64,000 bases of DNA. It comes from Escherichia phage ECBP2. Both the position numbers and the translations under genes were made by a program. The number at the start of each line of letters is the position of its first letter. The first letter of the stretch is position 1. This document shows positions 1 through 64,000 of the stretch, piece by piece. Under the pieces are notes generated by a model. It saw only the letters and a program-made list of their open reading frames with translations, searched no databases and was not told the DNA's origin. Where the stretch lies: sequence record NC_018859.1; one strand, 5' to 3'.

Positions 1-557
1 CGCACTGCGTGCAACGCTGAAAAAGAAAGAACATAAAGAAAGTATTAAAAGAATAATAATAACATCAATTATCAATACCAATCTAATTAATACATACATC
101 ATTAATCCACCCATAATCATTACATTCAGAATCATTTACATTCAAACCGGGCCAACCTGCAAGGCAGTTGGTCAGAACTATGGGGCGTTGCAATGGTTGC
201 TTACTGGTATTAATAGCTTCGATATAATCAAGCCTTTACTAGTTCGTCATCAGGGCTGGCCTTTCATCCCTTCTCAACATGAGTAAGAGAAATACGGGTA
301 GGAAATCACTGGTTAGATATACATGGGTAAATAATGCATGTCTAATATCAATGGGTAGGGTATTTATGGGTAGGCATGCCACTGATAGCAGGTAGGGCAA
401 GGCTTAGAGCTTAAAGGCTGATTGATTTCCTAAAGACGATCACCAGCAGAATAACCCTTTTTTATTTGAGGACTCCCCCTTTTTAACAATTCGCCGCAGA
501 GCGCCTAGCCCCACTCGGTCAAATCAGAATTTTAAACAGATATATATAAGGTTGAAT

Positions 558-719
558 ATGAATCTAATTAAAGTATTTAGACGGATGAAGTGTAAGCACA
601 ATTACTATCCTCTTCGTAAAGCTTACGGGGATGAAAGAATACATGGTCTCTACCTATCAACATGGAAGTGTAAGGAATGTGGTAAGTTGAGATTCAGTAC
701 ATGGATGGATAGACCTTAA
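558..719 (+). CDS. small hypothetical protein (53 aa) with Cys/His pairs suggesting a zinc ribbon
   Basis: ATG at 558 preceded by AAGG; translation MNLIKVFRRMKCKHNYY...WKCKECGKLRFSTWMDRP; below the ORF-track length cutoff; stop overlaps the next tiny ORF (TAATG). Confidence 0.3.
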   Translation: MNLIKVFRRMKCKHNYYPLRKAYGDERIHGLYLSTWKCKECGKLRFSTWMDRP

Positions 720-946
720 TGGAAATAATCTTTTGGTTAGTAATAGTCTTCTGTTTATTCATCTGCTTCTCTATAGCAAGATGTATCAAGTATGACTAAT
801 GACATGGCCTTAACATGAGGGTGCCTTTATGACATGCCCTTTACTTGAACGTAGTGAACTACTTCAGCGTACACGGGTTTATACATGGGTGGGCCTTTAG
901 ATGAATACGCCTTTATGGGTTGACCCTTACTCAGAGGAGAACAAAT

Positions 947-1201
947 ATGTTTCTAGACTTTTTATCAGAGTTGATTCCTTACTTTCGCACTGAGACATGT
1001 GCATTCAAAGTTGAAGAAGATGGGGACTTTGAAGTAATAACTTGTTTGGGTAGATTGGTAGACCTAGACGACGATGAAGATTTTGATGTGACAATAGATT
1101 TGAGTTCATTGGGTTGGTTGTACATGAGATTTTGCATAACCTACAAACCCGAGACTTATAAAGATTATCGTTATACCACTGAAGGAGAGAATGATGAATA
1201 A
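947..1201 (+). CDS. hypothetical acidic protein
   Basis: ORF-track frame 920..1201 begins at a TTG; the internal ATG at 947 follows GGAGA; acidic composition. Confidence 0.5.
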   Translation: MFLDFLSELIPYFRTETCAFKVEEDGDFEVITCLGRLVDLDDDEDFDVTIDLSSLGWLYMRFCITYKPETYKDYRYTTEGENDE

Positions 1202-1850
1202 CAATATGACAGGAACTAATACACTGAATGCAATCTATGAGAACATGGGATGTAAAGGCGAGGTTGTTTACAATGGTAATCTCCGTCCTTTATCAGAGGA
1301 CACTCTCTATCTGAATCGTGTTCATGAAACCACTGGAGGTAAATCCCGAGTTGAGATGGTAAAACAATTGGCTCATGATTCTGTGTATGGGTATGCTCCT
1401 TCAACCCGTGAATTATGGGAAGGTTTGATTCCTCGTACAGAAGCTAAAGATGTGAAAGATTATTTCACTGTAGCAAAGGAAGTTAAACGTAAGCTTCCTT
1501 CCAATCTAGAAGTTGTTCCGTATGTATCTGACAAACATGCACACCTGCCGGATTATGCCCGTGAGATGATTGAGATGATTGAAGAAGCCGAGTATGAAGC
1601 TCTGAATAATTATCTCAATTCAAAAGACCAATGGTCTCGTAATGTAGTAATTGATGAAGAAGGTAATGAAGTAGTTACGTGGGTGCATGTTAGTGAACAA
1701 GCTCTGGACCCCGAGCTTGAAGAATACAAAAAATTTTTGGCGTCCTCTTCTTTTGATGTAGAGAATGACAAGTCCGTTCCAGTTACTTGGAAAGGTGAAA
1801 CGGTAGCTCTCCAGACTTTGTTCAACCTACACGTAGGTGATGTAGACTAA
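1191..1850 (+). CDS. hypothetical protein
   Basis: 219-aa ORF, GAAGGAGAG immediately upstream, overlaps the previous stop. Confidence 0.6.
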   Translation: MMNNNMTGTNTLNAIYENMGCKGEVVYNGNLRPLSEDTLYLNRVHETTGGKSRVEMVKQLAHDSVYGYAPSTRELWEGLIPRTEAKDVKDYFTVAKEVKRKLPSNLEVVPYVSDKHAHLPDYAREMIEMIEEAEYEALNNYLNSKDQWSRNVVIDEEGNEVVTWVHVSEQALDPELEEYKKFLASSSFDVENDKSVPVTWKGETVALQTLFNLHVGDVD

Positions 1851-1860
1851 TAAAGGTGTT

Positions 1861-1885
1861 GCCTCCTTCAGTGGGAGGCTTTTTG
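1861..1885 (+). terminator. rho-independent terminator candidate
   Basis: GCCTCC-ttcagt-GGGAGGC stem-loop followed by TTTTTG. Confidence 0.5.
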
Positions 1886-1914
1886 TTATAACGATAATGT
1901 AGAAGGAGTATACA

Positions 1915-2382
1915 ATGTTTGGAGAAAAAGGAGAACTCACGCCTACACAGGTAGCTGAGGTTACAGGAAGATTACCCGGTGTAACTGATGAATTGGAAAG
2001 CCGTGGTATGGAGCCAAGCACAGGGAAGTTCCAAAAGGGAAATAAGTTCGGACGACCCAAAGGTAGTAGAGGTAAGTTGACACAGCTCATGTTGGACCGA
2101 GTTGCTGCAAGTCATCTGTCCCCTGATGAAGTGCTGATTCAAATTTATGAAGACCCAAATATTCCACCTGATCTTAGATTCAAAGCTGCAAGTAAAGTTG
2201 CAGATCTGGTATATCCGAAGGCAGCTTCTGTTGAGATTAAGATTGAGGATGAGAATGTAATTAACGAGGATTCGTTGAACGCACAAATCAAGGACTTCTT
2301 GGCTGGAGCATTAGGTACAGATGTGCTACCTCCAGAGGACTCTGAGGACGCTGAAAAGGAGGAGGAAGCGGACGAGAGTTAA
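1915..2382 (+). CDS. putative terminase small subunit / DNA-binding protein
   Basis: Directly upstream of the large terminase gene; basic GNKFGRPKGSRGK segment and acidic C-terminus; RBS GAAGGAG. Confidence 0.4.
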   Translation: MFGEKGELTPTQVAEVTGRLPGVTDELESRGMEPSTGKFQKGNKFGRPKGSRGKLTQLMLDRVAASHLSPDEVLIQIYEDPNIPPDLRFKAASKVADLVYPKAASVEIKIEDENVINEDSLNAQIKDFLAGALGTDVLPPEDSEDAEKEEEADES

Positions 2383-2499
2383 TTAAAGGAAAGGGTTCCC
2401 CTTCTAGTAAAGCGCTAGGAGATTTGTTACCCTGTATGAAGAGGGGAGGGTTCTTTTCGCGAGGGATCTCTCCCTTTTTTATTTTCAATTGGAGGAAAC

Positions 2500-4041
2500 A
2501 TGTCATTAGATAAAGAAATATATGAAGCACTAACTGGAGACAAGCTTACGACAGAGGAGAAAAAGGCTCTGCTTGAAATGCTGAAGGATAGAGATCAATG
2601 GAGAAAGTATAATAGGATTCTAGCTTTCAAAGCATACCAGTTTCAGAAAGAGTTTTATGCAGCAGGATTGAAGCATCGCTTTAGATTCTTGTGTGCAGCG
2701 AACCGTGTTGGTAAATCTTACAGCGAGGCATACGAGTTTGCTTGTCATGTCACAGGTCGCTATCCAACGTGGTGGACAGGATATAGATTTAATCGACCCA
2801 TATTGGCTTGGGCAGTAGGGATTACAGGGGACTCTACAAGAAAGGTATTGCAAAAGGAATTGTTTGGTACACCAATCGGAAAGGACACCAACCTAATAGG
2901 AACAGGAGTTATTCCTCGTGATGCAATTGTCATAGACACAATTGAACGAGATGGTAATAAATTACAAATCGTACAAATCAAGCACCAAAACGCTAGAGGT
3001 GAATTCGATGGGCTGAGTACGTTAGAATTCCGTTCTACCCAACAGGGTGAACACACATTAATGGGTGCTACAGTGGACTATATTTGGCTGGACGAAGAAG
3101 ATCCTTACGAAAGTATGGCAATTTTCTCTCAGTGCGTTACACGTACACTTACTACTAAAGGTTTAGTTACTATTACAGCAACACCAGAGAACGGTTTAAC
3201 AGAGCTGGTGGACAAGTTTATGAAAGGTGAAGGGGACGAGAACACAGGTTCTCTGTATTTCCAGAACGCTTCTTGGTGGGATGCACATGTCGATATAGGT
3301 GGACACATCTCTGAACAAGATATTAAAGATATGACTGAAGGTATTCCAGCGTGGCAATTAGAAATGCGCTCTAAAGGTATGCCTCTGTTGGGTTCAGGTT
3401 TGATTTACGATGTATCTGATGATTCAATTAAGTGTGACCCGTTTGAAATTCCTGAGACATGGAAACGCGTATGTGCCATTGATATTGGTATTGATCACCC
3501 GACGGCAGCTGTATGGTCAGCATACGATGCGAACACCGATACAATCTACGTTTATGACTGCTATAAAGAAAGCGGCTTCACTCCAGTGTATCATGCTCCT
3601 GCAATTAACGGACGTGGACAGTGGATTCCAGTGATACTACCTCATGATGCGGACAATACCGAGAAGGGTAGTGGTGCTTCTGTAGCTCAATTCTATAAAA
3701 ATGCAGGTGTTAACGTACAAAGTGAGACCTTCCATAACAAGATCGGAATGGATGGTAAGAAGAACTTCTTTGTGGAGCCGGGAATTACTGATATTCGTGA
3801 ACGTATGATGTCAGGTCGATTCAAAATCTTTAATACTACCGCATGTGCTAAGCTCTTTGAAGAGAAAGCACGTTACCATCGAAAAGTTGGTAAGATTATT
3901 AAAGAACATGATGACCTTATGGATGCAATGCGATATTCAGCGTGTTCTGTTACACACAGAGGTCGGTCTAAGCATGACGCTAGCTATGGTAGCTCGTCGC
4001 TTTATCAAGAAAATATTAACAGATGGAATTCGAGTTACTAA
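2500..4041 (+). CDS. terminase large subunit
   Basis: 513 aa; Walker-A-like CAANRVGKS near the N-terminus, acidic motif WLDEEDP, C-terminal nuclease-like region; RBS GGAGG. Confidence 0.85.
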   Translation: MSLDKEIYEALTGDKLTTEEKKALLEMLKDRDQWRKYNRILAFKAYQFQKEFYAAGLKHRFRFLCAANRVGKSYSEAYEFACHVTGRYPTWWTGYRFNRPILAWAVGITGDSTRKVLQKELFGTPIGKDTNLIGTGVIPRDAIVIDTIERDGNKLQIVQIKHQNARGEFDGLSTLEFRSTQQGEHTLMGATVDYIWLDEEDPYESMAIFSQCVTRTLTTKGLVTITATPENGLTELVDKFMKGEGDENTGSLYFQNASWWDAHVDIGGHISEQDIKDMTEGIPAWQLEMRSKGMPLLGSGLIYDVSDDSIKCDPFEIPETWKRVCAIDIGIDHPTAAVWSAYDANTDTIYVYDCYKESGFTPVYHAPAINGRGQWIPVILPHDADNTEKGSGASVAQFYKNAGVNVQSETFHNKIGMDGKKNFFVEPGITDIRERMMSGRFKIFNTTACAKLFEEKARYHRKVGKIIKEHDDLMDAMRYSACSVTHRGRSKHDASYGSSSLYQENINRWNSSY

Positions 4042-4182
4042 ATACAAGTGTTTCTAGTGAGGGTTAAGTCAGTTATTGCCCTCATTAGCTTATGGTATCA
4101 GCATACTGACATGCTGACGTGAGGGGAGTGCAACGGCCCCTCTTAGTAACTCATTCCAAGCTATCACCGAGGGAGAGATTAG

Positions 4183-6426
4183 ATGGCTAAGAATAAATTT
4201 AGTGAAGATATTTTGGATGAACTGCGCGTTGACCTTCAACGTCGATTCTATTATGCTCAAGGTTATGTAGACATTGCTGTAAAAGGCTATGCTCGTGAAG
4301 CTTGGGAATACTTCTATGGTAACTTACCTGCTCCAGTTACAGATGGTAGCTCTAGTTGGGTAGACCGTACAGTATGGGAATCAGTAAACGGTACATTGCA
4401 AGATATCATTAACGTATTCTGTTCAGGCGATGAAGCGGTGACGTTTGTTGCGGACAACCAAGCAGATTCTGATGCAGCTGATGTAGCAACTAAGCTTGTC
4501 AACCAAATCATGCTTCGTGATAATCCGGGATATAACATCATTTCCTCAGCGGCTCAGGAATGTCTGGTTACACGTAACTCTTTTATCAAATACTATTGGG
4601 ATGAACAAACCTCAACTCAAACTGAAGAGGCAGAGGGCGTTCCACCGGAAGCTCTTGCTGCATATGTTCAAGGTATGGAAGCAGGTGGTTTACAAGATTT
4701 AGAAATCTTTACCACTGAAAATGAAGATGGTACGGTTGACGTCAAGGTCACGTACAAACAAACTGTTAAACGTGTTAAAGTTGAATATGTTCCTTCAGAG
4801 CAAATCTTTGTTGATGAACATGCAACCTCTTTTGCAGATGCTCAGTATTTCTGCCATCGCACACGTAAGTCTAAAGATGAATTACTTGCTCTTGGTTTCC
4901 CTAAAGACGAAATCGAAGCATTCAACGATTGGACTGACACAATGGATACCACTCAATCAACTGTTGCTTGGTCACGTACTGACTGGAGACAGGACATTGA
5001 TGCAGATATTGGTGTAGATACTGAAGATGTATCTTCTATGGTGTGGGTCTATGAACACTATATTCGTACTGGTGTACTAGATAAGAATAAAGAATCTAAA
5101 TTGTACCAAGTAATCCAAGCAGGCGAGCACATCCTTTCCTGTGAAGAAGTTACCAGTATTCCTTTTGTTACTTTCTGTCCTTATCCGATTCCGGGTTCCT
5201 TCTATGGTCAATCCGTGTATGACATTACTAAGGATATTCAAGACCTCCGTACAGCTTTAGTACGTGGTTATATTGATAACGTTAACAATGCCAACTATGG
5301 TCGCTATAAGGCGATAGCAGGCACGTACGACCGTCGTTCTTTGCTAGACAACCGTCCGGGTGGTGTAGTAGAAATGGAGCGTCAGGATGCGATTGATCTC
5401 TTCCCATACCACAATCTACCTCAGGGTATTGATGGTCTGTTGGGTATGTCTGATGAATTGAAAGAAACTCGTACAGGTGTTACTAAACTTGGCATGGGTA
5501 TTAACCCTGATGTATTTAAGAATGATAATGCGTATGCAACTGTTGGCTTAATGATGAATGCTGCACAGAACCGTCTCCGTATGGTGTGTCGTAACATTGC
5601 ACATAACGGTATGGTTGAGTTAATGCGTGGTATTTATAACCTTATCAGAGAAAATGGTGAAGTCCCTTTACAGGTACAGACCCCTCGTGGTATGGTAGAA
5701 GTTAATCCTAAACAATTACCAGCTCGTCACAATCTACAAGTTGTTGTAGCTATCTCTCCTAATGAGAAAGCAGAACGTGCACAGAAACTGATTAGTCTGA
5801 AGCAATTGATTGCTGCTGATGCTCAACTTGCACCTCTCTTTACTCTGGAACAAGACCGTTATATGACTGCTCAGATCTTTGAACTGATGGGAATTAAAGA
5901 TACTCATAAATACCTTATGCCTCTGGAACTGTATCAACCGCCTCAGCCTTCTCCGATGGAAATCCTCCAGCTCGAGATGACTAAAGCTCAGGTTGAGAAC
6001 GTACAGGCTTCTTCTCAGAAGATGATTGCTGATGCATTCGACCAGCGTGAACGTACTACATTCGAACAGCAGAAAGCTGCGGATGACTTTAGTTTACGTC
6101 AGGAAGAACTGCAATTCAAGCAAGAAAATGCAGCAGACCATATGACTCTTGAGAACCGTAAGGAAGACAACTCAGCTACTCTTGAACAAGCTAAGCATAA
6201 GTTAGCTCTGCTCCAGCAACAGGTTCGTCAGTACGAATCAGTATTGAAAGAACTACAGTTGACCATGAGTCATCAAGTTGATTTGGAGAAGATTGACCAG
6301 CAAGCTCACATTCAGGATAAAACTTTGGAACTCCAAAAGAAAGAAGCAAATGAAACTAAGAAAGAACAACAAAGTTCTCTCAAAGATTCACGTATTCCTA
6401 ATAGAAAGCTTGGTAGTAGAAAATAA
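4183..6426 (+). CDS. portal protein (putative)
   Basis: 747 aa immediately after the terminase; size, position and coiled-coil C-terminal extension fit a portal. Confidence 0.65.
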   Translation: MAKNKFSEDILDELRVDLQRRFYYAQGYVDIAVKGYAREAWEYFYGNLPAPVTDGSSSWVDRTVWESVNGTLQDIINVFCSGDEAVTFVADNQADSDAADVATKLVNQIMLRDNPGYNIISSAAQECLVTRNSFIKYYWDEQTSTQTEEAEGVPPEALAAYVQGMEAGGLQDLEIFTTENEDGTVDVKVTYKQTVKRVKVEYVPSEQIFVDEHATSFADAQYFCHRTRKSKDELLALGFPKDEIEAFNDWTDTMDTTQSTVAWSRTDWRQDIDADIGVDTEDVSSMVWVYEHYIRTGVLDKNKESKLYQVIQAGEHILSCEEVTSIPFVTFCPYPIPGSFYGQSVYDITKDIQDLRTALVRGYIDNVNNANYGRYKAIAGTYDRRSLLDNRPGGVVEMERQDAIDLFPYHNLPQGIDGLLGMSDELKETRTGVTKLGMGINPDVFKNDNAYATVGLMMNAAQNRLRMVCRNIAHNGMVELMRGIYNLIRENGEVPLQVQTPRGMVEVNPKQLPARHNLQVVVAISPNEKAERAQKLISLKQLIAADAQLAPLFTLEQDRYMTAQIFELMGIKDTHKYLMPLELYQPPQPSPMEILQLEMTKAQVENVQASSQKMIADAFDQRERTTFEQQKAADDFSLRQEELQFKQENAADHMTLENRKEDNSATLEQAKHKLALLQQQVRQYESVLKELQLTMSHQVDLEKIDQQAHIQDKTLELQKKEANETKKEQQSSLKDSRIPNRKLGSRK

Positions 6427-6435
6427 GGACACGGA

Positions 6436-6666
6436 ATGAATACTAGACATAAATTTAACGAAGAGCATGCCGCCGCTTTGGCGGCTCTCAATCATAACGG
6501 CATTCTTGACGCAGCATTAGAGGCATTAAAAGAAACACTTATGAGAGATATCGTACTTACCGACGTTCATGAGTCCAAGAAACGCGAAGAGTGTTATCAA
6601 AAGTATAAAATGGTTGGTAGCTTAAAAGAGGTCATAAAAGCTGCTATCAATAGTGCAGGAGAATAA
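6436..6666 (+). CDS. hypothetical protein
   Basis: 76-aa ORF with RBS AAGGA between portal and scaffold genes. Confidence 0.45.
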   Translation: MNTRHKFNEEHAAALAALNHNGILDAALEALKETLMRDIVLTDVHESKKREECYQKYKMVGSLKEVIKAAINSAGE

Positions 6667-6671
6667 TCCTA

Positions 6672-7751
6672 ATGGCAAATGAATTTATTGACCCAAACGA
6701 TTTCAAATCATTCCTTCAGTTAGATGACTTAAAAGGTTCCTTCAAAGAAGACCTTAGTCGATTAGAATCTGAACAAGAACCAGAAGTGGACATTGACGAT
6801 GAATTCCCGGAAGATGCCGGTGACCAGTTCGACATTGATTCTGACATTCTGGGCAAAGGCGATAGCCTAGCGTTCGAAGATGAAGACGGATGGGATGATT
6901 CGGAAGAGGAAGGTGAAGAAGACGAAGGTGATTCTGACAGCGACGCTGATGAAGTGGATGTGGAAGATGAGCCAAGTGATGCAGATCACGATGATGCTGC
7001 TGACAGTGACTACGAAGATGGCGATGCTTTCGATGTAGATTATGAAACTGTTATCACCCTTCCTGATGGTCGTGAGATGACTATTGAAGAGTTATCAAAT
7101 GGCTATGTTACTGGCTCTGATATGACTGAACGGGAATCTGTTCTTCAGCGTCATGTTGAAGCTTTTGAAGAGCGTGTAGGTGGTTTAGCGGATGTATTAG
7201 AATTAGCATCCTTAGAAGCAGACCGAGTGATTGAAGATTACAACGGTTTTGATTGGGACAAGCTAGCAGTTGAAGATCCACAAGCCTATGTTGAAAACAA
7301 ACGCTTTTTAGAGAAATACACTGCTCGTCGTCAACAGCTTGAACAGGCTCAGGTCAAAATTAAGCAAGATGCACAAGCAAAGGAACAACAAGCCTTCCAA
7401 GCCAAATGTACTGAGTGTGTTAATGTATTGAAACGTGAGATTCCTAATTGGGATGACAGCGTTTATCAGAATCTGATGCAATATGCAATTGATCTCGGTG
7501 CTACTGAAGAAGAAGTCTTGAAAGAGAACCGTCCGTCAATCTTCCTTGCTCTGCACAAAGCATACCAATTTGATAAAGGTAAGCAGCAGGTGATGGCTAA
7601 GATTAAACGTCCCGGTGCTCCACGTAAGGTTGTGAAGTCCGATGCTTCTAAGTCTCGTTCTTCCAATACGCCAGACAACGCTAAGGTTGCCAAGGCATTT
7701 TCAGAGGGTCGTATTCGTCACGAAGATGCATTTAAGTATCTCGTAGATTAA
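6672..7751 (+). CDS. scaffolding protein (putative)
   Basis: Highly acidic Asp/Glu tract plus coiled-coil region; sits between portal and capsid genes. Confidence 0.55.
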   Translation: MANEFIDPNDFKSFLQLDDLKGSFKEDLSRLESEQEPEVDIDDEFPEDAGDQFDIDSDILGKGDSLAFEDEDGWDDSEEEGEEDEGDSDSDADEVDVEDEPSDADHDDAADSDYEDGDAFDVDYETVITLPDGREMTIEELSNGYVTGSDMTERESVLQRHVEAFEERVGGLADVLELASLEADRVIEDYNGFDWDKLAVEDPQAYVENKRFLEKYTARRQQLEQAQVKIKQDAQAKEQQAFQAKCTECVNVLKREIPNWDDSVYQNLMQYAIDLGATEEEVLKENRPSIFLALHKAYQFDKGKQQVMAKIKRPGAPRKVVKSDASKSRSSNTPDNAKVAKAFSEGRIRHEDAFKYLVD

Positions 7752-7791
7752 TCGACAAATTATTTTTTAATAGTATAGGAGCTAACATAAC

Positions 7792-8850
7792 ATGGCAAAT
7801 CCAACTTTATTTGTATCTTACGACCAGAATGGTAAAAAACTTTCTTTTGCTAACTGGATTTCTGTTCTGTCCCCGCAGGATACCCCGTTTGTGTCTATGA
7901 CTGGTAAAGAGTCTATCAACCAGACTATTTTCAGCTGGCAGACCGATGCACTGGCAAGTGTTGATGCTAACAACGCACACGTTGAAGGCTCTCGCGCTGA
8001 AGACGGTGAAATGAAACCGACCGTTATCAAATCTAACGTTACTCAGATTCTGCGTAAAGTAGTTCGTGTATCTGATACCGCTAACACCACCGCTAACTAC
8101 GGTCGTGGTCGTGAACTGATGTATCAGCTGGAGAAGAAAGGTAAAGAGATTAAACGTGACCTCGAGAAAATCTTGCTGTCCGGTCAGGCTCGTACCGACG
8201 TTCTGGCTGACCAGTATCTGACTAACTCAGCAGCTGATCCTGCTCAGGGTGGCCTGAATGACACTCATGCAGCTCGTAAGACTGGTGCTTTCCAGTTCCT
8301 GTGTGCTCACGGCGGTCTGACTGGTACGAACGTTAACAAAACTGTTGATGGCCCGGCTGACCCGGATACTGGTGCAGTAACTGTTAAAGTTGCTAAGAAC
8401 GCATCTAACCCGGTTGCTAACATCGGCTTTGATGAAGCAGATATCTTTGATATGACCCTTCAGCTATATACCGCAGGTTCTGAAGCAGACATCATCATGA
8501 TTAACCCTGCTCATGCAGCAATCTTTGCTAAGCTGCAAGAAAACTCCGTTGGCTCTCGTCAGCGTATCTTCGAAAACACCAAGCAGTTCATCTACGAAGT
8601 AAATAGCATCACTGACCCGCTGGGCCAGAGCTATAAGATCGTAGTTAACCGTTGGATGCCTGCTGATGCAGTTTACTTCTTCCGCAGCTCTGACTGGACT
8701 CAGATGGTCCTTCGTGCTCCGAAGCGTACTGAACTGGCTAAAGATGGTTCTTACGAGAAGTGGATGATCGAGATGGAAGTTGGTCTGCGTCACCGCAACC
8801 CGTATGCTTCTGGCGTACTGTTCACCGCTGCGGGAAAGGCGGGAGCGTAA
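7792..8850 (+). CDS. major capsid protein
   Basis: 352 aa, strongly biased codon usage, RBS AGGAG, located after the scaffold gene. Confidence 0.75.
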   Translation: MANPTLFVSYDQNGKKLSFANWISVLSPQDTPFVSMTGKESINQTIFSWQTDALASVDANNAHVEGSRAEDGEMKPTVIKSNVTQILRKVVRVSDTANTTANYGRGRELMYQLEKKGKEIKRDLEKILLSGQARTDVLADQYLTNSAADPAQGGLNDTHAARKTGAFQFLCAHGGLTGTNVNKTVDGPADPDTGAVTVKVAKNASNPVANIGFDEADIFDMTLQLYTAGSEADIIMINPAHAAIFAKLQENSVGSRQRIFENTKQFIYEVNSITDPLGQSYKIVVNRWMPADAVYFFRSSDWTQMVLRAPKRTELAKDGSYEKWMIEMEVGLRHRNPYASGVLFTAAGKAGA

Positions 8851-9377
8851 CAGTTGACAGTGTAACTGTTAGTCCTGCGTCTGTTGCTAGTCTTCAGACG
8901 GGGGCTACTCGGCAGTTCACTGCAAGCGCGGAGAAAAGTGATGGTTCTACCGAAACAACTGGCTTTACTTGGTCAGTGACAGGAGGTGGTTCTATCACTC
9001 AGTCTGGTTTGTATACTGCTCCGAGTGCGGCTCAATCCACTGATGTGTCCATTACTGCAACATTAGAAGATGTTTCTGGTACAGCAACCATTTCTGAAAT
9101 TGTTGCTCCTGCCCCTACCATCGTATCTCGTGGTCCAATCGCAGATAAGGTAGGCGGTTCTACTACAGCTTTCACTACAATGTTTACCGTTACCAATTCA
9201 GCTGCTTCTAACTATACTTTCGTAGTAACTCCTCCGGGAGCTGGTTCTGTAAGTGCTGCCGGTCTTCTGACCTTGGCTGATGCTGCTTCTGGTGCTGTAA
9301 GTGTTAAAGCCACCCACTCTACGGTTTCGAGTGTTACGGCTACTTGTGAATTTACAGGTGTAACTCCAAAAGAGTAA
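8832..9377 (+). CDS. capsid C-terminal extension reached by -1 frameshift; Ig-like (Big_2-type) decoration domain
   Basis: Slippery heptamer G_GGA_AAG at 8832..8838, four codons before the capsid stop; the -1 frame reads GKGGSVTVDSVTVSPASVASLQTGATRQF... to a stop at 9377 and has no own start or RBS. Confidence 0.6.
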   Translation, partial: GKGGSVTVDSVTVSPASVASLQTGATRQFTASAEKSDGSTETTGFTWSVTGGGSITQSGLYTAPSAAQSTDVSITATLEDVSGTATISEIVAPAPTIVSRGPIADKVGGSTTAFTTMFTVTNSAASNYTFVVTPPGAGSVSAAGLLTLADAASGAVSVKATHSTVSSVTATCEFTGVTPKE

Positions 9378-9386
9378 AACTATAAA

Positions 9387-9417
9387 GGCTGCCTTCGGGT
9401 GGCCTTTTCTTGTTTTA
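9387..9417 (+). terminator. rho-independent terminator candidate
   Basis: GGCTGCC-TTCG-GGTGGCC hairpin followed by TTTTCTTGTTTT. Confidence 0.5.
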
Positions 9418-9438
9418 AGACCTATACAAGCCAGTGTG

Positions 9439-9447
9439 TAATGTATA
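9439..9447 (+). promoter_or_regulatory. TAATGTATA promoter-like motif
   Basis: Exact TAATGTATA about 34 nt upstream of the 9481 start; the same 9-mer recurs upstream of genes on both strands. Confidence 0.35.
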
Positions 9448-9480
9448 TTCTTTGTCTACATACAACTAGGAGGACAATCT

Positions 9481-10227
9481 ATGGCGATGCCAGACGTTCA
9501 AAACCCAATTAATACCTACGGATGGCTTAAGAAGGCTGTGTCCCTCTGGGCTGACCGTGATGACCCTGAATTTGTTAATCAAATTCCAAACTTTATTAAC
9601 TTTGCAGAAAAGGAAATCTATCGTAACTTACGTATTCCTTCTCTGGAAAAAGAAGTATATTTAGATATTAAAGATGGTGTGGCTTTTATCCCACCAGACT
9701 TCTTAGAAGCACAATGGATTATGAGAGCTTCGAATGGGATGATGTTCCGAGCAACCTCTCCTGAAGAACTTGATTGGATGAAAAGAAATAACTCTATTAA
9801 CCCATCCAACTGGAATCAAGGTGATGTGATGTTTGCTCGTTTAGGTAGTCGCTTTATGTTCTACCCACTCATTGATGCAGACACTCCTATTTATCCTGAT
9901 GATGGAGCACCTGAGATTCCTGCTGATAATGCTGTGGTTTTGAGTTATTATGCTGACCCTCCAGAATTCCATGAAGACGAAGATACAAGTGCTATTCTGA
10001 CTATTGCTCCTGAATTACTTCTCTATTTTACTCTACGTCATGCTTCTTTGTTTGTTCAAGATGATAATGGAGTGCAGAAGTGGTCTGCTCTTGGTAAAGC
10101 AATTCTAGATGAAATTGTTGAGCAGAGTAAGAAAGCAGAATACTCAGGGTCACCTCTTGTAATCCCTCGAACCATTAGCCGTCTTAATAGCTCTCGTGAA
10201 GTGTACGGCATTCGTAGAAACAGATAA
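9481..10227 (+). CDS. virion structural protein (possible head-tail adaptor or tail tube component)
   Basis: 248 aa, RBS AGGAGG, placed between capsid and tail fiber genes. Confidence 0.45.
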   Translation: MAMPDVQNPINTYGWLKKAVSLWADRDDPEFVNQIPNFINFAEKEIYRNLRIPSLEKEVYLDIKDGVAFIPPDFLEAQWIMRASNGMMFRATSPEELDWMKRNNSINPSNWNQGDVMFARLGSRFMFYPLIDADTPIYPDDGAPEIPADNAVVLSYYADPPEFHEDEDTSAILTIAPELLLYFTLRHASLFVQDDNGVQKWSALGKAILDEIVEQSKKAEYSGSPLVIPRTISRLNSSREVYGIRRNR

Positions 10228-10236
10228 GGAGAACCT

Positions 10237-12795
10237 ATGATCGTTTATAACAACCAAGAACCTAACGCAGTAAATAACGTAGGTCAATTTGGTGCAACAG
10301 AAGGCTCTATTGGAGCTTACAAACAAGCAGCTGAGTATGCTGCTGATGCTAAGTATTGGGCGCTCTTAGCTGAATCTAAATTTGGTACAGTTGATGACCT
10401 TATCGCTGAAGTAGAGAGGCTCTACAAGCAAGGTATCCTGTTACAGCAAGACATTGAAGACTTGAAGCAAGACTTTAAAGATCAAGATGCTCGACTGATG
10501 CAACTGATTGCACAGACTAACGCAGCAGTAGCTAACGCTAACAACTCCATTGCTTTGATTAACCAGAAACTGATTGAAGTTGATCAGCAGCTTGACATTC
10601 TGTTGGCTATGAAAGTTACAGTGACTACACTTCCTCCGGGTTCTGAAGCTACTGGCTCTTTCAACAACCAGACTGGCGAAATCAAGCTTGGGATTCCTGA
10701 AGGTGAGCCGGGTCGTGATGGCTCCGTTACTGATTTAAATACAGCACCATCTGGAACTCCTGTTCTTGGTGATATCGGTTTCTATGTAGATGCGGATGAC
10801 AATAAAGTTTACAAAACTACTCTTAGTGATATTGCTAACCTGATCCCTTCTGTCCGTTCTATCAAAGTTAATGATGGTCCAGAACAAACTGGAGATGTAG
10901 CTCTCACTCTTAATAAAAACACGGTTGGCTTAGGTAATGTTTTGAACGTTGCTCAATATAGTCGCCAAGAGATTAATGATAAGTTTGATAAAACAACTAA
11001 AACATACCAATCGAAAGCTGAAGCTGATTTAGATGCCCAATACCGACAGGTAGGAGAAAAGGTTTTGGTGTGGGACTCAACGAAGTATGAATTCTATACT
11101 GTTGCGGCTGATAAGACCCTTACTCCAGTTAAAACAGAAGGCCGTATCCTAACTGTTAACTCTCGTGCTCCTGATTCAACTGGTAACATTGACATTACCA
11201 TTCCAACAGGAAACCCTTCTCTATATCTTGGTGAGATGGTGATGTTCCCTTATGACCCAACGAAGAATGTCTCATATCCGGGAGTTCTTCCTGCTGATGG
11301 TCGTCTGGTATCAAAAGAGTCTGCTTCAGATTTAGGTCCATCCCTTGTCAGCGGACAACTCCCTGTTGTTTCTGAAACAGAGTGGCAATCTGGTTCTCGT
11401 CAATACTTCTCTTGGGGTAAATTGGCAGATGGTATAACTGATGCAGATTCCACTAACTTTATTAATATTCGTCTGCCAGATTGGACAGGAGGAGAAGCAA
11501 TACGTTCTCCAGATTCTGTAAAAGATAGTGCATATAAAGGTAATGTTCAAAGTCAGGTCCCTTATGTAGTCACTATAAATAACCAAGCTCCTGACGAAAT
11601 CACAGGTAACGTCAACCTCTCCAGATCTATCTTAGGTGCTGCTGCTTCTGGTGCAAACTCTGATATAACATCTCTCGCAGGGCTTACAACAGCGCTTTCT
11701 GTCACTCAGGGTGGAACAGGTGCAAAGAATCCCAATGATGCTAAGGTAAATTTAGATTTAGACAGAATAGAGCAAGGTTCTGGGGAGACTAAGATCTTAT
11801 CTCCAAATAAAGAAACCTACATGTTTGTTGATAATAACGGATGGGGTTGTTACCGTACCACGGCTGGGTTGGTCGGTACTGTAGCTTTGTCAGTTGAGAG
11901 AGGGGGCACTGGAGCAACAGATGTTGCTAGTGCAAGAGATAATCTAGGACTTAAATCTCTTTCTACATTAGATATTGTTCCAGTAGCAAAAGGCGGGACA
12001 GGTGCTAGTGATGCTGCGGAGGCTAGGTCTAACTTGGGTTTAGGTTCTGTTGCTACTCTTAGTAATGTACCAATCTCCAGTGGTGGTACAGGTGCTGGTG
12101 ATGCTGCTGGTGCCCGAAGCAACATTGGGGCGCTGAGTAACACTCCAGCAAACACAGGTACGGGCGGTACTGGTGCGCGAGTCCAACATGCCGCCGGAAG
12201 TGGTCTGTTTACTTTAGACATGTTTAACTGTTACTGGTATATGCAGCCAGAGGATACTAACTTCTGGGTTGCCCACGGTGTGTCATATGCAGGAGCTGGT
12301 GGAGAAGCCTCAGATTACGGTCGTGTATCTTACGCAATAAAGGTTGCAGATGGAACAACAAAATATGTCCATTGTCTTACAAACAAAAATACCATTATTG
12401 ATACAGGTGGATTTATCAAAGCGGCATCTCCGGTAGTTAATATTTATACCGATGGTCGATATGAAACGAATGATGAATCTGATGGGGTTAGTGTCATCCG
12501 GAAGGGTATTGGTGAATATCTGATTACTGGTTGCCTCGGTCTTAACTCTGATGCAAGATGGGGTGGGGTTGATGGGGGGTTTGAAATCCCAACAGATCGC
12601 AATAAGCAGCCTAGGATTTGGCTGGATTATGAGGTTAAAGAAGATGGTTCTATTTTAGTTAAAGCCTATCACAGAACCCATCCAACCTCTCCGGTTTTTG
12701 CTAGAAATGAGATAGAAGGGTTTTCTGATGGAGATCCTATTGACATACCTAAAGATGCATTCATCTCTGTTCGTGTTGAAATGCCGTCTAAGTAA
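10237..12795 (+). CDS. tail fiber protein with tandem GGTGA-x-ARxNLGL fiber repeats
   Basis: 852 aa; N-terminal coiled coil; four repeats of the GGTGA...A(E/S)ARxNLGL type. Confidence 0.7.
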   Translation: MIVYNNQEPNAVNNVGQFGATEGSIGAYKQAAEYAADAKYWALLAESKFGTVDDLIAEVERLYKQGILLQQDIEDLKQDFKDQDARLMQLIAQTNAAVANANNSIALINQKLIEVDQQLDILLAMKVTVTTLPPGSEATGSFNNQTGEIKLGIPEGEPGRDGSVTDLNTAPSGTPVLGDIGFYVDADDNKVYKTTLSDIANLIPSVRSIKVNDGPEQTGDVALTLNKNTVGLGNVLNVAQYSRQEINDKFDKTTKTYQSKAEADLDAQYRQVGEKVLVWDSTKYEFYTVAADKTLTPVKTEGRILTVNSRAPDSTGNIDITIPTGNPSLYLGEMVMFPYDPTKNVSYPGVLPADGRLVSKESASDLGPSLVSGQLPVVSETEWQSGSRQYFSWGKLADGITDADSTNFINIRLPDWTGGEAIRSPDSVKDSAYKGNVQSQVPYVVTINNQAPDEITGNVNLSRSILGAAASGANSDITSLAGLTTALSVTQGGTGAKNPNDAKVNLDLDRIEQGSGETKILSPNKETYMFVDNNGWGCYRTTAGLVGTVALSVERGGTGATDVASARDNLGLKSLSTLDIVPVAKGGTGASDAAEARSNLGLGSVATLSNVPISSGGTGAGDAAGARSNIGALSNTPANTGTGGTGARVQHAAGSGLFTLDMFNCYWYMQPEDTNFWVAHGVSYAGAGGEASDYGRVSYAIKVADGTTKYVHCLTNKNTIIDTGGFIKAASPVVNIYTDGRYETNDESDGVSVIRKGIGEYLITGCLGLNSDARWGGVDGGFEIPTDRNKQPRIWLDYEVKEDGSILVKAYHRTHPTSPVFARNEIEGFSDGDPIDIPKDAFISVRVEMPSK
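11700..12185 (+). repeat. in-frame tandem coding repeats within the tail fiber gene
   Basis: Repeated nucleotide blocks encoding (Q/R)GGTGA(K/T/S)...NLGL units; these also generate a spurious antisense ORF at 11850..12221. Confidence 0.6.
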
Positions 12796-12804
12796 ATTTA
12801 AGAA

Positions 12805-12826
12805 TGCCCTCTTCGGAGGGCTTTAT
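12805..12826 (+). terminator. terminator-like hairpin (UUCG loop)
   Basis: GCCCTC-TTCG-GAGGGC followed by TTTATGG; the T-tract is weak. Confidence 0.35.
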
Positions 12827-12838
12827 GGAGGATTATAA

Positions 12839-15031
12839 ATGTCTAGAGAATTAATGCCCAAATCTGGGATAATGATGCCTCATGTTGTTATTAACCGAGA
12901 TGCTGCTGTTGTAGGTGTTTCAACTGTTGATGGTGTAGTTGGTGCTGTCAACCTAACGAATAAGTATTTGCAGAAGACGGATGCTGAAAACACCTACATG
13001 ACTAAAGCTGATGGAGCTACTAAAGTTTATGTTGCAGATTCTATTGCTCCTATTATGGAAGGTGCTCTATTTAAAGCTGACCCATTCGTAGCTAATGATG
13101 TACCTTTCCGTGCTGCTGGTTCTAATGGTGTAGAATCTGTTGACATGATTAAAGTAACACCAGAGAATACTATCAAGATTGGCAGTTATGCTTCTTCTGT
13201 TCAAGGTGTAGAGGTCCACACTGCTGGTCGTCTTCAAGTTGTAGATTTGAATGATGGTGGTGTAGAAACTAAATACCCTATCTACTCTAAACGATATCGT
13301 CCTGAGATTGATGAACTTCCCTTTGCAGCGATTGGTTCTTATGTCAAGGACTCTAAGGGTCGCACCATTGGTGTAAATCGTACTGGTATCAACTCTGATA
13401 TCAAACAGCTCACTCAGAAAGTAACCTTTACACAACCTGTAACTGTTCCTGATGCAGTTGGAGATTATGATGCAGTAACTTTGAGACAGCTTCGTAATAG
13501 TGGTGGTGGTTCTGGTGGTCCTACCATGAGCGGTATCTCCAACTTTGGTATTGGTGATTTCCATCTTCGTGACAGTCGTGCTTTCATTCCTGCATTTGAA
13601 GTTGTGTCTGATGGGCAGCTTTTAAACCGCGCTGACTATCCAGATCTGTGGGCTTATGCACAATTATTGTCACCAATCGAGGACTCTTTGTGGCTTTCTG
13701 ACAAGTTCAAGCGTGGGAGATATAGTAAAGGGGATGGTTCTACTACCTTCCGTGTTCCTGATAGGAATGGCGTTCAGGCTGGTTCTATTCGTGCTTTATA
13801 TGCTCGCGGTGATGGTGGTTCTTCTTCTGCTAACGGAGATATTTTTGAATCAGCAGCACCAAACATTACAGCTGATGTGACCTCGTATTCTTCAACCTCA
13901 TACTCACAGGTATTTGGGATAACTCATGGTGCTATGTATGTAGACAACAGCACTTTCCCAACTGGTGATGGTGATGCTATCCCTTCAACTGGAAACATTG
14001 CCATCAAAGGTCGATTCAATACCTTACACCTAGACGCATCGCGATCAAACTCAATTTATGGTGCATCATCTGATGAAATCATGGGTCGTAACTTTGTTGG
14101 TGTTTGGACTATTCGTGCTCATGGTGGTTTTACTGCTGCTAATACTTCTTGGTCTGTTATTAACAGCGACTCGACAGAGCCTCCTAGCGGTACACCGATT
14201 ACTGGTGGTTTAGTTTCTTCTAAATACTTAGTTGGAGGTGTTGATAAGTATCGGTCTTCTTTCCAATTGCAAGGGTCTAATGAAGTTGATTTATCAACTA
14301 GAATTACCACCATAAATGATAAATATTCCATCGGAGCTGCAACTTGGGATTTTAAATTAGATGGTAAACTTCTTTTCAACAAGAGTCTAACTCCTAATGG
14401 AACAGGAAACGCTCCTGGAAATACCTACTTAACTCTAGCTAATACTTGGATGAGTTCTTCATACTCTGGATATGTAGGGTTTGTTGGTGGTGGGGCTGGG
14501 GTTTCTAATGGGGGTTGGAGAAACTTTATTTCTTTAGGGGCTCTAATCTTCCCAGACTCTAACCATCCATCCGCTGTTATTTCTCAAGTTTATGACTATG
14601 ACCTTCCTACAGGAAATCAACCTAATGGAGACATTGTCAGAAATACCTATTTCAGTGCTGAGAGCTACGACATTACCTTCGGGAACAACAGTGGGACTAC
14701 TAATTACATCTTCAGTAAATCTCCAGTCTCTGACGAACGACTCAAGCATAGCATTAAGGAAGAAGGGACAGCCACAGCTCTTTCTAACTTAAACAAGATG
14801 GAGTATAAAACCTTTATCTATAATTATGATGAGAAAGCAACTGTAAGGCGTGGGTTTATTGCCCAGCAACTTGAAGCTATTGACCCTCAATATGTTAGGA
14901 AGTATAAAACTTTCAAAGGGACTGATACCCTAGCTTTAGATGAGAATGTGTTGCTTTTAGATGCAATTGCTGCAATCCAAGAACTTACCAAAAAGGTTGA
15001 AGTTCTAGAAGCGAAGTTAGCAGAGAAGTAA
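12839..15031 (+). CDS. tail fiber / tailspike with C-terminal intramolecular chaperone (S74-type) domain
   Basis: 730 aa; the C-terminus SDERLKHSIKE...GFIAQQLEAIDPQYV...LEAKLAEK matches the self-cleaving chaperone domain of phage fibers. Confidence 0.75.
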   Translation: MSRELMPKSGIMMPHVVINRDAAVVGVSTVDGVVGAVNLTNKYLQKTDAENTYMTKADGATKVYVADSIAPIMEGALFKADPFVANDVPFRAAGSNGVESVDMIKVTPENTIKIGSYASSVQGVEVHTAGRLQVVDLNDGGVETKYPIYSKRYRPEIDELPFAAIGSYVKDSKGRTIGVNRTGINSDIKQLTQKVTFTQPVTVPDAVGDYDAVTLRQLRNSGGGSGGPTMSGISNFGIGDFHLRDSRAFIPAFEVVSDGQLLNRADYPDLWAYAQLLSPIEDSLWLSDKFKRGRYSKGDGSTTFRVPDRNGVQAGSIRALYARGDGGSSSANGDIFESAAPNITADVTSYSSTSYSQVFGITHGAMYVDNSTFPTGDGDAIPSTGNIAIKGRFNTLHLDASRSNSIYGASSDEIMGRNFVGVWTIRAHGGFTAANTSWSVINSDSTEPPSGTPITGGLVSSKYLVGGVDKYRSSFQLQGSNEVDLSTRITTINDKYSIGAATWDFKLDGKLLFNKSLTPNGTGNAPGNTYLTLANTWMSSSYSGYVGFVGGGAGVSNGGWRNFISLGALIFPDSNHPSAVISQVYDYDLPTGNQPNGDIVRNTYFSAESYDITFGNNSGTTNYIFSKSPVSDERLKHSIKEEGTATALSNLNKMEYKTFIYNYDEKATVRRGFIAQQLEAIDPQYVRKYKTFKGTDTLALDENVLLLDAIAAIQELTKKVEVLEAKLAEK

Positions 15032-15040
15032 TCTAATAGC

Positions 15041-15058
15041 CCCTTCGGGGGCTTTAGT
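15041..15058 (+). terminator. terminator-like hairpin (UUCG loop)
   Basis: AGCCCC-TTCG-GGGGCT followed by TT. Confidence 0.4.
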
Positions 15059-15125
15059 AGTAAGTCTGTTCAAGAAGTAATGAAACTACTATATCACAAA
15101 AGGAATACACATAGGAGATACGAAG

Positions 15126-15344
15126 ATGAAAATGATGAAACAAATCAGTTATGGGTTAGCTTGTGTTGCTACCGGTTTTGCTGTGTCAGTGGCTGTTCCT
15201 GTTAACGCAGTGCATCCTCTGGTAACACAACCTGCACCAGTTGAGAAATTGAGTGCATCATGTAAGCAGCGTACAATTCAGAATAATCTTGTGGTTATTT
15301 GTCCGGACTCTGATTCTAGTGCTCTGAGAAATATGCTTCAGTAA
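15126..15344 (+). CDS. small protein with a signal-peptide-like N-terminus
   Basis: 72 aa with a hydrophobic N-terminal stretch; RBS GGAGA; immediately upstream of the endolysin, so a lysis role is possible. Confidence 0.4.
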   Translation: MKMMKQISYGLACVATGFAVSVAVPVNAVHPLVTQPAPVEKLSASCKQRTIQNNLVVICPDSDSSALRNMLQ

Positions 15345-15374
15345 TTTAGGGCTGACTGGAAAAGGAGGTGAAAA

Positions 15375-15866
15375 ATGGATAATGTCGCATTGCCACCGAT
15401 ACAACTGAGCTTAAGCCCAGAAGGGATGGAATTCATCATGAAGCATGAAGGTATGAGAACTCGTGCTTACCAAGATTCCGCAGGTATCTGGACGATATGT
15501 GTTGGGGCTACGCGCGATATGAATGGGTATCCAGTTAGACAGGGATTAACGTATTCTATAGAGGATTGTCTAGCTCTGCTAGATAGAGACACACAAGACT
15601 CTGTTCGTGCCACTCAGAAAAATATTAGGGTTCCTTTGCTAACCCACGAGTTTGATGCTCTCACCTCTTTCAATTTTAATGTAGGAGGAACAGCTCTATC
15701 AACTTCTAAGCTAAGGAAAGTGATCAACGGAGATGCTAAGGGTGATGTTTACTCAGAGTTCTTACGTTGGGATAAGATAACAGTCAGAGGTGTAAAACAA
15801 CAGAGTCCGGGACTTCACAACCGAAGAGTTGCAGAAGCAGACCTATACACCATAGGTAAATATTAA
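15375..15866 (+). CDS. endolysin, GH24 (T4/lambda-type) lysozyme
   Basis: MEFIMKHEGMRTRAYQDSAGIWTICVGAT matches the lysozyme E...D...T signature; RBS AAAGGAGGTG. Confidence 0.8.
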   Translation: MDNVALPPIQLSLSPEGMEFIMKHEGMRTRAYQDSAGIWTICVGATRDMNGYPVRQGLTYSIEDCLALLDRDTQDSVRATQKNIRVPLLTHEFDALTSFNFNVGGTALSTSKLRKVINGDAKGDVYSEFLRWDKITVRGVKQQSPGLHNRRVAEADLYTIGKY

Positions 15867-15878
15867 TGGAGGTGCCTT

Positions 15879-16682
15879 TTGGCTATTGAAACTACAGCGG
15901 TAGTAACTACCGATTTAAATCCCCTGTACCCTCGTGACAGGGACTACATCTACGAAGGGGCGGCTCAACTCCGCCTCATTAAACAAGTGTTGATTAATAC
16001 ATTCCCTAATATCACTGAACCAGTGAACCTGTCCTCTGAATCCTTTAAGGCTTTGTCAGAGAAGATCACATTTACTGGCGATGCAATGGATGTTGGTAAT
16101 CTGATGATTAAGAACCTAACTCCGGGTACAGGTGATAAAGATGCTGTAACCAAAGGTCAGATGGAAGCTTTCATGTTGAATTGGATGCAGAATAAACTTT
16201 ATCGTATTGGTGCTTACTATATCACTGAAGAAGATATCAACCCCGGTGATTCTAGCTCTCTCGGCTTTGGCTCTTGGGCTAAAGTTACTGGTGTTGTTAT
16301 GGGTACTGGTGTTGTCAACCCCGATGGATCTGTTCCTAACGCCCAGCGTGTTGAGTTCCAAGCAGGCGGTACAGGTGGTCGTGTGTTCAATACAGTTCGT
16401 GCTGATAACATGCCTCTGACGACAATCAACGGTTCTAGTTTCCAAGTAAGTTCTTACTCTCACGCACACGGTATTACGATGGGTCGTGGTGATGCTAGTG
16501 GTCACAATAGCAACCCTAACTGGTATAGTCCGGGTGGTGGTTATACTCAGACAACTGATACAAATACTCACTCACACTCAATCTCTGGTTCTGTTAGTTT
16601 TGGTTATGATGATATCTCTCGTCAGCCTATTAACACTTTACCACCGTTCCGAGCAGCACACATTTGGAGACGTATTAGCTAA
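15879..16682 (+). CDS. virion/tail protein (hypothetical)
   Basis: 267 aa; apparent TTG start 5 nt after GGAGGTG; Gly/Ser/Thr-rich C-terminal half. Confidence 0.45.
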   Translation: MAIETTAVVTTDLNPLYPRDRDYIYEGAAQLRLIKQVLINTFPNITEPVNLSSESFKALSEKITFTGDAMDVGNLMIKNLTPGTGDKDAVTKGQMEAFMLNWMQNKLYRIGAYYITEEDINPGDSSSLGFGSWAKVTGVVMGTGVVNPDGSVPNAQRVEFQAGGTGGRVFNTVRADNMPLTTINGSSFQVSSYSHAHGITMGRGDASGHNSNPNWYSPGGGYTQTTDTNTHSHSISGSVSFGYDDISRQPINTLPPFRAAHIWRRIS

Positions 16683-16691
16683 GGAGGTAGC

Positions 16692-19600
16692 ATGGCTCTC
16701 TATCCGATTAAATCATTAGGCGCAGTTGGGGTTATCGCTGACCAAGCACCTACTGACTTAGCACCAAATGCTTTCACTAACGCTATTAATGCTCGGTTTG
16801 TTGAGCAGAGAGTCTTTAAGACGGGGGGTAATGCCCCTCTTTCTTATGTAGACGAAGATAAAGATCTGACTCCTCTCTCGTTCCTTTCAATGCCTTTCGA
16901 TTATTATAGCGCAGGTACTAGCTTCCTTGTGGTAGGTACAGATAAGAAACTGTATAAACTTACCGATGAAAGTTTAACTGATATCAGCCGTAAGGTTGCT
17001 ACAGCTACGAAGAAAGCATCAGCGACAATTAAGATTTATCCAGTGGTCTCTAGTATTTCCCCTAAAGAGACTTCTGTATCCATGAACTTTAACCAGACCA
17101 AGATTCTTGAAGTTGAAGTTAAACCAGTAGATGCACAGAATGCTAACCTAGTTTGGGAAGTGAGTAACTCTTCTTATGGTAGTATCGAGGTTGACCCTAC
17201 TGATTCTAAGAAAGCTACACTGACTTCTAAATCAGTTGAAGGTAATCTAGTTGTTACGGTCAGTACAGCTGACGATTCTATCTCAGCTCAGATTGCAGTT
17301 AACATCATCGATGGTGATTCTGGTATTTATCTGAGTCAAGATACACTGACTATGCGTAAAGGTGGTACTTCTACTCTTACAGCTATCACAGGTAAACCTT
17401 CTGTAACTTGGACTTCTTCTAACCCATCTTTGATTTCGGTTTCTCCTAATGCTAACACTAAGACGGTTGTTCTTACAGCTCTTGGAGAAGGACAGGCAAC
17501 TATCACCGCTGACAATGGGACAAAGACTGCATCTTGTGTAGTAACAGCGATTCCTCAGATTGATAGTATCTCATTAAGCCAGACAGATGTTCAAATGAGT
17601 CGTGGTACTCAGTATATCTTGACAGCAACTGTTAGCCCAGCTAATGCTCCTAACCAAGCAATCACTTGGACTTCTTCTAATACCAATATTGCTACAGTAA
17701 GTGGTACAGGTACAGAAGCTACCATCACTGGTTTGCTTGCAGGTTATACGGAGATTACAGCAGTGACAGCAGAGGGAAGTCGTTCAGCAGTTTGTACTGT
17801 TCGAGTTGACCTATCCTCTCGTTTGGCAAGTAGGGCTATGTCAGCAATGGCTATCACTACAGAAGCTCCTGTAGAAGAACCGGTTGTTGAGTCAGAAGAA
17901 GTTACTTATTTTGACACTGATACAATTGGTATTGATACGTCAGGGATGTCAGAAGGGAATAACTTCTACGACTACTCCAACGTTATGGACTTGGAAGGAT
18001 TTGGTAGAGCAGCAATGCTTGCTAATGATCCTCCTCTCACTGGAGTTACTCTTGATGTTATTGATGCTTCTCTTGATGTAGGTGAAGAAATTGTTATCAC
18101 AGCTACAGCATCTCCTACTGGAAGTTACACTTACAAGTGGACGGTTGATAAGAGTGGTTATGTTTCTACTACCTCTACAACTAACCCTACTTTGAAACTT
18201 ACTGCTATTCGTAAGGGTGAGATTAAGGTGACTTGTACTGTAAGCCAGATGGTCCAGAAAGACTATGATGCGTTTGAAGATTATCCTTGGTATCATGCGA
18301 TCATCTCTAACTGTGCAGTAGCAACTACTCACTACGAAACTCCTCAGGTTAAGGAATTCGATTCTGAATACTTCACTGATCTTCCGGGATGGGGTGAACA
18401 GACAGTTGTTGATGCAGATGGCAACCCTTCTGTTAAGAAGTATAACTGGAAGTGTGAACGAGTAAGGGCTTTTAATAATAGGTTGTTTGCTCTGAATATG
18501 AGAGAGTCTAACGCTTCTGGTGTTACTACTCATTATCCTCTTCGTTTACGTTGGTCTAACTTTGCAGAGGAAAACAAGGCTCCTGAGCTTTGGGATGATT
18601 ATGCATACGACCGAGCAGTAACTTCTGACCTAGCAGCTAACATCGTAGGACAGACAGAAGCTCTTGAGAATGGTTACGCAGGGTATATTGACTTGGCTGA
18701 CTCTAACGGTAGTTTGTTAGATGTTCTTCCTCTGAAAGATTACCTGTTCGTGTATACTGAGTTTGAAACCTACATTGGTTCTCCTACTAACAACACCTAT
18801 CAGCCTTTGATGTTTAAGAAGCTGTTTAACGATTCAGGTATCCTTGCTCCTGAATGTGTGGTGGAAGTTGAGGGTGGTCACTTTGTAGTAACTCAGAACG
18901 ACGTCATTCTACATAATGGTGCTTCTAAGAAATCTATTGCTTCTAACCGAGTGAAGAACATGCTCATTAATGAGATTTGTCTGGTGAACCCAATTGCTAC
19001 ACGAGTTCATCTTCATCAGGATAAGAAAGAAGTGTGGGTTCTTTATGTAGGTCCGGGTGAACCTAAAGAAAGTTTTGCTTGTACTAAGGCAGCTGTATGG
19101 AACTACGAGTTTGATACTTGGTCTTTCCGTACGATTCCTTACTCTTACTGTATCGGTCTGGTTGATCCTCCTGTTCTGGAACGTGGTCCTATCTGGGCTG
19201 ATTTCCAAGAGATCACTTGGGATGACCCTTCGATTGACAAACTGGTGTGGAGAAAAGATGCAACTAACTTCCGTCAGCGAGTTACAATCATAGGTTCTTT
19301 CTTGAAAGGATTTTACCAAGTTGATATAGGAGCTTTGGATTATATCTATGACAGAACAAATGATGTGGTTATAGAGAAGCCTCTGGAAATGAGACTAGAG
19401 AGAACGGGGATTGATTTTGATAACGTCACTAATGAATGGAATCAGAAACACATTAACCGATTTAGACCTCAAGTAACAGGAACAGGGACTTATACTTTTG
19501 AAGCAGGTGGTAGTCAATTCTCTAATGAGTATGGACACAACCACTCTACTAAAGAGTTTAGGGTTGGTGTAGATCGTCACGTAGCAGTCAGACTGAACCA

Positions 19601-19697
19601 TCCATACCTATTCTATAATGTTATAGATAATGATGTTAACAGTAATGCGTCTATGAATGGTTTAACCATAGAGTTTGCTGTTGGCGGTCGAAGATAA
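16692..19697 (+). CDS. large tail protein with tandem Ig-like (Big_2) domains
   Basis: 1001 aa; three to four Big_2-like repeats between residues about 100 and 370; RBS AAGGAGG. Confidence 0.6.
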   Translation: MALYPIKSLGAVGVIADQAPTDLAPNAFTNAINARFVEQRVFKTGGNAPLSYVDEDKDLTPLSFLSMPFDYYSAGTSFLVVGTDKKLYKLTDESLTDISRKVATATKKASATIKIYPVVSSISPKETSVSMNFNQTKILEVEVKPVDAQNANLVWEVSNSSYGSIEVDPTDSKKATLTSKSVEGNLVVTVSTADDSISAQIAVNIIDGDSGIYLSQDTLTMRKGGTSTLTAITGKPSVTWTSSNPSLISVSPNANTKTVVLTALGEGQATITADNGTKTASCVVTAIPQIDSISLSQTDVQMSRGTQYILTATVSPANAPNQAITWTSSNTNIATVSGTGTEATITGLLAGYTEITAVTAEGSRSAVCTVRVDLSSRLASRAMSAMAITTEAPVEEPVVESEEVTYFDTDTIGIDTSGMSEGNNFYDYSNVMDLEGFGRAAMLANDPPLTGVTLDVIDASLDVGEEIVITATASPTGSYTYKWTVDKSGYVSTTSTTNPTLKLTAIRKGEIKVTCTVSQMVQKDYDAFEDYPWYHAIISNCAVATTHYETPQVKEFDSEYFTDLPGWGEQTVVDADGNPSVKKYNWKCERVRAFNNRLFALNMRESNASGVTTHYPLRLRWSNFAEENKAPELWDDYAYDRAVTSDLAANIVGQTEALENGYAGYIDLADSNGSLLDVLPLKDYLFVYTEFETYIGSPTNNTYQPLMFKKLFNDSGILAPECVVEVEGGHFVVTQNDVILHNGASKKSIASNRVKNMLINEICLVNPIATRVHLHQDKKEVWVLYVGPGEPKESFACTKAAVWNYEFDTWSFRTIPYSYCIGLVDPPVLERGPIWADFQEITWDDPSIDKLVWRKDATNFRQRVTIIGSFLKGFYQVDIGALDYIYDRTNDVVIEKPLEMRLERTGIDFDNVTNEWNQKHINRFRPQVTGTGTYTFEAGGSQFSNEYGHNHSTKEFRVGVDRHVAVRLNHPYLFYNVIDNDVNSNASMNGLTIEFAVGGRR

Positions 19698-19706
19698 CAA
19701 CTAGGG

Positions 19707-19735
19707 AGCTTCGGCTCCCTTTTATTGTTTATAAT
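19707..19735 (+). terminator. rho-independent terminator
   Basis: GGGAGC-TTCG-GCTCCC followed by TTTTATTGTTT. Confidence 0.6.
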
Positions 19736-19746
19736 TGGAGGTATTT

Positions 19747-20757
19747 ATGGGTGCTGGAGGTTTTCGTAAGAATACTGGAAGAAACAACACCACACTTCCC
19801 TACAACGTTGGGTTTCTAAACAATGTAGAGGATACGGATAAATATAACGTTGCAGTTTATGATGAATTACAGAAAGTCAGTACAGCAACCAATCAAATGT
19901 TCCAAGCAATCGACGAGATTCATGATGAGATAGATGTTCGTATTAAAGCTCTTCATGCAATGAATCTACAGTTCGATGAACTTGAGAACCGAATTACTAC
20001 AGAGATTGAAACAGCAATTGCTGATATCCAAACACAGATGGGTAATCTATCCACTGAAGATATTTGGGATAGAAGCACTAATCCTCCTACTAAATTGGAT
20101 GGTACAGTTGCAGGTTTCAAAACTTCTATTGAAGGTAATGACTTAAAGATTCAGACAGTACAAGGGATTGTGAACGAACAGGGAGAGGAGATTGCTTTAG
20201 TTCAAACAGAACTTACTGCTCAGGGTACTCAGATTGCTGAAGTGGATGGTAAGGTTACTACCGTACAGAACTCTCTTTCTCAATACATGAGATTAGACAG
20301 CTATGAAGCTACATGGGGTGTCAACTCTTCTGTTAACGGTCAGTATGCTGGAGTTAAACTTACTAACAACGGTACGAATAGTCAATTCCAAGTAACAGCT
20401 AACAAGTTTATTGTCGGTGATGGTAACTCAGGTAACACACCTTTCGTATTTGAAGGCGGTAGGGCTAGGATGGAGTTCGCTGATATTAAGAACGTCAACA
20501 TTACCACAGCTCAGATTGCTAATGCTCGTATTCAGTTTGCTCAGATTGATAACGTGTGGATTACTGACGGTCAGATTGCTAACCTTACTGCTAACAAGAT
20601 TACTGCTGGTTCTATGAGTGGTTCTAATTGGAGACTTACAGTTGGTGGAGATTTTGTTATGGGTGGTACAGGTGGGGCACAGCTGTGGATGAATGGTAAC
20701 AGGATTGATTTCTACGATGGTGGTGGTGCTTTGAGAATTAGAATAGGGAGTTGGTAA
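19747..20757 (+). CDS. tail fiber-like protein (N-terminal coiled coil)
   Basis: ORF-track start at 19735 is a TTG; the ATG at 19747 sits 6 nt after GGAGG. Confidence 0.5.
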   Translation: MGAGGFRKNTGRNNTTLPYNVGFLNNVEDTDKYNVAVYDELQKVSTATNQMFQAIDEIHDEIDVRIKALHAMNLQFDELENRITTEIETAIADIQTQMGNLSTEDIWDRSTNPPTKLDGTVAGFKTSIEGNDLKIQTVQGIVNEQGEEIALVQTELTAQGTQIAEVDGKVTTVQNSLSQYMRLDSYEATWGVNSSVNGQYAGVKLTNNGTNSQFQVTANKFIVGDGNSGNTPFVFEGGRARMEFADIKNVNITTAQIANARIQFAQIDNVWITDGQIANLTANKITAGSMSGSNWRLTVGGDFVMGGTGGAQLWMNGNRIDFYDGGGALRIRIGSW

Positions 20758-20758
20758 T

Positions 20759-21778
20759 ATGGCGTATGGAATATGGTGTCAACCAGTGGGGCCGGGTCCA
20801 GCTACTCCGGCTGCTTTGTTTATAGATAGTAATTTAACATTTCCACAATATCTAGGGGCTTTTAGTATATCCCCTTCTTGGAGTGCAAGGAATGCCTCTT
20901 TTACTGTCGGTTCCTTTGACGGACAAGGTGAGTTGCTTATTGTTCCTACTAGTCGGTTGATTCAAGATTATTATGTTGGTACAGACCTGATGCCAAGCTT
21001 CAGCACTGTCACTGGCATAGGAACCTCTGGTCAGACTGTTAATATAAATATAGACCCAGCTGGTGCGAGTGGTAACAACAACCGTAACTTCCCCATGAGC
21101 TTTCAAGCCTATAAACTCTGGCCTAGAGGTAATAGGAGTTATGGTATCACTTTCTCTAACTCAGCTGACTTCTTCTCTATCTCTGATAGTGGAGTTGTTG
21201 GTCAATGCACTTGGGCATACAGAGGTGGTGTTGGTGACGGCTTCACTGTTCCTAATGCTGGACCTAATGCTCTGGTTTTTGCCAATTGGAGTCAGGGAGG
21301 TGTGTGTGTTGGTTATAATCCAAGTAATAGTCAAATGATTATTACTCACAATAGATCTAATCAATCTGGTAATAACAGAGGGGCTTCTGTTGGAGACATG
21401 CGAATAGCAGTATTTGCCAGTGGTGTAGGAGTTCCTGAGCACAATGGTGGCCTAAACATCTATTCACCGGGGACTACTTCTTGTGTCTTTTCTACCTACA
21501 GAACTCCTTTTGCCATAAACAGATTCTTCCCTTCTAGTGGAGGAGGTACTGGATTAGGTATTCCTATGATGTGCCTTAATACTACTAATGGAGCTATAAC
21601 TGGTCAAGGTGGGGGTTGGATGTGGGTTCATGAAAGAACACATACAATGGAGAATGGTACTGTTGGTACAGGTTTTGGACCTCTGGTTGCTAACTGGACA
21701 GATCAATATCCAATCAATGTAAATATAAATTTGAACTTCACATACCCAATGCTAGAAGGTTCTTTAATATACGCTTAA
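20759..21778 (+). CDS. tail/receptor-binding protein (hypothetical)
   Basis: 339 aa, Gly/Asn/Ser/Thr-rich beta-type composition; ATG adjacent to the previous stop. Confidence 0.45.
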   Translation: MAYGIWCQPVGPGPATPAALFIDSNLTFPQYLGAFSISPSWSARNASFTVGSFDGQGELLIVPTSRLIQDYYVGTDLMPSFSTVTGIGTSGQTVNINIDPAGASGNNNRNFPMSFQAYKLWPRGNRSYGITFSNSADFFSISDSGVVGQCTWAYRGGVGDGFTVPNAGPNALVFANWSQGGVCVGYNPSNSQMIITHNRSNQSGNNRGASVGDMRIAVFASGVGVPEHNGGLNIYSPGTTSCVFSTYRTPFAINRFFPSSGGGTGLGIPMMCLNTTNGAITGQGGGWMWVHERTHTMENGTVGTGFGPLVANWTDQYPINVNINLNFTYPMLEGSLIYA

Positions 21779-21787
21779 GGAGGATTT

Positions 21788-22582
21788 ATGACAATACGCA
21801 TGGGAGTGTCCGAGCTAGACCCTATGGTCCAGCAAGCTTCTAAAAAGTACGGCATTCCTGCTGCTCTTATCCATGCAGTTATTCAGAGGGAGTCTAGTGG
21901 TAGACCTTCTGTTGCATCAGGTACAGGGCCGGTAGGTTTAATGCAAATAAGTAAAGGGCTGGCTAAGGATTATGGCTACAAACTAGAAGATCGTCTAGAC
22001 CCTGCTAAGAATATTGATATGGGTGCTAGGTATATCAGAGACAACTTAAAAGCTTTTGATGGTGATGTGAAGAAAGCTATGGTGGGATATTCTGAAGGGA
22101 CTGGTGGAGCAAAACAAATGTTCGCTGGTAAGAAAGGATTCACACCTCAGGCTTTGGATTCTATGAACAATAAGAACTTTCTTCCTTTCTATACAGCTAA
22201 TGATGCTGCTGGTCAGGTTGCTAACCCGATGGGTGCTTTACAGTCAGTACAGCCAGTGAATCAGTTCTCTCCTGAATTGGTTACTAGAGAAGGTGCTGCT
22301 AATGCTCCTACTCAGGCTGAGATTGCTGCTGCTAAGACAGGTGCTCTTGGTGGCTCCCCTACTGAGTTCTATTCTGATGATGTAGAGGAAGCTGGAGAAG
22401 ATCAGAAGCCACAACAGAACTTTGGTAATGCTGCACTAGCTGCTGCTGCAATGTTAGCGGGTAAGGCTCCTAAGTCTCAAACAGTTCAGAGAGCACATGC
22501 ACCAACTCAAGCAGGTTCTCAATACAGCCCACATACACAAGCCGTTCTTAGACGTTTGGCAAGTGTTGGTGTTATTAAATAA
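21788..22582 (+). CDS. virion-associated lytic transglycosylase (SLT domain)
   Basis: ESSGRPSVASGTGPVGLMQIS resembles the SLT catalytic-Glu motif; RBS AAGGAGG. Confidence 0.7.
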   Translation: MTIRMGVSELDPMVQQASKKYGIPAALIHAVIQRESSGRPSVASGTGPVGLMQISKGLAKDYGYKLEDRLDPAKNIDMGARYIRDNLKAFDGDVKKAMVGYSEGTGGAKQMFAGKKGFTPQALDSMNNKNFLPFYTANDAAGQVANPMGALQSVQPVNQFSPELVTREGAANAPTQAEIAAAKTGALGGSPTEFYSDDVEEAGEDQKPQQNFGNAALAAAAMLAGKAPKSQTVQRAHAPTQAGSQYSPHTQAVLRRLASVGVIK

Positions 22583-22594
22583 TAAGGAGGACGT

Positions 22595-23644
22595 ATGTCT
22601 TTATTCGGGTCTGCTTCTAAGACTAAAACTACAGTGGCTCCATCTTCTCAGGTTGATGCTCTGTTAAAACAGATTGTAGCTAATGCTCAGAATATGAATA
22701 GCAATGATGCAGGTTTCATCTCTCAGCAATTGGCTGGTCTCAATCCTAATCAACAAGCTGCTCTTTCTAACCTAGCTAACTCCTCTACCCTGAACCAGTT
22801 GAGTGGTATGTATACTCCTCGTACACAGCAGGGCTTAGATCAGATGAATACTCTGGCTCAGAAGTATTCTGCTCTAGGTAACAACTCTATTGGTGCTGGT
22901 GATGTTAATAACTTCAGTTCTGGACTTAATAACTCAGCTCTTGCTCAGTCAACTGGTAAAGCAGCTTCTAATGTATCTCTCGGTAATGGCTCTGACTCAG
23001 GTTCTCTCCGTCGTGCTTCTGCTCAAGGTGCTGCTTTGAACTCTGCTAATACTAATCTGTCTCGTAGCATCTCTGGCAAGAATTTGGGTGTTAATGCGCT
23101 CCAGTCTAATAACTCTTTCCAACAAGGATTGCTTAATGCTCAGACTGGATTAGCTGGACAGAATTTGAATCTTGGTGCTCAAGGTACACAAGCTGCTCAA
23201 CAGGCTATTCAGAACCAACTTACTGCTGGTAATCTACAGCAACAGCAAGATCAAGCACAAGCTGACCTTAATTGGCAGAACGCTATTGGTAGTCAACAAT
23301 ATGGGTGGAATCAACTCAACAACCAACTGAATGTATTAAACTCAGTAAGTCCTATGGCTGGTTACACAATTACTAACAAAGGAGCCGCTCCTAATACAAC
23401 TCAACAGCTTCTTGGAGCTGGTGTCACTGGTCTAGGTATTGCAGGTCGGTTAGGTGCATTCACTCCTAGTCAACAAACTACGAATGCTTGGAACTCCTAC
23501 AATGCTTCTGGTGGTCAATCTGGTATGGCTGGTCCTATGATTGGTGGGTCTAACCTTTCCAACTCTTCTGGTCAGAGTAACTGGTTGTCTACAGCTGGGA
23601 GTAATATTTTAGGTGGTGTTCTCGGAGCCTTCGGGGCGAACTAA
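22595..23644 (+). CDS. low-complexity Q/N/S/G/A-rich virion protein
   Basis: 349 aa dominated by Gln/Asn/Ser/Gly/Ala/Leu; RBS AAGGAGG. Confidence 0.5.
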   Translation: MSLFGSASKTKTTVAPSSQVDALLKQIVANAQNMNSNDAGFISQQLAGLNPNQQAALSNLANSSTLNQLSGMYTPRTQQGLDQMNTLAQKYSALGNNSIGAGDVNNFSSGLNNSALAQSTGKAASNVSLGNGSDSGSLRRASAQGAALNSANTNLSRSISGKNLGVNALQSNNSFQQGLLNAQTGLAGQNLNLGAQGTQAAQQAIQNQLTAGNLQQQQDQAQADLNWQNAIGSQQYGWNQLNNQLNVLNSVSPMAGYTITNKGAAPNTTQQLLGAGVTGLGIAGRLGAFTPSQQTTNAWNSYNASGGQSGMAGPMIGGSNLSNSSGQSNWLSTAGSNILGGVLGAFGAN

Positions 23645-23653
23645 GGAGGAGTT

Positions 23654-24622
23654 ATGGGTTTATTTGGTGGAGGGGGTAGCACGTCTACTTCCAAAATGAC
23701 AAGACCTGAATATATTCAAAATTATATTGACCAACTAGTCAATCAGGTGAATAACACAAGTTCAGGCGATTATGTTTATAAAGACAATGTAGGTTTTAAT
23801 CAGAACCAAACTGAGGCTCTGAATAACCTTTCTCAATCAGGGGCACTAGGTGCTCTCTCTTCTCAGTACATGGGTGCTGCTCAATCTGGTCTAGGTTATC
23901 TTGACCAAGCTAATACTGGTTACAACAATCTGACTAATTCAGGTCAAATCACTGGAGAACAGATTGGTGCTTTGGCTGGTCAACTCTATGATGATGACGC
24001 TGTTCAGGCTGCTATTACAGCTAATAACGAACAGACCCAGCAAGACTTGGCTCGTAATGCTCTTCCTCAATTGGCTCAACAGTATGCTGGTCAGCAAGGT
24101 TCAGGTGCACGTATGGCTAAATCTTTTGCTCAGGGTGATGCTCTGAATCAGATGCAGAATACAGCAACCAATATTACTAACAGTGCTTATGACTCTGCTG
24201 TCAATCAGGCTCAGAGTATCCTGTCTGGTAATAGACAATCTCAGGCTTCCGCTCTAAGTGGTCTCTCTGGTATCGGTAACACTATGTCTAACCTTGGTAC
24301 TCAGGCAGGTCAACTTTCTCAACAGCAGATGCAGAATCAATGGGCAGCAGGTTTGCAACAGCAACAACAGCAACAGTCTGAATTGGACAATGCTTATACT
24401 AATGCTCAGAATGCAGCCAATTGGGGCTATCAAGACATTAATAACCAACTCGGTGCAGCAGGCGTACTCAATGGTGCTTTAGGGACAACGACTACTAATA
24501 AAGTTTCAGGTGGTGGAAGTGGTTTCTTAGGTGGTGCTATGAGTGGCGCAGCAGCAGGCTCTTCCTTTGGACCTTGGGGTGCGTTAGCAGGTGGGGTCAT
24601 TGGTGGGTTGGCTAGTTCTTAA
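23654..24622 (+). CDS. low-complexity Q/N/S/G/A-rich virion protein (paralog-like)
   Basis: 322 aa with composition similar to the preceding gene; RBS AAGGAGG. Confidence 0.5.
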   Translation: MGLFGGGGSTSTSKMTRPEYIQNYIDQLVNQVNNTSSGDYVYKDNVGFNQNQTEALNNLSQSGALGALSSQYMGAAQSGLGYLDQANTGYNNLTNSGQITGEQIGALAGQLYDDDAVQAAITANNEQTQQDLARNALPQLAQQYAGQQGSGARMAKSFAQGDALNQMQNTATNITNSAYDSAVNQAQSILSGNRQSQASALSGLSGIGNTMSNLGTQAGQLSQQQMQNQWAAGLQQQQQQQSELDNAYTNAQNAANWGYQDINNQLGAAGVLNGALGTTTTNKVSGGGSGFLGGAMSGAAAGSSFGPWGALAGGVIGGLASS

Positions 24623-24636
24623 TTAGGAGATTAATT

Positions 24637-26268
24637 ATGCAACAAACATCTTACGCGTATCTTCGTAGTCAAGACCCGCGCAATCAGATTTATGGTGATC
24701 GTCAGAGAGGGGTTACGGCCTCTCCTTACATGTCTAGACCTGCTGGTCCAGCTGCTGACCTTTCTATGTATCAGCGTCCTGCTGTACCTGCTGGTTTGGA
24801 TGAACAAGTACAACAAGCTCAGGCTGATCAACAGGCAATGGTCAATCCGGGATTCAAGCAACGTTTGTATGAACAGCAAGGCATTTCTGTCCCTACCAGT
24901 TTGGCTGGTATTGACGCTGGTATTAATCCGGGTGAAGAAGGCTCTATGATACCTCCTGATGTAGCTCCTGCTTCTAGTCCTCTTCCGGTTACTGCTCCTG
25001 CTAAACCAATTGAAGAGTCAGATAAAGAATTTGCCCCTGAACAAGTACAACAGGCACAAGGTGTGATGAATACTATCGCTTCTGGAGTTCCTCAGGGTGA
25101 AGGTATGAGCGGTGCTACTCGTGCTGCTGACCAAGAACGTGTTAACCAAGATATCCTTAAAGTTGCACAATCTAAGAACCCAGCAGAAGCTTGGAAGACT
25201 ATGCAGAAACAACCTTTCTATCAGAACTCTAGTTTCTATACTGGTTTGATGGGTGTAGGTCTTTCTATTATGTCTGGTAAGTCTCCGATTGAAGCATTCC
25301 AGATTGGTTCTGGTATGGCATCTCAGGATGAAGCTAAACAACAGTTGGAGTTGAACCGTGATAACCTGATTGAACAAGGTTACTCTCAAGATTCTGTAGC
25401 TGCTGCTATAGCTTCTGGTGATCCTTCGATGTTGAAGATGCGTCAGATTAGTCCTCAGGAGAAGATGGCTCTTGCTGCTCAGGATGAAGCTCGTGCTAAT
25501 CAAGAGTGGGATAGACGTCAACAGATTCAAGACCAGTCGGTTCGTGAACGTGCTGCTGAAACTCGTCGTGCTGCTGAAGAACGTGCCGATGCACAGTTTG
25601 CTAAACAGAAAGAGCTTATTGGCTATCGTGATCAGGTTAAAGCAGACCGTGCAGAACAAGCTGCTCAGAGCTTCAACTTCAGTACGAAAGAGCTTCGTAA
25701 CGTTCAGAATACTGCTGAAGGCTCTGTTGCTAAACAGTGGGCAGAAAAAGCAGCTCTGTTTAAACAGTCTCACAAAGACTTGGATTTGGCAGACAAAGCC
25801 ATTAAAGATGGTGATTATCAATCTGCTCGTACCGCTTACATGCAGGCTATCATGAACTCCGCAAGGGCTGAAATTGGTGCTAACCGCTCTCTGCAAGCAG
25901 ATGACTTATCCCACTTTGCAGAAGACCCGTCAATCTTTGTTAAGACTGGTAACACTTGGTCTCTCAAAGCTGGTTATCGTCCTTCTGATGCAGCTCTGTC
26001 TTATGCTCGTAAGCAGGCAACAGTTGGTGCTTCTTCCGCTGATAAGGGTGTTCTGGAATCTAAGAAAGCTACAATTGATGCTTATATTGGTTCTGGCATG
26101 GATAAGAAGCGTGCAACTGCTGTGGTTAACCGTGGTATCCCTTCTGGTGGTTTCTATGACCCATACAAGACTTTTGATGCAGAAGCTGATGAAGCTGTTG
26201 GTGGTGCAGCAACTAATCCCAAACTTAATGGTGCTCTGTCTTCTAATGTTGATTGGATGATTCAGTAA
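24637..26268 (+). CDS. internal virion protein (hypothetical)
   Basis: 543 aa, RBS AGGAG, lies in the run of probable ejection/internal proteins. Confidence 0.5.
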   Translation: MQQTSYAYLRSQDPRNQIYGDRQRGVTASPYMSRPAGPAADLSMYQRPAVPAGLDEQVQQAQADQQAMVNPGFKQRLYEQQGISVPTSLAGIDAGINPGEEGSMIPPDVAPASSPLPVTAPAKPIEESDKEFAPEQVQQAQGVMNTIASGVPQGEGMSGATRAADQERVNQDILKVAQSKNPAEAWKTMQKQPFYQNSSFYTGLMGVGLSIMSGKSPIEAFQIGSGMASQDEAKQQLELNRDNLIEQGYSQDSVAAAIASGDPSMLKMRQISPQEKMALAAQDEARANQEWDRRQQIQDQSVRERAAETRRAAEERADAQFAKQKELIGYRDQVKADRAEQAAQSFNFSTKELRNVQNTAEGSVAKQWAEKAALFKQSHKDLDLADKAIKDGDYQSARTAYMQAIMNSARAEIGANRSLQADDLSHFAEDPSIFVKTGNTWSLKAGYRPSDAALSYARKQATVGASSADKGVLESKKATIDAYIGSGMDKKRATAVVNRGIPSGGFYDPYKTFDAEADEAVGGAATNPKLNGALSSNVDWMIQ

Positions 26269-26288
26269 GACCTAAGTCCTATCTCTTA

Positions 26289-26297
26289 TAATGTATA
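26289..26297 (+). promoter_or_regulatory. TAATGTATA promoter-like motif
   Basis: Exact TAATGTATA about 37 nt upstream of the 26334 start. Confidence 0.35.
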
Positions 26298-26333
26298 TAG
26301 GAGGTAGGACATTTTTATTTATAAGGAGAAATT

Positions 26334-29300
26334 ATGGCTAACTTAAAACCGTGGGAAGAAGCTTCTAAAAGCCCTGCGTATTTGAACGCCTCCCCTGAGC
26401 AACAGTCTCAGATGCGAGAACAATATAAAGCAGCAGGTGGAACAATTCCTGAGGCGGCTCCAGCTCCGAAACAAGAAGAACAACCGGGATTAATTGGTGA
26501 CTTTGCTCAAGGTGTGTCCAATGCTATTCAATCAGGTGGTGCTAATATTGCAGCTAGTGCTGCTAGAGGTATTGGTGGATTAGTTGAGATTGGAGAGAAT
26601 CTAACTGGTTCACAGACAAGCTATGGTAAGCGTATTCAAGAGAACTCTAAGAATTTATTAGAAGAACGTCTCTCTAAGATTGAAGATGGTATTGGGAAGT
26701 CAGCTGGTCAGTATGCTGGTGTCGCTGCTGATATCGGTTTGACAGTTGCTAACCCTGCTATAGCTGCTGCTGTTATTGCAGCTCGTGAGACAGGCCGTGC
26801 TTATGCAGACCAAACTCCAGAAGAGGGTGAAGAGAAGTCTGTTCTTGATGCTGGTTTAGTTGGTGGTGCTAACTTTGCAGCTCAGAAGATTCTTCCGGGG
26901 ATGACAGGCACTGCTTCTACTACTCTAGGTCGTGTTGGTCAGAGTGTAGCATCTAATGCAGTGGCTGGTGCTAAAGGTGGTGCTCTTGTAGGTGCTGCTG
27001 AAGCACAGAACAAATATGGTGATGACACTACTCTTGCTAATATTATTGAAGGTGCTGTAGAAGAAGGTGCGATGGGCGCTGCTTATGGTGGGGCTATTGG
27101 TGGGGTTCATGGATTGATCAGTCGTCCTAGTCCTCAAGTATTTGACCGTACTCCAGAGCATGTTAAAACTGATATTGCCGCTGAAGATGAAGCGATACGT
27201 AGTGCTACTAATGCTGATGAATTACGTGAAGCGTATTCTAAAGCTGACAATGCTAACACTGCTTCTGCCCTTAACCTTCTGGACGAGAATGGTTTCCGTG
27301 TTACTGATGCTGTGGCTATGGATTCTCCTGCTGCTCAGCGTATCCTGAACACTGACCAAAGTCGTGCTGAGAAGGCTGCTACCATTCTGGAAGATCGTTC
27401 TAACGTTCCGGGTTTGAACCCTCTTGCTGCTCCTAACAAGCGTCAAGGTAAAGCGAACGCTGATAACGAACACAACCAGAAACAAGCCGTAGCAATGAAA
27501 GATGCGATGGCTGACTATACGAAAGACAACACTAAGTCTCTATCTGACGTACTGGACAATCTTGACCGTGAATTAACATCTGCTCGTGCTAGTGGTGACT
27601 TTACTGGTAGTGCTATGGATATTAAGAATCGTACTCAAGCTGACCGTGACTTCATTGATGCTTACAAAACTTTCTATAACGAAGCTAACCGATTCAAAGC
27701 TCGTGATGGTGAAGACTTCAACAACTTCATCGAGAAAGCAACTGAACTACAGAAGCTAGCTGATAATGTTTCTCCAGAGATGAAGACTGCTATTGGTGGT
27801 TTGAAGAAACTCAAAGGTATGCCTGAAGGTTTCAACCCAATCCAAGATGCTTTCACTCTGAATAACACAGCTAAGTTAATGAGTAACCAAGACCGTGGTT
27901 GGACCTCTCTAACTGCTGACGGTTTCAAAGAAGCTGCTCCTCCGGTTCTGATTAAGAATCCACTTGGTGCTGCTAAACATGTTCTCAACCGTTTCCGTTC
28001 TGACCGTGCTCGCTCTCAACGTGAAGGCCAACAGGCGGCTAACAGCGAAGCTATTCGTTCTCTTGCTCGTAGTGATATGGAAGTAACTCGTGCTCGTGCT
28101 CAGGCTGATGAAGCTCGTGCTGCGATGGAGAAAGAACCTGAAGTTGATGACATTAAATTTAGAACTCAAAATGACCCGGAAATCGAACCGGTTCGGGAGC
28201 CTTCTGCTACTACTGTGACGGAAGAAATTTCCTCTCCTCAAACCTCTCCTTTAACTGCTCGTGATTTGGTCGCACAAAGACGTGCTTTGAAGGAAGCTCA
28301 AGCTAGACGTCAGGAAGCCGAAGCTAGTAAGATTCAGGAAGAGCCAACTCCCGAGCCAGAGCCACAAGAACCAGTTACTACAGCGAGAGATTTAGTTGCT
28401 CAACGTCGTGCTGTTTCAGAAGCTCGTAAACGTCAAGAAGCAGAAGAGGCCAGCAAGGCTGCTGAGAGCGCCCCCGAGGAACCAACTGTTCAAGCAGAGC
28501 CATTGCCTACCCGTGCTCCTAAAGCTCCTGAGGTTGAGGCTGAGCCTGTTAAACCGGCTACTGGAATCGAACGTCTGGCTGCTATGTCAAGTGCTGCTCG
28601 TCAAGCTACTAAAGACCGTGCAGATCGCTTTGCTCGTTCTCTGTATACGGCAGGTGCGAAGGCTAAAGCTACAGCTGAAAACTTCCTTTCTTATAAAGGT
28701 GACCCGAAAGAGTTGATGCGTCGTATTCGTCAGGAAGACCAAGCGAACAACTCCGAACGTCATGCTGAGATGGCTCGTAACCAACTTGCTTCTCAACAGG
28801 GTATTGCTGCTGCTAAGTCACAACGTGTTCGTTCTTCGTTTGCTGATTGGGTTAAGGAACGTGGTCTGCCTTCTGATATTGCTACCAAGGCATTACGTGC
28901 TGAGGAGAAAGGTATTGGTGGGAACGTGACTAGTTTGGATTCACTGAAGCGTAGGTCTGAACGTCTGTATCAGAAACAACGTGATGATGAATTTAACAAA
29001 CTATATGAGGAAGCTCTTGCAGAGAATAAGAAGATTGACAAAGCTGATGCCCCTAAACTGGTTGACCAGAAGAAAGAGTTACACAGTGAAATCAATACAC
29101 TTCTTGATGCAGAGCCATTACGTCCAGCTCAGAAAGATGCTATGCGTAAGATGATGGAAGATTTTGTAGATGGGAAGTTTAAAGCTTCAGAGAGGGCTGG
29201 AAGGGAAGATGCTTTGGAAGTGGGACAGATGAAGGATATATGGGATGGCTTTATCAACACCTATAACCGTGAAGTTAACATGTTCAACAAAGCTAATAAG

Positions 29301-30752
29301 AACTCTCAGTACGAAGCAGCAGCTAAACACCTGCAAGCACGTCAGGAACGTCTTGATACGCTCCGTAACAGGGCTAAGGCTCGTAGTGATGCCAAGGCAG
29401 CGGTAGAGACAGAAAGGCAGTCTCTCGAAGCTATAGCGGCTCAGAAATCGGAGATGGAGAAACTGATGAAAGATCTGCCAGAGTCAGTACGTGAAGCTCA
29501 GGAAGGTCGTACGCTGAAACAGTTAGCAGCTCACCATGAGAAGAACTCTCCTGTACCACCAGAGCGTTTCCGTAGTATCATTGAACGTATCCACAACGCA
29601 GAGAGTGATTACATCGACCGTAAACGTCGACTCACTGAAGCGGAAGAAGATGCTCGTGAAGCTAAGTGGAATAAGATGTATGAGCAAGCGGAAGAGATGA
29701 ACCGTAAGTTCGATATTGACTCTCGTGTACAGCGTGATAAGAAGCTCAAAGAAGCTCAGGAAGCAGAGAATGACCGTATGGCAGTACAACGTCAACGTGA
29801 TGACATTCACAAGCGCCTGATGCGTTCTATGGAGGATAAGGGTATTCCTAAGGAAGATGCAGAAATCTTTGCAGGTTCTTATATGGATAACCGTTACTCT
29901 CTTCTGGAGAAACCTATGACTCCTACTGAGCACCAGAATGCTCGCTCTCGTATTGAATCTGATATCTCTAAGTTTGCTAAGGATTTTGAGAAGATGACAC
30001 CAATCGAGAAAGATATTGCTAAGGCAACTGGTGATATGGATGGGAAGGTAGAGGTGGATGCAGACACTTCGAAAGCTATCGAAGATGCGAAGAAGGTAGA
30101 TTCTGAGTTGAAGAAACTTCAGGATGAAGAGTTGGAAATGGAGAAAGTTCGTTCGGCGTTGCCGGAAGATGAAAGATCTCAAGCCTCCTCTGATATACTG
30201 GAAAGTATTAAGAAGCAGGAAGATGACTTTGCTAACAAAGCAGAGAAAGCTTTTATCGAAGGGAAAGACTTGCAGGAGCTGGCTAGTGTAGCGGAGGTTC
30301 TAGATAGGGTTCATGGTGCTGACAAAGCTGGTAATAACCGTCGCTTTGTGCGTGCTTTACAAACGGCTGCGGAGAACAAGAAACAATATGGAGATAATCC
30401 AGTGGCTTGGTTTAGTGCTGATGATTACTCTGCTATTGCGAAACTTGGTGCTGCTTCAGCGGGTGGTAACAAATCTAGAGCACTGGAGAAAATCTTTGGT
30501 TCTACTGCTGAACAAGCTAAAGGGAAACTTTTAGGGCGGGATGATGTAGCGAAGATTAGACATGTGATTGAAGAGAATCCTGATGTTAAGATTCCTTCTT
30601 ACAAGACAACTACTCGACAAGAGTATTTACAGTTCTTGGAGAAGTATAATGACGAGGGAGAGTTGAAAGTCAAACGTGGTTCTCTGTCTGACAAGTTGGA
30701 GAGAGGTAAGCGTCAAGCTAAACTCCGTGTTAGAGTTCGAGCTAAGGAGTAA
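26334..30752 (+). CDS. large internal virion / ejection protein (coiled-coil rich)
   Basis: 1472 aa; Ala/Glu/Lys/Arg-rich helical composition; internal tandem repeat TARDLVAQRRA(L/V)...EAEASK at about 28250..28480. Confidence 0.6.
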   Translation: MANLKPWEEASKSPAYLNASPEQQSQMREQYKAAGGTIPEAAPAPKQEEQPGLIGDFAQGVSNAIQSGGANIAASAARGIGGLVEIGENLTGSQTSYGKRIQENSKNLLEERLSKIEDGIGKSAGQYAGVAADIGLTVANPAIAAAVIAARETGRAYADQTPEEGEEKSVLDAGLVGGANFAAQKILPGMTGTASTTLGRVGQSVASNAVAGAKGGALVGAAEAQNKYGDDTTLANIIEGAVEEGAMGAAYGGAIGGVHGLISRPSPQVFDRTPEHVKTDIAAEDEAIRSATNADELREAYSKADNANTASALNLLDENGFRVTDAVAMDSPAAQRILNTDQSRAEKAATILEDRSNVPGLNPLAAPNKRQGKANADNEHNQKQAVAMKDAMADYTKDNTKSLSDVLDNLDRELTSARASGDFTGSAMDIKNRTQADRDFIDAYKTFYNEANRFKARDGEDFNNFIEKATELQKLADNVSPEMKTAIGGLKKLKGMPEGFNPIQDAFTLNNTAKLMSNQDRGWTSLTADGFKEAAPPVLIKNPLGAAKHVLNRFRSDRARSQREGQQAANSEAIRSLARSDMEVTRARAQADEARAAMEKEPEVDDIKFRTQNDPEIEPVREPSATTVTEEISSPQTSPLTARDLVAQRRALKEAQARRQEAEASKIQEEPTPEPEPQEPVTTARDLVAQRRAVSEARKRQEAEEASKAAESAPEEPTVQAEPLPTRAPKAPEVEAEPVKPATGIERLAAMSSAARQATKDRADRFARSLYTAGAKAKATAENFLSYKGDPKELMRRIRQEDQANNSERHAEMARNQLASQQGIAAAKSQRVRSSFADWVKERGLPSDIATKALRAEEKGIGGNVTSLDSLKRRSERLYQKQRDDEFNKLYEEALAENKKIDKADAPKLVDQKKELHSEINTLLDAEPLRPAQKDAMRKMMEDFVDGKFKASERAGREDALEVGQMKDIWDGFINTYNREVNMFNKANKNSQYEAAAKHLQARQERLDTLRNRAKARSDAKAAVETERQSLEAIAAQKSEMEKLMKDLPESVREAQEGRTLKQLAAHHEKNSPVPPERFRSIIERIHNAESDYIDRKRRLTEAEEDAREAKWNKMYEQAEEMNRKFDIDSRVQRDKKLKEAQEAENDRMAVQRQRDDIHKRLMRSMEDKGIPKEDAEIFAGSYMDNRYSLLEKPMTPTEHQNARSRIESDISKFAKDFEKMTPIEKDIAKATGDMDGKVEVDADTSKAIEDAKKVDSELKKLQDEELEMEKVRSALPEDERSQASSDILESIKKQEDDFANKAEKAFIEGKDLQELASVAEVLDRVHGADKAGNNRRFVRALQTAAENKKQYGDNPVAWFSADDYSAIAKLGAASAGGNKSRALEKIFGSTAEQAKGKLLGRDDVAKIRHVIEENPDVKIPSYKTTTRQEYLQFLEKYNDEGELKVKRGSLSDKLERGKRQAKLRVRVRAKE

Positions 30753-30762
30753 ACAAGAAAAG

Positions 30763-30800
30763 CCCCCAACCTGTAAAAAGGAAGGGGGCTTCTTTATTTC
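30763..30800 (+). terminator. terminator-like hairpin at the end of the + strand module
   Basis: AGCCCCC-(16 nt loop)-GGGGGCT followed by TCTTTATTTC. Confidence 0.4.
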
Positions 30801-30987
30801 TAGATATAGATTCGACATTTTGATATCAAACCTTTATCACTTCTCTTGCCATATCTACTATACAGTAGGGGTGTGTCCTTGCTCTTAATAGAAACCATTA
30901 GAACAAAGAGAAAACCCAAGGCTATTAGAATCCATCGAATTCATCATACATCCCAATTTTCTTCTTCGAAGTCAATCATAAGACCTC

Positions 30988-31290
30988 CTAGATTAGATCA
31001 TAATACTTAATAATATCAGAGAGCTTAAACTCTCGAATGTCATTCTTGTCATTGTCCCAAGCGGTCATTATCCAACAAGGTTTGCCCCCATTATGATAAC
31101 GGGAAGAAGCAACTGAGGTTCGTATAGGAACAACGGAGCGGTCTGCAATTTCACCTCTCCAATTACGATAGCTAAAGCGAAGAGTTTGTGTCGTAGATAC
31201 TTGATCATTTGTATTTTCCTTGTTCATAGATTCAAAGACTTCCTTCTCTTCAGGAGTCTCTAGATTTTTTAAATTCGCGTCTTGCATCAT
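30988..31290 (-). CDS. hypothetical protein (last gene of the - strand module)
   Basis: ORF 30988..31347; the internal ATG-ATG at 31290 is preceded by AAGGAAG, which limits overlap with the upstream HNH gene. Confidence 0.45.
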   Translation of the reverse strand: MMQDANLKNLETPEEKEVFESMNKENTNDQVSTTQTLRFSYRNWRGEIADRSVVPIRTSVASSRYHNGGKPCWIMTAWDNDKNDIREFKLSDIIKYYDLI

Positions 31291-31654
31291 TCTCTTCCTT
31301 AGTTTTAATCTTATGGCAAGGTTCTTTACACAAGACTTGAAAGCCATCTACCTCAACCAAAGCTCTCTCAATGATTTCATCCCAAGATGCTTCATGGTCC
31401 ACTGGAACAATAGGATTAATGTGGTCAACAGCTACTTCCTTAAGAGGAGAGTCATTACCACACATGGCACACTTGTAGTGCATTGCCAGCTTGCCAGTCT
31501 TAGGGTTGATCTTACGTTCTGTCTGAGCTTCTTTGAGAGCATCAAACATAGGCTTCCACTTTCTAGTCAGAGAACGAATCCCTGACTTGATGAAGGAATT
31601 ATAACGTGCTTCAGTCCACTGGTTTGAACATCTTGTTTTCTCAGCCTTCGCCAT
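31250..31654 (-). CDS. HNH endonuclease
   Basis: 134 aa with CAMCG...AVDHINPI...LCKEPCH, the HNH zinc-finger pattern. Confidence 0.6.
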   Translation of the reverse strand: MAKAEKTRCSNQWTEARYNSFIKSGIRSLTRKWKPMFDALKEAQTERKINPKTGKLAMHYKCAMCGNDSPLKEVAVDHINPIVPVDHEASWDEIIERALVEVDGFQVLCKEPCHKIKTKEENDARREFKKSRDS

Positions 31655-31832
31655 AACCTACATCCATATCAGCGTCTTCCCAAATACGTTTGTTAATACG
31701 ATGTGATTCTTTTTCAGCACGAGGGATACGTCCAGTACGACGATCAAATGCTTGATGTTTAATCTTCTGGTCTTTACGAGACTCACGATTAGAGGAATTT
31801 TCATCATACGAACGATAGTCAAATTTACCCAT
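31641..31832 (-). CDS. hypothetical basic protein
   Basis: 63-aa ORF rich in Arg/Lys/Asp. Confidence 0.3.
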   Translation of the reverse strand: MGKFDYRSYDENSSNRESRKDQKIKHQAFDRRTGRIPRAEKESHRINKRIWEDADMDVGYGEG

Positions 31833-31845
31833 TATAATATCCTTA

Positions 31846-32664
31846 TTACCAAGTTTTATCTAACCATGACCATTCAAAGAGGTCACCTTCAGCTTGTCCG
31901 ACGAAGAGCAATCGAGCATTTTCTAGCATCTTAGCTTCTGCTTCTTCCTCGAACCTCTTATAGTATTCCATTCGTATAATGTGATAAAGAGTACACTTAT
32001 CGAATACCTTCTCAATAAGTTTGATTGCAGCCTTGCTACCAATACCTTTACGACGCATAACTAGGTTGCCACCCCACATCATTTCAACTTTCTCACCACA
32101 TCCGGGGATGTTGTCTGTACTGTCCCCAATCAACATCTGATAGAAGAAGTTCTGCCATGCTACTTCCTCTGATACATAATGAGGAGGTACTTCTTTCTGT
32201 CGTTCACCACAAGCCCAGCGATAATGCCATCCGGGAGTGATTAACAAATCCTTATCACGAGTACAGATGATAGTGTTCTTCTCAATACGTTGTCGTTCAG
32301 CGAGTGCATCATCTGCTTCTCTACCAAACACCTCAACGTACTGATAATGTTCTTTGATGTAATCACTAACGTTCTGCCAATGATGTGGCCTTTCTCCCGG
32401 AGGTCGGTTAGCTTTGTAACCTTGTTGCTGAGCAATATCAAATCGGAAGTTACCACCTTCACTAAAATAGAAGACAGTTCTTTCACAACCAGCTCTTGAG
32501 ATGATTACATCAATCTTATGTTGGAGACGTTCAATCAAGAATCCATAATCAACTGGAACACGACCTGTGTCTAGAAAAGGATGCTCTTGTGTAAGAGCAC
32601 CAACCTCATACCGTAGAACATCTCCGTCCACAATCGCTACTTCTGGATAAGATATATCACTCAT
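31846..32664 (-). CDS. 5'-3' exonuclease / flap endonuclease (FEN, PIN-like)
   Basis: VAIVDGD, EADD, DKD and GDSTDNIPG motifs; ATG at 32664 follows GGAGGAA (ORF-track start at 32715 is further upstream). Confidence 0.8.
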   Translation of the reverse strand: MSDISYPEVAIVDGDVLRYEVGALTQEHPFLDTGRVPVDYGFLIERLQHKIDVIISRAGCERTVFYFSEGGNFRFDIAQQQGYKANRPPGERPHHWQNVSDYIKEHYQYVEVFGREADDALAERQRIEKNTIICTRDKDLLITPGWHYRWACGERQKEVPPHYVSEEVAWQNFFYQMLIGDSTDNIPGCGEKVEMMWGGNLVMRRKGIGSKAAIKLIEKVFDKCTLYHIIRMEYYKRFEEEAEAKMLENARLLFVGQAEGDLFEWSWLDKTW

Positions 32665-33100
32665 GATTTCCTCCATGGTGTCGGATAAGGTGACAATTAG
32701 CACAGAGCATGACATATTTATCTAACTCTGCCTTAAGTTTAGGCCAGTACCGATAGTATGAAGGGTTTTCGTCTTTTGTTTGTTCATCCAGATGATGGAA
32801 CTGCATAACACAAGGTGGGTATTCTTTTTTACAATCTAAGCAAACACCTCCCATGTATTCTATTGCTTTTATCTTAAGATCTCTATTTGCCTTATTAGCA
32901 ACCTCTTGCCGTCTTTTTCTATTGGCAGCATACCAAGCTCTTTTCTTTTCTGCGGTACAAATCTTACAAGTTCCAGTCACACCCTTAGTGCACACCTTAT
33001 TGGGGTGATATTCTGTTAGGGCTTTTTCAACCCCACAAACGTTACACACCTTAGTATCTGCATCCACAATTGCTACTTCAGGATAGATTACATCAGGCAT
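32657..33100 (-). CDS. HNH endonuclease (zinc-finger type) carrying a copy of the FEN N-terminus
   Basis: CNVCG...CKIC...FHHL...LCANCH; ATG at 33100 follows GGAGAG (ORF-track start at 33124 is TTG); first 15 codons mirror the FEN start. Confidence 0.6.
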   Translation of the reverse strand: MPDVIYPEVAIVDADTKVCNVCGVEKALTEYHPNKVCTKGVTGTCKICTAEKKRAWYAANRKRRQEVANKANRDLKIKAIEYMGGVCLDCKKEYPPCVMQFHHLDEQTKDENPSYYRYWPKLKAELDKYVMLCANCHLIRHHGGNHE

Positions 33101-33692
33101 AGAGATCTCTCCGTGTCTGTGCAATACTGTACTCTAAATACTCCACTGCCTCTTCTACAGAACCATCATTAAAGAGAAGATAGGTTGAAAGGTTCGTGCC
33201 TTCAATATAGGAACGAGAGTCTCCTTCAAAAGTACATCCATCCCGATAAATCTGAATTACTCGAACATCGAAATGCTTTTCCAGTTCTTCAACTTCTGCT
33301 TTGAATCCACCATCAGAGAAAACGATAACATCGTTCTGTCCTAGCAGTTGTTGTTGTTGAATGCTGCTAACAGCAAGTTTACCCATGCAGGTATCCCCAA
33401 ACATTGGCTTCAGATAGTTCTCACTAGTTGAAATCATCAAATCTCGAACTGACTTACCGCCCCATTCAGGACGGTTATGTTCTTTCCACTCACGGTCGTT
33501 GTACAGCTCCATGAACTCATGAAGAGGGAGACCTAATGCAGCAGCAGCCACTCGATACATAGGCTCCTTAAAAGCCTTTACATGAGGTCTAAACTCATCG
33601 TTACCGAGTGTCTTCTCTAACCAAGAATTAGCGATTGTATCTTTACCACAACCCGGTGGTCCATTCAGAATTACTACTAATGGTTTACTCAT
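33093..33692 (-). CDS. P-loop kinase (putative deoxynucleoside monophosphate kinase)
   Basis: Walker A GPPGCGKDT at residues 11-19; start overlaps the upstream stop (TAATGA). Confidence 0.5.
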   Translation of the reverse strand: MSKPLVVILNGPPGCGKDTIANSWLEKTLGNDEFRPHVKAFKEPMYRVAAAALGLPLHEFMELYNDREWKEHNRPEWGGKSVRDLMISTSENYLKPMFGDTCMGKLAVSSIQQQQLLGQNDVIVFSDGGFKAEVEELEKHFDVRVIQIYRDGCTFEGDSRSYIEGTNLSTYLLFNDGSVEEAVEYLEYSIAQTRRDLYA

Positions 33693-34342
33693 TATTGAAT
33701 CATCCCTTGAAGATCTTCTTTATCAAAGTGCTTCTCTACTACCGCTTCATACAGATCACGATTCTCTGCATAACGGCGATAGAAAGTTCCGTGTGAAATT
33801 CCCAGCTCCTGCTGGATGTGATCATGAGGTATTCCAAGGAAGAGCATAGAGAACATGCTTGCCATTTTCTTGGTATCCATAATATCACTTAAGTCTTGGA
33901 AGAAGAAAAAGATTCTAGATTCCAAGAATGGGTCTCCAGTAGAGTCATGCTTATCCATCGCAATCTCTAAAGGACTTTCCCACGAGTTCATCTCAGGAGG
34001 TCTAAACATATCAGCCTCTGGAATAGAGTAGATACGTCGGTCTCCAACTGTCTGACGGTTAGAACGAATTGACCAGATGATATTCTTAACACGATAAGTC
34101 ATGTGCTCAATATCTTTTTCATCAGTGAGCAGAAGTTCTTCTTGCTTTGCAAACACAAAACGCCAAGCGTTCAGTAACACTTCCTGAGCAACATCCTCTG
34201 CTTCGTGATAATCTTTAATGTCATACATAAAATACTTATGCACAACTTTCCAGTTCTCCCGATAGAATTCATCGAAGGTTGGATAATACTTAATAGGAAT
34301 GCCATGAATACGATAGCGTGTAGGTGTTGTCTTTTTCTTCAT
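33692..34342 (-). CDS. sigma-70 family (ECF-like) sigma factor
   Basis: Region-2-like [14 protein letters not shown] and region-4 HTH-like [23 protein letters not shown]; RBS AAGGACGA. Confidence 0.6.
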
Positions 34343-34366
34343 AAGTCGTCCTTAACTTACTTTACA

Positions 34367-34591
34367 TTAAACTACGCAGAATAAATACATAGCCGTTTCA
34401 GGGCAAGGGATGGCTGTCTGAATGCCACTCACTTTAATCCACATATCCTCTTCAGAGTCATAATAGGCCCAATAGGATTGATCTCCATCTACAAAGAACT
34501 TAAAGGTTCGTCCCCAAATCTGGTTGTTATACTCCCATACTGCATGAAATTGAGTAACACCTTCTGGTATTGTAAGTTCCGCTCTGATCAT
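34367..34591 (-). CDS. hypothetical protein
   Basis: 74-aa ORF. Confidence 0.4.
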   Translation of the reverse strand: MIRAELTIPEGVTQFHAVWEYNNQIWGRTFKFFVDGDQSYWAYYDSEEDMWIKVSGIQTAIPCPETAMYLFCVV

Positions 34592-34848
34592 TGTATCCCT
34601 CTCTTCTTGAGAGCTTTCAGTAAACCATTATGGTTAGCAGCACAGGTTGTGTAGTTGTCCTGATACCACTCTAATGTTGTTGCAAATGCCACTCCCTGTG
34701 CACTCTGAAGCAAAGGGAGATCAACATCACATTCAGCTTTTAGGTTTGTTGGTAAGGGCACTAGCTGCCTGCTGTTGTCGCTCGTTGAACAAGCTGACAA
34801 ATTCATCGCTAGCACACACATTGTAAAAAACTGGCTTAGTCTTTTCAT
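34588..34848 (-). CDS. o-spanin (outer-membrane lipoprotein, Rz1-like)
   Basis: Signal peptide ending in lipobox LSAC; begins inside the 3' end of the i-spanin gene in another frame. Confidence 0.55.
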   Translation of the reverse strand: MKRLSQFFTMCVLAMNLSACSTSDNSRQLVPLPTNLKAECDVDLPLLQSAQGVAFATTLEWYQDNYTTCAANHNGLLKALKKRGIQ

Positions 34849-35080
34849 AATGCATCTCTTTGTAAATAGTTTCTGTGTTCTTCTTCCAGTTTGATAAACC
34901 AGTTAGAACTTTCTGAGCTACTTCATCAGCAGCCTTAGCTCTCTCTATCTCTATCTCTTGCTGTTTCTTCTCTTGGTCAAGAGCATTACTATCATTTCGA
35001 TATTGCTCAAACTTCATACCACCAAAGAAAACCAGAGCTGTAAAGATTAAGAAGCCGATATTATTTTGAAGCTTTTCCAT
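34733..35080 (-). CDS. i-spanin (Rz-like)
   Basis: N-terminal TM helix IGFLIFTALVFFGG followed by a coiled-coil region; ATG at 35080 follows GGAG (ORF-track GTG start at 35104 lies inside a terminator hairpin). Confidence 0.55.
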   Translation of the reverse strand: MEKLQNNIGFLIFTALVFFGGMKFEQYRNDSNALDQEKKQQEIEIERAKAADEVAQKVLTGLSNWKKNTETIYKEMHYEKTKPVFYNVCASDEFVSLFNERQQQAASALTNKPKS

Positions 35081-35093
35081 TTTAACTCCAACG

Positions 35094-35115
35094 AAAAAAG
35101 CCACCCGAAGGTGGC
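35094..35115 (-). terminator. rho-independent terminator (UUCG loop)
   Basis: On the - strand: GCCACC-TTCG-GGTGGC followed by TTTTTT. Confidence 0.55.
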
Positions 35116-35139
35116 TAAGCTATTACAAGGAGAGATTCA

Positions 35140-35880
35140 TTAGAAAGGGCTGTCATCTTCTTCAAAGGTAGATTGCGGCTCTTCATTAATAGTAGGGATA
35201 CTTGGAGTCGCGTCTTTCTGTTCAGTGTCAGAAGCGCGAGTAACTTCACGACCGGCCAGAGGAATGTTTTTAGCATCGTTAGCTTGAGTCAGAAGGTTAC
35301 GTTGGAATGGAAACATAGCTTGATAAGCAGCCAAGTTGGCGTCAGTTTCAGCGTACGGTTCGAAGAAGATAAGGTCGCTACGAGGAGCACCTACTGCATC
35401 ACGATACTTGGTCGGGATTGGAGTGATGCTCTTGATGGAGTTTTTCTTCTCACCAGCTTTGTTGGTGTAAGAGTTAACTAGAATGTTGACAGGCTGACCA
35501 AGCAGCATATCTTTGAACCAACCCAAATCACCTTTCAGTGCTTGAACACTTGGGTCGATCATTTTAATTAGGTTCAGAATACCAGAGTTCTTAGCTCGTG
35601 GGTTTACATCGAAGGATTTAAACTGACAAGCAGGACGTGGGTCCAATGCCTTACCATCACTATCTGTACCAGTTGCGTCAACACCAATCAGTTCAAATGC
35701 CAAGTCCATACGGAAAGCTGGGTTCTTAGGAGTAACTGCTTTGGTCTTAGGGTCAATCCAAGGGTCACGATTGTGAACACCTAAACCTACTACACGAACA
35801 ATTCGTGCTTCGTACTCGCCATCAGGGATTACATCGTAGTTGGATTTACGGGATACAGACAGTTCAGGGATCATAGACAT
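35140..35880 (-). CDS. single-stranded DNA-binding protein (T7 gp2.5-like, putative)
   Basis: 246 aa ending in the acidic tail STFEEDDSPF with C-terminal Phe; RBS AAGGAA. Confidence 0.45.
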   Translation of the reverse strand: MSMIPELSVSRKSNYDVIPDGEYEARIVRVVGLGVHNRDPWIDPKTKAVTPKNPAFRMDLAFELIGVDATGTDSDGKALDPRPACQFKSFDVNPRAKNSGILNLIKMIDPSVQALKGDLGWFKDMLLGQPVNILVNSYTNKAGEKKNSIKSITPIPTKYRDAVGAPRSDLIFFEPYAETDANLAAYQAMFPFQRNLLTQANDAKNIPLAGREVTRASDTEQKDATPSIPTINEEPQSTFEEDDSPF

Positions 35881-35939
35881 ATTAATATTTCCTTATATAA
35901 ATTTAAGATTGTTGCTCTCTTTGAGCGGTTGGTATACTA

Positions 35940-35948
35940 TATACATTA
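35940..35948 (-). promoter_or_regulatory. TAATGTATA promoter-like motif
   Basis: Exact motif on the - strand about 60 nt upstream of the SSB start, inside a 350-nt ORF-free region. Confidence 0.35.
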
Positions 35949-36010
35949 CACCTATACAGATAAGGTTCTATTATACTATAACCTTTTTGGTAGTAGATAA
36001 CAGTAAGTAG

Positions 36011-36019
36011 TAATGTATA
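36011..36019 (+). promoter_or_regulatory. orphan TAATGTATA motif on the + strand (possible ncRNA or antisense promoter)
   Basis: Exact motif with no + strand ORF downstream before 36229. Confidence 0.25.
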
Positions 36020-36228
36020 TATGGTATAGTTAGTAAAACTATTGCACGGGACCGACGACTATAAGGCGCGGACAACCACCTCTCATAAGTTTGTTAGAAA
36101 TTGAGAGACTACCGGAAGGGCAGGAGACACCTGCGAGATAAAAATAGAGAATTAAGGAAATCCTTGATTTAGGTTGAGGACTCCTAGGACTTTGATTCTC
36201 TATTAAAATCAAAAGAAAACTAATTAAC

Positions 36229-36825
36229 TTACCATTCAATAAACTGATTTAGATTAGTATACTTAACTTCTCTCTGAAACTGAAGATTAGATTCTCTCTG
36301 TTTAGTAAGAAGATTAAGTTCATCTTCCTTTCTTTTATCAAACTCTTTTCTAATCTCTTGCAGAGACACAGCTCTGTAATCAATTTGTTCCATAGAAGTA
36401 CAAAAGTATCTCCAATCTTTGATAGTAGAGTTATGAGTATGAGCATAGATATTATACTTTCCTCTCATTTCATCAGAGTGAATAGGAATATGAGTTACCC
36501 AAAACTCTTTGTACTTATAATCACCACTGATGTGTCTAAAGACTTTCATCATATCAGGGAGAAGTTCTAATCTGTCATGATTTCCTAAGACAAGATGTTT
36601 CTCTCCTTTTACTTCAGCGATGATATCAAGGGCATACTTTTCAAACACCCAATCACCGGTAAAGAAAGTTTTATCACGTTTAGTAACATGGTCAAACGCT
36701 GCTAAGATAGCTTTGTCGTGTTCTTCAATACTACTAAACCTCTTCCTAAAGCTACAGATGTTACGATGGCCTAGGTGACCATCACCTGCAAAATAAACTT
36801 CAGCCATTCTCGTATGTGTCCTCAT
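36229..36825 (-). CDS. calcineurin-like metallophosphoesterase
   Basis: GDGHLGH, GNHD and HTH motifs; start uncertain (MRTHTR at 36825 or MAEVYF at 36807). Confidence 0.65.
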   Translation of the reverse strand: MRTHTRMAEVYFAGDGHLGHRNICSFRKRFSSIEEHDKAILAAFDHVTKRDKTFFTGDWVFEKYALDIIAEVKGEKHLVLGNHDRLELLPDMMKVFRHISGDYKYKEFWVTHIPIHSDEMRGKYNIYAHTHNSTIKDWRYFCTSMEQIDYRAVSLQEIRKEFDKRKEDELNLLTKQRESNLQFQREVKYTNLNQFIEW

Positions 36826-37057
36826 AATATGAGTAGTTGAAGGATTCAGCTTTCGTTTCAGCCTCCTCCATATCGTCTGTTTCCAGAATCACTCTCCAGC
36901 CAGAACCGTTAGGATATTCAGCTCCCTCATCTAGCCAGACTTTGTATCGTTTAGATTGTGCAACCATCGCAGATGTAATCTCCACTAAGAGACTCTTGTA
37001 GGAGTCGAGATTGCTCATCGGCATACAGAGCATCAATTTCTTCCTTGAGCTTTGCAA
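36800..37057 (-). CDS. small hypothetical protein, paralog of 37535..37735
   Basis: Shares KYxVW..E...GW..IL.TDD.EEAE...NYS.YYE with 37535..37735; true start probably internal. Confidence 0.4.
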   Translation of the reverse strand: MQSSRKKLMLCMPMSNLDSYKSLLVEITSAMVAQSKRYKVWLDEGAEYPNGSGWRVILETDDMEEAETKAESFNYSYYEDTYENG

Positions 37058-37154
37058 GTTCTACGAAGTTTATCAATTGACCATAATCCGTCGCATCAGT
37101 GACGAATTGAAACAAACCTTTACCTTCAGCTTTAACAATATACTCTTTAGACAT
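36951..37154 (-). CDS. hypothetical protein
   Basis: 67-aa ORF. Confidence 0.35.
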   Translation of the reverse strand: MSKEYIVKAEGKGLFQFVTDATDYGQLINFVELAKLKEEIDALYADEQSRLLQESLSGDYICDGCTI

Positions 37155-37378
37155 TATAAGATCTCCCTTTGTTTGCTGTTAATGACCGTCATCGCTGTGA
37201 CTGGATTGTTTGTTCCAAGATATTCCAGAACAGGGACACCCTTAGTCGGTTTATCAGCCTCTGTGTAATTCTTAACCTTGCCACCAAGAACCGCTAGAGA
37301 AGCCTGAGCTTCCGCTTCATCATAGTGAATTCGGTCAACTGTTTTCTTTCCAATCCTATAAGTGTGAACGTAAATCAT
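37154..37378 (-). CDS. hypothetical protein
   Basis: 74-aa ORF. Confidence 0.4.
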   Translation of the reverse strand: MIYVHTYRIGKKTVDRIHYDEAEAQASLAVLGGKVKNYTEADKPTKGVPVLEYLGTNNPVTAMTVINSKQREIL

Positions 37379-37581
37379 TTAACTTCCTCAATATCAACTA
37401 ATTCAAAACTTCCTATTTCTTCAAGCTTAATAATCTCTTTAACCTTCTCAACAGCTTTAATAGGGTTTTCTTCTTCTACAACTTTACACCCTGATACTTC
37501 AAGACTGCCTGTTCCACGAAGGTATAAATTCAACTTATAAACTACTTTGTAGTATTTCATCGTGCTCCCAATTTCTTTCAT
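37375..37581 (-). CDS. hypothetical protein
   Basis: 68-aa ORF; start uncertain. Confidence 0.35.
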   Translation of the reverse strand: MKEIGSTMKYYKVVYKLNLYLRGTGSLEVSGCKVVEEENPIKAVEKVKEIIKLEEIGSFELVDIEEVK

Positions 37582-37735
37582 AATATCCAGAGTTGTAGTT
37601 TAGGGCGCATTTCTCGGCCTCTTCTATGTCATCTGTGTTTAGGATATTAACCCAACCACCAACTTCATCAAAACCCTCTTCTTCTTCATTAAACCATACG
37701 CTGTATTTCTTCATCTTGATAAGACTCTCCCCCAA
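37535..37735 (-). CDS. small hypothetical protein, paralog of 36800..37057
   Basis: 66 aa; shared motif with 36800..37057. Confidence 0.4.
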   Translation of the reverse strand: MGESLIKMKKYSVWFNEEEEGFDEVGGWVNILNTDDIEEAEKCALNYNSGYYERNWEHDEILQSSL

Positions 37736-37886
37736 TCCTTGATGTAACAGCGACCGTCAACCCACTTTGTATCTGACTTAAATTCTTGAGACAGTCTCAC
37801 TTCACAATCTTCTCTACTGGCATCCCCTCCGATATCAATCAGATACAGGAATAGGGCTATACCTAAAGCCCAAAGAATTAACTTCT

Positions 37887-38279
37887 TCATCGTATCACCA
37901 GAGGCTCTTCAGAGTATACAGGAGAGGCTATTTCTACCGGAGGTGCTGCTCTAAGGTCATTAAGCCTTACGCCCTTCAGCATACCATCTAGGTGGTCCAT
38001 TTTAGGGATACCTACAGGGAAGTCATCAATCCAAACATCCACAAAGAAACCCAAGCTCTGGGTGACGGAATCCTTCTGAACACCGTTGCAAAAGATAACA
38101 GGAATATCTAGACTTGCTGCATCTGCTAGAAGCTCCTCATTTGAATACCCATTGGGTTGAGCAAAACGATAGGTGACAATACGTACATCATGTCCACGAG
38201 ATTTCATAAGACCTACAATGTGGGTCCACATCTCTTTGTCCACTGTAAAAGTATCATCATAATCTAAACCAATATTCAT
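37887..38279 (-). CDS. HAD-like phosphatase/nucleotidase (putative)
   Basis: N-terminal IGLDYDDT resembles the HAD motif I DxDxT. Confidence 0.4.
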   Translation of the reverse strand: MNIGLDYDDTFTVDKEMWTHIVGLMKSRGHDVRIVTYRFAQPNGYSNEELLADAASLDIPVIFCNGVQKDSVTQSLGFFVDVWIDDFPVGIPKMDHLDGMLKGVRLNDLRAAPPVEIASPVYSEEPLVIR

Positions 38280-38300
38280 ATTAGCCTCTTAGACAAGAAA

Positions 38301-38317
38301 AGCCACCCGAAGGTAGC
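38301..38317 (-). terminator. terminator-like hairpin (UUCG loop)
   Basis: On the - strand: AGCTACC-TTCG-GGTGGCT followed by TTTCTTGTCT. Confidence 0.4.
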
Positions 38318-38560
38318 TTATTTATTTTGTGTTTCCAGCTCGATAATACGAACCTTCAATCCATTGATTTCTGCATCAGCAGCTTCTAACTTAATCAAAC
38401 TTTCTTCAGCGTTAGCTTCAATCTGGATAACAGCAGTAGTCAGTTCATACAAAGCTTGACGTAAGGTATCCTTACCCATAGAGTGAATCTGTGCAAGGAG
38501 GTGTTGTTTACCTTCAGATGTTTCCAGAGTTTCTTTTAATTCTTTAGAGGTTAGAGTCAC
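38318..38560 (-). CDS. hypothetical coiled-coil protein
   Basis: 80-aa ORF. Confidence 0.45.
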   Translation of the reverse strand: MTLTSKELKETLETSEGKQHLLAQIHSMGKDTLRQALYELTTAVIQIEANAEESLIKLEAADAEINGLKVRIIELETQNK

Positions 38561-38562
38561 TA

Positions 38563-38757
38563 TTAATTCCTTTCGTAGATTTTGAGAACTGTACCACCAT
38601 CTTCTTCAATCTGAGCAACGACTTCATCGCGTTCTTCATCAGAATAAACTAGTTGGTTATGAAATTTACCAGTGGAGTCTTGATAATAGATATTCCACTT
38701 TGGAGCAGGTTTACGAATCAGGTCCATCATTTGGCTTTCTCCTCTCGTTCTACCCAT
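38563..38757 (-). CDS. hypothetical protein
   Basis: 64-aa ORF. Confidence 0.4.
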   Translation of the reverse strand: MGRTRGESQMMDLIRKPAPKWNIYYQDSTGKFHNQLVYSDEERDEVVAQIEEDGGTVLKIYERN

Positions 38758-38942
38758 GTTTGAAATAATTCACCGTAATCTTTGGCGTCTTCAAAACGCC
38801 CTTCATCCTGTGCGAGCTTCTGTTGATTCAAGCACCATTCAGAACTTTTTACTTCTTCCACTTCCTTGTCTCCTTAAAAAGAACTAATCAATAAGACTAG
38901 TTCATTTCGTAATACCATTCAACTCTTCCACTGAACTAATCA

Positions 38943-39254
38943 CTACTTCTCCACCACAAAGAGGTTAACTTCAATGAAAGTTTCGTATTGTGTTGACTCC
39001 TGCTTACGGGTGTAGTAGAAATGACGACCTTCTAATGCACCTCCGTACTGAGTGGCACATCTTTTAACCATCTCTTTTATCACATCTATAACTGATACGC
39101 CTTTCCACGGACGTAACCCATGAGTAGGAATTTCTGCTGTGCAGGTTACTTGTGTATAACCTACATCTTGTAGAGGTGTCTCAAGAATCAGCTTTGCCCA
39201 AGCATCAAAATTAAGCTTGGGGTTATATTTAACTTCAGTTTTGATATCAATCAT
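38943..39254 (-). CDS. hypothetical protein
   Basis: 103 aa; start overlaps the polymerase exon-2 stop (TAATG). Confidence 0.45.
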   Translation of the reverse strand: MIDIKTEVKYNPKLNFDAWAKLILETPLQDVGYTQVTCTAEIPTHGLRPWKGVSVIDVIKEMVKRCATQYGGALEGRHFYYTRKQESTQYETFIEVNLFVVEK

Positions 39255-39408
39255 TAGTGAGTATGATTCCAGTTTAATCCAATCTTACAATCAGATGCAA
39301 GAGGACATTCCATCTTGAGATATTCCCCTGCTTTACGGACACACTCTTCAGTGAGAGTGCGCAGAATATTAACATCATCACGATGTACAGTGAACTGGCC
39401 TTCATCCA
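39254..39408 (-). CDS. DNA polymerase (family A, T7-like) C-terminal segment (exon 2)
   Basis: Translation DEGQFTVHRDDVNIL...KIGLNWNHTH carries the motif-C Asp-Glu and the G.NW..H terminus; not part of any ORF-track entry. Confidence 0.6.
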
Positions 39409-40013
39409 TTCAGTTATTCCCAAATTACTTCGGGTGTCGGACTATATCATAACAGCATAGCTAATTTGCTGTTGTTGGCGCTTCGAGGGTTTCCCTGTTA
39501 ACCCCCTACTCCCTTAGGATAGTCTCTACACTTTCCACTTCCGAATCCATCTACAACCGATTCCGAAGCTCACACCAAACTTCTCTGCAAGATGTACACC
39601 AGAGCATTCTGTTTCTAGCCAATAGAGCCTTGCAGCCTCTTGCCTATCTCCATTTCTTCCAGTGTTTGATTCTATTGCATGTTCTGAACCTTCAAGCATT
39701 TCTAAGTGCTCAAGATTGGAACAAGCTCTATTCTTGCATTTGTGATTTATTTCATAACCGTCAGGAATAGAACCAAAAGATTCTTCCCAAACATGCCTGT
39801 GATACATGACCCATTTGCCATCTATTACTTTTCTGAAATAACCATTTTTATTAAGTTTGTGTGAGATAGGGATGATACACCCTGTTTCGGTTGTTTCCAA
39901 AACAAGAGTTTTCTTAGCCATATCATCTCCTAATAGCTTAGCTCGGTATTGCCCTCAACTTAATGGTAGGGTTTCACCGAGTTCACCAACTTTTACATGC
40001 ACAATGAAAGTTT
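39409..40013 (-). mobile_element. putative group I intron (about 605 nt) carrying an HNH homing endonuclease ORF, inserted at polymerase motif C
   Basis: Joining the His codon ending at 40014 to GAT at 39408 gives VIDMH|DEGQF (motif C). Exon 1 ends in U and the insert ends in G, as group I splice sites require. Confidence 0.45.
39526..39921 (-). CDS. HNH homing endonuclease (intron-encoded)
   Basis: 131 aa; KWVMYHRHVWEESFG...EINHKCKNRACSNLEHLE (HNH_3-type); RBS GGAG. Confidence 0.7.
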   Translation of the reverse strand: MAKKTLVLETTETGCIIPISHKLNKNGYFRKVIDGKWVMYHRHVWEESFGSIPDGYEINHKCKNRACSNLEHLEMLEGSEHAIESNTGRNGDRQEAARLYWLETECSGVHLAEKFGVSFGIGCRWIRKWKV

Positions 40014-41705
40014 ATGCATGTCGATAACCTTCGCACAACGAACACCATCACGCTCAATCCATTTATTGAGGAATAGCATTGCATACTTCATAACAATCGC
40101 CCCAGCGCTCTGTAAGAGCGTATTTAAGGCTTTATGGACCATAACCTTTCCAGTTGCATCTCTTCTCATTGTAATACGACGTCCATCCACACCGTAGATG
40201 TATCCACTTTGTGCTTTCTCGGTCATACGTTCAATAAGGATTGCAATACAAGGATTCTCTGCTAAGAATCTTGCTCTCATAATAGCCCCTTCGTCAGAGC
40301 CACCACCTACGATACTTCCTAGTTTAGCGTCACCTGCCCCATAGTTAAAGGCATATATAAACGTCTTAGCGTTATCGCGAGTAGGAAGACCAGCAAGTTT
40401 TTGGTTATGTGAGTGAATATCTCCTTCTAAAAGAATATCTCTGTACATAACAGCAGAAGCTAGACCACGTTCAGCTTCTCGTTTCTTAGCTGGGTTGTTT
40501 TCTCGCTCTGCTTCAGCGAGCATCTCACGACATTCTTTAATAAGGTAGTGAGCTAGCATCCTCAGCTCAAGACCAGAGCCATCGTAACCTAAGAAGATTT
40601 CACGACCAGCAGGTACATAGAACTTATAGGCACCTACAGGTTTGTCTTTCTTGCCCGGTTTTCCCACTTCGTAGATAATGTTAGTACCTTTTCGTACGTA
40701 ACACCCATCAGGGATATGGTTGGTAATGATGAAAGGATAGTTATGACTATCGTCTGAGGAATAGTCAGATTGAAAAAGACTGCGGCACTCGTGACCAAAC
40801 AAACCGCGAGAAGGAATATTAACAACAATACGGTGTTTAAAACGAAATGTCGGAGTAGCGCAGCTATTAGCTTCGGCGGACAACTTACCATCTTCTCGTT
40901 CCTTGTCTATAAGACCATTAATCAAGCCAAGCCTGTGAGCCGCTACAACACGTCTCTTAAGCAAACCTCCCACACCCCCTAGCTCACCCCCAAGACCTTC
41001 TTCAAGCGTCTCCTCGAGGTTTGTAGGAGCTGTAGGCCACTTGTTTGACATGGCTAAAGCTTTCTTAATTTCATCAAAGGTTACAGGCTTCTTCCTGTTC
41101 GGATTCAAGCCTAAACCACTGACGTAGGCTTTCATGTAGTTGACAGTGTGATAACGGAAGTGTTTATCCAAGAACCGACGAATGTCAGCATCAATCATCT
41201 CAGCTGTCTGTTTTTCTTTAGCGTTTCCTCGCATCCAAGCAGAATACCAAGCAGCATATGTGCCATACTTCTTCATCGCTTTACGGATTTCGTAAGTATT
41301 CCAAGGTTTCTTGGATGTGTTCCACTCTGGAGGAATGAAGCCTTCATCCATCAAGGCTTCTTTGATACGTGCATCTTTCGATGGGTCGAAGTCTACATAC
41401 TCAACGCAAGTAAACGCCCCACCGATATCTTCTCTTTTAAGACCAACTCTGTCACAATAAAGCTGAGGCCACTTCTGTAAAGCACCTGACTTCTTAAAAG
41501 GTTTCGAATAAGTTGAACCATCCACCCGCATTTTGGGGAGGAGAGGAATCAGTTCTTTATCAATATTGACAATAATCTCTTTGAGAAGGTGAACAAACCA
41601 CCGAGCGTTTCTTCTGTGGAAGTTGACGCCATGCTTCGCCTGCTTTGAGATTATATCAGCGACTGTCATCTCCGTTATGAAAGGTAACTTATCAGGGTTA
41701 TCCAT
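40014..41705 (-). CDS. DNA polymerase (family A, T7-like) polymerase domain, exon 1
   Basis: DGSGLELRMLAHY (motif A), LPTRDNAKTFIYAFNYGAGDAKLG (motif B), HKALNTLLQSAGAIVMKY; ATG at 41705 follows AAGGAG; the uninterrupted ORF instead ends KLSLCM at 39993, losing motif C. Confidence 0.8.
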
Positions 41706-41721
41706 CACCCACTCCTTATAG

Positions 41722-42075
41722 TTATTGATATATTAAATCAGTGAACGCTTGGTTATCCTCAACGATATCTAACTGTTCGTAGGATTCCGTTAGTTCATCC
41801 ACATAAAAGACTGCTGGAATATCTTCTGCTCGCTGTCTACGAGCTTCTCTTCGTTCGTTACTGTTCCTCTGAACCTGTGCAAGTTTCATACCCCACACCT
41901 GCTCATACAACTCAGGATACTTATCACTAACCACTACAAAGTTTCGAGCTGGTTGGTTTCGGTTAATCTTCGCTGTTAATTCAATAAACTGACGAAACTC
42001 TTGAATGGAGAGGTTGTCATGAATATTGTCCCATTTGAGAACGCAGTGACGTTCTAGGCGTTGAGGTACTGGCAT
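41722..42075 (-). CDS. hypothetical protein
   Basis: 117-aa ORF. Confidence 0.45.
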   Translation of the reverse strand: MPVPQRLERHCVLKWDNIHDNLSIQEFRQFIELTAKINRNQPARNFVVVSDKYPELYEQVWGMKLAQVQRNSNERREARRQRAEDIPAVFYVDELTESYEQLDIVEDNQAFTDLIYQ

Positions 42076-42078
42076 AAC

Positions 42079-42348
42079 TTACTCCACTGTCGGGAAAGGT
42101 TTCAGATTGTTCATAGCTGTACGAACATCATCACAGATTTCAGGGTCACGATAAGAGAGGAATTTACCATCCTTACCACGAATCATTACATTCGTCCGTG
42201 CTGTTTTATTAGGCAATAAAGAAATCCCTCCAATAAGATGGTTGGTAGGGTGTTGTCCTTGATTAACCTTGTAGTCATGAGTCTGAGCGTCACCATTAAA
42301 GAGATGATCACGAATTTGGATTAAGCTAATCTTCATATTATGCACCAA
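42079..42348 (-). CDS. small hypothetical protein, tandem paralog
   Basis: Shares RTNV..RG.DGKF.S.RD...LKPFP with the adjacent 42338..42589 ORF. Confidence 0.5.
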   Translation of the reverse strand: MVHNMKISLIQIRDHLFNGDAQTHDYKVNQGQHPTNHLIGGISLLPNKTARTNVMIRGKDGKFLSYRDPEICDDVRTAMNNLKPFPTVE

Positions 42349-42589
42349 AGTTAGGGAAAGGTTTCAGATTTTCAATAGACTCAGCAATACGCTTAGGAAC
42401 AGCCTTATCACGGAAGGAGATGAACTTGCCATCAGGACCACGAAGGGCTACATTAGTACGAGCTGTTGTTTTGTTAAACTGAATCATCTCAACAGAGCTT
42501 GTAACATTTTCTACAGGAAAAGTATAGCTCTCAGTTGTGTTCAGAGAAGGGAGGAAATCAGTTACAGTGATGTAAGTTACTTTAGACAT
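42338..42589 (-). CDS. small hypothetical protein, tandem paralog
   Basis: Paralog of 42079..42348. Confidence 0.5.
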   Translation of the reverse strand: MSKVTYITVTDFLPSLNTTESYTFPVENVTSSVEMIQFNKTTARTNVALRGPDGKFISFRDKAVPKRIAESIENLKPFPNFGA

Positions 42590-42615
42590 ATTTATTACCT
42601 TAGGTTACATAAAAG

Positions 42616-42640
42616 AAAAGGCCACCCGAAATGGGTAGCC
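42616..42640 (-). terminator. terminator-like hairpin
   Basis: On the - strand: GGCTACCC-ATTTC-GGGTGGCC followed by TTTTCTTTT. Confidence 0.4.
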
Positions 42641-42645
42641 TTATA

Positions 42646-42972
42646 TTAACTTGAGCTTAAAGCTCCTTTTCTAGACTTGACTCCGCCTGCTGATTTTCCA
42701 GCACGATCTCCACTTTTGCCGCCGTTCGAGCGATTTCCAGAGATTGATTCAACACGTAAGTTACTTGACGCATTAGAACCTCCCGACTTGATTGATCGTT
42801 TATGTCCAACGTCTTTACCTCGGACAGCAGCTTTTCCATCGCGCTTTTCAACGATGCGACGTGCACGGTGGCGCTGAGCATCTCCGCTCTTGCTACCAAC
42901 ACCTGTCTCCCCACGTTTGATTGCAGTTCTTCGTTCTTGTGCATAATCACGTTTCGCCTTATCGGTCATCAT
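42646..42972 (-). CDS. basic Lys/Arg/Gly/Ser-rich protein (possible nucleic-acid binding)
   Basis: AAGGAG then ATGATG at 42972; preferred over the overlapping frame 42657..42950, which lacks an RBS. Confidence 0.5.
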   Translation of the reverse strand: MMTDKAKRDYAQERRTAIKRGETGVGSKSGDAQRHRARRIVEKRDGKAAVRGKDVGHKRSIKSGGSNASSNLRVESISGNRSNGGKSGDRAGKSAGGVKSRKGALSSS

Positions 42973-43004
42973 AACTCCTTAATATATCAGTGTACACTAA
43001 GGAG

Positions 43005-43013
43005 TATACATTA
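43005..43013 (-). promoter_or_regulatory. TAATGTATA promoter-like motif
   Basis: aTAATGTATAct on the - strand about 33 nt upstream of the 42972 start. Confidence 0.3.
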
Positions 43014-43016
43014 TGT

Positions 43017-43754
43017 TTATGATTTTTCAGATTCCATTGCTTTAACAATAGCTTTACAGAAACCTGAACGAACAATATCATCCGATTCGCCATCTACTAG
43101 AGCGGCAAATTCAAATAACTGGTGACGGTAGATGAAATCAGTAGCCCAATCAAGACCACTCTCACCACGCATGTCGTGCTGGTTAGTGTCCCCCATGCAG
43201 AACATCTGAGAGGTTTCACCAAGACGTGTCATGATTGAATATGCTTCATCAGGAGTAGTGTTCTGGAACTCATCAACAATCACGATAGCATCGTTGAACG
43301 AGCGACCACGTAGATATTCCAGAGGTACGAACTCAATATTACCATTACCTACTTGACATTCGTAGAAACCTTTACCGTAGCGCTGAGTAATAACATCAAC
43401 GATTGGCATTAGGTATGGTTCAAACTTCTCACGAAGCCCACCGGGAAGTAATCCAAGACTATTACCCATACCAACAGCAGGTCGGCTTAGGATAATCTTC
43501 TCAATCTTCCCACTCTTCAGAGCATCAATCACTGTAGAAGTGATTACGAAGGTCTTACCACAACCAGCAGGAGCATCTGTGAATACAACCTGTTTGGTTT
43601 TAATTGCATCAAGCAGCTCACTCTGGAATTGGTTCTGAGGTACTACCGGCTTAGCAAGAACTACTTCTTCAAATTCCCGCTTTCCTTTCTTGGTGACGAG
43701 AGCTTCACGACGTAATTCTCTCCGTGACGCTTTCCGAGATTCTCTACGACTCAT
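43017..43754 (-). CDS. phoH: PhoH-like ATPase
   Basis: Walker A APAGCGKTF and overall PhoH-like architecture. Confidence 0.75.
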   Translation of the reverse strand: MSRRESRKASRRELRREALVTKKGKREFEEVVLAKPVVPQNQFQSELLDAIKTKQVVFTDAPAGCGKTFVITSTVIDALKSGKIEKIILSRPAVGMGNSLGLLPGGLREKFEPYLMPIVDVITQRYGKGFYECQVGNGNIEFVPLEYLRGRSFNDAIVIVDEFQNTTPDEAYSIMTRLGETSQMFCMGDTNQHDMRGESGLDWATDFIYRHQLFEFAALVDGESDDIVRSGFCKAIVKAMESEKS

Positions 43755-43932
43755 TTCCTACCTCCGTGTTCTTCATATAAGAAGCTACAGGATTTACACT
43801 CTGAGCAATGGATACCTATAACCTTAATTTCGACAAACTTCTTATTCTTCCCTTTAGTCGGGGAGCCTTTGGCAAGCTCCCGTATTACTTTCGAGTTCAA
43901 ATGGAGAAGAGTTGATTCACATTTAAAACATT

Positions 43933-44253
43933 TCAGATTGATTTGTCCTTATGTAAACGGTATACTTCAGTAGCCATACAAGCAATACGCTCGTCATGTG
44001 GGAGATGCATACCAGTAGAGCCGTTCCATCCTTCGAACTCTGAATCAAAGAATCCAACAGGCTCGGGATACATCTCTTGCAAAGTGGTTAAGTCATCAGC
44101 CACTTGTTGCCATTTGTCATCAGACCAGATTGGGTCATCCAACCAATAATACAGATAGGAATGGATAAGCATCTGCGTTCTGTGTCGTTTAATCACTTCA
44201 GCAGGACTAATCTCGTTTCCGTTAACAGTCCTAAATGTATTATCATTAATCAT
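43933..44253 (-). CDS. small protein resembling the N-terminal domain Ia of NAD-dependent DNA ligase
   Basis: LIHSYLYYWLDDPIWSDDKWQQVADDLTTLQEMYPE parallels the LigA H.YLYY.LD.P.ISD.EYD.L...L..LE..YPE signature. Confidence 0.35.
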   Translation of the reverse strand: MINDNTFRTVNGNEISPAEVIKRHRTQMLIHSYLYYWLDDPIWSDDKWQQVADDLTTLQEMYPEPVGFFDSEFEGWNGSTGMHLPHDERIACMATEVYRLHKDKSI

Positions 44254-44729
44254 TCCAAAACCCTTTCTTCTAAATCGTAAAAGATTTGATTTGTCCCATT
44301 ATTCTCAACAAGCACTGTTCCATTATCTAACAGGGTAGCAACTTGGGAATAAGGAATGTTCTTTAACATCAGAGCATTAATGGTCGGCTTATTTTTGAAG
44401 TAAGCGACAGGCTCAACATAGAAGGAAATCCCACGACTTCCTTTAATTGGAGTGCTAGAAGATAGAACCCAAATTGTTTCTGGCTTGTCTATTTCCTTTT
44501 CAACACCAACCTCAACAAGTGAGTCAGCAGCGAAACCTACAGGACGACTAGAAGAGCCAAGTGCCCGAATAAATCCTGGCAATTTTGACATGTTAGACCA
44601 ACTACCAGTGTTTTCATTAAACACAGGTCTTACGTCTCCATATGCCCAAACCAGATTATCATAGTCACGGGCTATGTATTTAACCCAATCAGGAACATCA
44701 TACTCCCTTCCTTCAAAAATAACTTTCAT
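44250..44729 (-). CDS. hypothetical protein
   Basis: 159-aa ORF. Confidence 0.45.
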   Translation of the reverse strand: MKVIFEGREYDVPDWVKYIARDYDNLVWAYGDVRPVFNENTGSWSNMSKLPGFIRALGSSSRPVGFAADSLVEVGVEKEIDKPETIWVLSSSTPIKGSRGISFYVEPVAYFKNKPTINALMLKNIPYSQVATLLDNGTVLVENNGTNQIFYDLEERVLE

Positions 44730-44999
44730 TTAGATAACCTTGTGCTTATAGATGTTAGGGTTGAAGTAGTGCAACCAGTTTATATATTGTTTCTGTTCGA
44801 GGTAGTGCCTGCAATCATGACAAAAAGCATGACCCAAACCTGTTTCCTCATTCAGTTTGAAATTGATAAGAAGCTTCTGCTTTCGACAGAAGCTACATGC
44901 TTTAGTGGGCTTCACGTAATGCATCCCAAGAGATTGGATATATTTTACGAAGCTCTTCATCAATTGTTGATGCGAACACTCGTACTTCGTACTGAGCAT
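44730..44999 (-). CDS. small Cys-rich (zinc-finger-like) protein; start uncertain
   Basis: CSFC...CHDCRH pairs; the 5' end overlaps the ThyX gene, so the true start is probably internal. Confidence 0.35.
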   Translation of the reverse strand: MLSTKYECSHQQLMKSFVKYIQSLGMHYVKPTKACSFCRKQKLLINFKLNEETGLGHAFCHDCRHYLEQKQYINWLHYFNPNIYKHKVI

Positions 45000-45552
45000 G
45001 GTCTGACAGTCGCTGACGACACAACTCTGACCAACCGTATAGAGAACCAGTCCATACCCACTCAGTGATCATACCCTGAGGTAATACGAATCGAGCTTGT
45101 TCTGGAGCAATGAACTTAATCAATTCATCGTACGACTCAAGAGCTGTTTCATATGCTCGGTTAATCAGAACTAGTGCAGAGTTTTGTGCTCCTGTGGTGA
45201 GGAGATTCCCTGCACCTGCATGGAGGTCCGAAGGTCTTTCAAAAATCTCTTTAGGGATGAAGAGTTCAACTGCTCCATCTTTATACCGCCGGGACATTTC
45301 GTTCCACGAGAATCCAACTTGGTGTTTATTGAGTTGTCTAGCAATTGCAATGGGAGCCTTACACCGAAAGGTGATTTGAGGGTGTCGAAAAGGAGTCACA
45401 TGACGTTCCCGAGCTAAGAATTTAATCAACCGCTCGTCACGTTCGTTCAGATCACCATCTCGTGTCACACCAAAGGAAACCCTTGCTGCATTGACCACAG
45501 ATTTGTCGGAACCCATGTGCTCTACCAGTGTTGCTTTTAAAAAATCAGACAT
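44902..45552 (-). CDS. thyX: FAD-dependent thymidylate synthase
   Basis: Region HQVGFSWNEMSRRY resembles the ThyX RHR...S...S.RY signature. Confidence 0.75.
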   Translation of the reverse strand: MSDFLKATLVEHMGSDKSVVNAARVSFGVTRDGDLNERDERLIKFLARERHVTPFRHPQITFRCKAPIAIARQLNKHQVGFSWNEMSRRYKDGAVELFIPKEIFERPSDLHAGAGNLLTTGAQNSALVLINRAYETALESYDELIKFIAPEQARFVLPQGMITEWVWTGSLYGWSELCRQRLSDHAQYEVRVFASTIDEELRKIYPISWDALREAH

Positions 45553-46012
45553 ACTTCAACTTCTCCTTGTTGTAAATTTCTTCTGCCTCTTCGCAAGAAG
45601 CAAAAGTTCCTAAATGTATATTCTTACCTTTGACGCCGATAATGGCTCGATATTTATCACCAGAAGCTGTCTTACGAAGATACACACCTCTAGGAAGATT
45701 TCCTATCTTGTTATCAACATCGTACTGCCTTCTGTTATGACAGTTAGTAGATGGATTCACATCTCTTAGGTTATCAATTGAGTCATTAAGTTTGTTCTGG
45801 TCAATGTGGTCAATTTCAAACTCAGGGAATTTTCCATGAACAAAGAACCAAGCAAGACGGCAAGCTCTGTAGCTTTTCCCTTCATGCTCAATGTAACGAT
45901 AACCTAGAGAAGATACATACCCAGCTTGATTTCCTTTAACCCTTCGACCTTTTGTGTTCTTCCAGAAGAAGTCTCCAGTCTTAGGGTTGTATTCCAAGTC
46001 GTCTTGTATCAT
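45545..46012 (-). CDS. HNH homing endonuclease with AP2-like DNA-binding domain
   Basis: EIDHIDQNKLNDSIDNLRDV (HNH) plus YRAIIGVKGKNIHLGTFASCEEAEEIY (AP2-like). Confidence 0.7.
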   Translation of the reverse strand: MIQDDLEYNPKTGDFFWKNTKGRRVKGNQAGYVSSLGYRYIEHEGKSYRACRLAWFFVHGKFPEFEIDHIDQNKLNDSIDNLRDVNPSTNCHNRRQYDVDNKIGNLPRGVYLRKTASGDKYRAIIGVKGKNIHLGTFASCEEAEEIYNKEKLKYV

Positions 46013-46019
46013 TTCTTAC

Positions 46020-46235
46020 TTAATAGTGAATCTTTTTATAAATCAGGTTGCTTCCACTTTCTGTTTCAATCCCTTTCTGGATTGTAACTTTAGAAGCACC
46101 GGTATTAGCAATTTTTAAAGCTCGCTTAAACCGGCGAGCCTCTTTCCGTGTGGAGTATGTTGAGAAGCTAGGGATTGTGCTATCAAAATTAAACCACTTA
46201 ACTACCCAAAAAGTAATCCAAGGTTTCTTTTCCAT
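46020..46235 (-). CDS. small protein, member of a three-copy paralog family
   Basis: Shares W...F.TR.EAR..K......KV.I......SG...I..K.HY with 48100..48315 and 48315..48527. Confidence 0.45.
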   Translation of the reverse strand: MEKKPWITFWVVKWFNFDSTIPSFSTYSTRKEARRFKRALKIANTGASKVTIQKGIETESGSNLIYKKIHY

Positions 46236-46236
46236 A

Positions 46237-46512
46237 TTAAATACCTTTCAGAGCCGTGTCTAAAAATGCACGGAGATTAGATTCAGTTTGCATACCTGAT
46301 AAACTATAATGAGCACCACTATTCTTATCAGGGACGACAAAGGCTGGGATACTGCGAACACCGTATTCAATGGCTCGCTCTCGACCATTACCTTCAGAGA
46401 TATTTACTTCTTCAACTTCTACACTGTAGTCAGCCACAACCTTCTTAAACACAGGAGCCATAGCTGCACATGGAGCACATGAATTACTATAAAACTTAAT
46501 TACTTTACTCAT
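46237..46512 (-). CDS. thioredoxin/glutaredoxin-like protein
   Basis: CAPC active-site motif in a thioredoxin-fold context; ATG at 46512 follows AAGGAA. Confidence 0.6.
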   Translation of the reverse strand: MSKVIKFYSNSCAPCAAMAPVFKKVVADYSVEVEEVNISEGNGRERAIEYGVRSIPAFVVPDKNSGAHYSLSGMQTESNLRAFLDTALKGI

Positions 46513-46702
46513 TCTATTCCTTGTTAATAAACAGGTTGATATGACGCTGGGTAGCAGGAACAACAATAAAAGATTTATACTGACCTTTTGCTAAGTCATG
46601 AGCAATCTTCTTTGTCTGACCAAGACCCATCACACAGCCACTAACGATAATGGCATGTGCTTGTAATTCTTCAGGTAGGTTTAGTTTCACTCTTTAGATT
46701 CC

Positions 46703-46888
46703 TTATAGCATACAAAGAATAATAACAAGAGGTAGTGTTATAGCAAAATGTACCAGAACAACACTACCTAGCTTGATAGCTTTAACATCCTCTTCTGCTG
46801 GGTTTTCTTTAATTGCTAAATTTCGAGCTTTATATATAACAGTACCAACTATTAACGACCACACGGCCCACACAATCAGTGAAATCAT
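46703..46888 (-). CDS. small two-TM membrane protein (paralog pair)
   Basis: 61 aa with two hydrophobic segments; similar to 46898..47119. Confidence 0.45.
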   Translation of the reverse strand: MISLIVWAVWSLIVGTVIYKARNLAIKENPAEEDVKAIKLGSVVLVHFAITLPLVIILCML

Positions 46889-46897
46889 ATCAAACCC

Positions 46898-47119
46898 TTA
46901 TGCAGTCAACAGGTGGAGAAGGAAAGGAATGACAACAGAGAAAATTACCAGAGCAATGCTGCCATGTTTAATGGGTTTAGCATCATTCGGATTTTCTTTA
47001 AGCATCTGTTTCTGAGCCAGATAAACGATACCACCAACAAGAATTGCCCACACAGACCATACGATTGCTGAAAACATATTCACATCCTTATAAAGAAGTT
47101 CGCCCCACCTCTTAAACAA
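46898..47119 (-). CDS. small two-TM membrane protein (paralog pair)
   Basis: 73 aa; IVWSVWAILVGGIVY...KENP...K.GS.ALV.F shared with the neighbour. Confidence 0.45.
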   Translation of the reverse strand: MFKRWGELLYKDVNMFSAIVWSVWAILVGGIVYLAQKQMLKENPNDAKPIKHGSIALVIFSVVIPFLLHLLTA

Positions 47120-47140
47120 AGAGACAGGGCGGAGGTTTGA

Positions 47141-47707
47141 TTAGTAAGACACGTCACCACTAGAGTGGGACATGTTGCTCTTGACGAAGTAACAGAACTT
47201 GCCAAGACCTTCATTAATTTCTTGAAGCATACTCTGGTCTACTGGATAGGTGCACAAGTCTGAATCAAACTCGTCCATCTTTTCAATGATACACATCAGA
47301 GTCATGCACATGTCGGAAAGCATACCGTCCATGTCGAGATCAGCACTACCTTCTCTGAACCAAGCACAACTAAGATAGCTACTAGCTGTTGCATCCACTT
47401 TGATACAGTGATAACGCATTCGCTCAGCTACTCGGTCTCCTGTTTCACGAGCATAGTCTTCTAATTCATCGAACATACCATGAACACCTTGGAAACCAGC
47501 TCCAGAGACGTTCCAGTGGTAATTCTTTGCTTTGATGTGTAGAAGCTCAAGGTTAGCCTGCACACCGCATAGGATGTGCTCTAGACTGTTACCGCTGATC
47601 AGTTTATTCATTCCCTCAAGACGAGAGATAGAGGAGTCAGTTGTAGAGAATGGGTTACTAGAACCCACTCGTGTTAGTTCAGGTAAGTCGAAGACATTAT
47701 TATGCAT
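47141..47707 (-). CDS. Dps/ferritin-like protein (putative)
   Basis: HWNVSGAGFQGVHGMFDELEDYARETGDRVAERM parallels the Dps ferroxidase-site motif; RBS GGAGAG. Confidence 0.5.
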   Translation of the reverse strand: MHNNVFDLPELTRVGSSNPFSTTDSSISRLEGMNKLISGNSLEHILCGVQANLELLHIKAKNYHWNVSGAGFQGVHGMFDELEDYARETGDRVAERMRYHCIKVDATASSYLSCAWFREGSADLDMDGMLSDMCMTLMCIIEKMDEFDSDLCTYPVDQSMLQEINEGLGKFCYFVKSNMSHSSGDVSY

Positions 47708-48047
47708 TAGGAGTCTCTCCTTCTAAGTTGGTTGAATTGGCTACGTTACGAGCAATGTTGTCCATGACCTGCTGGGTAATAACAATGCAATTCTGTGGGT
47801 CTACAGACTTAGAACGCCCCATTTCAGGGTCATAAACCTTAACACGTTTGGCTGTTGAGCCAGTAACTTGCAACACTTTGAGAAGATAACCTTGATTTCC
47901 AATAGACCATGCAACAACATCACGATTCTTGATATAACGACCAAGCATATCACGATGATAGAACTGCTGCATAACTTTAGCTTTGCTAATCTCTTCAGAT
48001 GGCGGGGCCACTTTACTCAAATCTAACATAACTCTCTCCTGTTTCAT
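47700..48047 (-). CDS. hypothetical protein
   Basis: 115-aa ORF. Confidence 0.45.
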   Translation of the reverse strand: MKQERVMLDLSKVAPPSEEISKAKVMQQFYHRDMLGRYIKNRDVVAWSIGNQGYLLKVLQVTGSTAKRVKVYDPEMGRSKSVDPQNCIVITQQVMDNIARNVANSTNLEGETPNA

Positions 48048-48066
48048 ACAATATTCTTATACTGTA

Positions 48067-48075
48067 TATACATTT
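48067..48075 (-). promoter_or_regulatory. AAATGTATA promoter-like motif
   Basis: 8/9 match to TAATGTATA on the - strand just upstream of the 48047 start. Confidence 0.25.
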
Positions 48076-48099
48076 GAGAGTTATCATATCTACTACCAA

Positions 48100-48315
48100 C
48101 TAGTAATAAACCTTGCTGGATATGAATCCAGCACTGTTCTGGATATTTTCAATCCAACGATGAATCTCCACCTTTTCAGCGATTCCTAAAGCTTTTGTAG
48201 CTTTTATAGTTTTCTTAGCAAGACGAGCCTCTTGTCTTGTGTTGAATAATTGAATACAATCACCACCAAGAGCTTTGTTAGCCCATTTAGTACGAACTGC
48301 CCATAATTTATCCAT
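48100..48315 (-). CDS. small protein, paralog family member
   Basis: 71 aa; see 46020..46235. Confidence 0.45.
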   Translation of the reverse strand: MDKLWAVRTKWANKALGGDCIQLFNTRQEARLAKKTIKATKALGIAEKVEIHRWIENIQNSAGFISSKVYY

Positions 48316-48527
48316 TAGTAATGTACCTTTCCGCTGATATAGAAACGACCTGATTTAAAGTCTTGAGCTTTGTGGATAGTGATCTTATTAATTGTGCTTT
48401 CACAACTTAACAAGAACTTCTTATGAGCGCGAGCTTCTTGACGGGTATTCCTAATACCCATTGACTCTGTACCACTGCTCCAGTGAATACGAACTACCCA
48501 ACGTCTTTTCATTGTTCCAAACTCCAT
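48315..48527 (-). CDS. small protein, paralog family member
   Basis: 70 aa; see 46020..46235. Confidence 0.45.
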   Translation of the reverse strand: MEFGTMKRRWVVRIHWSSGTESMGIRNTRQEARAHKKFLLSCESTINKITIHKAQDFKSGRFYISGKVHY

Positions 48528-48718
48528 TATCTGTCAACCGATTTAGGGACAAACTGCATTACACAGACCTGATTACGAGGGAGATTTATTTCACAAGCGG
48601 CTCTTCTCGTCTCAATCTTAACGCTAGAATCTGGACCAACGTTAGATATAAATACTCCCATAGCAAATGCCCCAACTACAAAACCAATAGCTAAGTAAGT
48701 AGCTTTTTCTTCTTTCAT
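48527..48718 (-). CDS. small membrane protein
   Basis: 63 aa with one hydrophobic helix. Confidence 0.35.
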   Translation of the reverse strand: MKEEKATYLAIGFVVGAFAMGVFISNVGPDSSVKIETRRAACEINLPRNQVCVMQFVPKSVDR

Positions 48719-48723
48719 CTTGG

Positions 48724-49257
48724 TTATACACCTTTAGATGCAACTACACCTTCAGAGTTATTATAACGACCCTTCACTGCATAGGAGTGTTCCCCTGCAT
48801 GAGAGTGCTCAAACATCACCATCTGACCAACACGCATACCAGCACGAACTCGTAAGCTGTGGTTGTGAGTAACGTTATGGAATTCAAAGGTTAGCTTACT
48901 GCTATTAAACCCTGCATCAGCCCAACCAGCATGAAGGTGGTTCAAACCACAACGAGCCATTGAGGAGCGGAGTACAAACAGGCTTGAGATATTATCTGGA
49001 AGGTTAAACTCTTCCATCGAGTGAGCTAAGAAGAACTGTCCCGGAGTGATAACGATACCATCTTCAGGGATTTTTACTTCTTTCCACTTGAGGTTTTCTT
49101 TAGCATCAATGTCAACAATGCCGTCAGCCTGTTCTTCAACAAGGATAGTATCACCAATACGGATATCCACGCTAGCAGCGTTAACATATTTATGCTCCGC
49201 ATCTAAAAAGCCATTATCAATAACGCTGTGTAATTCTTGAGAACCTAAAAGACTCAT
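48724..49257 (-). CDS. dcd: dCTP deaminase / dUTPase-family protein
   Basis: SVDIRIG and RSSMARCG segments typical of the dCTP deaminase family. Confidence 0.75.
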   Translation of the reverse strand: MSLLGSQELHSVIDNGFLDAEHKYVNAASVDIRIGDTILVEEQADGIVDIDAKENLKWKEVKIPEDGIVITPGQFFLAHSMEEFNLPDNISSLFVLRSSMARCGLNHLHAGWADAGFNSSKLTFEFHNVTHNHSLRVRAGMRVGQMVMFEHSHAGEHSYAVKGRYNNSEGVVASKGV

Positions 49258-50702
49258 GAGTTTCTATTTCCTTGTACAGATGATGCCAAATTGTTAATCA
49301 TGTTGCGAGCTGTTTCACGAGATAGTGTAACACCTGCTAAGTTGTTATGAAGCTCACCAGATAGTTCACGAGCAGCAGCTCGAAGTTCTGCACCAAGTGC
49401 AGTGTCAGAGTGAGCCAGACCGTTACGACGACCGACAGGTCGAGGAGTATTGTTAGCATCATTAGCTAAAGATGGAAAATCAATACGAGCAGCTTCACGA
49501 GCCGCTATCGCTGCTACTCGATCTTCCGTAGGGGTTGGCAAATCACCAACTTCTACACGTTCTATATCACCAGCACATAGACCCTGAACAACTGAGCTTA
49601 CTGTTTCCCATGAACGATGAGAACGCTGTAAATCACCCATTGACGGAGAAGGAATAGGACGAGCAGTTCCCCCTTGAACATGCCATGTACGGTTGTGGGT
49701 GTCCGTCCCAGAAGAACGTGCACTACCAAAACTACCATTAAAAGTATTACGAGGGTCCATTGTAGAAGGGGCTGCGAATCTTGGGACTTCCTGTTGCCAA
49801 GAGTCACGTCTGTTGGTTCCCGGAGTCCAAGGTTGTGTGATTGCTTCAGCACCGATAGTGGTTAATCCACTAGACCATTCTGTCTGTAGGTTAACTTCCT
49901 CGTCCAGATAACTACGACCCCTTTCCTGAGGAATGTTTAATATAGTTTCCATCATCTTCAGGGTATAATGACGACGCTGATTCTGATATAAATTTACACC
50001 AGCCATAGGTCCAACTAAATCACTAATCAGGTGAACTTCTGGCTCACCGAAAGCTCCCATTGCAAGGTGCATATATTCGGTAGAACTGCTATAAACTGCA
50101 ACAGTTGCTTCAGGCCACTTCTTGTGAACGTACTTCATTTCACGACTAGATACCACAGGAATGTCACGAGTGTATGACATTGCAAACAAACCTTCGTTTG
50201 ACACATACAGATTACCAAGAGTCATAAACCCTTGACAGATCATAGGGAAGCGACGGCTTAAAGTATCCATATCCAAAGGTAGATTAATCATCATCTGGAT
50301 TTTAACTTGATCAATCTCAATTTCCAGAATCTCTTGGAAAGTGAAAAGCGCTTCAGCATAGGTTGTCCCGTTAACAGGCTGAATTAGTCGAGATGTAACT
50401 TGAAGCCCCTTACTCTCTGTCCAAGACAAGAAGTTGTCAAGGAACAGTGCAGCATTACTTACGTTAGCAGGGCTGTTTTCCTGACGAGTGTTCCAACGGA
50501 ATCCCCCTTGAACTAGGAAGATATCAACATCATTCGGAGTTCGATTTTGGAAGAACGTATCACGGATAGCACCACCTGCAATGACAGGATAGATACCATC
50601 AGGGACTACGTTATCTCTGATCAAATTACGAATTAGGTCAAGCCCTACACTGAGGGCTTCTCCTTCTTGAAGGTTCAATTCAGACAATGGAATCTTAATC
50701 AT
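49254..50702 (-). CDS. nucleotidyltransferase with CCA-adding/poly(A)-polymerase-type head motif and disordered C-terminal half
   Basis: GGAIRDTFFQNRTPNDVDIFL matches the GGxVRD...D.D head motif; the C-terminal ~200 aa are Ser/Arg/Gly/Thr/Ala-rich. Confidence 0.5.
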   Translation of the reverse strand: MIKIPLSELNLQEGEALSVGLDLIRNLIRDNVVPDGIYPVIAGGAIRDTFFQNRTPNDVDIFLVQGGFRWNTRQENSPANVSNAALFLDNFLSWTESKGLQVTSRLIQPVNGTTYAEALFTFQEILEIEIDQVKIQMMINLPLDMDTLSRRFPMICQGFMTLGNLYVSNEGLFAMSYTRDIPVVSSREMKYVHKKWPEATVAVYSSSTEYMHLAMGAFGEPEVHLISDLVGPMAGVNLYQNQRRHYTLKMMETILNIPQERGRSYLDEEVNLQTEWSSGLTTIGAEAITQPWTPGTNRRDSWQQEVPRFAAPSTMDPRNTFNGSFGSARSSGTDTHNRTWHVQGGTARPIPSPSMGDLQRSHRSWETVSSVVQGLCAGDIERVEVGDLPTPTEDRVAAIAAREAARIDFPSLANDANNTPRPVGRRNGLAHSDTALGAELRAAARELSGELHNNLAGVTLSRETARNMINNLASSVQGNRNS

Positions 50703-50704
50703 TT

Positions 50705-51253
50705 CTACATTTTCCAGTTGAGAGATGGGGGATTCTTATAATCAAATCCTGCCATTTGGCAAAGACACATATAAACCTTAACTGTTAAGTTAACGTCTTG
50801 CTCACAATATGTGAACATGTCTTCAGTGAATGCATCCCATGCTTCTTCCTGCTCACCATAATCACCCTTCAGCTCACCCAGAAATTCGCCCCATTGCTTG
50901 AGGCCGTGACCACGAGGGCCATGTCTTGGGTCGCCTTTGGGATATTCTGGATTGTCTCCAATACGGTCAGGCTTGAGATAACGACTCAGGCAAAGTGTAT
51001 CGAAAACATTGAAGTGGAAAGGTATTACATGAGAGTAGAATTTAAAGAGAGCTGGAAGGTCGAAGTCGATAATGTTATGACCTACAACTACATCAGCTTC
51101 TTTCAGTTTGTGAAGAGCTTCTTCAATTTGGTGAGGGCGATACCCCCACCGTTCACCTGTAAGAGCATCAAATATCCAGATACACCAGACATTTTGGATG
51201 CCCTCATAGAGATTATCACCCTCGATATCGAAGGCGAATATTTTCTTTACCAA
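50705..51253 (-). CDS. 3'-5' proofreading exonuclease (T7 DNA polymerase exo-domain-like), separate gene
   Basis: [10 protein letters not shown] (Exo I), [12 protein letters not shown] (Exo II), YCEQD (Exo III); TTG start 7 nt after GGGGAGG, overlapping the helicase stop. Confidence 0.7.
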
Positions 51254-53037
51254 GGTCGTGCCTCCCCGTCTTGTGTGAGCAGAGAAGCTGCATCCTCACC
51301 ATTGGTCAAGACAAACGGATTAGCTTCATCAACTTCATGATCTTCTCGTTCTACAAGTCGACCTGTTTCATTGATGTACTTGGTGTAGCAAACACCTGTC
51401 TGACCATAGTTACGCTCTTTGAGGAGTCGTATGATTGACAAGTTCTTGCCTAACCCATCAGCTTGCTTATCTCGTTCAAAACCAATGATGCACTGACACC
51501 AACGCATTAGTGAACGTGAACCAGTGAACTGAACCTCTTTCACCTGTCCACCTTCTTCGTGAGGAGCACCACCTGCCGGAGCATTCAAGTGAGATAATAC
51601 AAAAGCAGTGAAGTCTAATTCCTTACACATACCAGCAAGCTCTGAGGCAATCTTACTGATTTCTGTATTCACTTCAGATGGGGTTAGGTGAGAGACTAGC
51701 GCAGTGATGTTATCAAGAATGATAAACTTACACTGATTCTCGACTACCCAGAAGCGAATACACTGCTTAATATCATCCCACTCATTCTGACCGAAGTTAT
51801 CATACAAGAAGAATTTATCAGCATAACGAAGTGCTTCATCACGTAGCTGAGATTCCTCATATTCAACATCAGGTCGGTGGAAAGGTACAGATGCTGACTT
51901 ACCTGCAATGTTTTTAACAGACATGCCTACCTTCTCTTCCAAGAAGAAGCCACCACCATTAAACCCATGTTCAAGGCAAAGCCATGCTACCAGTTCGTGT
52001 GCGATCAGGGTTTTACCTGAACCAACACCACCACCGATTGCAACCATCTCTCCCCAACGAATACCGAAGGTCATTTCATTCAGAGTTTTCCACGGATAAG
52101 GAATACCCCACTCCGCTTTCTTCAGAGCATCTTCTAAACAATCAAAGACAGTAACAGCACCAGCAGGTGATTCCCGCTTCGCTGAATATTTCAGATTGTT
52201 GAATAACTCTTGACCTCGACCAGCGAGTAACATGTCATTTGCATCTTTGATTTCCTTCTCTTGACCATTGTAAGTGAAGGTTCCTTTCGGAATACGAGCA
52301 AATTTAACATGGGGGTATAATGCACGACCTTTAGTTAATGCAATCTCACCTGCATCATCATTGTCCATGCAGAGCACAATCTCCTCAAAACCATTCAAGA
52401 AGTCACGGTTACGTGAGAGAACGGAAGAGATTGAACCTGCACCAAACGGTAGAGATACACACGCAGGTTTGATGTTTGTAGCGTTCGTAAACGCAGTGAG
52501 CACATGGAAGCCAGACATACAAGAGAGTGGGTCTTCAAAGATGAAGAGCTTCTTGTTGTACACGTCACCACGTTGTGCTTGAGCCATACCGAATAGGTCA
52601 GCTTCTTTAACACTGCCGATGTAATAGAATTTCTTGCTGTCCAGAAGCTTAACTTCATAACCAACAATGTTTCCATCACGTTCACGAGGGAAGAAATAAC
52701 TATCAGGAGTTTGCCCATCCGTCTGACTTAAACCGATACGACATTCATATCGTTCAGAGACAGCTTTAGGAATCAAACGACGAGTAAGCTCGCCCTGAGG
52801 TAGCTCTAAGCAATCGTCTAAGATCTCTCGGAGTTCTTCAGGGGATAGTTCTTTCTTCTCATTCGGTGTAGGAGTTGTTCCCTTTTCGAAAACTTCATAA
52901 CTGCCACAACGATTACAACTGCCCCACTCTTCACCGGACTCTTCGTTTCGGAAGAGAATCATGTGATTGTGGGTCTTATCACGACCATGAGAGATACATT
53001 CCTTACAACCTGTATCTCCTAGGATGATCTTTGACAT
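51247..53037 (-). CDS. primase-helicase (T7 gp4-like)
   Basis: N-terminal zinc ribbon CKEC...CNRC, central TOPRIM-like region, Walker [10 protein letters not shown]; RBS AGGAGG. Confidence 0.85.
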
Positions 53038-53073
53038 GCTCTATCCTCCTTGGAATTCCTTGAGCAGACTTCT

Positions 53074-53379
53074 TCAATAAAACGAACGTATTTCTTCCCA
53101 CACATCATCTTGAAGACTTTTAAAACCCTGTAAAGCTGATTGGGTTCTCATGATAAAATCTTCAGAATGTTTATTGCGGTCAAGCATACTGACAAACTTA
53201 TCATAACGGTTAATCTTCCACCGTAACTTTAAGTAATCAGACTCAAGCTTTCTCAGCTTCTGTCGCTCAATTACTGTCATCCTGTTCACCTGCCAGATAC
53301 GCTGTCCAATCACCAGATTCAACCAGAACATCTTGTTCTTCGTCGATATGATAAATCCACGCTTCCACAGTTTCACCAC
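53074..53379 (-). CDS. hypothetical protein; start probably internal
   Basis: 101-aa ORF whose 5' end overlaps the upstream gene. Confidence 0.35.
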   Translation of the reverse strand: MVKLWKRGFIISTKNKMFWLNLVIGQRIWQVNRMTVIERQKLRKLESDYLKLRWKINRYDKFVSMLDRNKHSEDFIMRTQSALQGFKSLQDDVWEEIRSFY

Positions 53380-53698
53380 TATCCAGCACTACTGGAATTA
53401 GTGTACGATTATAGAAGGTATATGGGTTGTCTTTACCACGATAACCTTCCAGACCGTCATATGGACCTTCCAGACCAGCTTGAGTTGTTTCAAACACTTC
53501 CACACGAACAGGCTTACCATTACTGTCATGTTCCAGAGATACACTTGGGAAGTATGCTGTGCAATACTGATACAGGTTACAGTTGTTTACTGTCCACCCT
53601 TCACCAATAGACACACCACCTGCACGAGCGTTGATAGCGTGGTTGTGTTGACCTTTACGAAGAGAACCATACGTTGCAACTAATACTTTATCAGACAT
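53267..53698 (-). CDS. gamma-glutamyl cyclotransferase-like (AIG2/GGCT fold) protein
   Basis: N-terminal VATYGSLRKG (YGSL motif) and downstream LEGYRG; RBS AAAGGT. Confidence 0.5.
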   Translation of the reverse strand: MSDKVLVATYGSLRKGQHNHAINARAGGVSIGEGWTVNNCNLYQYCTAYFPSVSLEHDSNGKPVRVEVFETTQAGLEGPYDGLEGYRGKDNPYTFYNRTLIPVVLDSGETVEAWIYHIDEEQDVLVESGDWTAYLAGEQDDSN

Positions 53699-53702
53699 TA
53701 CA

Positions 53703-53900
53703 TTACCTTTTGTTTAGAATTTCTTTTGTACAAGAAGTCCCGTTACACACGAGAATTGTTTGAGTTACAGAATCGACAACCGTTACATGGCTGCCACATT
53801 GAGTTATAATTTGACCTCTCCCTGAATCTTTAGAGATGCATTCATCAGCGGCGATTGCTGATACGCTGAATAAGGAGAGGAGGAGTAAAATCTTTTTCAT
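53703..53900 (-). CDS. small secreted Cys-rich protein
   Basis: Signal peptide MKKILLLLSLFSVSAIA followed by six Cys in 45 aa. Confidence 0.4.
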   Translation of the reverse strand: MKKILLLLSLFSVSAIAADECISKDSGRGQIITQCGSHVTVVDSVTQTILVCNGTSCTKEILNKR

Positions 53901-53906
53901 GACTGT

Positions 53907-54323
53907 TTACCAATCGTATAGGAAACCAGAATATCCGGAGAAAATGATTGATCGAACATCTTTTTCAGAGATTAGTTCAAAACTCTTCTTAACAGCTTCC
54001 ACAAGATCACTGTTCGACAATTCTTTTTCCTTGAACCAATACTCTTCAAAAATATCAGAGAAGGTGTAGGTTCGATATCTCTCCAAGTCATAATAATGGT
54101 CTACTGCATAGTTAATAACTCTGCTGATAGAGCTAGAAGCCACAGGGAAAAGGGAGCTGTGCTCCATAAACAGGCACCAGCGATTAAAGAGTGGTATGTC
54201 TTCATCTTTCAGAAGACTCTCTAGCTCTTCCTTTGCCTCTTTCTTATGCTTCTCAAAGAGGTTTTTGGAATACTCTACGTCTAAGATACGACTTTTAAAC
54301 ATATCCAGTTTATTATCAACCAT
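53907..54323 (-). CDS. hypothetical protein
   Basis: 138-aa ORF. Confidence 0.45.
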   Translation of the reverse strand: MVDNKLDMFKSRILDVEYSKNLFEKHKKEAKEELESLLKDEDIPLFNRWCLFMEHSSLFPVASSSISRVINYAVDHYYDLERYRTYTFSDIFEEYWFKEKELSNSDLVEAVKKSFELISEKDVRSIIFSGYSGFLYDW

Positions 54324-54379
54324 TTACAACCTCCAGTTAAATTCGAACTAGCCTCCTCTTTCGAAGAGGCTAAAGCAAA

Positions 54380-54565
54380 TTATTCTACTTCGAAGTGTTT
54401 GATCACACCAGTCAACACATCAGATTGGAATGTACCTACCAACTCCACTCCTCGGAAGAAGTTAACACTTGTTCCAAGCGATTCAAAACGCTCTGCTTGA
54501 ATATCTAGAGATTGAATATTACCTTCTGAGTTTACTGTACGAAACATGATTGTGTATTTATTCAC
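54380..54565 (-). CDS. hypothetical protein
   Basis: 61-aa ORF. Confidence 0.35.
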   Translation of the reverse strand: MNKYTIMFRTVNSEGNIQSLDIQAERFESLGTSVNFFRGVELVGTFQSDVLTGVIKHFEVE

Positions 54566-54804
54566 AGAGTTGTTACTCCCTTATCTTCTTGTGCAATTGC
54601 GATGATACGCTCAACACATTCCATTGAATATTTATCACCTCGTTTAAGGAAGGTGACAATTGCAGAGAACTGATTACCAATCATTCTCTTGTTTGTGATT
54701 CCAAACTCTTCACAGAGTTGGTTAATAGCTTTACGAGAACCAACAATCAGAGGTTCTTTTTGTTCGGTCATTCCACGACTGATCAAATCTTCGATAGACA
54801 ACAT
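54562..54804 (-). CDS. hypothetical protein
   Basis: 80-aa ORF. Confidence 0.35.
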   Translation of the reverse strand: MLSIEDLISRGMTEQKEPLIVGSRKAINQLCEEFGITNKRMIGNQFSAIVTFLKRGDKYSMECVERIIAIAQEDKGVTTL

Positions 54805-54829
54805 TACAAATTCCTTTTGTTTTTTTTAA

Positions 54830-56077
54830 TTACAGAGTTACTGCTACTTCACTACCTTCAACAGTTACAGACTCTAACTTACGAGGGTTATTAATCTGTG
54901 CTGGATGGACTGGAACGTTCCAACCACTGCGGTAGAAGTTACGACCATCGCAGAACAGAATGACATTGGCAGACATTGCATTAGGTTGCAGGTTGTTGTA
55001 AACATGACGAATATTTGCAATCCAGTAACCACGAGACAAAGTATAACCAGTAGGTGCATTACGAATAGTTTGAGTATTCATCTGACCTTCCAGTTGCATT
55101 TCTTCAGGAACCACATCAACTGAATCAACCGGTTGTGCTACTTGGCCTTCCAGTGCAAAGTTTTCATCGTCAGCACTTTCACTGTCAGCAACCAACTCAC
55201 CGTCTCCGTCTTCGATTGGAGCTTCAACAGGAGTCTGGTAAACTACTTTATACTGAGGAGTATAGAGAGGGTTTTGAGCTTTAACAAACTCAAGGATGTT
55301 GTGACGGTAGATATCCAGAGTTGTGCCAGTTAGGCCCGGTGCTGTATTAACTTCCAGTACCCATGCTTCTTGACCTTTGGTGATGATATCAACTGCACCG
55401 AAATCTAGACCCATTGATTCAACAGCTTTCACTGCGTTGATCAGAGAGGCATCGTTCGGAACGTCTGTGAAGGAACTTGAGTAAACCCAACCAGTGTGAT
55501 GGTTACGAACATCTTCACGATAGTTAGGGTCTTCACGATAACCGTTACGACGAATCTTTTTCTGAACATAGGTGATAGCACCTTTGAACACATGGACACG
55601 CCATTCACGACGTGGGCCTTGAATGCCTTTAGTGTACAGTTCAGCTCGACCAAGACCATCACCCGGTTCTACAACAACAATGCCCGAACCAGAGTGACCA
55701 GTCAGCTCATGGCGCTCATACACAATATTACCAGTGTTTGACCACTCTTGAGCAGTCTCTTGAACATCTGTGTATTCCACAGTTTTAACACCTGCTTGGC
55801 CCATCACGCTGAAAGCACGACGTTTGTTCGCTGCCATATGTAAGGCTGCGGTACGGTTAAGGACGGTTGCAGAACCAAAGAATGATTCAGGATAGCGACG
55901 GTTCCCGTAGTTAACAACCACATCACCTTCACGAGAACGCCAGCGGCTATTCTCTGAAAGAAGACCCATCACGTTAGCATTGATGCGTTCATCACGGATA
56001 GTATCACTGATAGCAGATACCAGAGCGTTAACAGAATCAGACGGGCCATACGGAAGAACACGGATACGAGTAGTCAT
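54830..56077 (-). CDS. ATP-grasp ligase (RimK/GshB-like)
   Basis: GHSGSGIVVVEPGDG and WVLEVNTAPGL segments typical of ATP-grasp enzymes; RBS AGGTA. Confidence 0.65.
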   Translation of the reverse strand: MTTRIRVLPYGPSDSVNALVSAISDTIRDERINANVMGLLSENSRWRSREGDVVVNYGNRRYPESFFGSATVLNRTAALHMAANKRRAFSVMGQAGVKTVEYTDVQETAQEWSNTGNIVYERHELTGHSGSGIVVVEPGDGLGRAELYTKGIQGPRREWRVHVFKGAITYVQKKIRRNGYREDPNYREDVRNHHTGWVYSSSFTDVPNDASLINAVKAVESMGLDFGAVDIITKGQEAWVLEVNTAPGLTGTTLDIYRHNILEFVKAQNPLYTPQYKVVYQTPVEAPIEDGDGELVADSESADDENFALEGQVAQPVDSVDVVPEEMQLEGQMNTQTIRNAPTGYTLSRGYWIANIRHVYNNLQPNAMSANVILFCDGRNFYRSGWNVPVHPAQINNPRKLESVTVEGSEVAVTL

Positions 56078-56078
56078 T

Positions 56079-56309
56079 TTAGATACCTTTTAGTTTAAGA
56101 ATTTCGTTACGACAGGATTGAATTTTAACTTCGATTGCCCAATACTCGGCGAACATTTCGTCTTCTTGGTCATCGTTTGGTGAATCAATTAGGTTGAAAG
56201 CAAACGGATACAGCTTTCGCTGCTCCGTCACCATTTGTTGAAGTCGGAGCTGTTGATACTCCAGCATTGTCAGGTGAGGCTTAGCTCCCTTGCTTGACAT
56301 GAGGCTCAA
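56079..56309 (-). CDS. hypothetical protein
   Basis: 76-aa ORF. Confidence 0.35.
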   Translation of the reverse strand: MSLMSSKGAKPHLTMLEYQQLRLQQMVTEQRKLYPFAFNLIDSPNDDQEDEMFAEYWAIEVKIQSCRNEILKLKGI

Positions 56310-56514
56310 CTTTAATCCCCTTCATTTTCACGTAGTCAGCCAACACGTTGTTAATAACGGTTGGAAAAGGGATTTCAACTGGAGAGTCAACCAGCTTCCC
56401 AATACCTTCTTGCATCCACTTCTGAATGGCTCGAAGGTTATCACATCCTGTGCTTGTCATTGGGATACGTCGAGTAGTTACAACGTTATCCAACATCAAT
56501 TTACGAACTTCCAT
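56281..56514 (-). CDS. hypothetical protein
   Basis: 77-aa ORF. Confidence 0.35.
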   Translation of the reverse strand: MEVRKLMLDNVVTTRRIPMTSTGCDNLRAIQKWMQEGIGKLVDSPVEIPFPTVINNVLADYVKMKGIKVEPHVKQGS

Positions 56515-56525
56515 AACTTCACCTC

Positions 56526-58559
56526 TTAATGTTTACCTTTACAGTAATCTGAATTACAGATCACCCTGTTTTCTTTGTTTAGTGAGCAAATTTCTGCATC
56601 ACGCCACGGAATTTGTTTATAACAGACTGCACAAAACCCAATTGAAGTCCAGAGGGCTTTTGTGAACTCAGCTGTTCGTTGTCCGTCGTAACTGACAACT
56701 GTTTTTCGGAGAGTTGTTTGCTTTTCTGGAAATGTCTCCGCTTTCTCAGCGGGCACCTCCTTTGGGGCATTCTTTGGACCATAAACAGAGATGGCATAGG
56801 TATCGCCACCACGTTTTTCCAAATAAGAGTTTGGAACATCAGACAATTCAATGTCACCAGAACGTTTAGCTGAGCTGACCATTACAATCATCCGGCTAAG
56901 CATACGCTGATCAACACGAACTGCTACTTCAGGGCGGCGTGGGTTAGTTGTGTCAACTGCTTTAGTCCAAATGTAACCTTCAGACAATGTAGTGTTAGTC
57001 ACTTTGTCTTTGATTTCTTTGGCACAGACATAACAAATGTCTTCACCACGCAGTTTACTCATTTCATTATCAAACTCGAAATCAGTTTTAACATTACCAC
57101 ACACAGCACAGACACCCAAAGGAATGTCTTCATCTTCTTCAGATGGTTTGGAGAGTGCTTCGAAACAGGCCGGATGCCAATATGCTTGGTAAGCGAACAC
57201 AGCTTTCTTAGCATCTTTCCAATCAATGTGCTTATCACAACCACCACAATCACCGTGAGAATGTGATTCCCAGAACTTACGAGTGACTTCTACACCATTC
57301 TTAGTGATGAAGGAGTCTTCTAAGTCAAAAGGGATATCATCATCAAAATCAGCGGTGGTGCTTTGAGGCTCCTTATCGGTAGCGTCAACAAACAGCCCTG
57401 AAGTTAGTACGAGGCGAATCATACTGTCCACTTCGGAGATACAAGCAACTGTCCCGCGATACACTACCTTTGGGTTTTCGAGAGCCTTCAAGTACTCACT
57501 CTTGGCTACATTATGAACATCACCCTCAACATATTCTTGAGCAGCATCATCATAAATATAACCAACCATCTTACCACGGTCAGTGTTGTTGTAAGCATGG
57601 AACTCGTGAGGGATGATATCCACACGACCATCACGACGATATGGAAGACCACGATCGGCAGCCAGTTTATTCTGATCTTCAATCGCTTTACGACGGCGAA
57701 TGTCTCCGCTTGTCACGCCGGGCTTGTCGTCTTTGTTTCCGTAAATGTCGCTTGTGCTGCTGCTTGATTTGTTTGTCTGTTGGCTCTGATATAGTGAGGA
57801 GTTCGAGTAATAGCCGCCCCAGCGACTCGTTACCGTAAAAACCGGAAGCTTGTGCTCCACCTCTTGAGTCAGAGTCATACGGTTGCCAGACAAATCAAAG
57901 ATGTATTCAGTTCCCACTTTACACTCAAAGTGATCATTGATACGGTTCTTGTGTGACTTGGAACGATTAAGAATCCACATCAACATATCTTCTTCAGAAG
58001 CACCAAACCAATCCAGACCACAACGGGCCAGATGGAAAGGACGTTCATCGTTACGAATGATATGCAGAGTATTGTCTTTGGCGTCATGCCAGATTAAAGT
58101 GAACGCACCATCCAACTTCTGGATAGTCTCTGCTGCACCAATGGTGTTGATTGAATGACAGATGTTTTCGCTATCAACTTCGAAGTTCTTATGGTCAGGT
58201 AACAGCTCTTGGTCCATCAATGTACCATTGTGAACCAGAGTAATGTCACCATGAGAGAACGGGTGAGCATTTCGAGCATTGACAGCGCCACGAGTGGCAT
58301 GTCGGCTATGACCAACAATCCACGCTGGAGGAACTACATAGTTCGTAAGCCCCTTAGTAATATTCGTGTACTCTGTCTGAAGCATGAAAGCATAAGAAGG
58401 AAGTGCTTCTTTATAAGAAAACACTCTTGCATCACTTTTACGCTGACCGAACACACCAGTTGAGTGCTGACCACGGAAGACTCCGGCATACAGAAGCTGG
58501 TTGAATACGTCTAAGTCTGTGGAGGTCATGTTGCCCCCAGCTAATACGATACCACAAAT
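56526..58559 (-). CDS. class II (Ntn-type) glutamine amidotransferase with Cys-rich zinc-ribbon C-terminal region; probable non-ATG (ATT) start
   Basis: FRGQHSTGVF, GHSRHATRGAVNARNAHPF and VHNGTL match class II motifs. The frame upstream of the first ATG (58529) reads K-I-C-G-I-V-L-A-G-G-N after a TAG, giving the canonical CGIV N-terminus with AGGTGG 8 nt upstream of ATT. Confidence 0.65.
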   Translation of the reverse strand: MCGIVLAGGNMTSTDLDVFNQLLYAGVFRGQHSTGVFGQRKSDARVFSYKEALPSYAFMLQTEYTNITKGLTNYVVPPAWIVGHSRHATRGAVNARNAHPFSHGDITLVHNGTLMDQELLPDHKNFEVDSENICHSINTIGAAETIQKLDGAFTLIWHDAKDNTLHIIRNDERPFHLARCGLDWFGASEEDMLMWILNRSKSHKNRINDHFECKVGTEYIFDLSGNRMTLTQEVEHKLPVFTVTSRWGGYYSNSSLYQSQQTNKSSSSTSDIYGNKDDKPGVTSGDIRRRKAIEDQNKLAADRGLPYRRDGRVDIIPHEFHAYNNTDRGKMVGYIYDDAAQEYVEGDVHNVAKSEYLKALENPKVVYRGTVACISEVDSMIRLVLTSGLFVDATDKEPQSTTADFDDDIPFDLEDSFITKNGVEVTRKFWESHSHGDCGGCDKHIDWKDAKKAVFAYQAYWHPACFEALSKPSEEDEDIPLGVCAVCGNVKTDFEFDNEMSKLRGEDICYVCAKEIKDKVTNTTLSEGYIWTKAVDTTNPRRPEVAVRVDQRMLSRMIVMVSSAKRSGDIELSDVPNSYLEKRGGDTYAISVYGPKNAPKEVPAEKAETFPEKQTTLRKTVVSYDGQRTAEFTKALWTSIGFCAVCYKQIPWRDAEICSLNKENRVICNSDYCKGKH

Positions 58560-58636
58560 TTTCTAATCCACCTGAAGGGTAAACCCTTTCATCTAATTAA
58601 CCTTTAAATGCGCCCTTTATCAGAGCGCCCATTGTA

Positions 58637-59737
58637 TTACAGCAGTCGTTCTAATTGCATTTCCAGATGGTCTGGAATATAACCAGTGACGTTATCATCA
58701 CTGCTACCCGATTCACGCATCAATGCAAACATGTGACGAATTTCACGAACCGTTGCGATTCGAGTGCTTTCAATCTGAGGGGTGTAATAGGTCATGATCT
58801 CTTCATAGACAGCGTTGGCATTACCACGAACATATCCCAAGAAACCATAGAAGTCACCCATATCACGCAAGTTGATAAGGACTTCACCATCAGGGCCAGT
58901 CTGTTGTACACGAACACGACCAACCAGAGTAACAGAATGTTCACGACAGAACAGAATATCACGAGCCAAACGATAACCACCAGTCAGGTCATCATCATTA
59001 GGTGTGTAGTCCAGAGGCAGATACTGAATCATAGGAGCGAAGCGTAGCTCATTCAGTTTCTCAACATATGCTTCATTGTCCAAATCTGCATACTCAACAG
59101 CCAGTTTCTTAAGAACCAAGAAGCGGTTGACCAGATTAAGGAGTTGGCTTTTCTTCCACTTTGGCTCTGAGATACGAAATTCAACAGAACCAAACTGAGC
59201 CAGAGGTAATAGGTTAAGGGAGGTGTACTTGTCCCAGCTATTAACAAGAGTATTGAAGAAGGCTTCACCATCTCGGTTGAACGCTGAGGAAGCATTCATT
59301 ACCTGTGCTTGAACAACAGCAAAGGCAGGACAGAAGTTGCTACGATAACGATGATATCCAGAACATTTGAACATCATCTTTTCATAGAACGTCCATCCAA
59401 GAATTACTTTCTTCAGGATATTACTATCAGCGTCACGCATATCCATATGAACGTGAGTAGAGCAGCGCCAAGTCCCTTCAGCTTCAGAGTCTTGTACTGC
59501 TTCACTCAGATTGTTAATAGCACTAAGCAATTCTACACCGTTGTAAGGCCGTGCACAAACCATCTCACAGCCATCACGAAGTGAACCATCTTCAGTACAG
59601 ACCCAAAGATCTGCATCAATTTCAGAGGTTCCTTCAACTTCCAGCTCGATGCCAATACCACACTGAAAAGCGATGCTTGGGTGCGGCTCAGCCAGACGAG
59701 CATTACGGTATCCAAAAACTTGTGCTACGGTTGTCAT
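58637..59737 (-). CDS. carboxylate-amine ligase (glutamine-synthetase-like, Amidoligase_2-type)
   Basis: CGIGIELEVEG, TEDGSL and CSTHVHMDMRD resemble the Glu/His ligand pattern of putative amidoligases. Confidence 0.55.
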   Translation of the reverse strand: MTTVAQVFGYRNARLAEPHPSIAFQCGIGIELEVEGTSEIDADLWVCTEDGSLRDGCEMVCARPYNGVELLSAINNLSEAVQDSEAEGTWRCSTHVHMDMRDADSNILKKVILGWTFYEKMMFKCSGYHRYRSNFCPAFAVVQAQVMNASSAFNRDGEAFFNTLVNSWDKYTSLNLLPLAQFGSVEFRISEPKWKKSQLLNLVNRFLVLKKLAVEYADLDNEAYVEKLNELRFAPMIQYLPLDYTPNDDDLTGGYRLARDILFCREHSVTLVGRVRVQQTGPDGEVLINLRDMGDFYGFLGYVRGNANAVYEEIMTYYTPQIESTRIATVREIRHMFALMRESGSSDDNVTGYIPDHLEMQLERLL

Positions 59738-60360
59738 AACGTTTCCACCAACTCTACATTATATGATGACAGATCTGAAGAAATATGCTTGAACTTCTCC
59801 AGAAGGTTTAAAGATTGACGACCATTGTCGCCGTTACCAGCAGAAAGATCAACTTGACCTACAAAAGCCCCTTTGTAGTAAACTTTACCATCAACAGGGT
59901 TAATATAGATGAAGCGAGTAACCAGACCTTCAAAGTCAGGGTTGAACAGGTTATACACCAGCTCTCCTGGAATCGAACGTCCCATTGAAGGAGGTGCACC
60001 ACGCAGCTTGTTCCCCATCAGACCCTTAGCTCGCTGACGAACAGGGTTGATATGAGTCCAGCTTACCATGTTGTTACCATGTTGCAGATAGCCCACATCT
60101 GGAGATTCCAGAATCAGGCTCTGATCAAACACAGGAATACCCTGAACAACCTGTCGCTCAAACTGCCCTTCGGAGTTCTTAGACCAGCGTTCAACTTCAA
60201 AGGTTAAGGCCATTTCGGCTTCGTGAGAGAAGTCGTCTTCCCCAAAGCGGTTTGGTTGGGTTACGTTAAGCACATACAGAGGGAGATTAATCCCTCGTTC
60301 TGCGCGTTGGGCAATCCATGTTCCGCAATAATAATGCTGAAAATCTCTTAACAGGCTCAC
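59734..60360 (-). CDS. hypothetical protein
   Basis: 208 aa; apparent GTG start after AGGTG. Confidence 0.4.
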   Translation of the reverse strand: MSLLRDFQHYYCGTWIAQRAERGINLPLYVLNVTQPNRFGEDDFSHEAEMALTFEVERWSKNSEGQFERQVVQGIPVFDQSLILESPDVGYLQHGNNMVSWTHINPVRQRAKGLMGNKLRGAPPSMGRSIPGELVYNLFNPDFEGLVTRFIYINPVDGKVYYKGAFVGQVDLSAGNGDNGRQSLNLLEKFKHISSDLSSYNVELVETL

Positions 60361-60369
60361 GATAACACC

Positions 60370-61176
60370 TTAGATAATCTGAAGTTGAGAGGAGAACTTA
60401 TCCGCTTCTTTAACATCATTGCTGTTAATGATGTTGTGAAGCTTTTCGATAGGCAAACGGGAGTGCAGAGACATGAGGATTTCCATGTCACAGCCCTGAA
60501 TAACCTTATCAACTTGATCGTAAACAAACTTACGAGTGGACTGTTCACCAATCCAGAAGTTCGACAGAGAACGATATTCAATACCGTAATCTTTATAACG
60601 AATCGCCGATGCCTTACCGTAAAGTTCTTTACGACGAGTGTCCTTGTCCATCACAACCGCTGGAAGTGACAGGAAGTAATCGCACAGCACACCCAGCATC
60701 ATCTGAGTCTGACGACTAATTTCCAGTGTACCAGTAACACCGAGGTGAACGTGACCTCCAGCGGTACGCAGACCTTTGTCTGTCGCTACCGGAGATGGGT
60801 TTTTCTGACCAGTGAAGGCGTTGAAATCAGGAGTACAGCCAAATACGAAGGCTGACGGGTGGAATGATTCCAGCTCTTCAGCAGTATACACATGAGAGCT
60901 AATCCCAAGCGCAGCTTCCATACCACGTTCATGGAGAACTTTGTTGGTCAGATCAATACCACGCTGGATGTTATCATCAAACGCTTCAAACCCTTTCTGT
61001 GGGTTAATATCAAATTCAGCCAGAACGTTGTCTTCTTGAAGACGAACATCAGGGGCCAGATCGATTTTGTTATCTTTAGAACAGCCCAGCTTACCAGCCA
61101 CAGAGGTGATAACACCAGAAGCAGTACGAACAAACATTTCAGGGTCAGAACCAATAAGGAAAGCACGCTTAGTCAT
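60370..61176 (-). CDS. second carboxylate-amine ligase-like protein (COOH-NH2 ligase-type, putative)
   Basis: FLIGSDPEMFV and AGGHVHLG echo the G.E.E ... H.H pattern of the neighbouring ligase; ATG at 61176 overlaps the upstream stop (ORF-track start at 61221 is a GTG). Confidence 0.45.
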   Translation of the reverse strand: MTKRAFLIGSDPEMFVRTASGVITSVAGKLGCSKDNKIDLAPDVRLQEDNVLAEFDINPQKGFEAFDDNIQRGIDLTNKVLHERGMEAALGISSHVYTAEELESFHPSAFVFGCTPDFNAFTGQKNPSPVATDKGLRTAGGHVHLGVTGTLEISRQTQMMLGVLCDYFLSLPAVVMDKDTRRKELYGKASAIRYKDYGIEYRSLSNFWIGEQSTRKFVYDQVDKVIQGCDMEILMSLHSRLPIEKLHNIINSNDVKEADKFSSQLQII

Positions 61177-62119
61177 TGTAATACTCCACAAGTTCATCAA
61201 AAAGGGAAACAACACGGGCACCAGCTTCTTCTGGTGTCATTGAGGAAGGTACTGCTTGCATCAAGCGTTCAATAAAACTGCGAACAGTAATTCTGTCCAT
61301 ACGCTGATCTAATACTTCACGTTTATGGCCTGCACACATTGACCAGAGACGTAACCACTCACTCATACTTTCATAATAGTCAGGGTCTTGGTCACGACGA
61401 CGGGCCATACTACGAAGAACTCCGTCATTATGGTTTCGTACATAACCATCTCTGTTAGCGTCAATACCAAATATATTCTGAACCCATACGTTTTCAGAAA
61501 ATTCATCAGTTGAACAGACCAGTGGCAAAAATGCGATTGCACTCATTTCACCGGTAAAATAGGTCGCTGCTGATTCATCATCAGTATCCACATCATGTGA
61601 ATAATCCCAACGACCAAAGAAGTTACGACTTAAACCAGCTAAGCGTAAAGCTAAGCCGATTCGTTGTCGCTTGAGTAACTCTTCCTTGTCTTGAACGCCT
61701 TCCTGAAGGAACTCCATTCCCATAAAATCCCCATCCAGATAACTCCGGAGGGTCATTAATCCAGTAAACACCTTGTCTGCTGGATGGTCTCGAAGGTTCA
61801 CGGCAACTGAGTTCACCGAAGTGACAGAGAACATGTTTTTATAACAAGACATTGAGTTAAAAATGTCTGTTGCTTCAACTAAAGCTCTTTCGATATCTTT
61901 AGCTGGTGTGCTATAAAAGTTGTGAGGCCAGAAGTTAATAACTCCAATTTCTGAAGTTCTATCACGAAGGCTTGAGAGATTGATACTGTCGCCATTAATG
62001 TCTGTAACAGAATACATATGCTGACAGTTGAAAGTACCAAAACAAGCTCGCCCTCTGAACACTGACTCACCAAAGTCCTCTGATGGTGTTACCGGAGCAG
62101 TCGATGCGGAGATTGACAT
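61169..62119 (-). CDS. hypothetical protein
   Basis: 316 aa; RBS GAGG. Confidence 0.45.
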   Translation of the reverse strand: MSISASTAPVTPSEDFGESVFRGRACFGTFNCQHMYSVTDINGDSINLSSLRDRTSEIGVINFWPHNFYSTPAKDIERALVEATDIFNSMSCYKNMFSVTSVNSVAVNLRDHPADKVFTGLMTLRSYLDGDFMGMEFLQEGVQDKEELLKRQRIGLALRLAGLSRNFFGRWDYSHDVDTDDESAATYFTGEMSAIAFLPLVCSTDEFSENVWVQNIFGIDANRDGYVRNHNDGVLRSMARRRDQDPDYYESMSEWLRLWSMCAGHKREVLDQRMDRITVRSFIERLMQAVPSSMTPEEAGARVVSLFDELVEYYND

Positions 62120-62127
62120 ATTCGCCT

Positions 62128-63348
62128 CTATTTATTGAAGAATAATTTTTCCAAAATGTTTTCCCACTCTTCTGAGGGACGTACTGTATAATTACTACCT
62201 GTCAGTCCATTGGACATACTACTGATAATGTTATACATGTTGTAGCTTCGAGCTGAAGCTGTTTCATTGTTCCAGTTATAACCGAACACAATTTTAGCAA
62301 AAGATGTTTCAGATTCAGCCACCTCTCGGATAAATTCAACCAAGAGTGACTTTTCTGTGATGATTGGGCGGGTATCTTCCGACAGATGGCAATATTGAGG
62401 CAAAAGGATTGGCAAGAACATCGAGTTGTTCACTCGACAATCACGAACACCTTCACTGCGATAGATCAGACTGGAGAAGTCTTCATCACGCAGGTGGCCT
62501 TCACCTTCAGTGTATTCACACTGTCGCCATTTGGTCTGGCGAGGCTCAATCATCGTACTACCAACACCCACTGTATACAGAGATGCTTGGAAGATACAGG
62601 AATCGTAATCATTCCCTGTTAAAGCAACACGTTCGTTACCGAATACATTCACTGAAGAGTTGATCAGTCGGCTGAATGCAAGAGAGGCTAAAGGAGACCA
62701 GCCCTTCTTATACATCTTGTTCAACATTTCATACACAGCAGATTTTTCATCATCTGTATAGAATGTGCGATTCAACATCAGATAGAACAGAGCACGATCA
62801 GCGGGACAGCCATCAGTGCAAACACCCATGAACCCCACTTCATGCCACACCAGACATGAGTCAGAGTCTTTGTCCATAAATGCTGCAAAGGTTTCCATAA
62901 CAACACGATCAGTGATGTCAGGACGGTTGTTTTCTTCTGCCCATGTTTCCACATGAGAAGGAGGACGAGGGTCTTCATTTTCTAACCCTTCACGGAAATA
63001 CTGAGTAGCGATATATTCAGTATCACCATAACGTCTTACACCGTGAGCTGGAAGATGTGTTCCGGAGTTCCAGATATACTTGATTTCAGACATAGGCAAC
63101 ATATTCTCAAGAACGTTCTCTTCAGCAGTGCCTTGACGAACCATCATATTTTTACTCCACACCTTGATGCGGATATTCCAGCCGTAGTTGCTGTCATACG
63201 TGTTGTAGTAGTCAGGATCATCGTCTTCATCATCTTCATCATAATCACCACCCTGATAGTAACCTGCTTTAAGGAAACCATAACAAGGAGGCCAGACGGT
63301 TACAACATCTTCTGATTCTTTCCAGCTTTGAAGTGTTACAGGGAACAT
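62128..63348 (-). CDS. hypothetical protein
   Basis: 406 aa; RBS AAGAGGT. Confidence 0.45.
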   Translation of the reverse strand: MFPVTLQSWKESEDVVTVWPPCYGFLKAGYYQGGDYDEDDEDDDPDYYNTYDSNYGWNIRIKVWSKNMMVRQGTAEENVLENMLPMSEIKYIWNSGTHLPAHGVRRYGDTEYIATQYFREGLENEDPRPPSHVETWAEENNRPDITDRVVMETFAAFMDKDSDSCLVWHEVGFMGVCTDGCPADRALFYLMLNRTFYTDDEKSAVYEMLNKMYKKGWSPLASLAFSRLINSSVNVFGNERVALTGNDYDSCIFQASLYTVGVGSTMIEPRQTKWRQCEYTEGEGHLRDEDFSSLIYRSEGVRDCRVNNSMFLPILLPQYCHLSEDTRPIITEKSLLVEFIREVAESETSFAKIVFGYNWNNETASARSYNMYNIISSMSNGLTGSNYTVRPSEEWENILEKLFFNK

Positions 63349-63359
63349 CTTTTACCTCT

Positions 63360-63722
63360 TTACTCTGCTACCAGAAGGCCCAGAGATTTGCGAATGTAGG
63401 CAATGCTACGGAAGTTTCGGTAGTTTTCTTGGAAGCGCATTTTTTCGAATTCTGCTTCCTGAAGTTCTACCTCTGCTGCATTGTATCCTGCCACAGCCAA
63501 ACTCACCACATCCTGAGGTAAGGTATTACGACGACGAATAAGATATTTATTCGCCTTTAACTTGCTTTGTGCACGAGCCATTTTGGCCTTTGCCGCCTTG
63601 ATGCCATGAGCAATCCAGAGCAATTGCTGCTCCAAATCATTCTCGTCCATGCCACCCAAATCATTTGCTACTTTATGCAGCGTAGACAGGTTCACATGGC
63701 CTTTGATGGGGCGTAGGTTCAT
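63360..63722 (-). CDS. hypothetical protein
   Basis: 120 aa; RBS AGGAG. Confidence 0.45.
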   Translation of the reverse strand: MNLRPIKGHVNLSTLHKVANDLGGMDENDLEQQLLWIAHGIKAAKAKMARAQSKLKANKYLIRRRNTLPQDVVSLAVAGYNAAEVELQEAEFEKMRFQENYRNFRSIAYIRKSLGLLVAE

Positions 63723-63886
63723 AACTTCTCCTGTTTATCACATTGATTGGTAAGCCAGTTATAAGACCCTCTGTTGTTCTTGCTTAATTCACAAGATACA
63801 AAGGAAGTCACACGGGCAAACCCCACGGTGGCTAAGCAAATAAAGATTGCTGCCAATAAGAACTTAACTTTCAACTTATTATCCAT
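63719..63886 (-). CDS. small membrane/secreted protein (55 aa)
   Basis: ATG at 63886 follows GAAGAGG; hydrophobic KFLLAAIFICLATVGFA; stop overlaps the next start (TTATGA); below the ORF-track cutoff. Confidence 0.3.
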   Translation of the reverse strand: MDNKLKVKFLLAAIFICLATVGFARVTSFVSCELSKNNRGSYNWLTNQCDKQEKL

Positions 63887-63905
63887 ACAACCTCTTCTTT
63901 GAACT

Positions 63906-63930
63906 TAAAAAAGGACTCTCCTAAGAGAGC
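63906..63930 (-). terminator. terminator-like hairpin for - strand transcripts entering from the right
   Basis: On the - strand: imperfect hairpin GGCTCTC-TTAGG-AGAGTCC followed by TTTTTT. Confidence 0.3.
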
Positions 63931-64000
63931 CAAGCTTTAAGGCCAATTAAATAGATATCACCCAATATCTGTGGATAACCTGCTCTTAAAATATTCTATC

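Follow-up and report, generated by a model that had tools for sequence, protein, structure and literature searches.

A putative AUU start codon in a conserved hairpin leader of a phiEco32-like phage glutamine amidotransferase gene

A gene for a class II (Ntn-type) glutamine amidotransferase in a phiEco32-like coliphage appears to begin at an ATT codon that lies immediately before the codon for the catalytic cysteine. The gene is on the minus strand of the window, by which we mean the whole 64,000-nt stretch of Escherichia phage ECBP2 DNA (NC_018859.1) that was analyzed. Genuine AUU initiation within a conserved leader, in which a hairpin, a Shine-Dalgarno sequence (SD), and AUY follow one another, was the best reading of the comparative sequence evidence, and we place its probability at roughly 85%. 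The sequence-only reading of this region had proposed that a rare AUU initiator is used, a proposal that the comparative evidence supports, and the coordinates it gave were all correct to the base when the sequence was reread.

On the minus strand, an in-frame TAG (58565..58563) is followed by AAA (58562..58560), by ATT and the cysteine codon TGT, and then by GGT ATC GTA TTA GCT GGG GGC AAC and the first in-frame ATG (Table 1), such that translation from the TAG onward gives a stop followed by KICGIVLAGGNMTSTDLDVF. No ATG, GTG, or TTG was present between that TAG and the Cys codon in the window sequence. The AGGTGG that had been pointed out as an SD was indeed located 8 nt upstream of ATT, with ATTAGAAA as the spacer, and the ATG ten codons downstream does, as had been claimed, give a product that lacks the cysteine. 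Hence, what an AUU/AUC-type start requires was found here, namely a near-cognate codon, no canonical in-frame start after the preceding stop, and an SD at functional spacing. The length and start of the CDS were the same in Bas88, phiEco32, and SU10 as in the window.

The identification of the gene product as a class II amidotransferase held up, with matches above the Pfam cutoffs to GATase_6 (55 bits, cutoff 27) and GATase_7 (25.8 bits, cutoff 25), and with GATase_4 also matched. In the family profile, the cysteine of the window protein was aligned with Cys1 of Escherichia coli PurF (1ecb) and with residue 1-2 of GFAT1, and in the PHROG 4736 profile the cysteine was at position 2. In class II, or Ntn, amidotransferases the mature protein begins with this cysteine, and the position of the cysteine directly after the initiator Met holds only if ATT is the start. 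Specifically, the catalytic residues R29, R86/T89, N111-G112, and D129 were invariant together with C2 (alignment A1), and alignments to GlmS (1xff) and PurF identified their counterparts, in GlmS numbering, as Arg26, Arg73/Thr76, the Asn98-Gly99 oxyanion hole, and Asp123. Since the glutaminase domain retains invariant catalytic residues, a free N-terminal cysteine would be needed. The glutaminase domain comprises the N-terminal ~240 aa, and PDB matches were limited to it. The Cys-rich C-terminal ~430 aa had no Pfam match, such that the name 'L-glutamine-D-fructose-6-phosphate aminotransferase' is not justified; no Pfam domain was found past residue ~192, and the SIS domains expected of GlmS were absent. 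The gene product is a predicted Ntn-type (class II) glutamine amidotransferase, and the gene is placed in a phiEco32-type amidoligase/COOH-NH2 ligase/ATP-grasp module. Its SU10 homologue was found in infected cells with nine peptides, in a report that lists the protein and not its peptides (PMC4281155).

The alignment of homologues, which the sequence-only reading had named as a check on the ATT start, came out in its favor. The cysteine was conserved, and in homologues from other phage families (Proteus P59, Cronobacter GAP52, Vibrio Vp_R1, Salmonella SE131, Aeromonas LAh_6, Pantoea TacPo2, and IMG/VR contigs) an ATG was located exactly at the ATT position and was followed by TGT/TGC GGN, giving MCGIV. 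Within the phiEco32 group, codons 2-9 remained CGIVLAGG with variation that was purely third-position and synonymous (TGT/TGC, GGT/GGC, GCT/GCA, GGG/GGC/GGT, and GGC/GGT/GGA), while the 36 nt upstream of those codons had zero variation, so that the coding signature begins at the Cys codon. In place of the downstream ATG that gene callers choose, phiEco32 and SU10 have CTG and EP335 has CTC. Moreover, the 50 nt at 58600..58551, including ATT-TGT-GG, were 100% identical in 95 E. coli/Shigella phage records; identity of the gene itself goes down to about 75% between genera. The TAG-AAA-ATT-TGT arrangement is far beyond chance.

As an annotation, the ATT start is not new. Records for phiEco32 (EU330206, 2008; phi32_83, 'glutamine amidotransferase'), SU10, and Bas88 already have the CDS from ATT, and the amidotransferase gene is the sole one with an ATT start among the 128 annotated CDS of phiEco32. 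The N-terminus is shortened in records SU7, EP335, BUCT695, O4, and Klyazma, which begin at the first ATG or further downstream. Our full-text search of the literature, outside which lay the phiEco32 genome and transcription papers, returned no account of AUU/AUC starts in phage amidotransferases, no discussion or experimental proof of the phi32_83 start codon, and no description of the wider pattern of start codons and hairpins across the family.

Table 1. Features of the amidotransferase gene and its leader in the window
Feature	Coordinates	Strand	Basis or remark
Full CDS, predicted class II (Ntn-type) glutamine amidotransferase	56526..58559	-	ATT to stop, 677 codons plus stop
ATT (AUU), putative initiation codon	58557..58559	-	ATG position in distant homologues; invariant in 95 records
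TGT, predicted catalytic N-terminal nucleophile Cys (Cys1 after Met removal)	58554..58556	-	Invariant C2, alignment A1
Shine-Dalgarno AGGTGG	58568..58573	-	Read from sequence; 8 nt upstream of ATT
First in-frame ATG, not conserved	58527..58529	-	Start in SU7 annotation; 10 codons downstream of ATT
Invariant leader block TAAAGGTTAATTAGATGAAAGGGTTTACCCTTCAGGTGGATTAGAAAATTTGTGG	58551..58606	-	Alignment of four E. coli phage lineages
Hairpin AAGGG-TTTA-CCCTT	58575..58588	-	Ends 1 nt 5' of SD; fold
In-frame 9-codon uORF, MKGFTLQVD and stop	58563..58592	-	ATG 58592..58590; TAG 3 nt before ATT (UAG AAA AUU)
7-bp stem-loop just after amidoligase stop codon	58610..58628	-	Fold and alignment

No other segment within about 450 nt to either side was as conserved as the leader block, which had 85.7% identity in Aeromonas phage BUCT695, in which the stem of the hairpin was kept and its loop was changed. 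The uORF was not conserved in other ATT/ATC lineages, rendering any role for it uncertain. Neither the uORF nor the hairpin, nor the existing ATT annotation, had been mentioned in the sequence-only reading. The stem-loop beyond the amidoligase stop codon had compensatory changes between lineages (GCGCTCT/AGGGCGC versus GTGCCTC/GGGGCAC) and may be a terminator or processing element. We also rejected an alternative, SD-sequestering hairpin, since BUCT695 did not conserve it. The predicted global fold of the leader was not unusually stable (z of -0.1 to -1.6), and the covariance models of Rfam 15 gave no match near a gathering score in 58300..58800. Additionally, no TAATGTATA-like match to the phage sigma (gp36) promoter occurred within one mismatch near 58560-58640, and neither a sigma-70 promoter nor an intrinsic terminator was found in the leader.

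Across 142 unique phage loci of the amidotransferase family, the codon before the catalytic Cys was ATG in 105, ATT in 22, ATC in six, and TTG or GTG in eight, with ATT/ATC used at about 20% of loci. The ATT/ATC loci formed at least 10 clusters at 60% identity; those other than the window locus had GGAGG or AGGAG as the SD at a spacing of 8-9 nt, and nine of the 11 in the IMG/VR subset outside the phiEco32 group lacked any upstream canonical start in frame. At 26 of 28 ATT/ATC starts versus 0 of 105 ATG starts, there was a hairpin of 4-7 bp that abutted a strong SD (Fisher p about 1e-25, a value that overstates independence since the loci are related), by a criterion that was chosen after inspection of the data and that shuffled leaders satisfied 5% of the time. 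Sixteen different stem sequences were located at the equivalent position, and counts of stem covariation, taken on hairpins selected for pairing, are partly circular. Among close relatives with different leader types, the hairpin tracked ATT/ATC. Within the 64-kb window, and likewise in phage O4, the architecture of hairpin, SD, and near-cognate codon was essentially unique to the amidotransferase gene, on which ground we rejected the hairpin as a general feature of ribosome binding sites in these phages. Its origin as a by-product of a strong SD was likewise rejected, given that ATG loci with a strong SD were without the hairpin.

We tentatively propose, at somewhat short of even odds, that the hairpin-SD-N8-AUU/AUC leader acts as a discrete and exchangeable module of translational control, that it has repeatedly been swapped with plain ATG leaders, and that the hairpin is mechanistically required for efficient or regulated near-cognate initiation. 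If true, this would be a natural, family-wide case of structured-leader-dependent non-AUG initiation in bacteria. Possible ways for the hairpin to act include stacking on the SD/anti-SD helix, serving as a protein operator, and setting IF3 sensitivity.

Under AUU initiation, translation would begin at 58559..58557, with the 30S subunit placed by the AGGUGG SD 8 nt upstream and fMet inserted at AUU by the initiator tRNA. An AUU decoded by initiator tRNA is read as fMet, the removal of which exposes Cys1. In the phage protein, deformylase and then methionine aminopeptidase would expose the Cys1 nucleophile, with CGIVLAGGNMTSTDLDVFNQLLYAGVFR as the predicted N-terminal peptide; these steps of fMet insertion and removal follow what is established for Ntn amidotransferases and for near-cognate initiation in bacteria. 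The order proposed for the leader is a 4-7 bp hairpin, 0-2 nt, a strong SD, 8-9 nt, AUU/AUC, and UGY GGN, in which the strong SD and the abutting hairpin may together keep the 30S subunit in place long enough to accept the near-cognate codon. By analogy to infC and pcnB, the effect of such a leader is likely low, tunable expression, and AUU initiation here is possibly IF3-sensitive.

One alternative, termination-reinitiation, would refine the AUU start and not replace it. Specifically, ribosomes that translate the uORF (AUG 58592) would terminate at the UAG (58565..58563) and restart at the AUU 3 nt on, and a large share of AUU initiation would come about in this way. Across the 95 records the in-frame uORF is invariant, L155 has a four-codon uORF that ends at the same TAG, and the spacing of stop, 3 nt, and AUU is the same as at the thrS-infC junction (UAA GGU AUU), where about half of translation has been attributed to reinitiation (PMC3592434). 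However, most other ATT/ATC lineages either are without a comparable uORF or have the stop in another frame, and in BUCT695 the SD of the uORF (AAAGG) is lost and both uORF substitutions are non-synonymous. The ATGAAAGG segment, moreover, is also present in ATG-type relatives such as GAP52, in which it is simply the SD region, and we regard a major contribution from reinitiation as rather unlikely. Far less probable still is a start at the ATG at 58529, which would leave a protein without Cys1 or glutaminase activity, and the CGIVLAGG codons as an untranslated relic. While the records with shortened N-termini begin at this ATG or beyond it, and a G-rich stretch precedes it, the ATG is missing in most relatives, the codons upstream of it have pure third-position substitutions that keep CGIVLAGG, the remaining catalytic residues are all conserved, and homologues start MCGIV. 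In the ECBP2 sublineage, a GGGGG lies before this downstream ATG, from which a minor product without the Cys could be made.

Starting at the ATG at 58592 and reading through the TAG would generate a 12-residue propeptide, with autocatalytic cleavage before the Cys like that of Bacillus subtilis PurF. PurF-type enzymes with propeptides exist, that of B. subtilis PurF having 11 residues, and the uORF is in frame with the amidotransferase. This scenario is nevertheless hardly credible, and we rejected it, given that the TAG two codons before the Cys is invariant in the 95 records with no open in-frame extension, and that the tRNA genes of phiEco32 are limited to tRNA-Arg(UCU), leaving no amber suppressor, with no tRNA of any kind in the window. 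Other ATT/ATC lineages have no in-frame uORF but a nearby out-of-frame stop or no upstream ATG, and the position of the SD suits AUU and not readthrough. The chance that ATT is a sequencing error, or a mutated ATG in a decaying gene, appears negligible: only the rarity of ATT starts speaks for it, whereas the sequence is shared without change by 95 phages that were sequenced independently and by several metagenomes, the 677-codon ORF is intact and under purifying selection, and the SU10 protein has been detected (PMC4281155). Programmed frameshifting from an upstream ORF, for which the candidate features were a stop that follows GGAGGA at -7 in several lineages and, in the window, an A-AAU-UUG heptamer, was rejected as well, since in the window the frames do not connect to that of the Cys, upstream ORFs vary greatly in length or are missing, and, by our reasoning, tRNA re-pairing would be poor.

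Gene callers that ignore ATT and ATC remove the catalytic cysteine, making an active enzyme look dead. A single enzyme family, spread over many lineages, has AUU/AUC at about one locus in five, and it forms a natural set of variants with ATG versus AUU/AUC, with and without the hairpin, sometimes in relatives that are at least 60% identical. This set lets researchers test SD-proximal mRNA structure against the acceptance of near-cognate starts. The pattern hints at selection on the dosage of this glutaminase in phages.

Genes that naturally start at AUU or AUC are very uncommon in both bacteria and phages, the textbook AUU starts being those of infC and pcnB. As in E. coli infC (encoding IF3) and pcnB, the phage AUU is accompanied by an SD and is conserved across orthologues; unlike in either, it alternates with AUC and AUG across the enzyme family and is tied to a hairpin abutting the SD. 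An upstream stop is located 3 nt before AUU in both infC and the phage gene (UAA GGU AUU versus UAG AAA AUU; PMC3592434), but the upstream ORF in the phage is a nine-codon uORF and not a real gene, and IF3 autoregulation has no obvious rationale in the phage gene. In Enterococcus faecalis, an ATT start attenuates pilus expression from ebpA, and, as in the phage, that ATT is upstream of a mis-annotated ATG and, in the portion of the report available, is read as limiting expression (PMC4447247). The ebpA protein is unrelated and has no N-terminal catalytic residue that fixes the start, and the same portion reports no hairpin association. The closest counterparts of the window gene are phi32_83 and its orthologues in SU10 and in BASEL phages Bas86-94, which have an identical leader and the same ATT in the deposited CDS. 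The phage protein has the glutaminase Cys1, Arg, Asn-Gly, and Asp in common with PurF, GlmS, and AsnB, yet is without the SIS, PRTase, or AsnB synthase domains. In contrast to B. subtilis PurF, the proposed route to its free Cys1 is Met removal following an AUU start and not propeptide cleavage. Finally, T4 gene 43 has a hairpin translational operator adjoining its SD, and in both cases a small hairpin is located immediately 5' of the SD of one gene; the stems of the phage amidotransferase leaders, however, differ in every lineage, and the hairpin is associated with the type of start codon.

The start of the gene for a class II (Ntn-type) glutamine amidotransferase (GATase) reads, on the minus strand, ...AAGGGTTTACCCTT C AGGTGG AT TAG AAA ATT TGT GGT ATC GTA TTA GCT GGG GGC AAC ATG ACC..., and its frame translates as *MKGFTLQVD*KICGIVLAGGNMTSTDLDVF... 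(asterisks, stop codons). The sequence-only reading had proposed that the gene begins at this ATT, making the catalytic Cys residue 1 (Cys1). Its coordinates for the TAG, ATT, TGT, downstream ATG and AGGTGG Shine-Dalgarno sequence (SD), including the 8-nt spacer, matched the minus strand, confirming what it had observed, and its interpretation, that translation would start at ATT, was supported by four lines of comparative evidence.

Features of the GATase start site and of the surrounding gene module
Feature	Position	Strand	Remark
COOH-NH2 ligase	60373-61221	minus	module member
Hypothetical protein		minus	module member, listed between COOH-NH2 ligase and Amidoligase_2
Amidoligase_2	58640-59737	minus	module member, listed just before GATase
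uORF (short upstream ORF), in-frame, 9 codons	ATG 58592	minus	terminates at TAG 58565..58563, upstream of ATT
Hairpin AAGGG-TTTA-CCCTT	58588..58575	minus	1 nt 5' of SD
AGGTGG (SD)	58573..58568	minus	8-nt spacer to ATT
TAG in-frame stop	58565..58563	minus	sequence
ATT start codon	58559..58557	minus	sequence
TGT (Cys codon)	58556..58554	minus	sequence
ATG, downstream	58529..58527	minus	sequence
Two small ORFs		minus	module members, listed between GATase and RimK-like protein
RimK-like ATP-grasp protein	54833-56077	minus	module member

Alignment with homologues, a check that reading had suggested, showed the Cys to be kept and ATG-initiated elsewhere. Specifically, ATG TGT/TGC GGN (MCGIV...) with an upstream SD stood exactly in the place of ATT TGT GGT in other phage families (Proteus P59, Cronobacter GAP52, Vibrio Vp_R1, Salmonella SE131, Aeromonas LAh_6 and Pantoea TacPo2), and the same ATG-type codons were found in IMG/VR contigs of 61-65% identity. 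CGIVLAGG occupied codons 2-9 in every phiEco32-like lineage, with third positions varying in six of the eight codons, whereas the 36 nt upstream of ATT showed zero variation among these lineages, and therefore coding-type selection begins at the Cys codon. The 50 nt at 58600..58551 were 100% identical across 95 E. coli/Shigella phage records, and an invariant 56-nt block (58606..58551) was common to four lineages with GATase genes only about 75% identical; the ATT and its leader are evidently under strong constraint. The downstream ATG was replaced by CTG in the related phages phiEco32 and SU10, and by CTC in EP335. Translation might alternatively reach the Cys by readthrough of the TAG, which is unlikely because the window encodes no tRNA and tRNA-Arg(UCU) is the sole tRNA of phiEco32; initiation at ATT is, by all indications, the only route to a Cys1-bearing GATase. 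Mass spectrometry of infected cells has identified the SU10 orthologue (9 peptides; PMC4281155), which shows the protein, not its N-terminus.

The window belongs to a phiEco32-like coliphage (Gordonclarkvirinae; 96-97% identity to TH42, TH34 and Bas88), and the GATase gene lies within a minus-strand phiEco32-type module. The class II GATase domain comprised the N-terminal ~240 aa (55 bits on Pfam GATase_6), and a ten-member family profile aligned its Cys to Cys1 of E. coli PurF and the N-terminus of GFAT1. The Arg, Asn-Gly and Asp catalytic residues did not vary in the family alignment, and the enzyme almost certainly needs Cys1. The C-terminal ~430 aa (56529..57830) contained no Pfam domain and no SIS domain, and for this reason the name 'L-glutamine-D-fructose-6-phosphate aminotransferase' (or 'glutamine-fructose-6-phosphate aminotransferase'), widespread in databases, is unsupported. 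Several CxxC-type Cys clusters in this region (e.g., CGGCDKH..C, CAVCG..CYVC, CAVCY..C..C) suggest zinc ribbons. The mechanical ORF of the COOH-NH2 ligase (60373..61221, minus) begins at GTG, but since the PHROG profile aligns from residue 16 only, the true start is probably an internal ATG (MTKRAF...). Directly after the amidoligase stop codon, a 7-bp stem-loop (58610..58628, minus) showed compensatory stem changes between lineages (GCGCTCT/AGGGCGC versus GTGCCTC/GGGGCAC); because only a short T run follows, it may serve as a weak terminator, or else in processing or stabilizing the RNA. HNH endonuclease genes were located directly upstream of the GATase gene in Bas89, between GATase and amidoligase, and in Klebsiella phage Klyazma, and thus the leader-bearing junction may be a hotspot of insertion or exchange.

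We gathered family members through internal protein motifs, rendering the sampling blind to the start codon, from IMG/VR, metagenomes, genomes and GenBank phages (142 loci after duplicate removal; L numbers denote individual loci). The codon directly before the catalytic Cys codon was ATG in 105, ATT in 22 (e.g., L059, L066, L070, L085, L093, L095, L155, L167, L170), TTG in seven, ATC in six (L069, L072, L081, L098, L101, L105) and GTG in one, with one ATG-TGC-TGT locus. The 28 ATT/ATC loci, about 20% of the total, did not form one clade: clustering at 60% identity spread them over at least 10 clusters, and four clusters mixed ATG with ATT/ATC. Within the IMG/VR subset outside the phiEco32 group, the stretch from the preceding stop to the Cys was free of in-frame ATG, GTG and TTG codons in 9 of 11 ATT/ATC loci. 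Cultured ATC cases were Pseudomonas phage O4 and Klyazma. Three ATC leaders (L101 from O4, L072, L098) had ATT directly before ATC (ATT ATC TGY), where an ATT start would yield Met-Ile-Cys, which should resist methionine aminopeptidase; many ATG-type marine loci read TAA ATT ATG TGY. O4 (L195, Zobellviridae) also shared the phiEco32-like combination of ECF-type sigma factor and GATase/COOH-NH2 ligase/amidoligase/ATP-grasp module, and its gp58 is another, separate 'glutamine amidotransferase' gene.

A hairpin with a 4-7 bp stem and 3-6 nt loop, ending 11-18 nt before the start, was present in 26 of 28 ATT/ATC loci, none of 105 ATG loci and one of nine others (TTG, GTG, ATG-TGC-TGT; Fisher p about 1e-25 for ATT/ATC against ATG loci, kinship among loci ignored). 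It was still absent from ATG loci with a strong SD, and arose in 5% of shuffled ATT/ATC leaders. Mean folding energy over positions -42..-9 was -6.3 kcal/mol for ATT/ATC versus -2.3 kcal/mol for ATG loci. ATT/ATC loci mostly had GGAGG or AGGAG as their SD, with 8-9 nt separating it from the start, and in most of the 26 it lay 0-2 nt from the hairpin. The 19 distinct ATT/ATC leaders had 16 different stem sequences, with double changes at every stem position, counted on hairpins selected for pairing, so that it is the ATG loci and the shuffles that provide the real controls. Between relatives at least 60% identical but differing in start type (L066/L071, L167/L174, L072/L068), the hairpin appeared as an insertion together with ATT/ATC. 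The hairpin-SD-start arrangement before a long ORF was essentially restricted to the GATase gene in the 64-kb window and in 50,000 of 50,509 bases of O4. Metagenomic L155 (35% protein identity) read AGGAGGATTAGAAAATTTGT versus AGGTGGATTAGAAAATTTGT in the window, with a different hairpin (GCATGT/ACATGC). BUCT695, an Aeromonas phage of another family, shared the whole leader with the window at 85.7% identity, although its protein N-domain was 55% identical. Upstream of the hairpin, a block at 58589..58606 (minus: TAAAGGTTAATTAGATGA) showed no change in any of the E. coli phiEco32-like phages and matched neither the gp36 promoter consensus nor a sigma-70 promoter; related motifs were TTTAAATGTAAATTAGAGGA in ATG-type L024/L027 and CTAAAGGTTAATAGAGGG in Pseudomonas phage Lyrsu01 (L102). 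What was once an SD here (AAAGGG) has apparently become the 5' arm of the hairpin.

As an annotation, the ATT start is already known. In GenBank, the phiEco32 record (2008) begins phi32_83 at the equivalent ATT, the only one among 128 CDS (112 ATG, 13 GTG, 2 TTG), and SU10 (both versions) and BASEL phage Bas88 are annotated likewise. The annotated CDS of SU7 (L002), EP335 (L004) and BUCT695 (L017) begin no earlier than the downstream ATG, and those of ATC-type O4 (L101/L195, gp56) and Klyazma (L105) begin at a downstream ATG of their own; between 10 and about 60 codons are missing, and the deposited proteins consequently lack Cys1, with a 391-nt unannotated gap resulting in O4. Full-text literature searches, the phiEco32 paper lying outside their coverage, found no discussion of this start. 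The locus is a moderately interesting case of near-cognate initiation, because the repeated use of AUU/AUC in the phage GATase family, coupled with a hairpin abutting the SD, seems to have gone undescribed so far.

From established knowledge of initiation, the AUU would be decoded by initiator tRNA and the fMet subsequently removed, and by analogy with infC, IF3 discrimination would be expected here. Several-fold less product is made from AUU than from AUG (PMC3592434). We hypothesize that the strong SD and abutting hairpin stabilize or position the 30S subunit, making a near-cognate codon usable; alternatively, the hairpin might act as a 5' stabilizer or protein operator. In the phiEco32 group, the uORF may add reinitiation at AUU, an arrangement (stop-3 nt-AUU) that is not family-wide among GATase loci. 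The thrS-infC junction has this same stop-3 nt-AUU layout, which the uORF and AUU of the window mimic.
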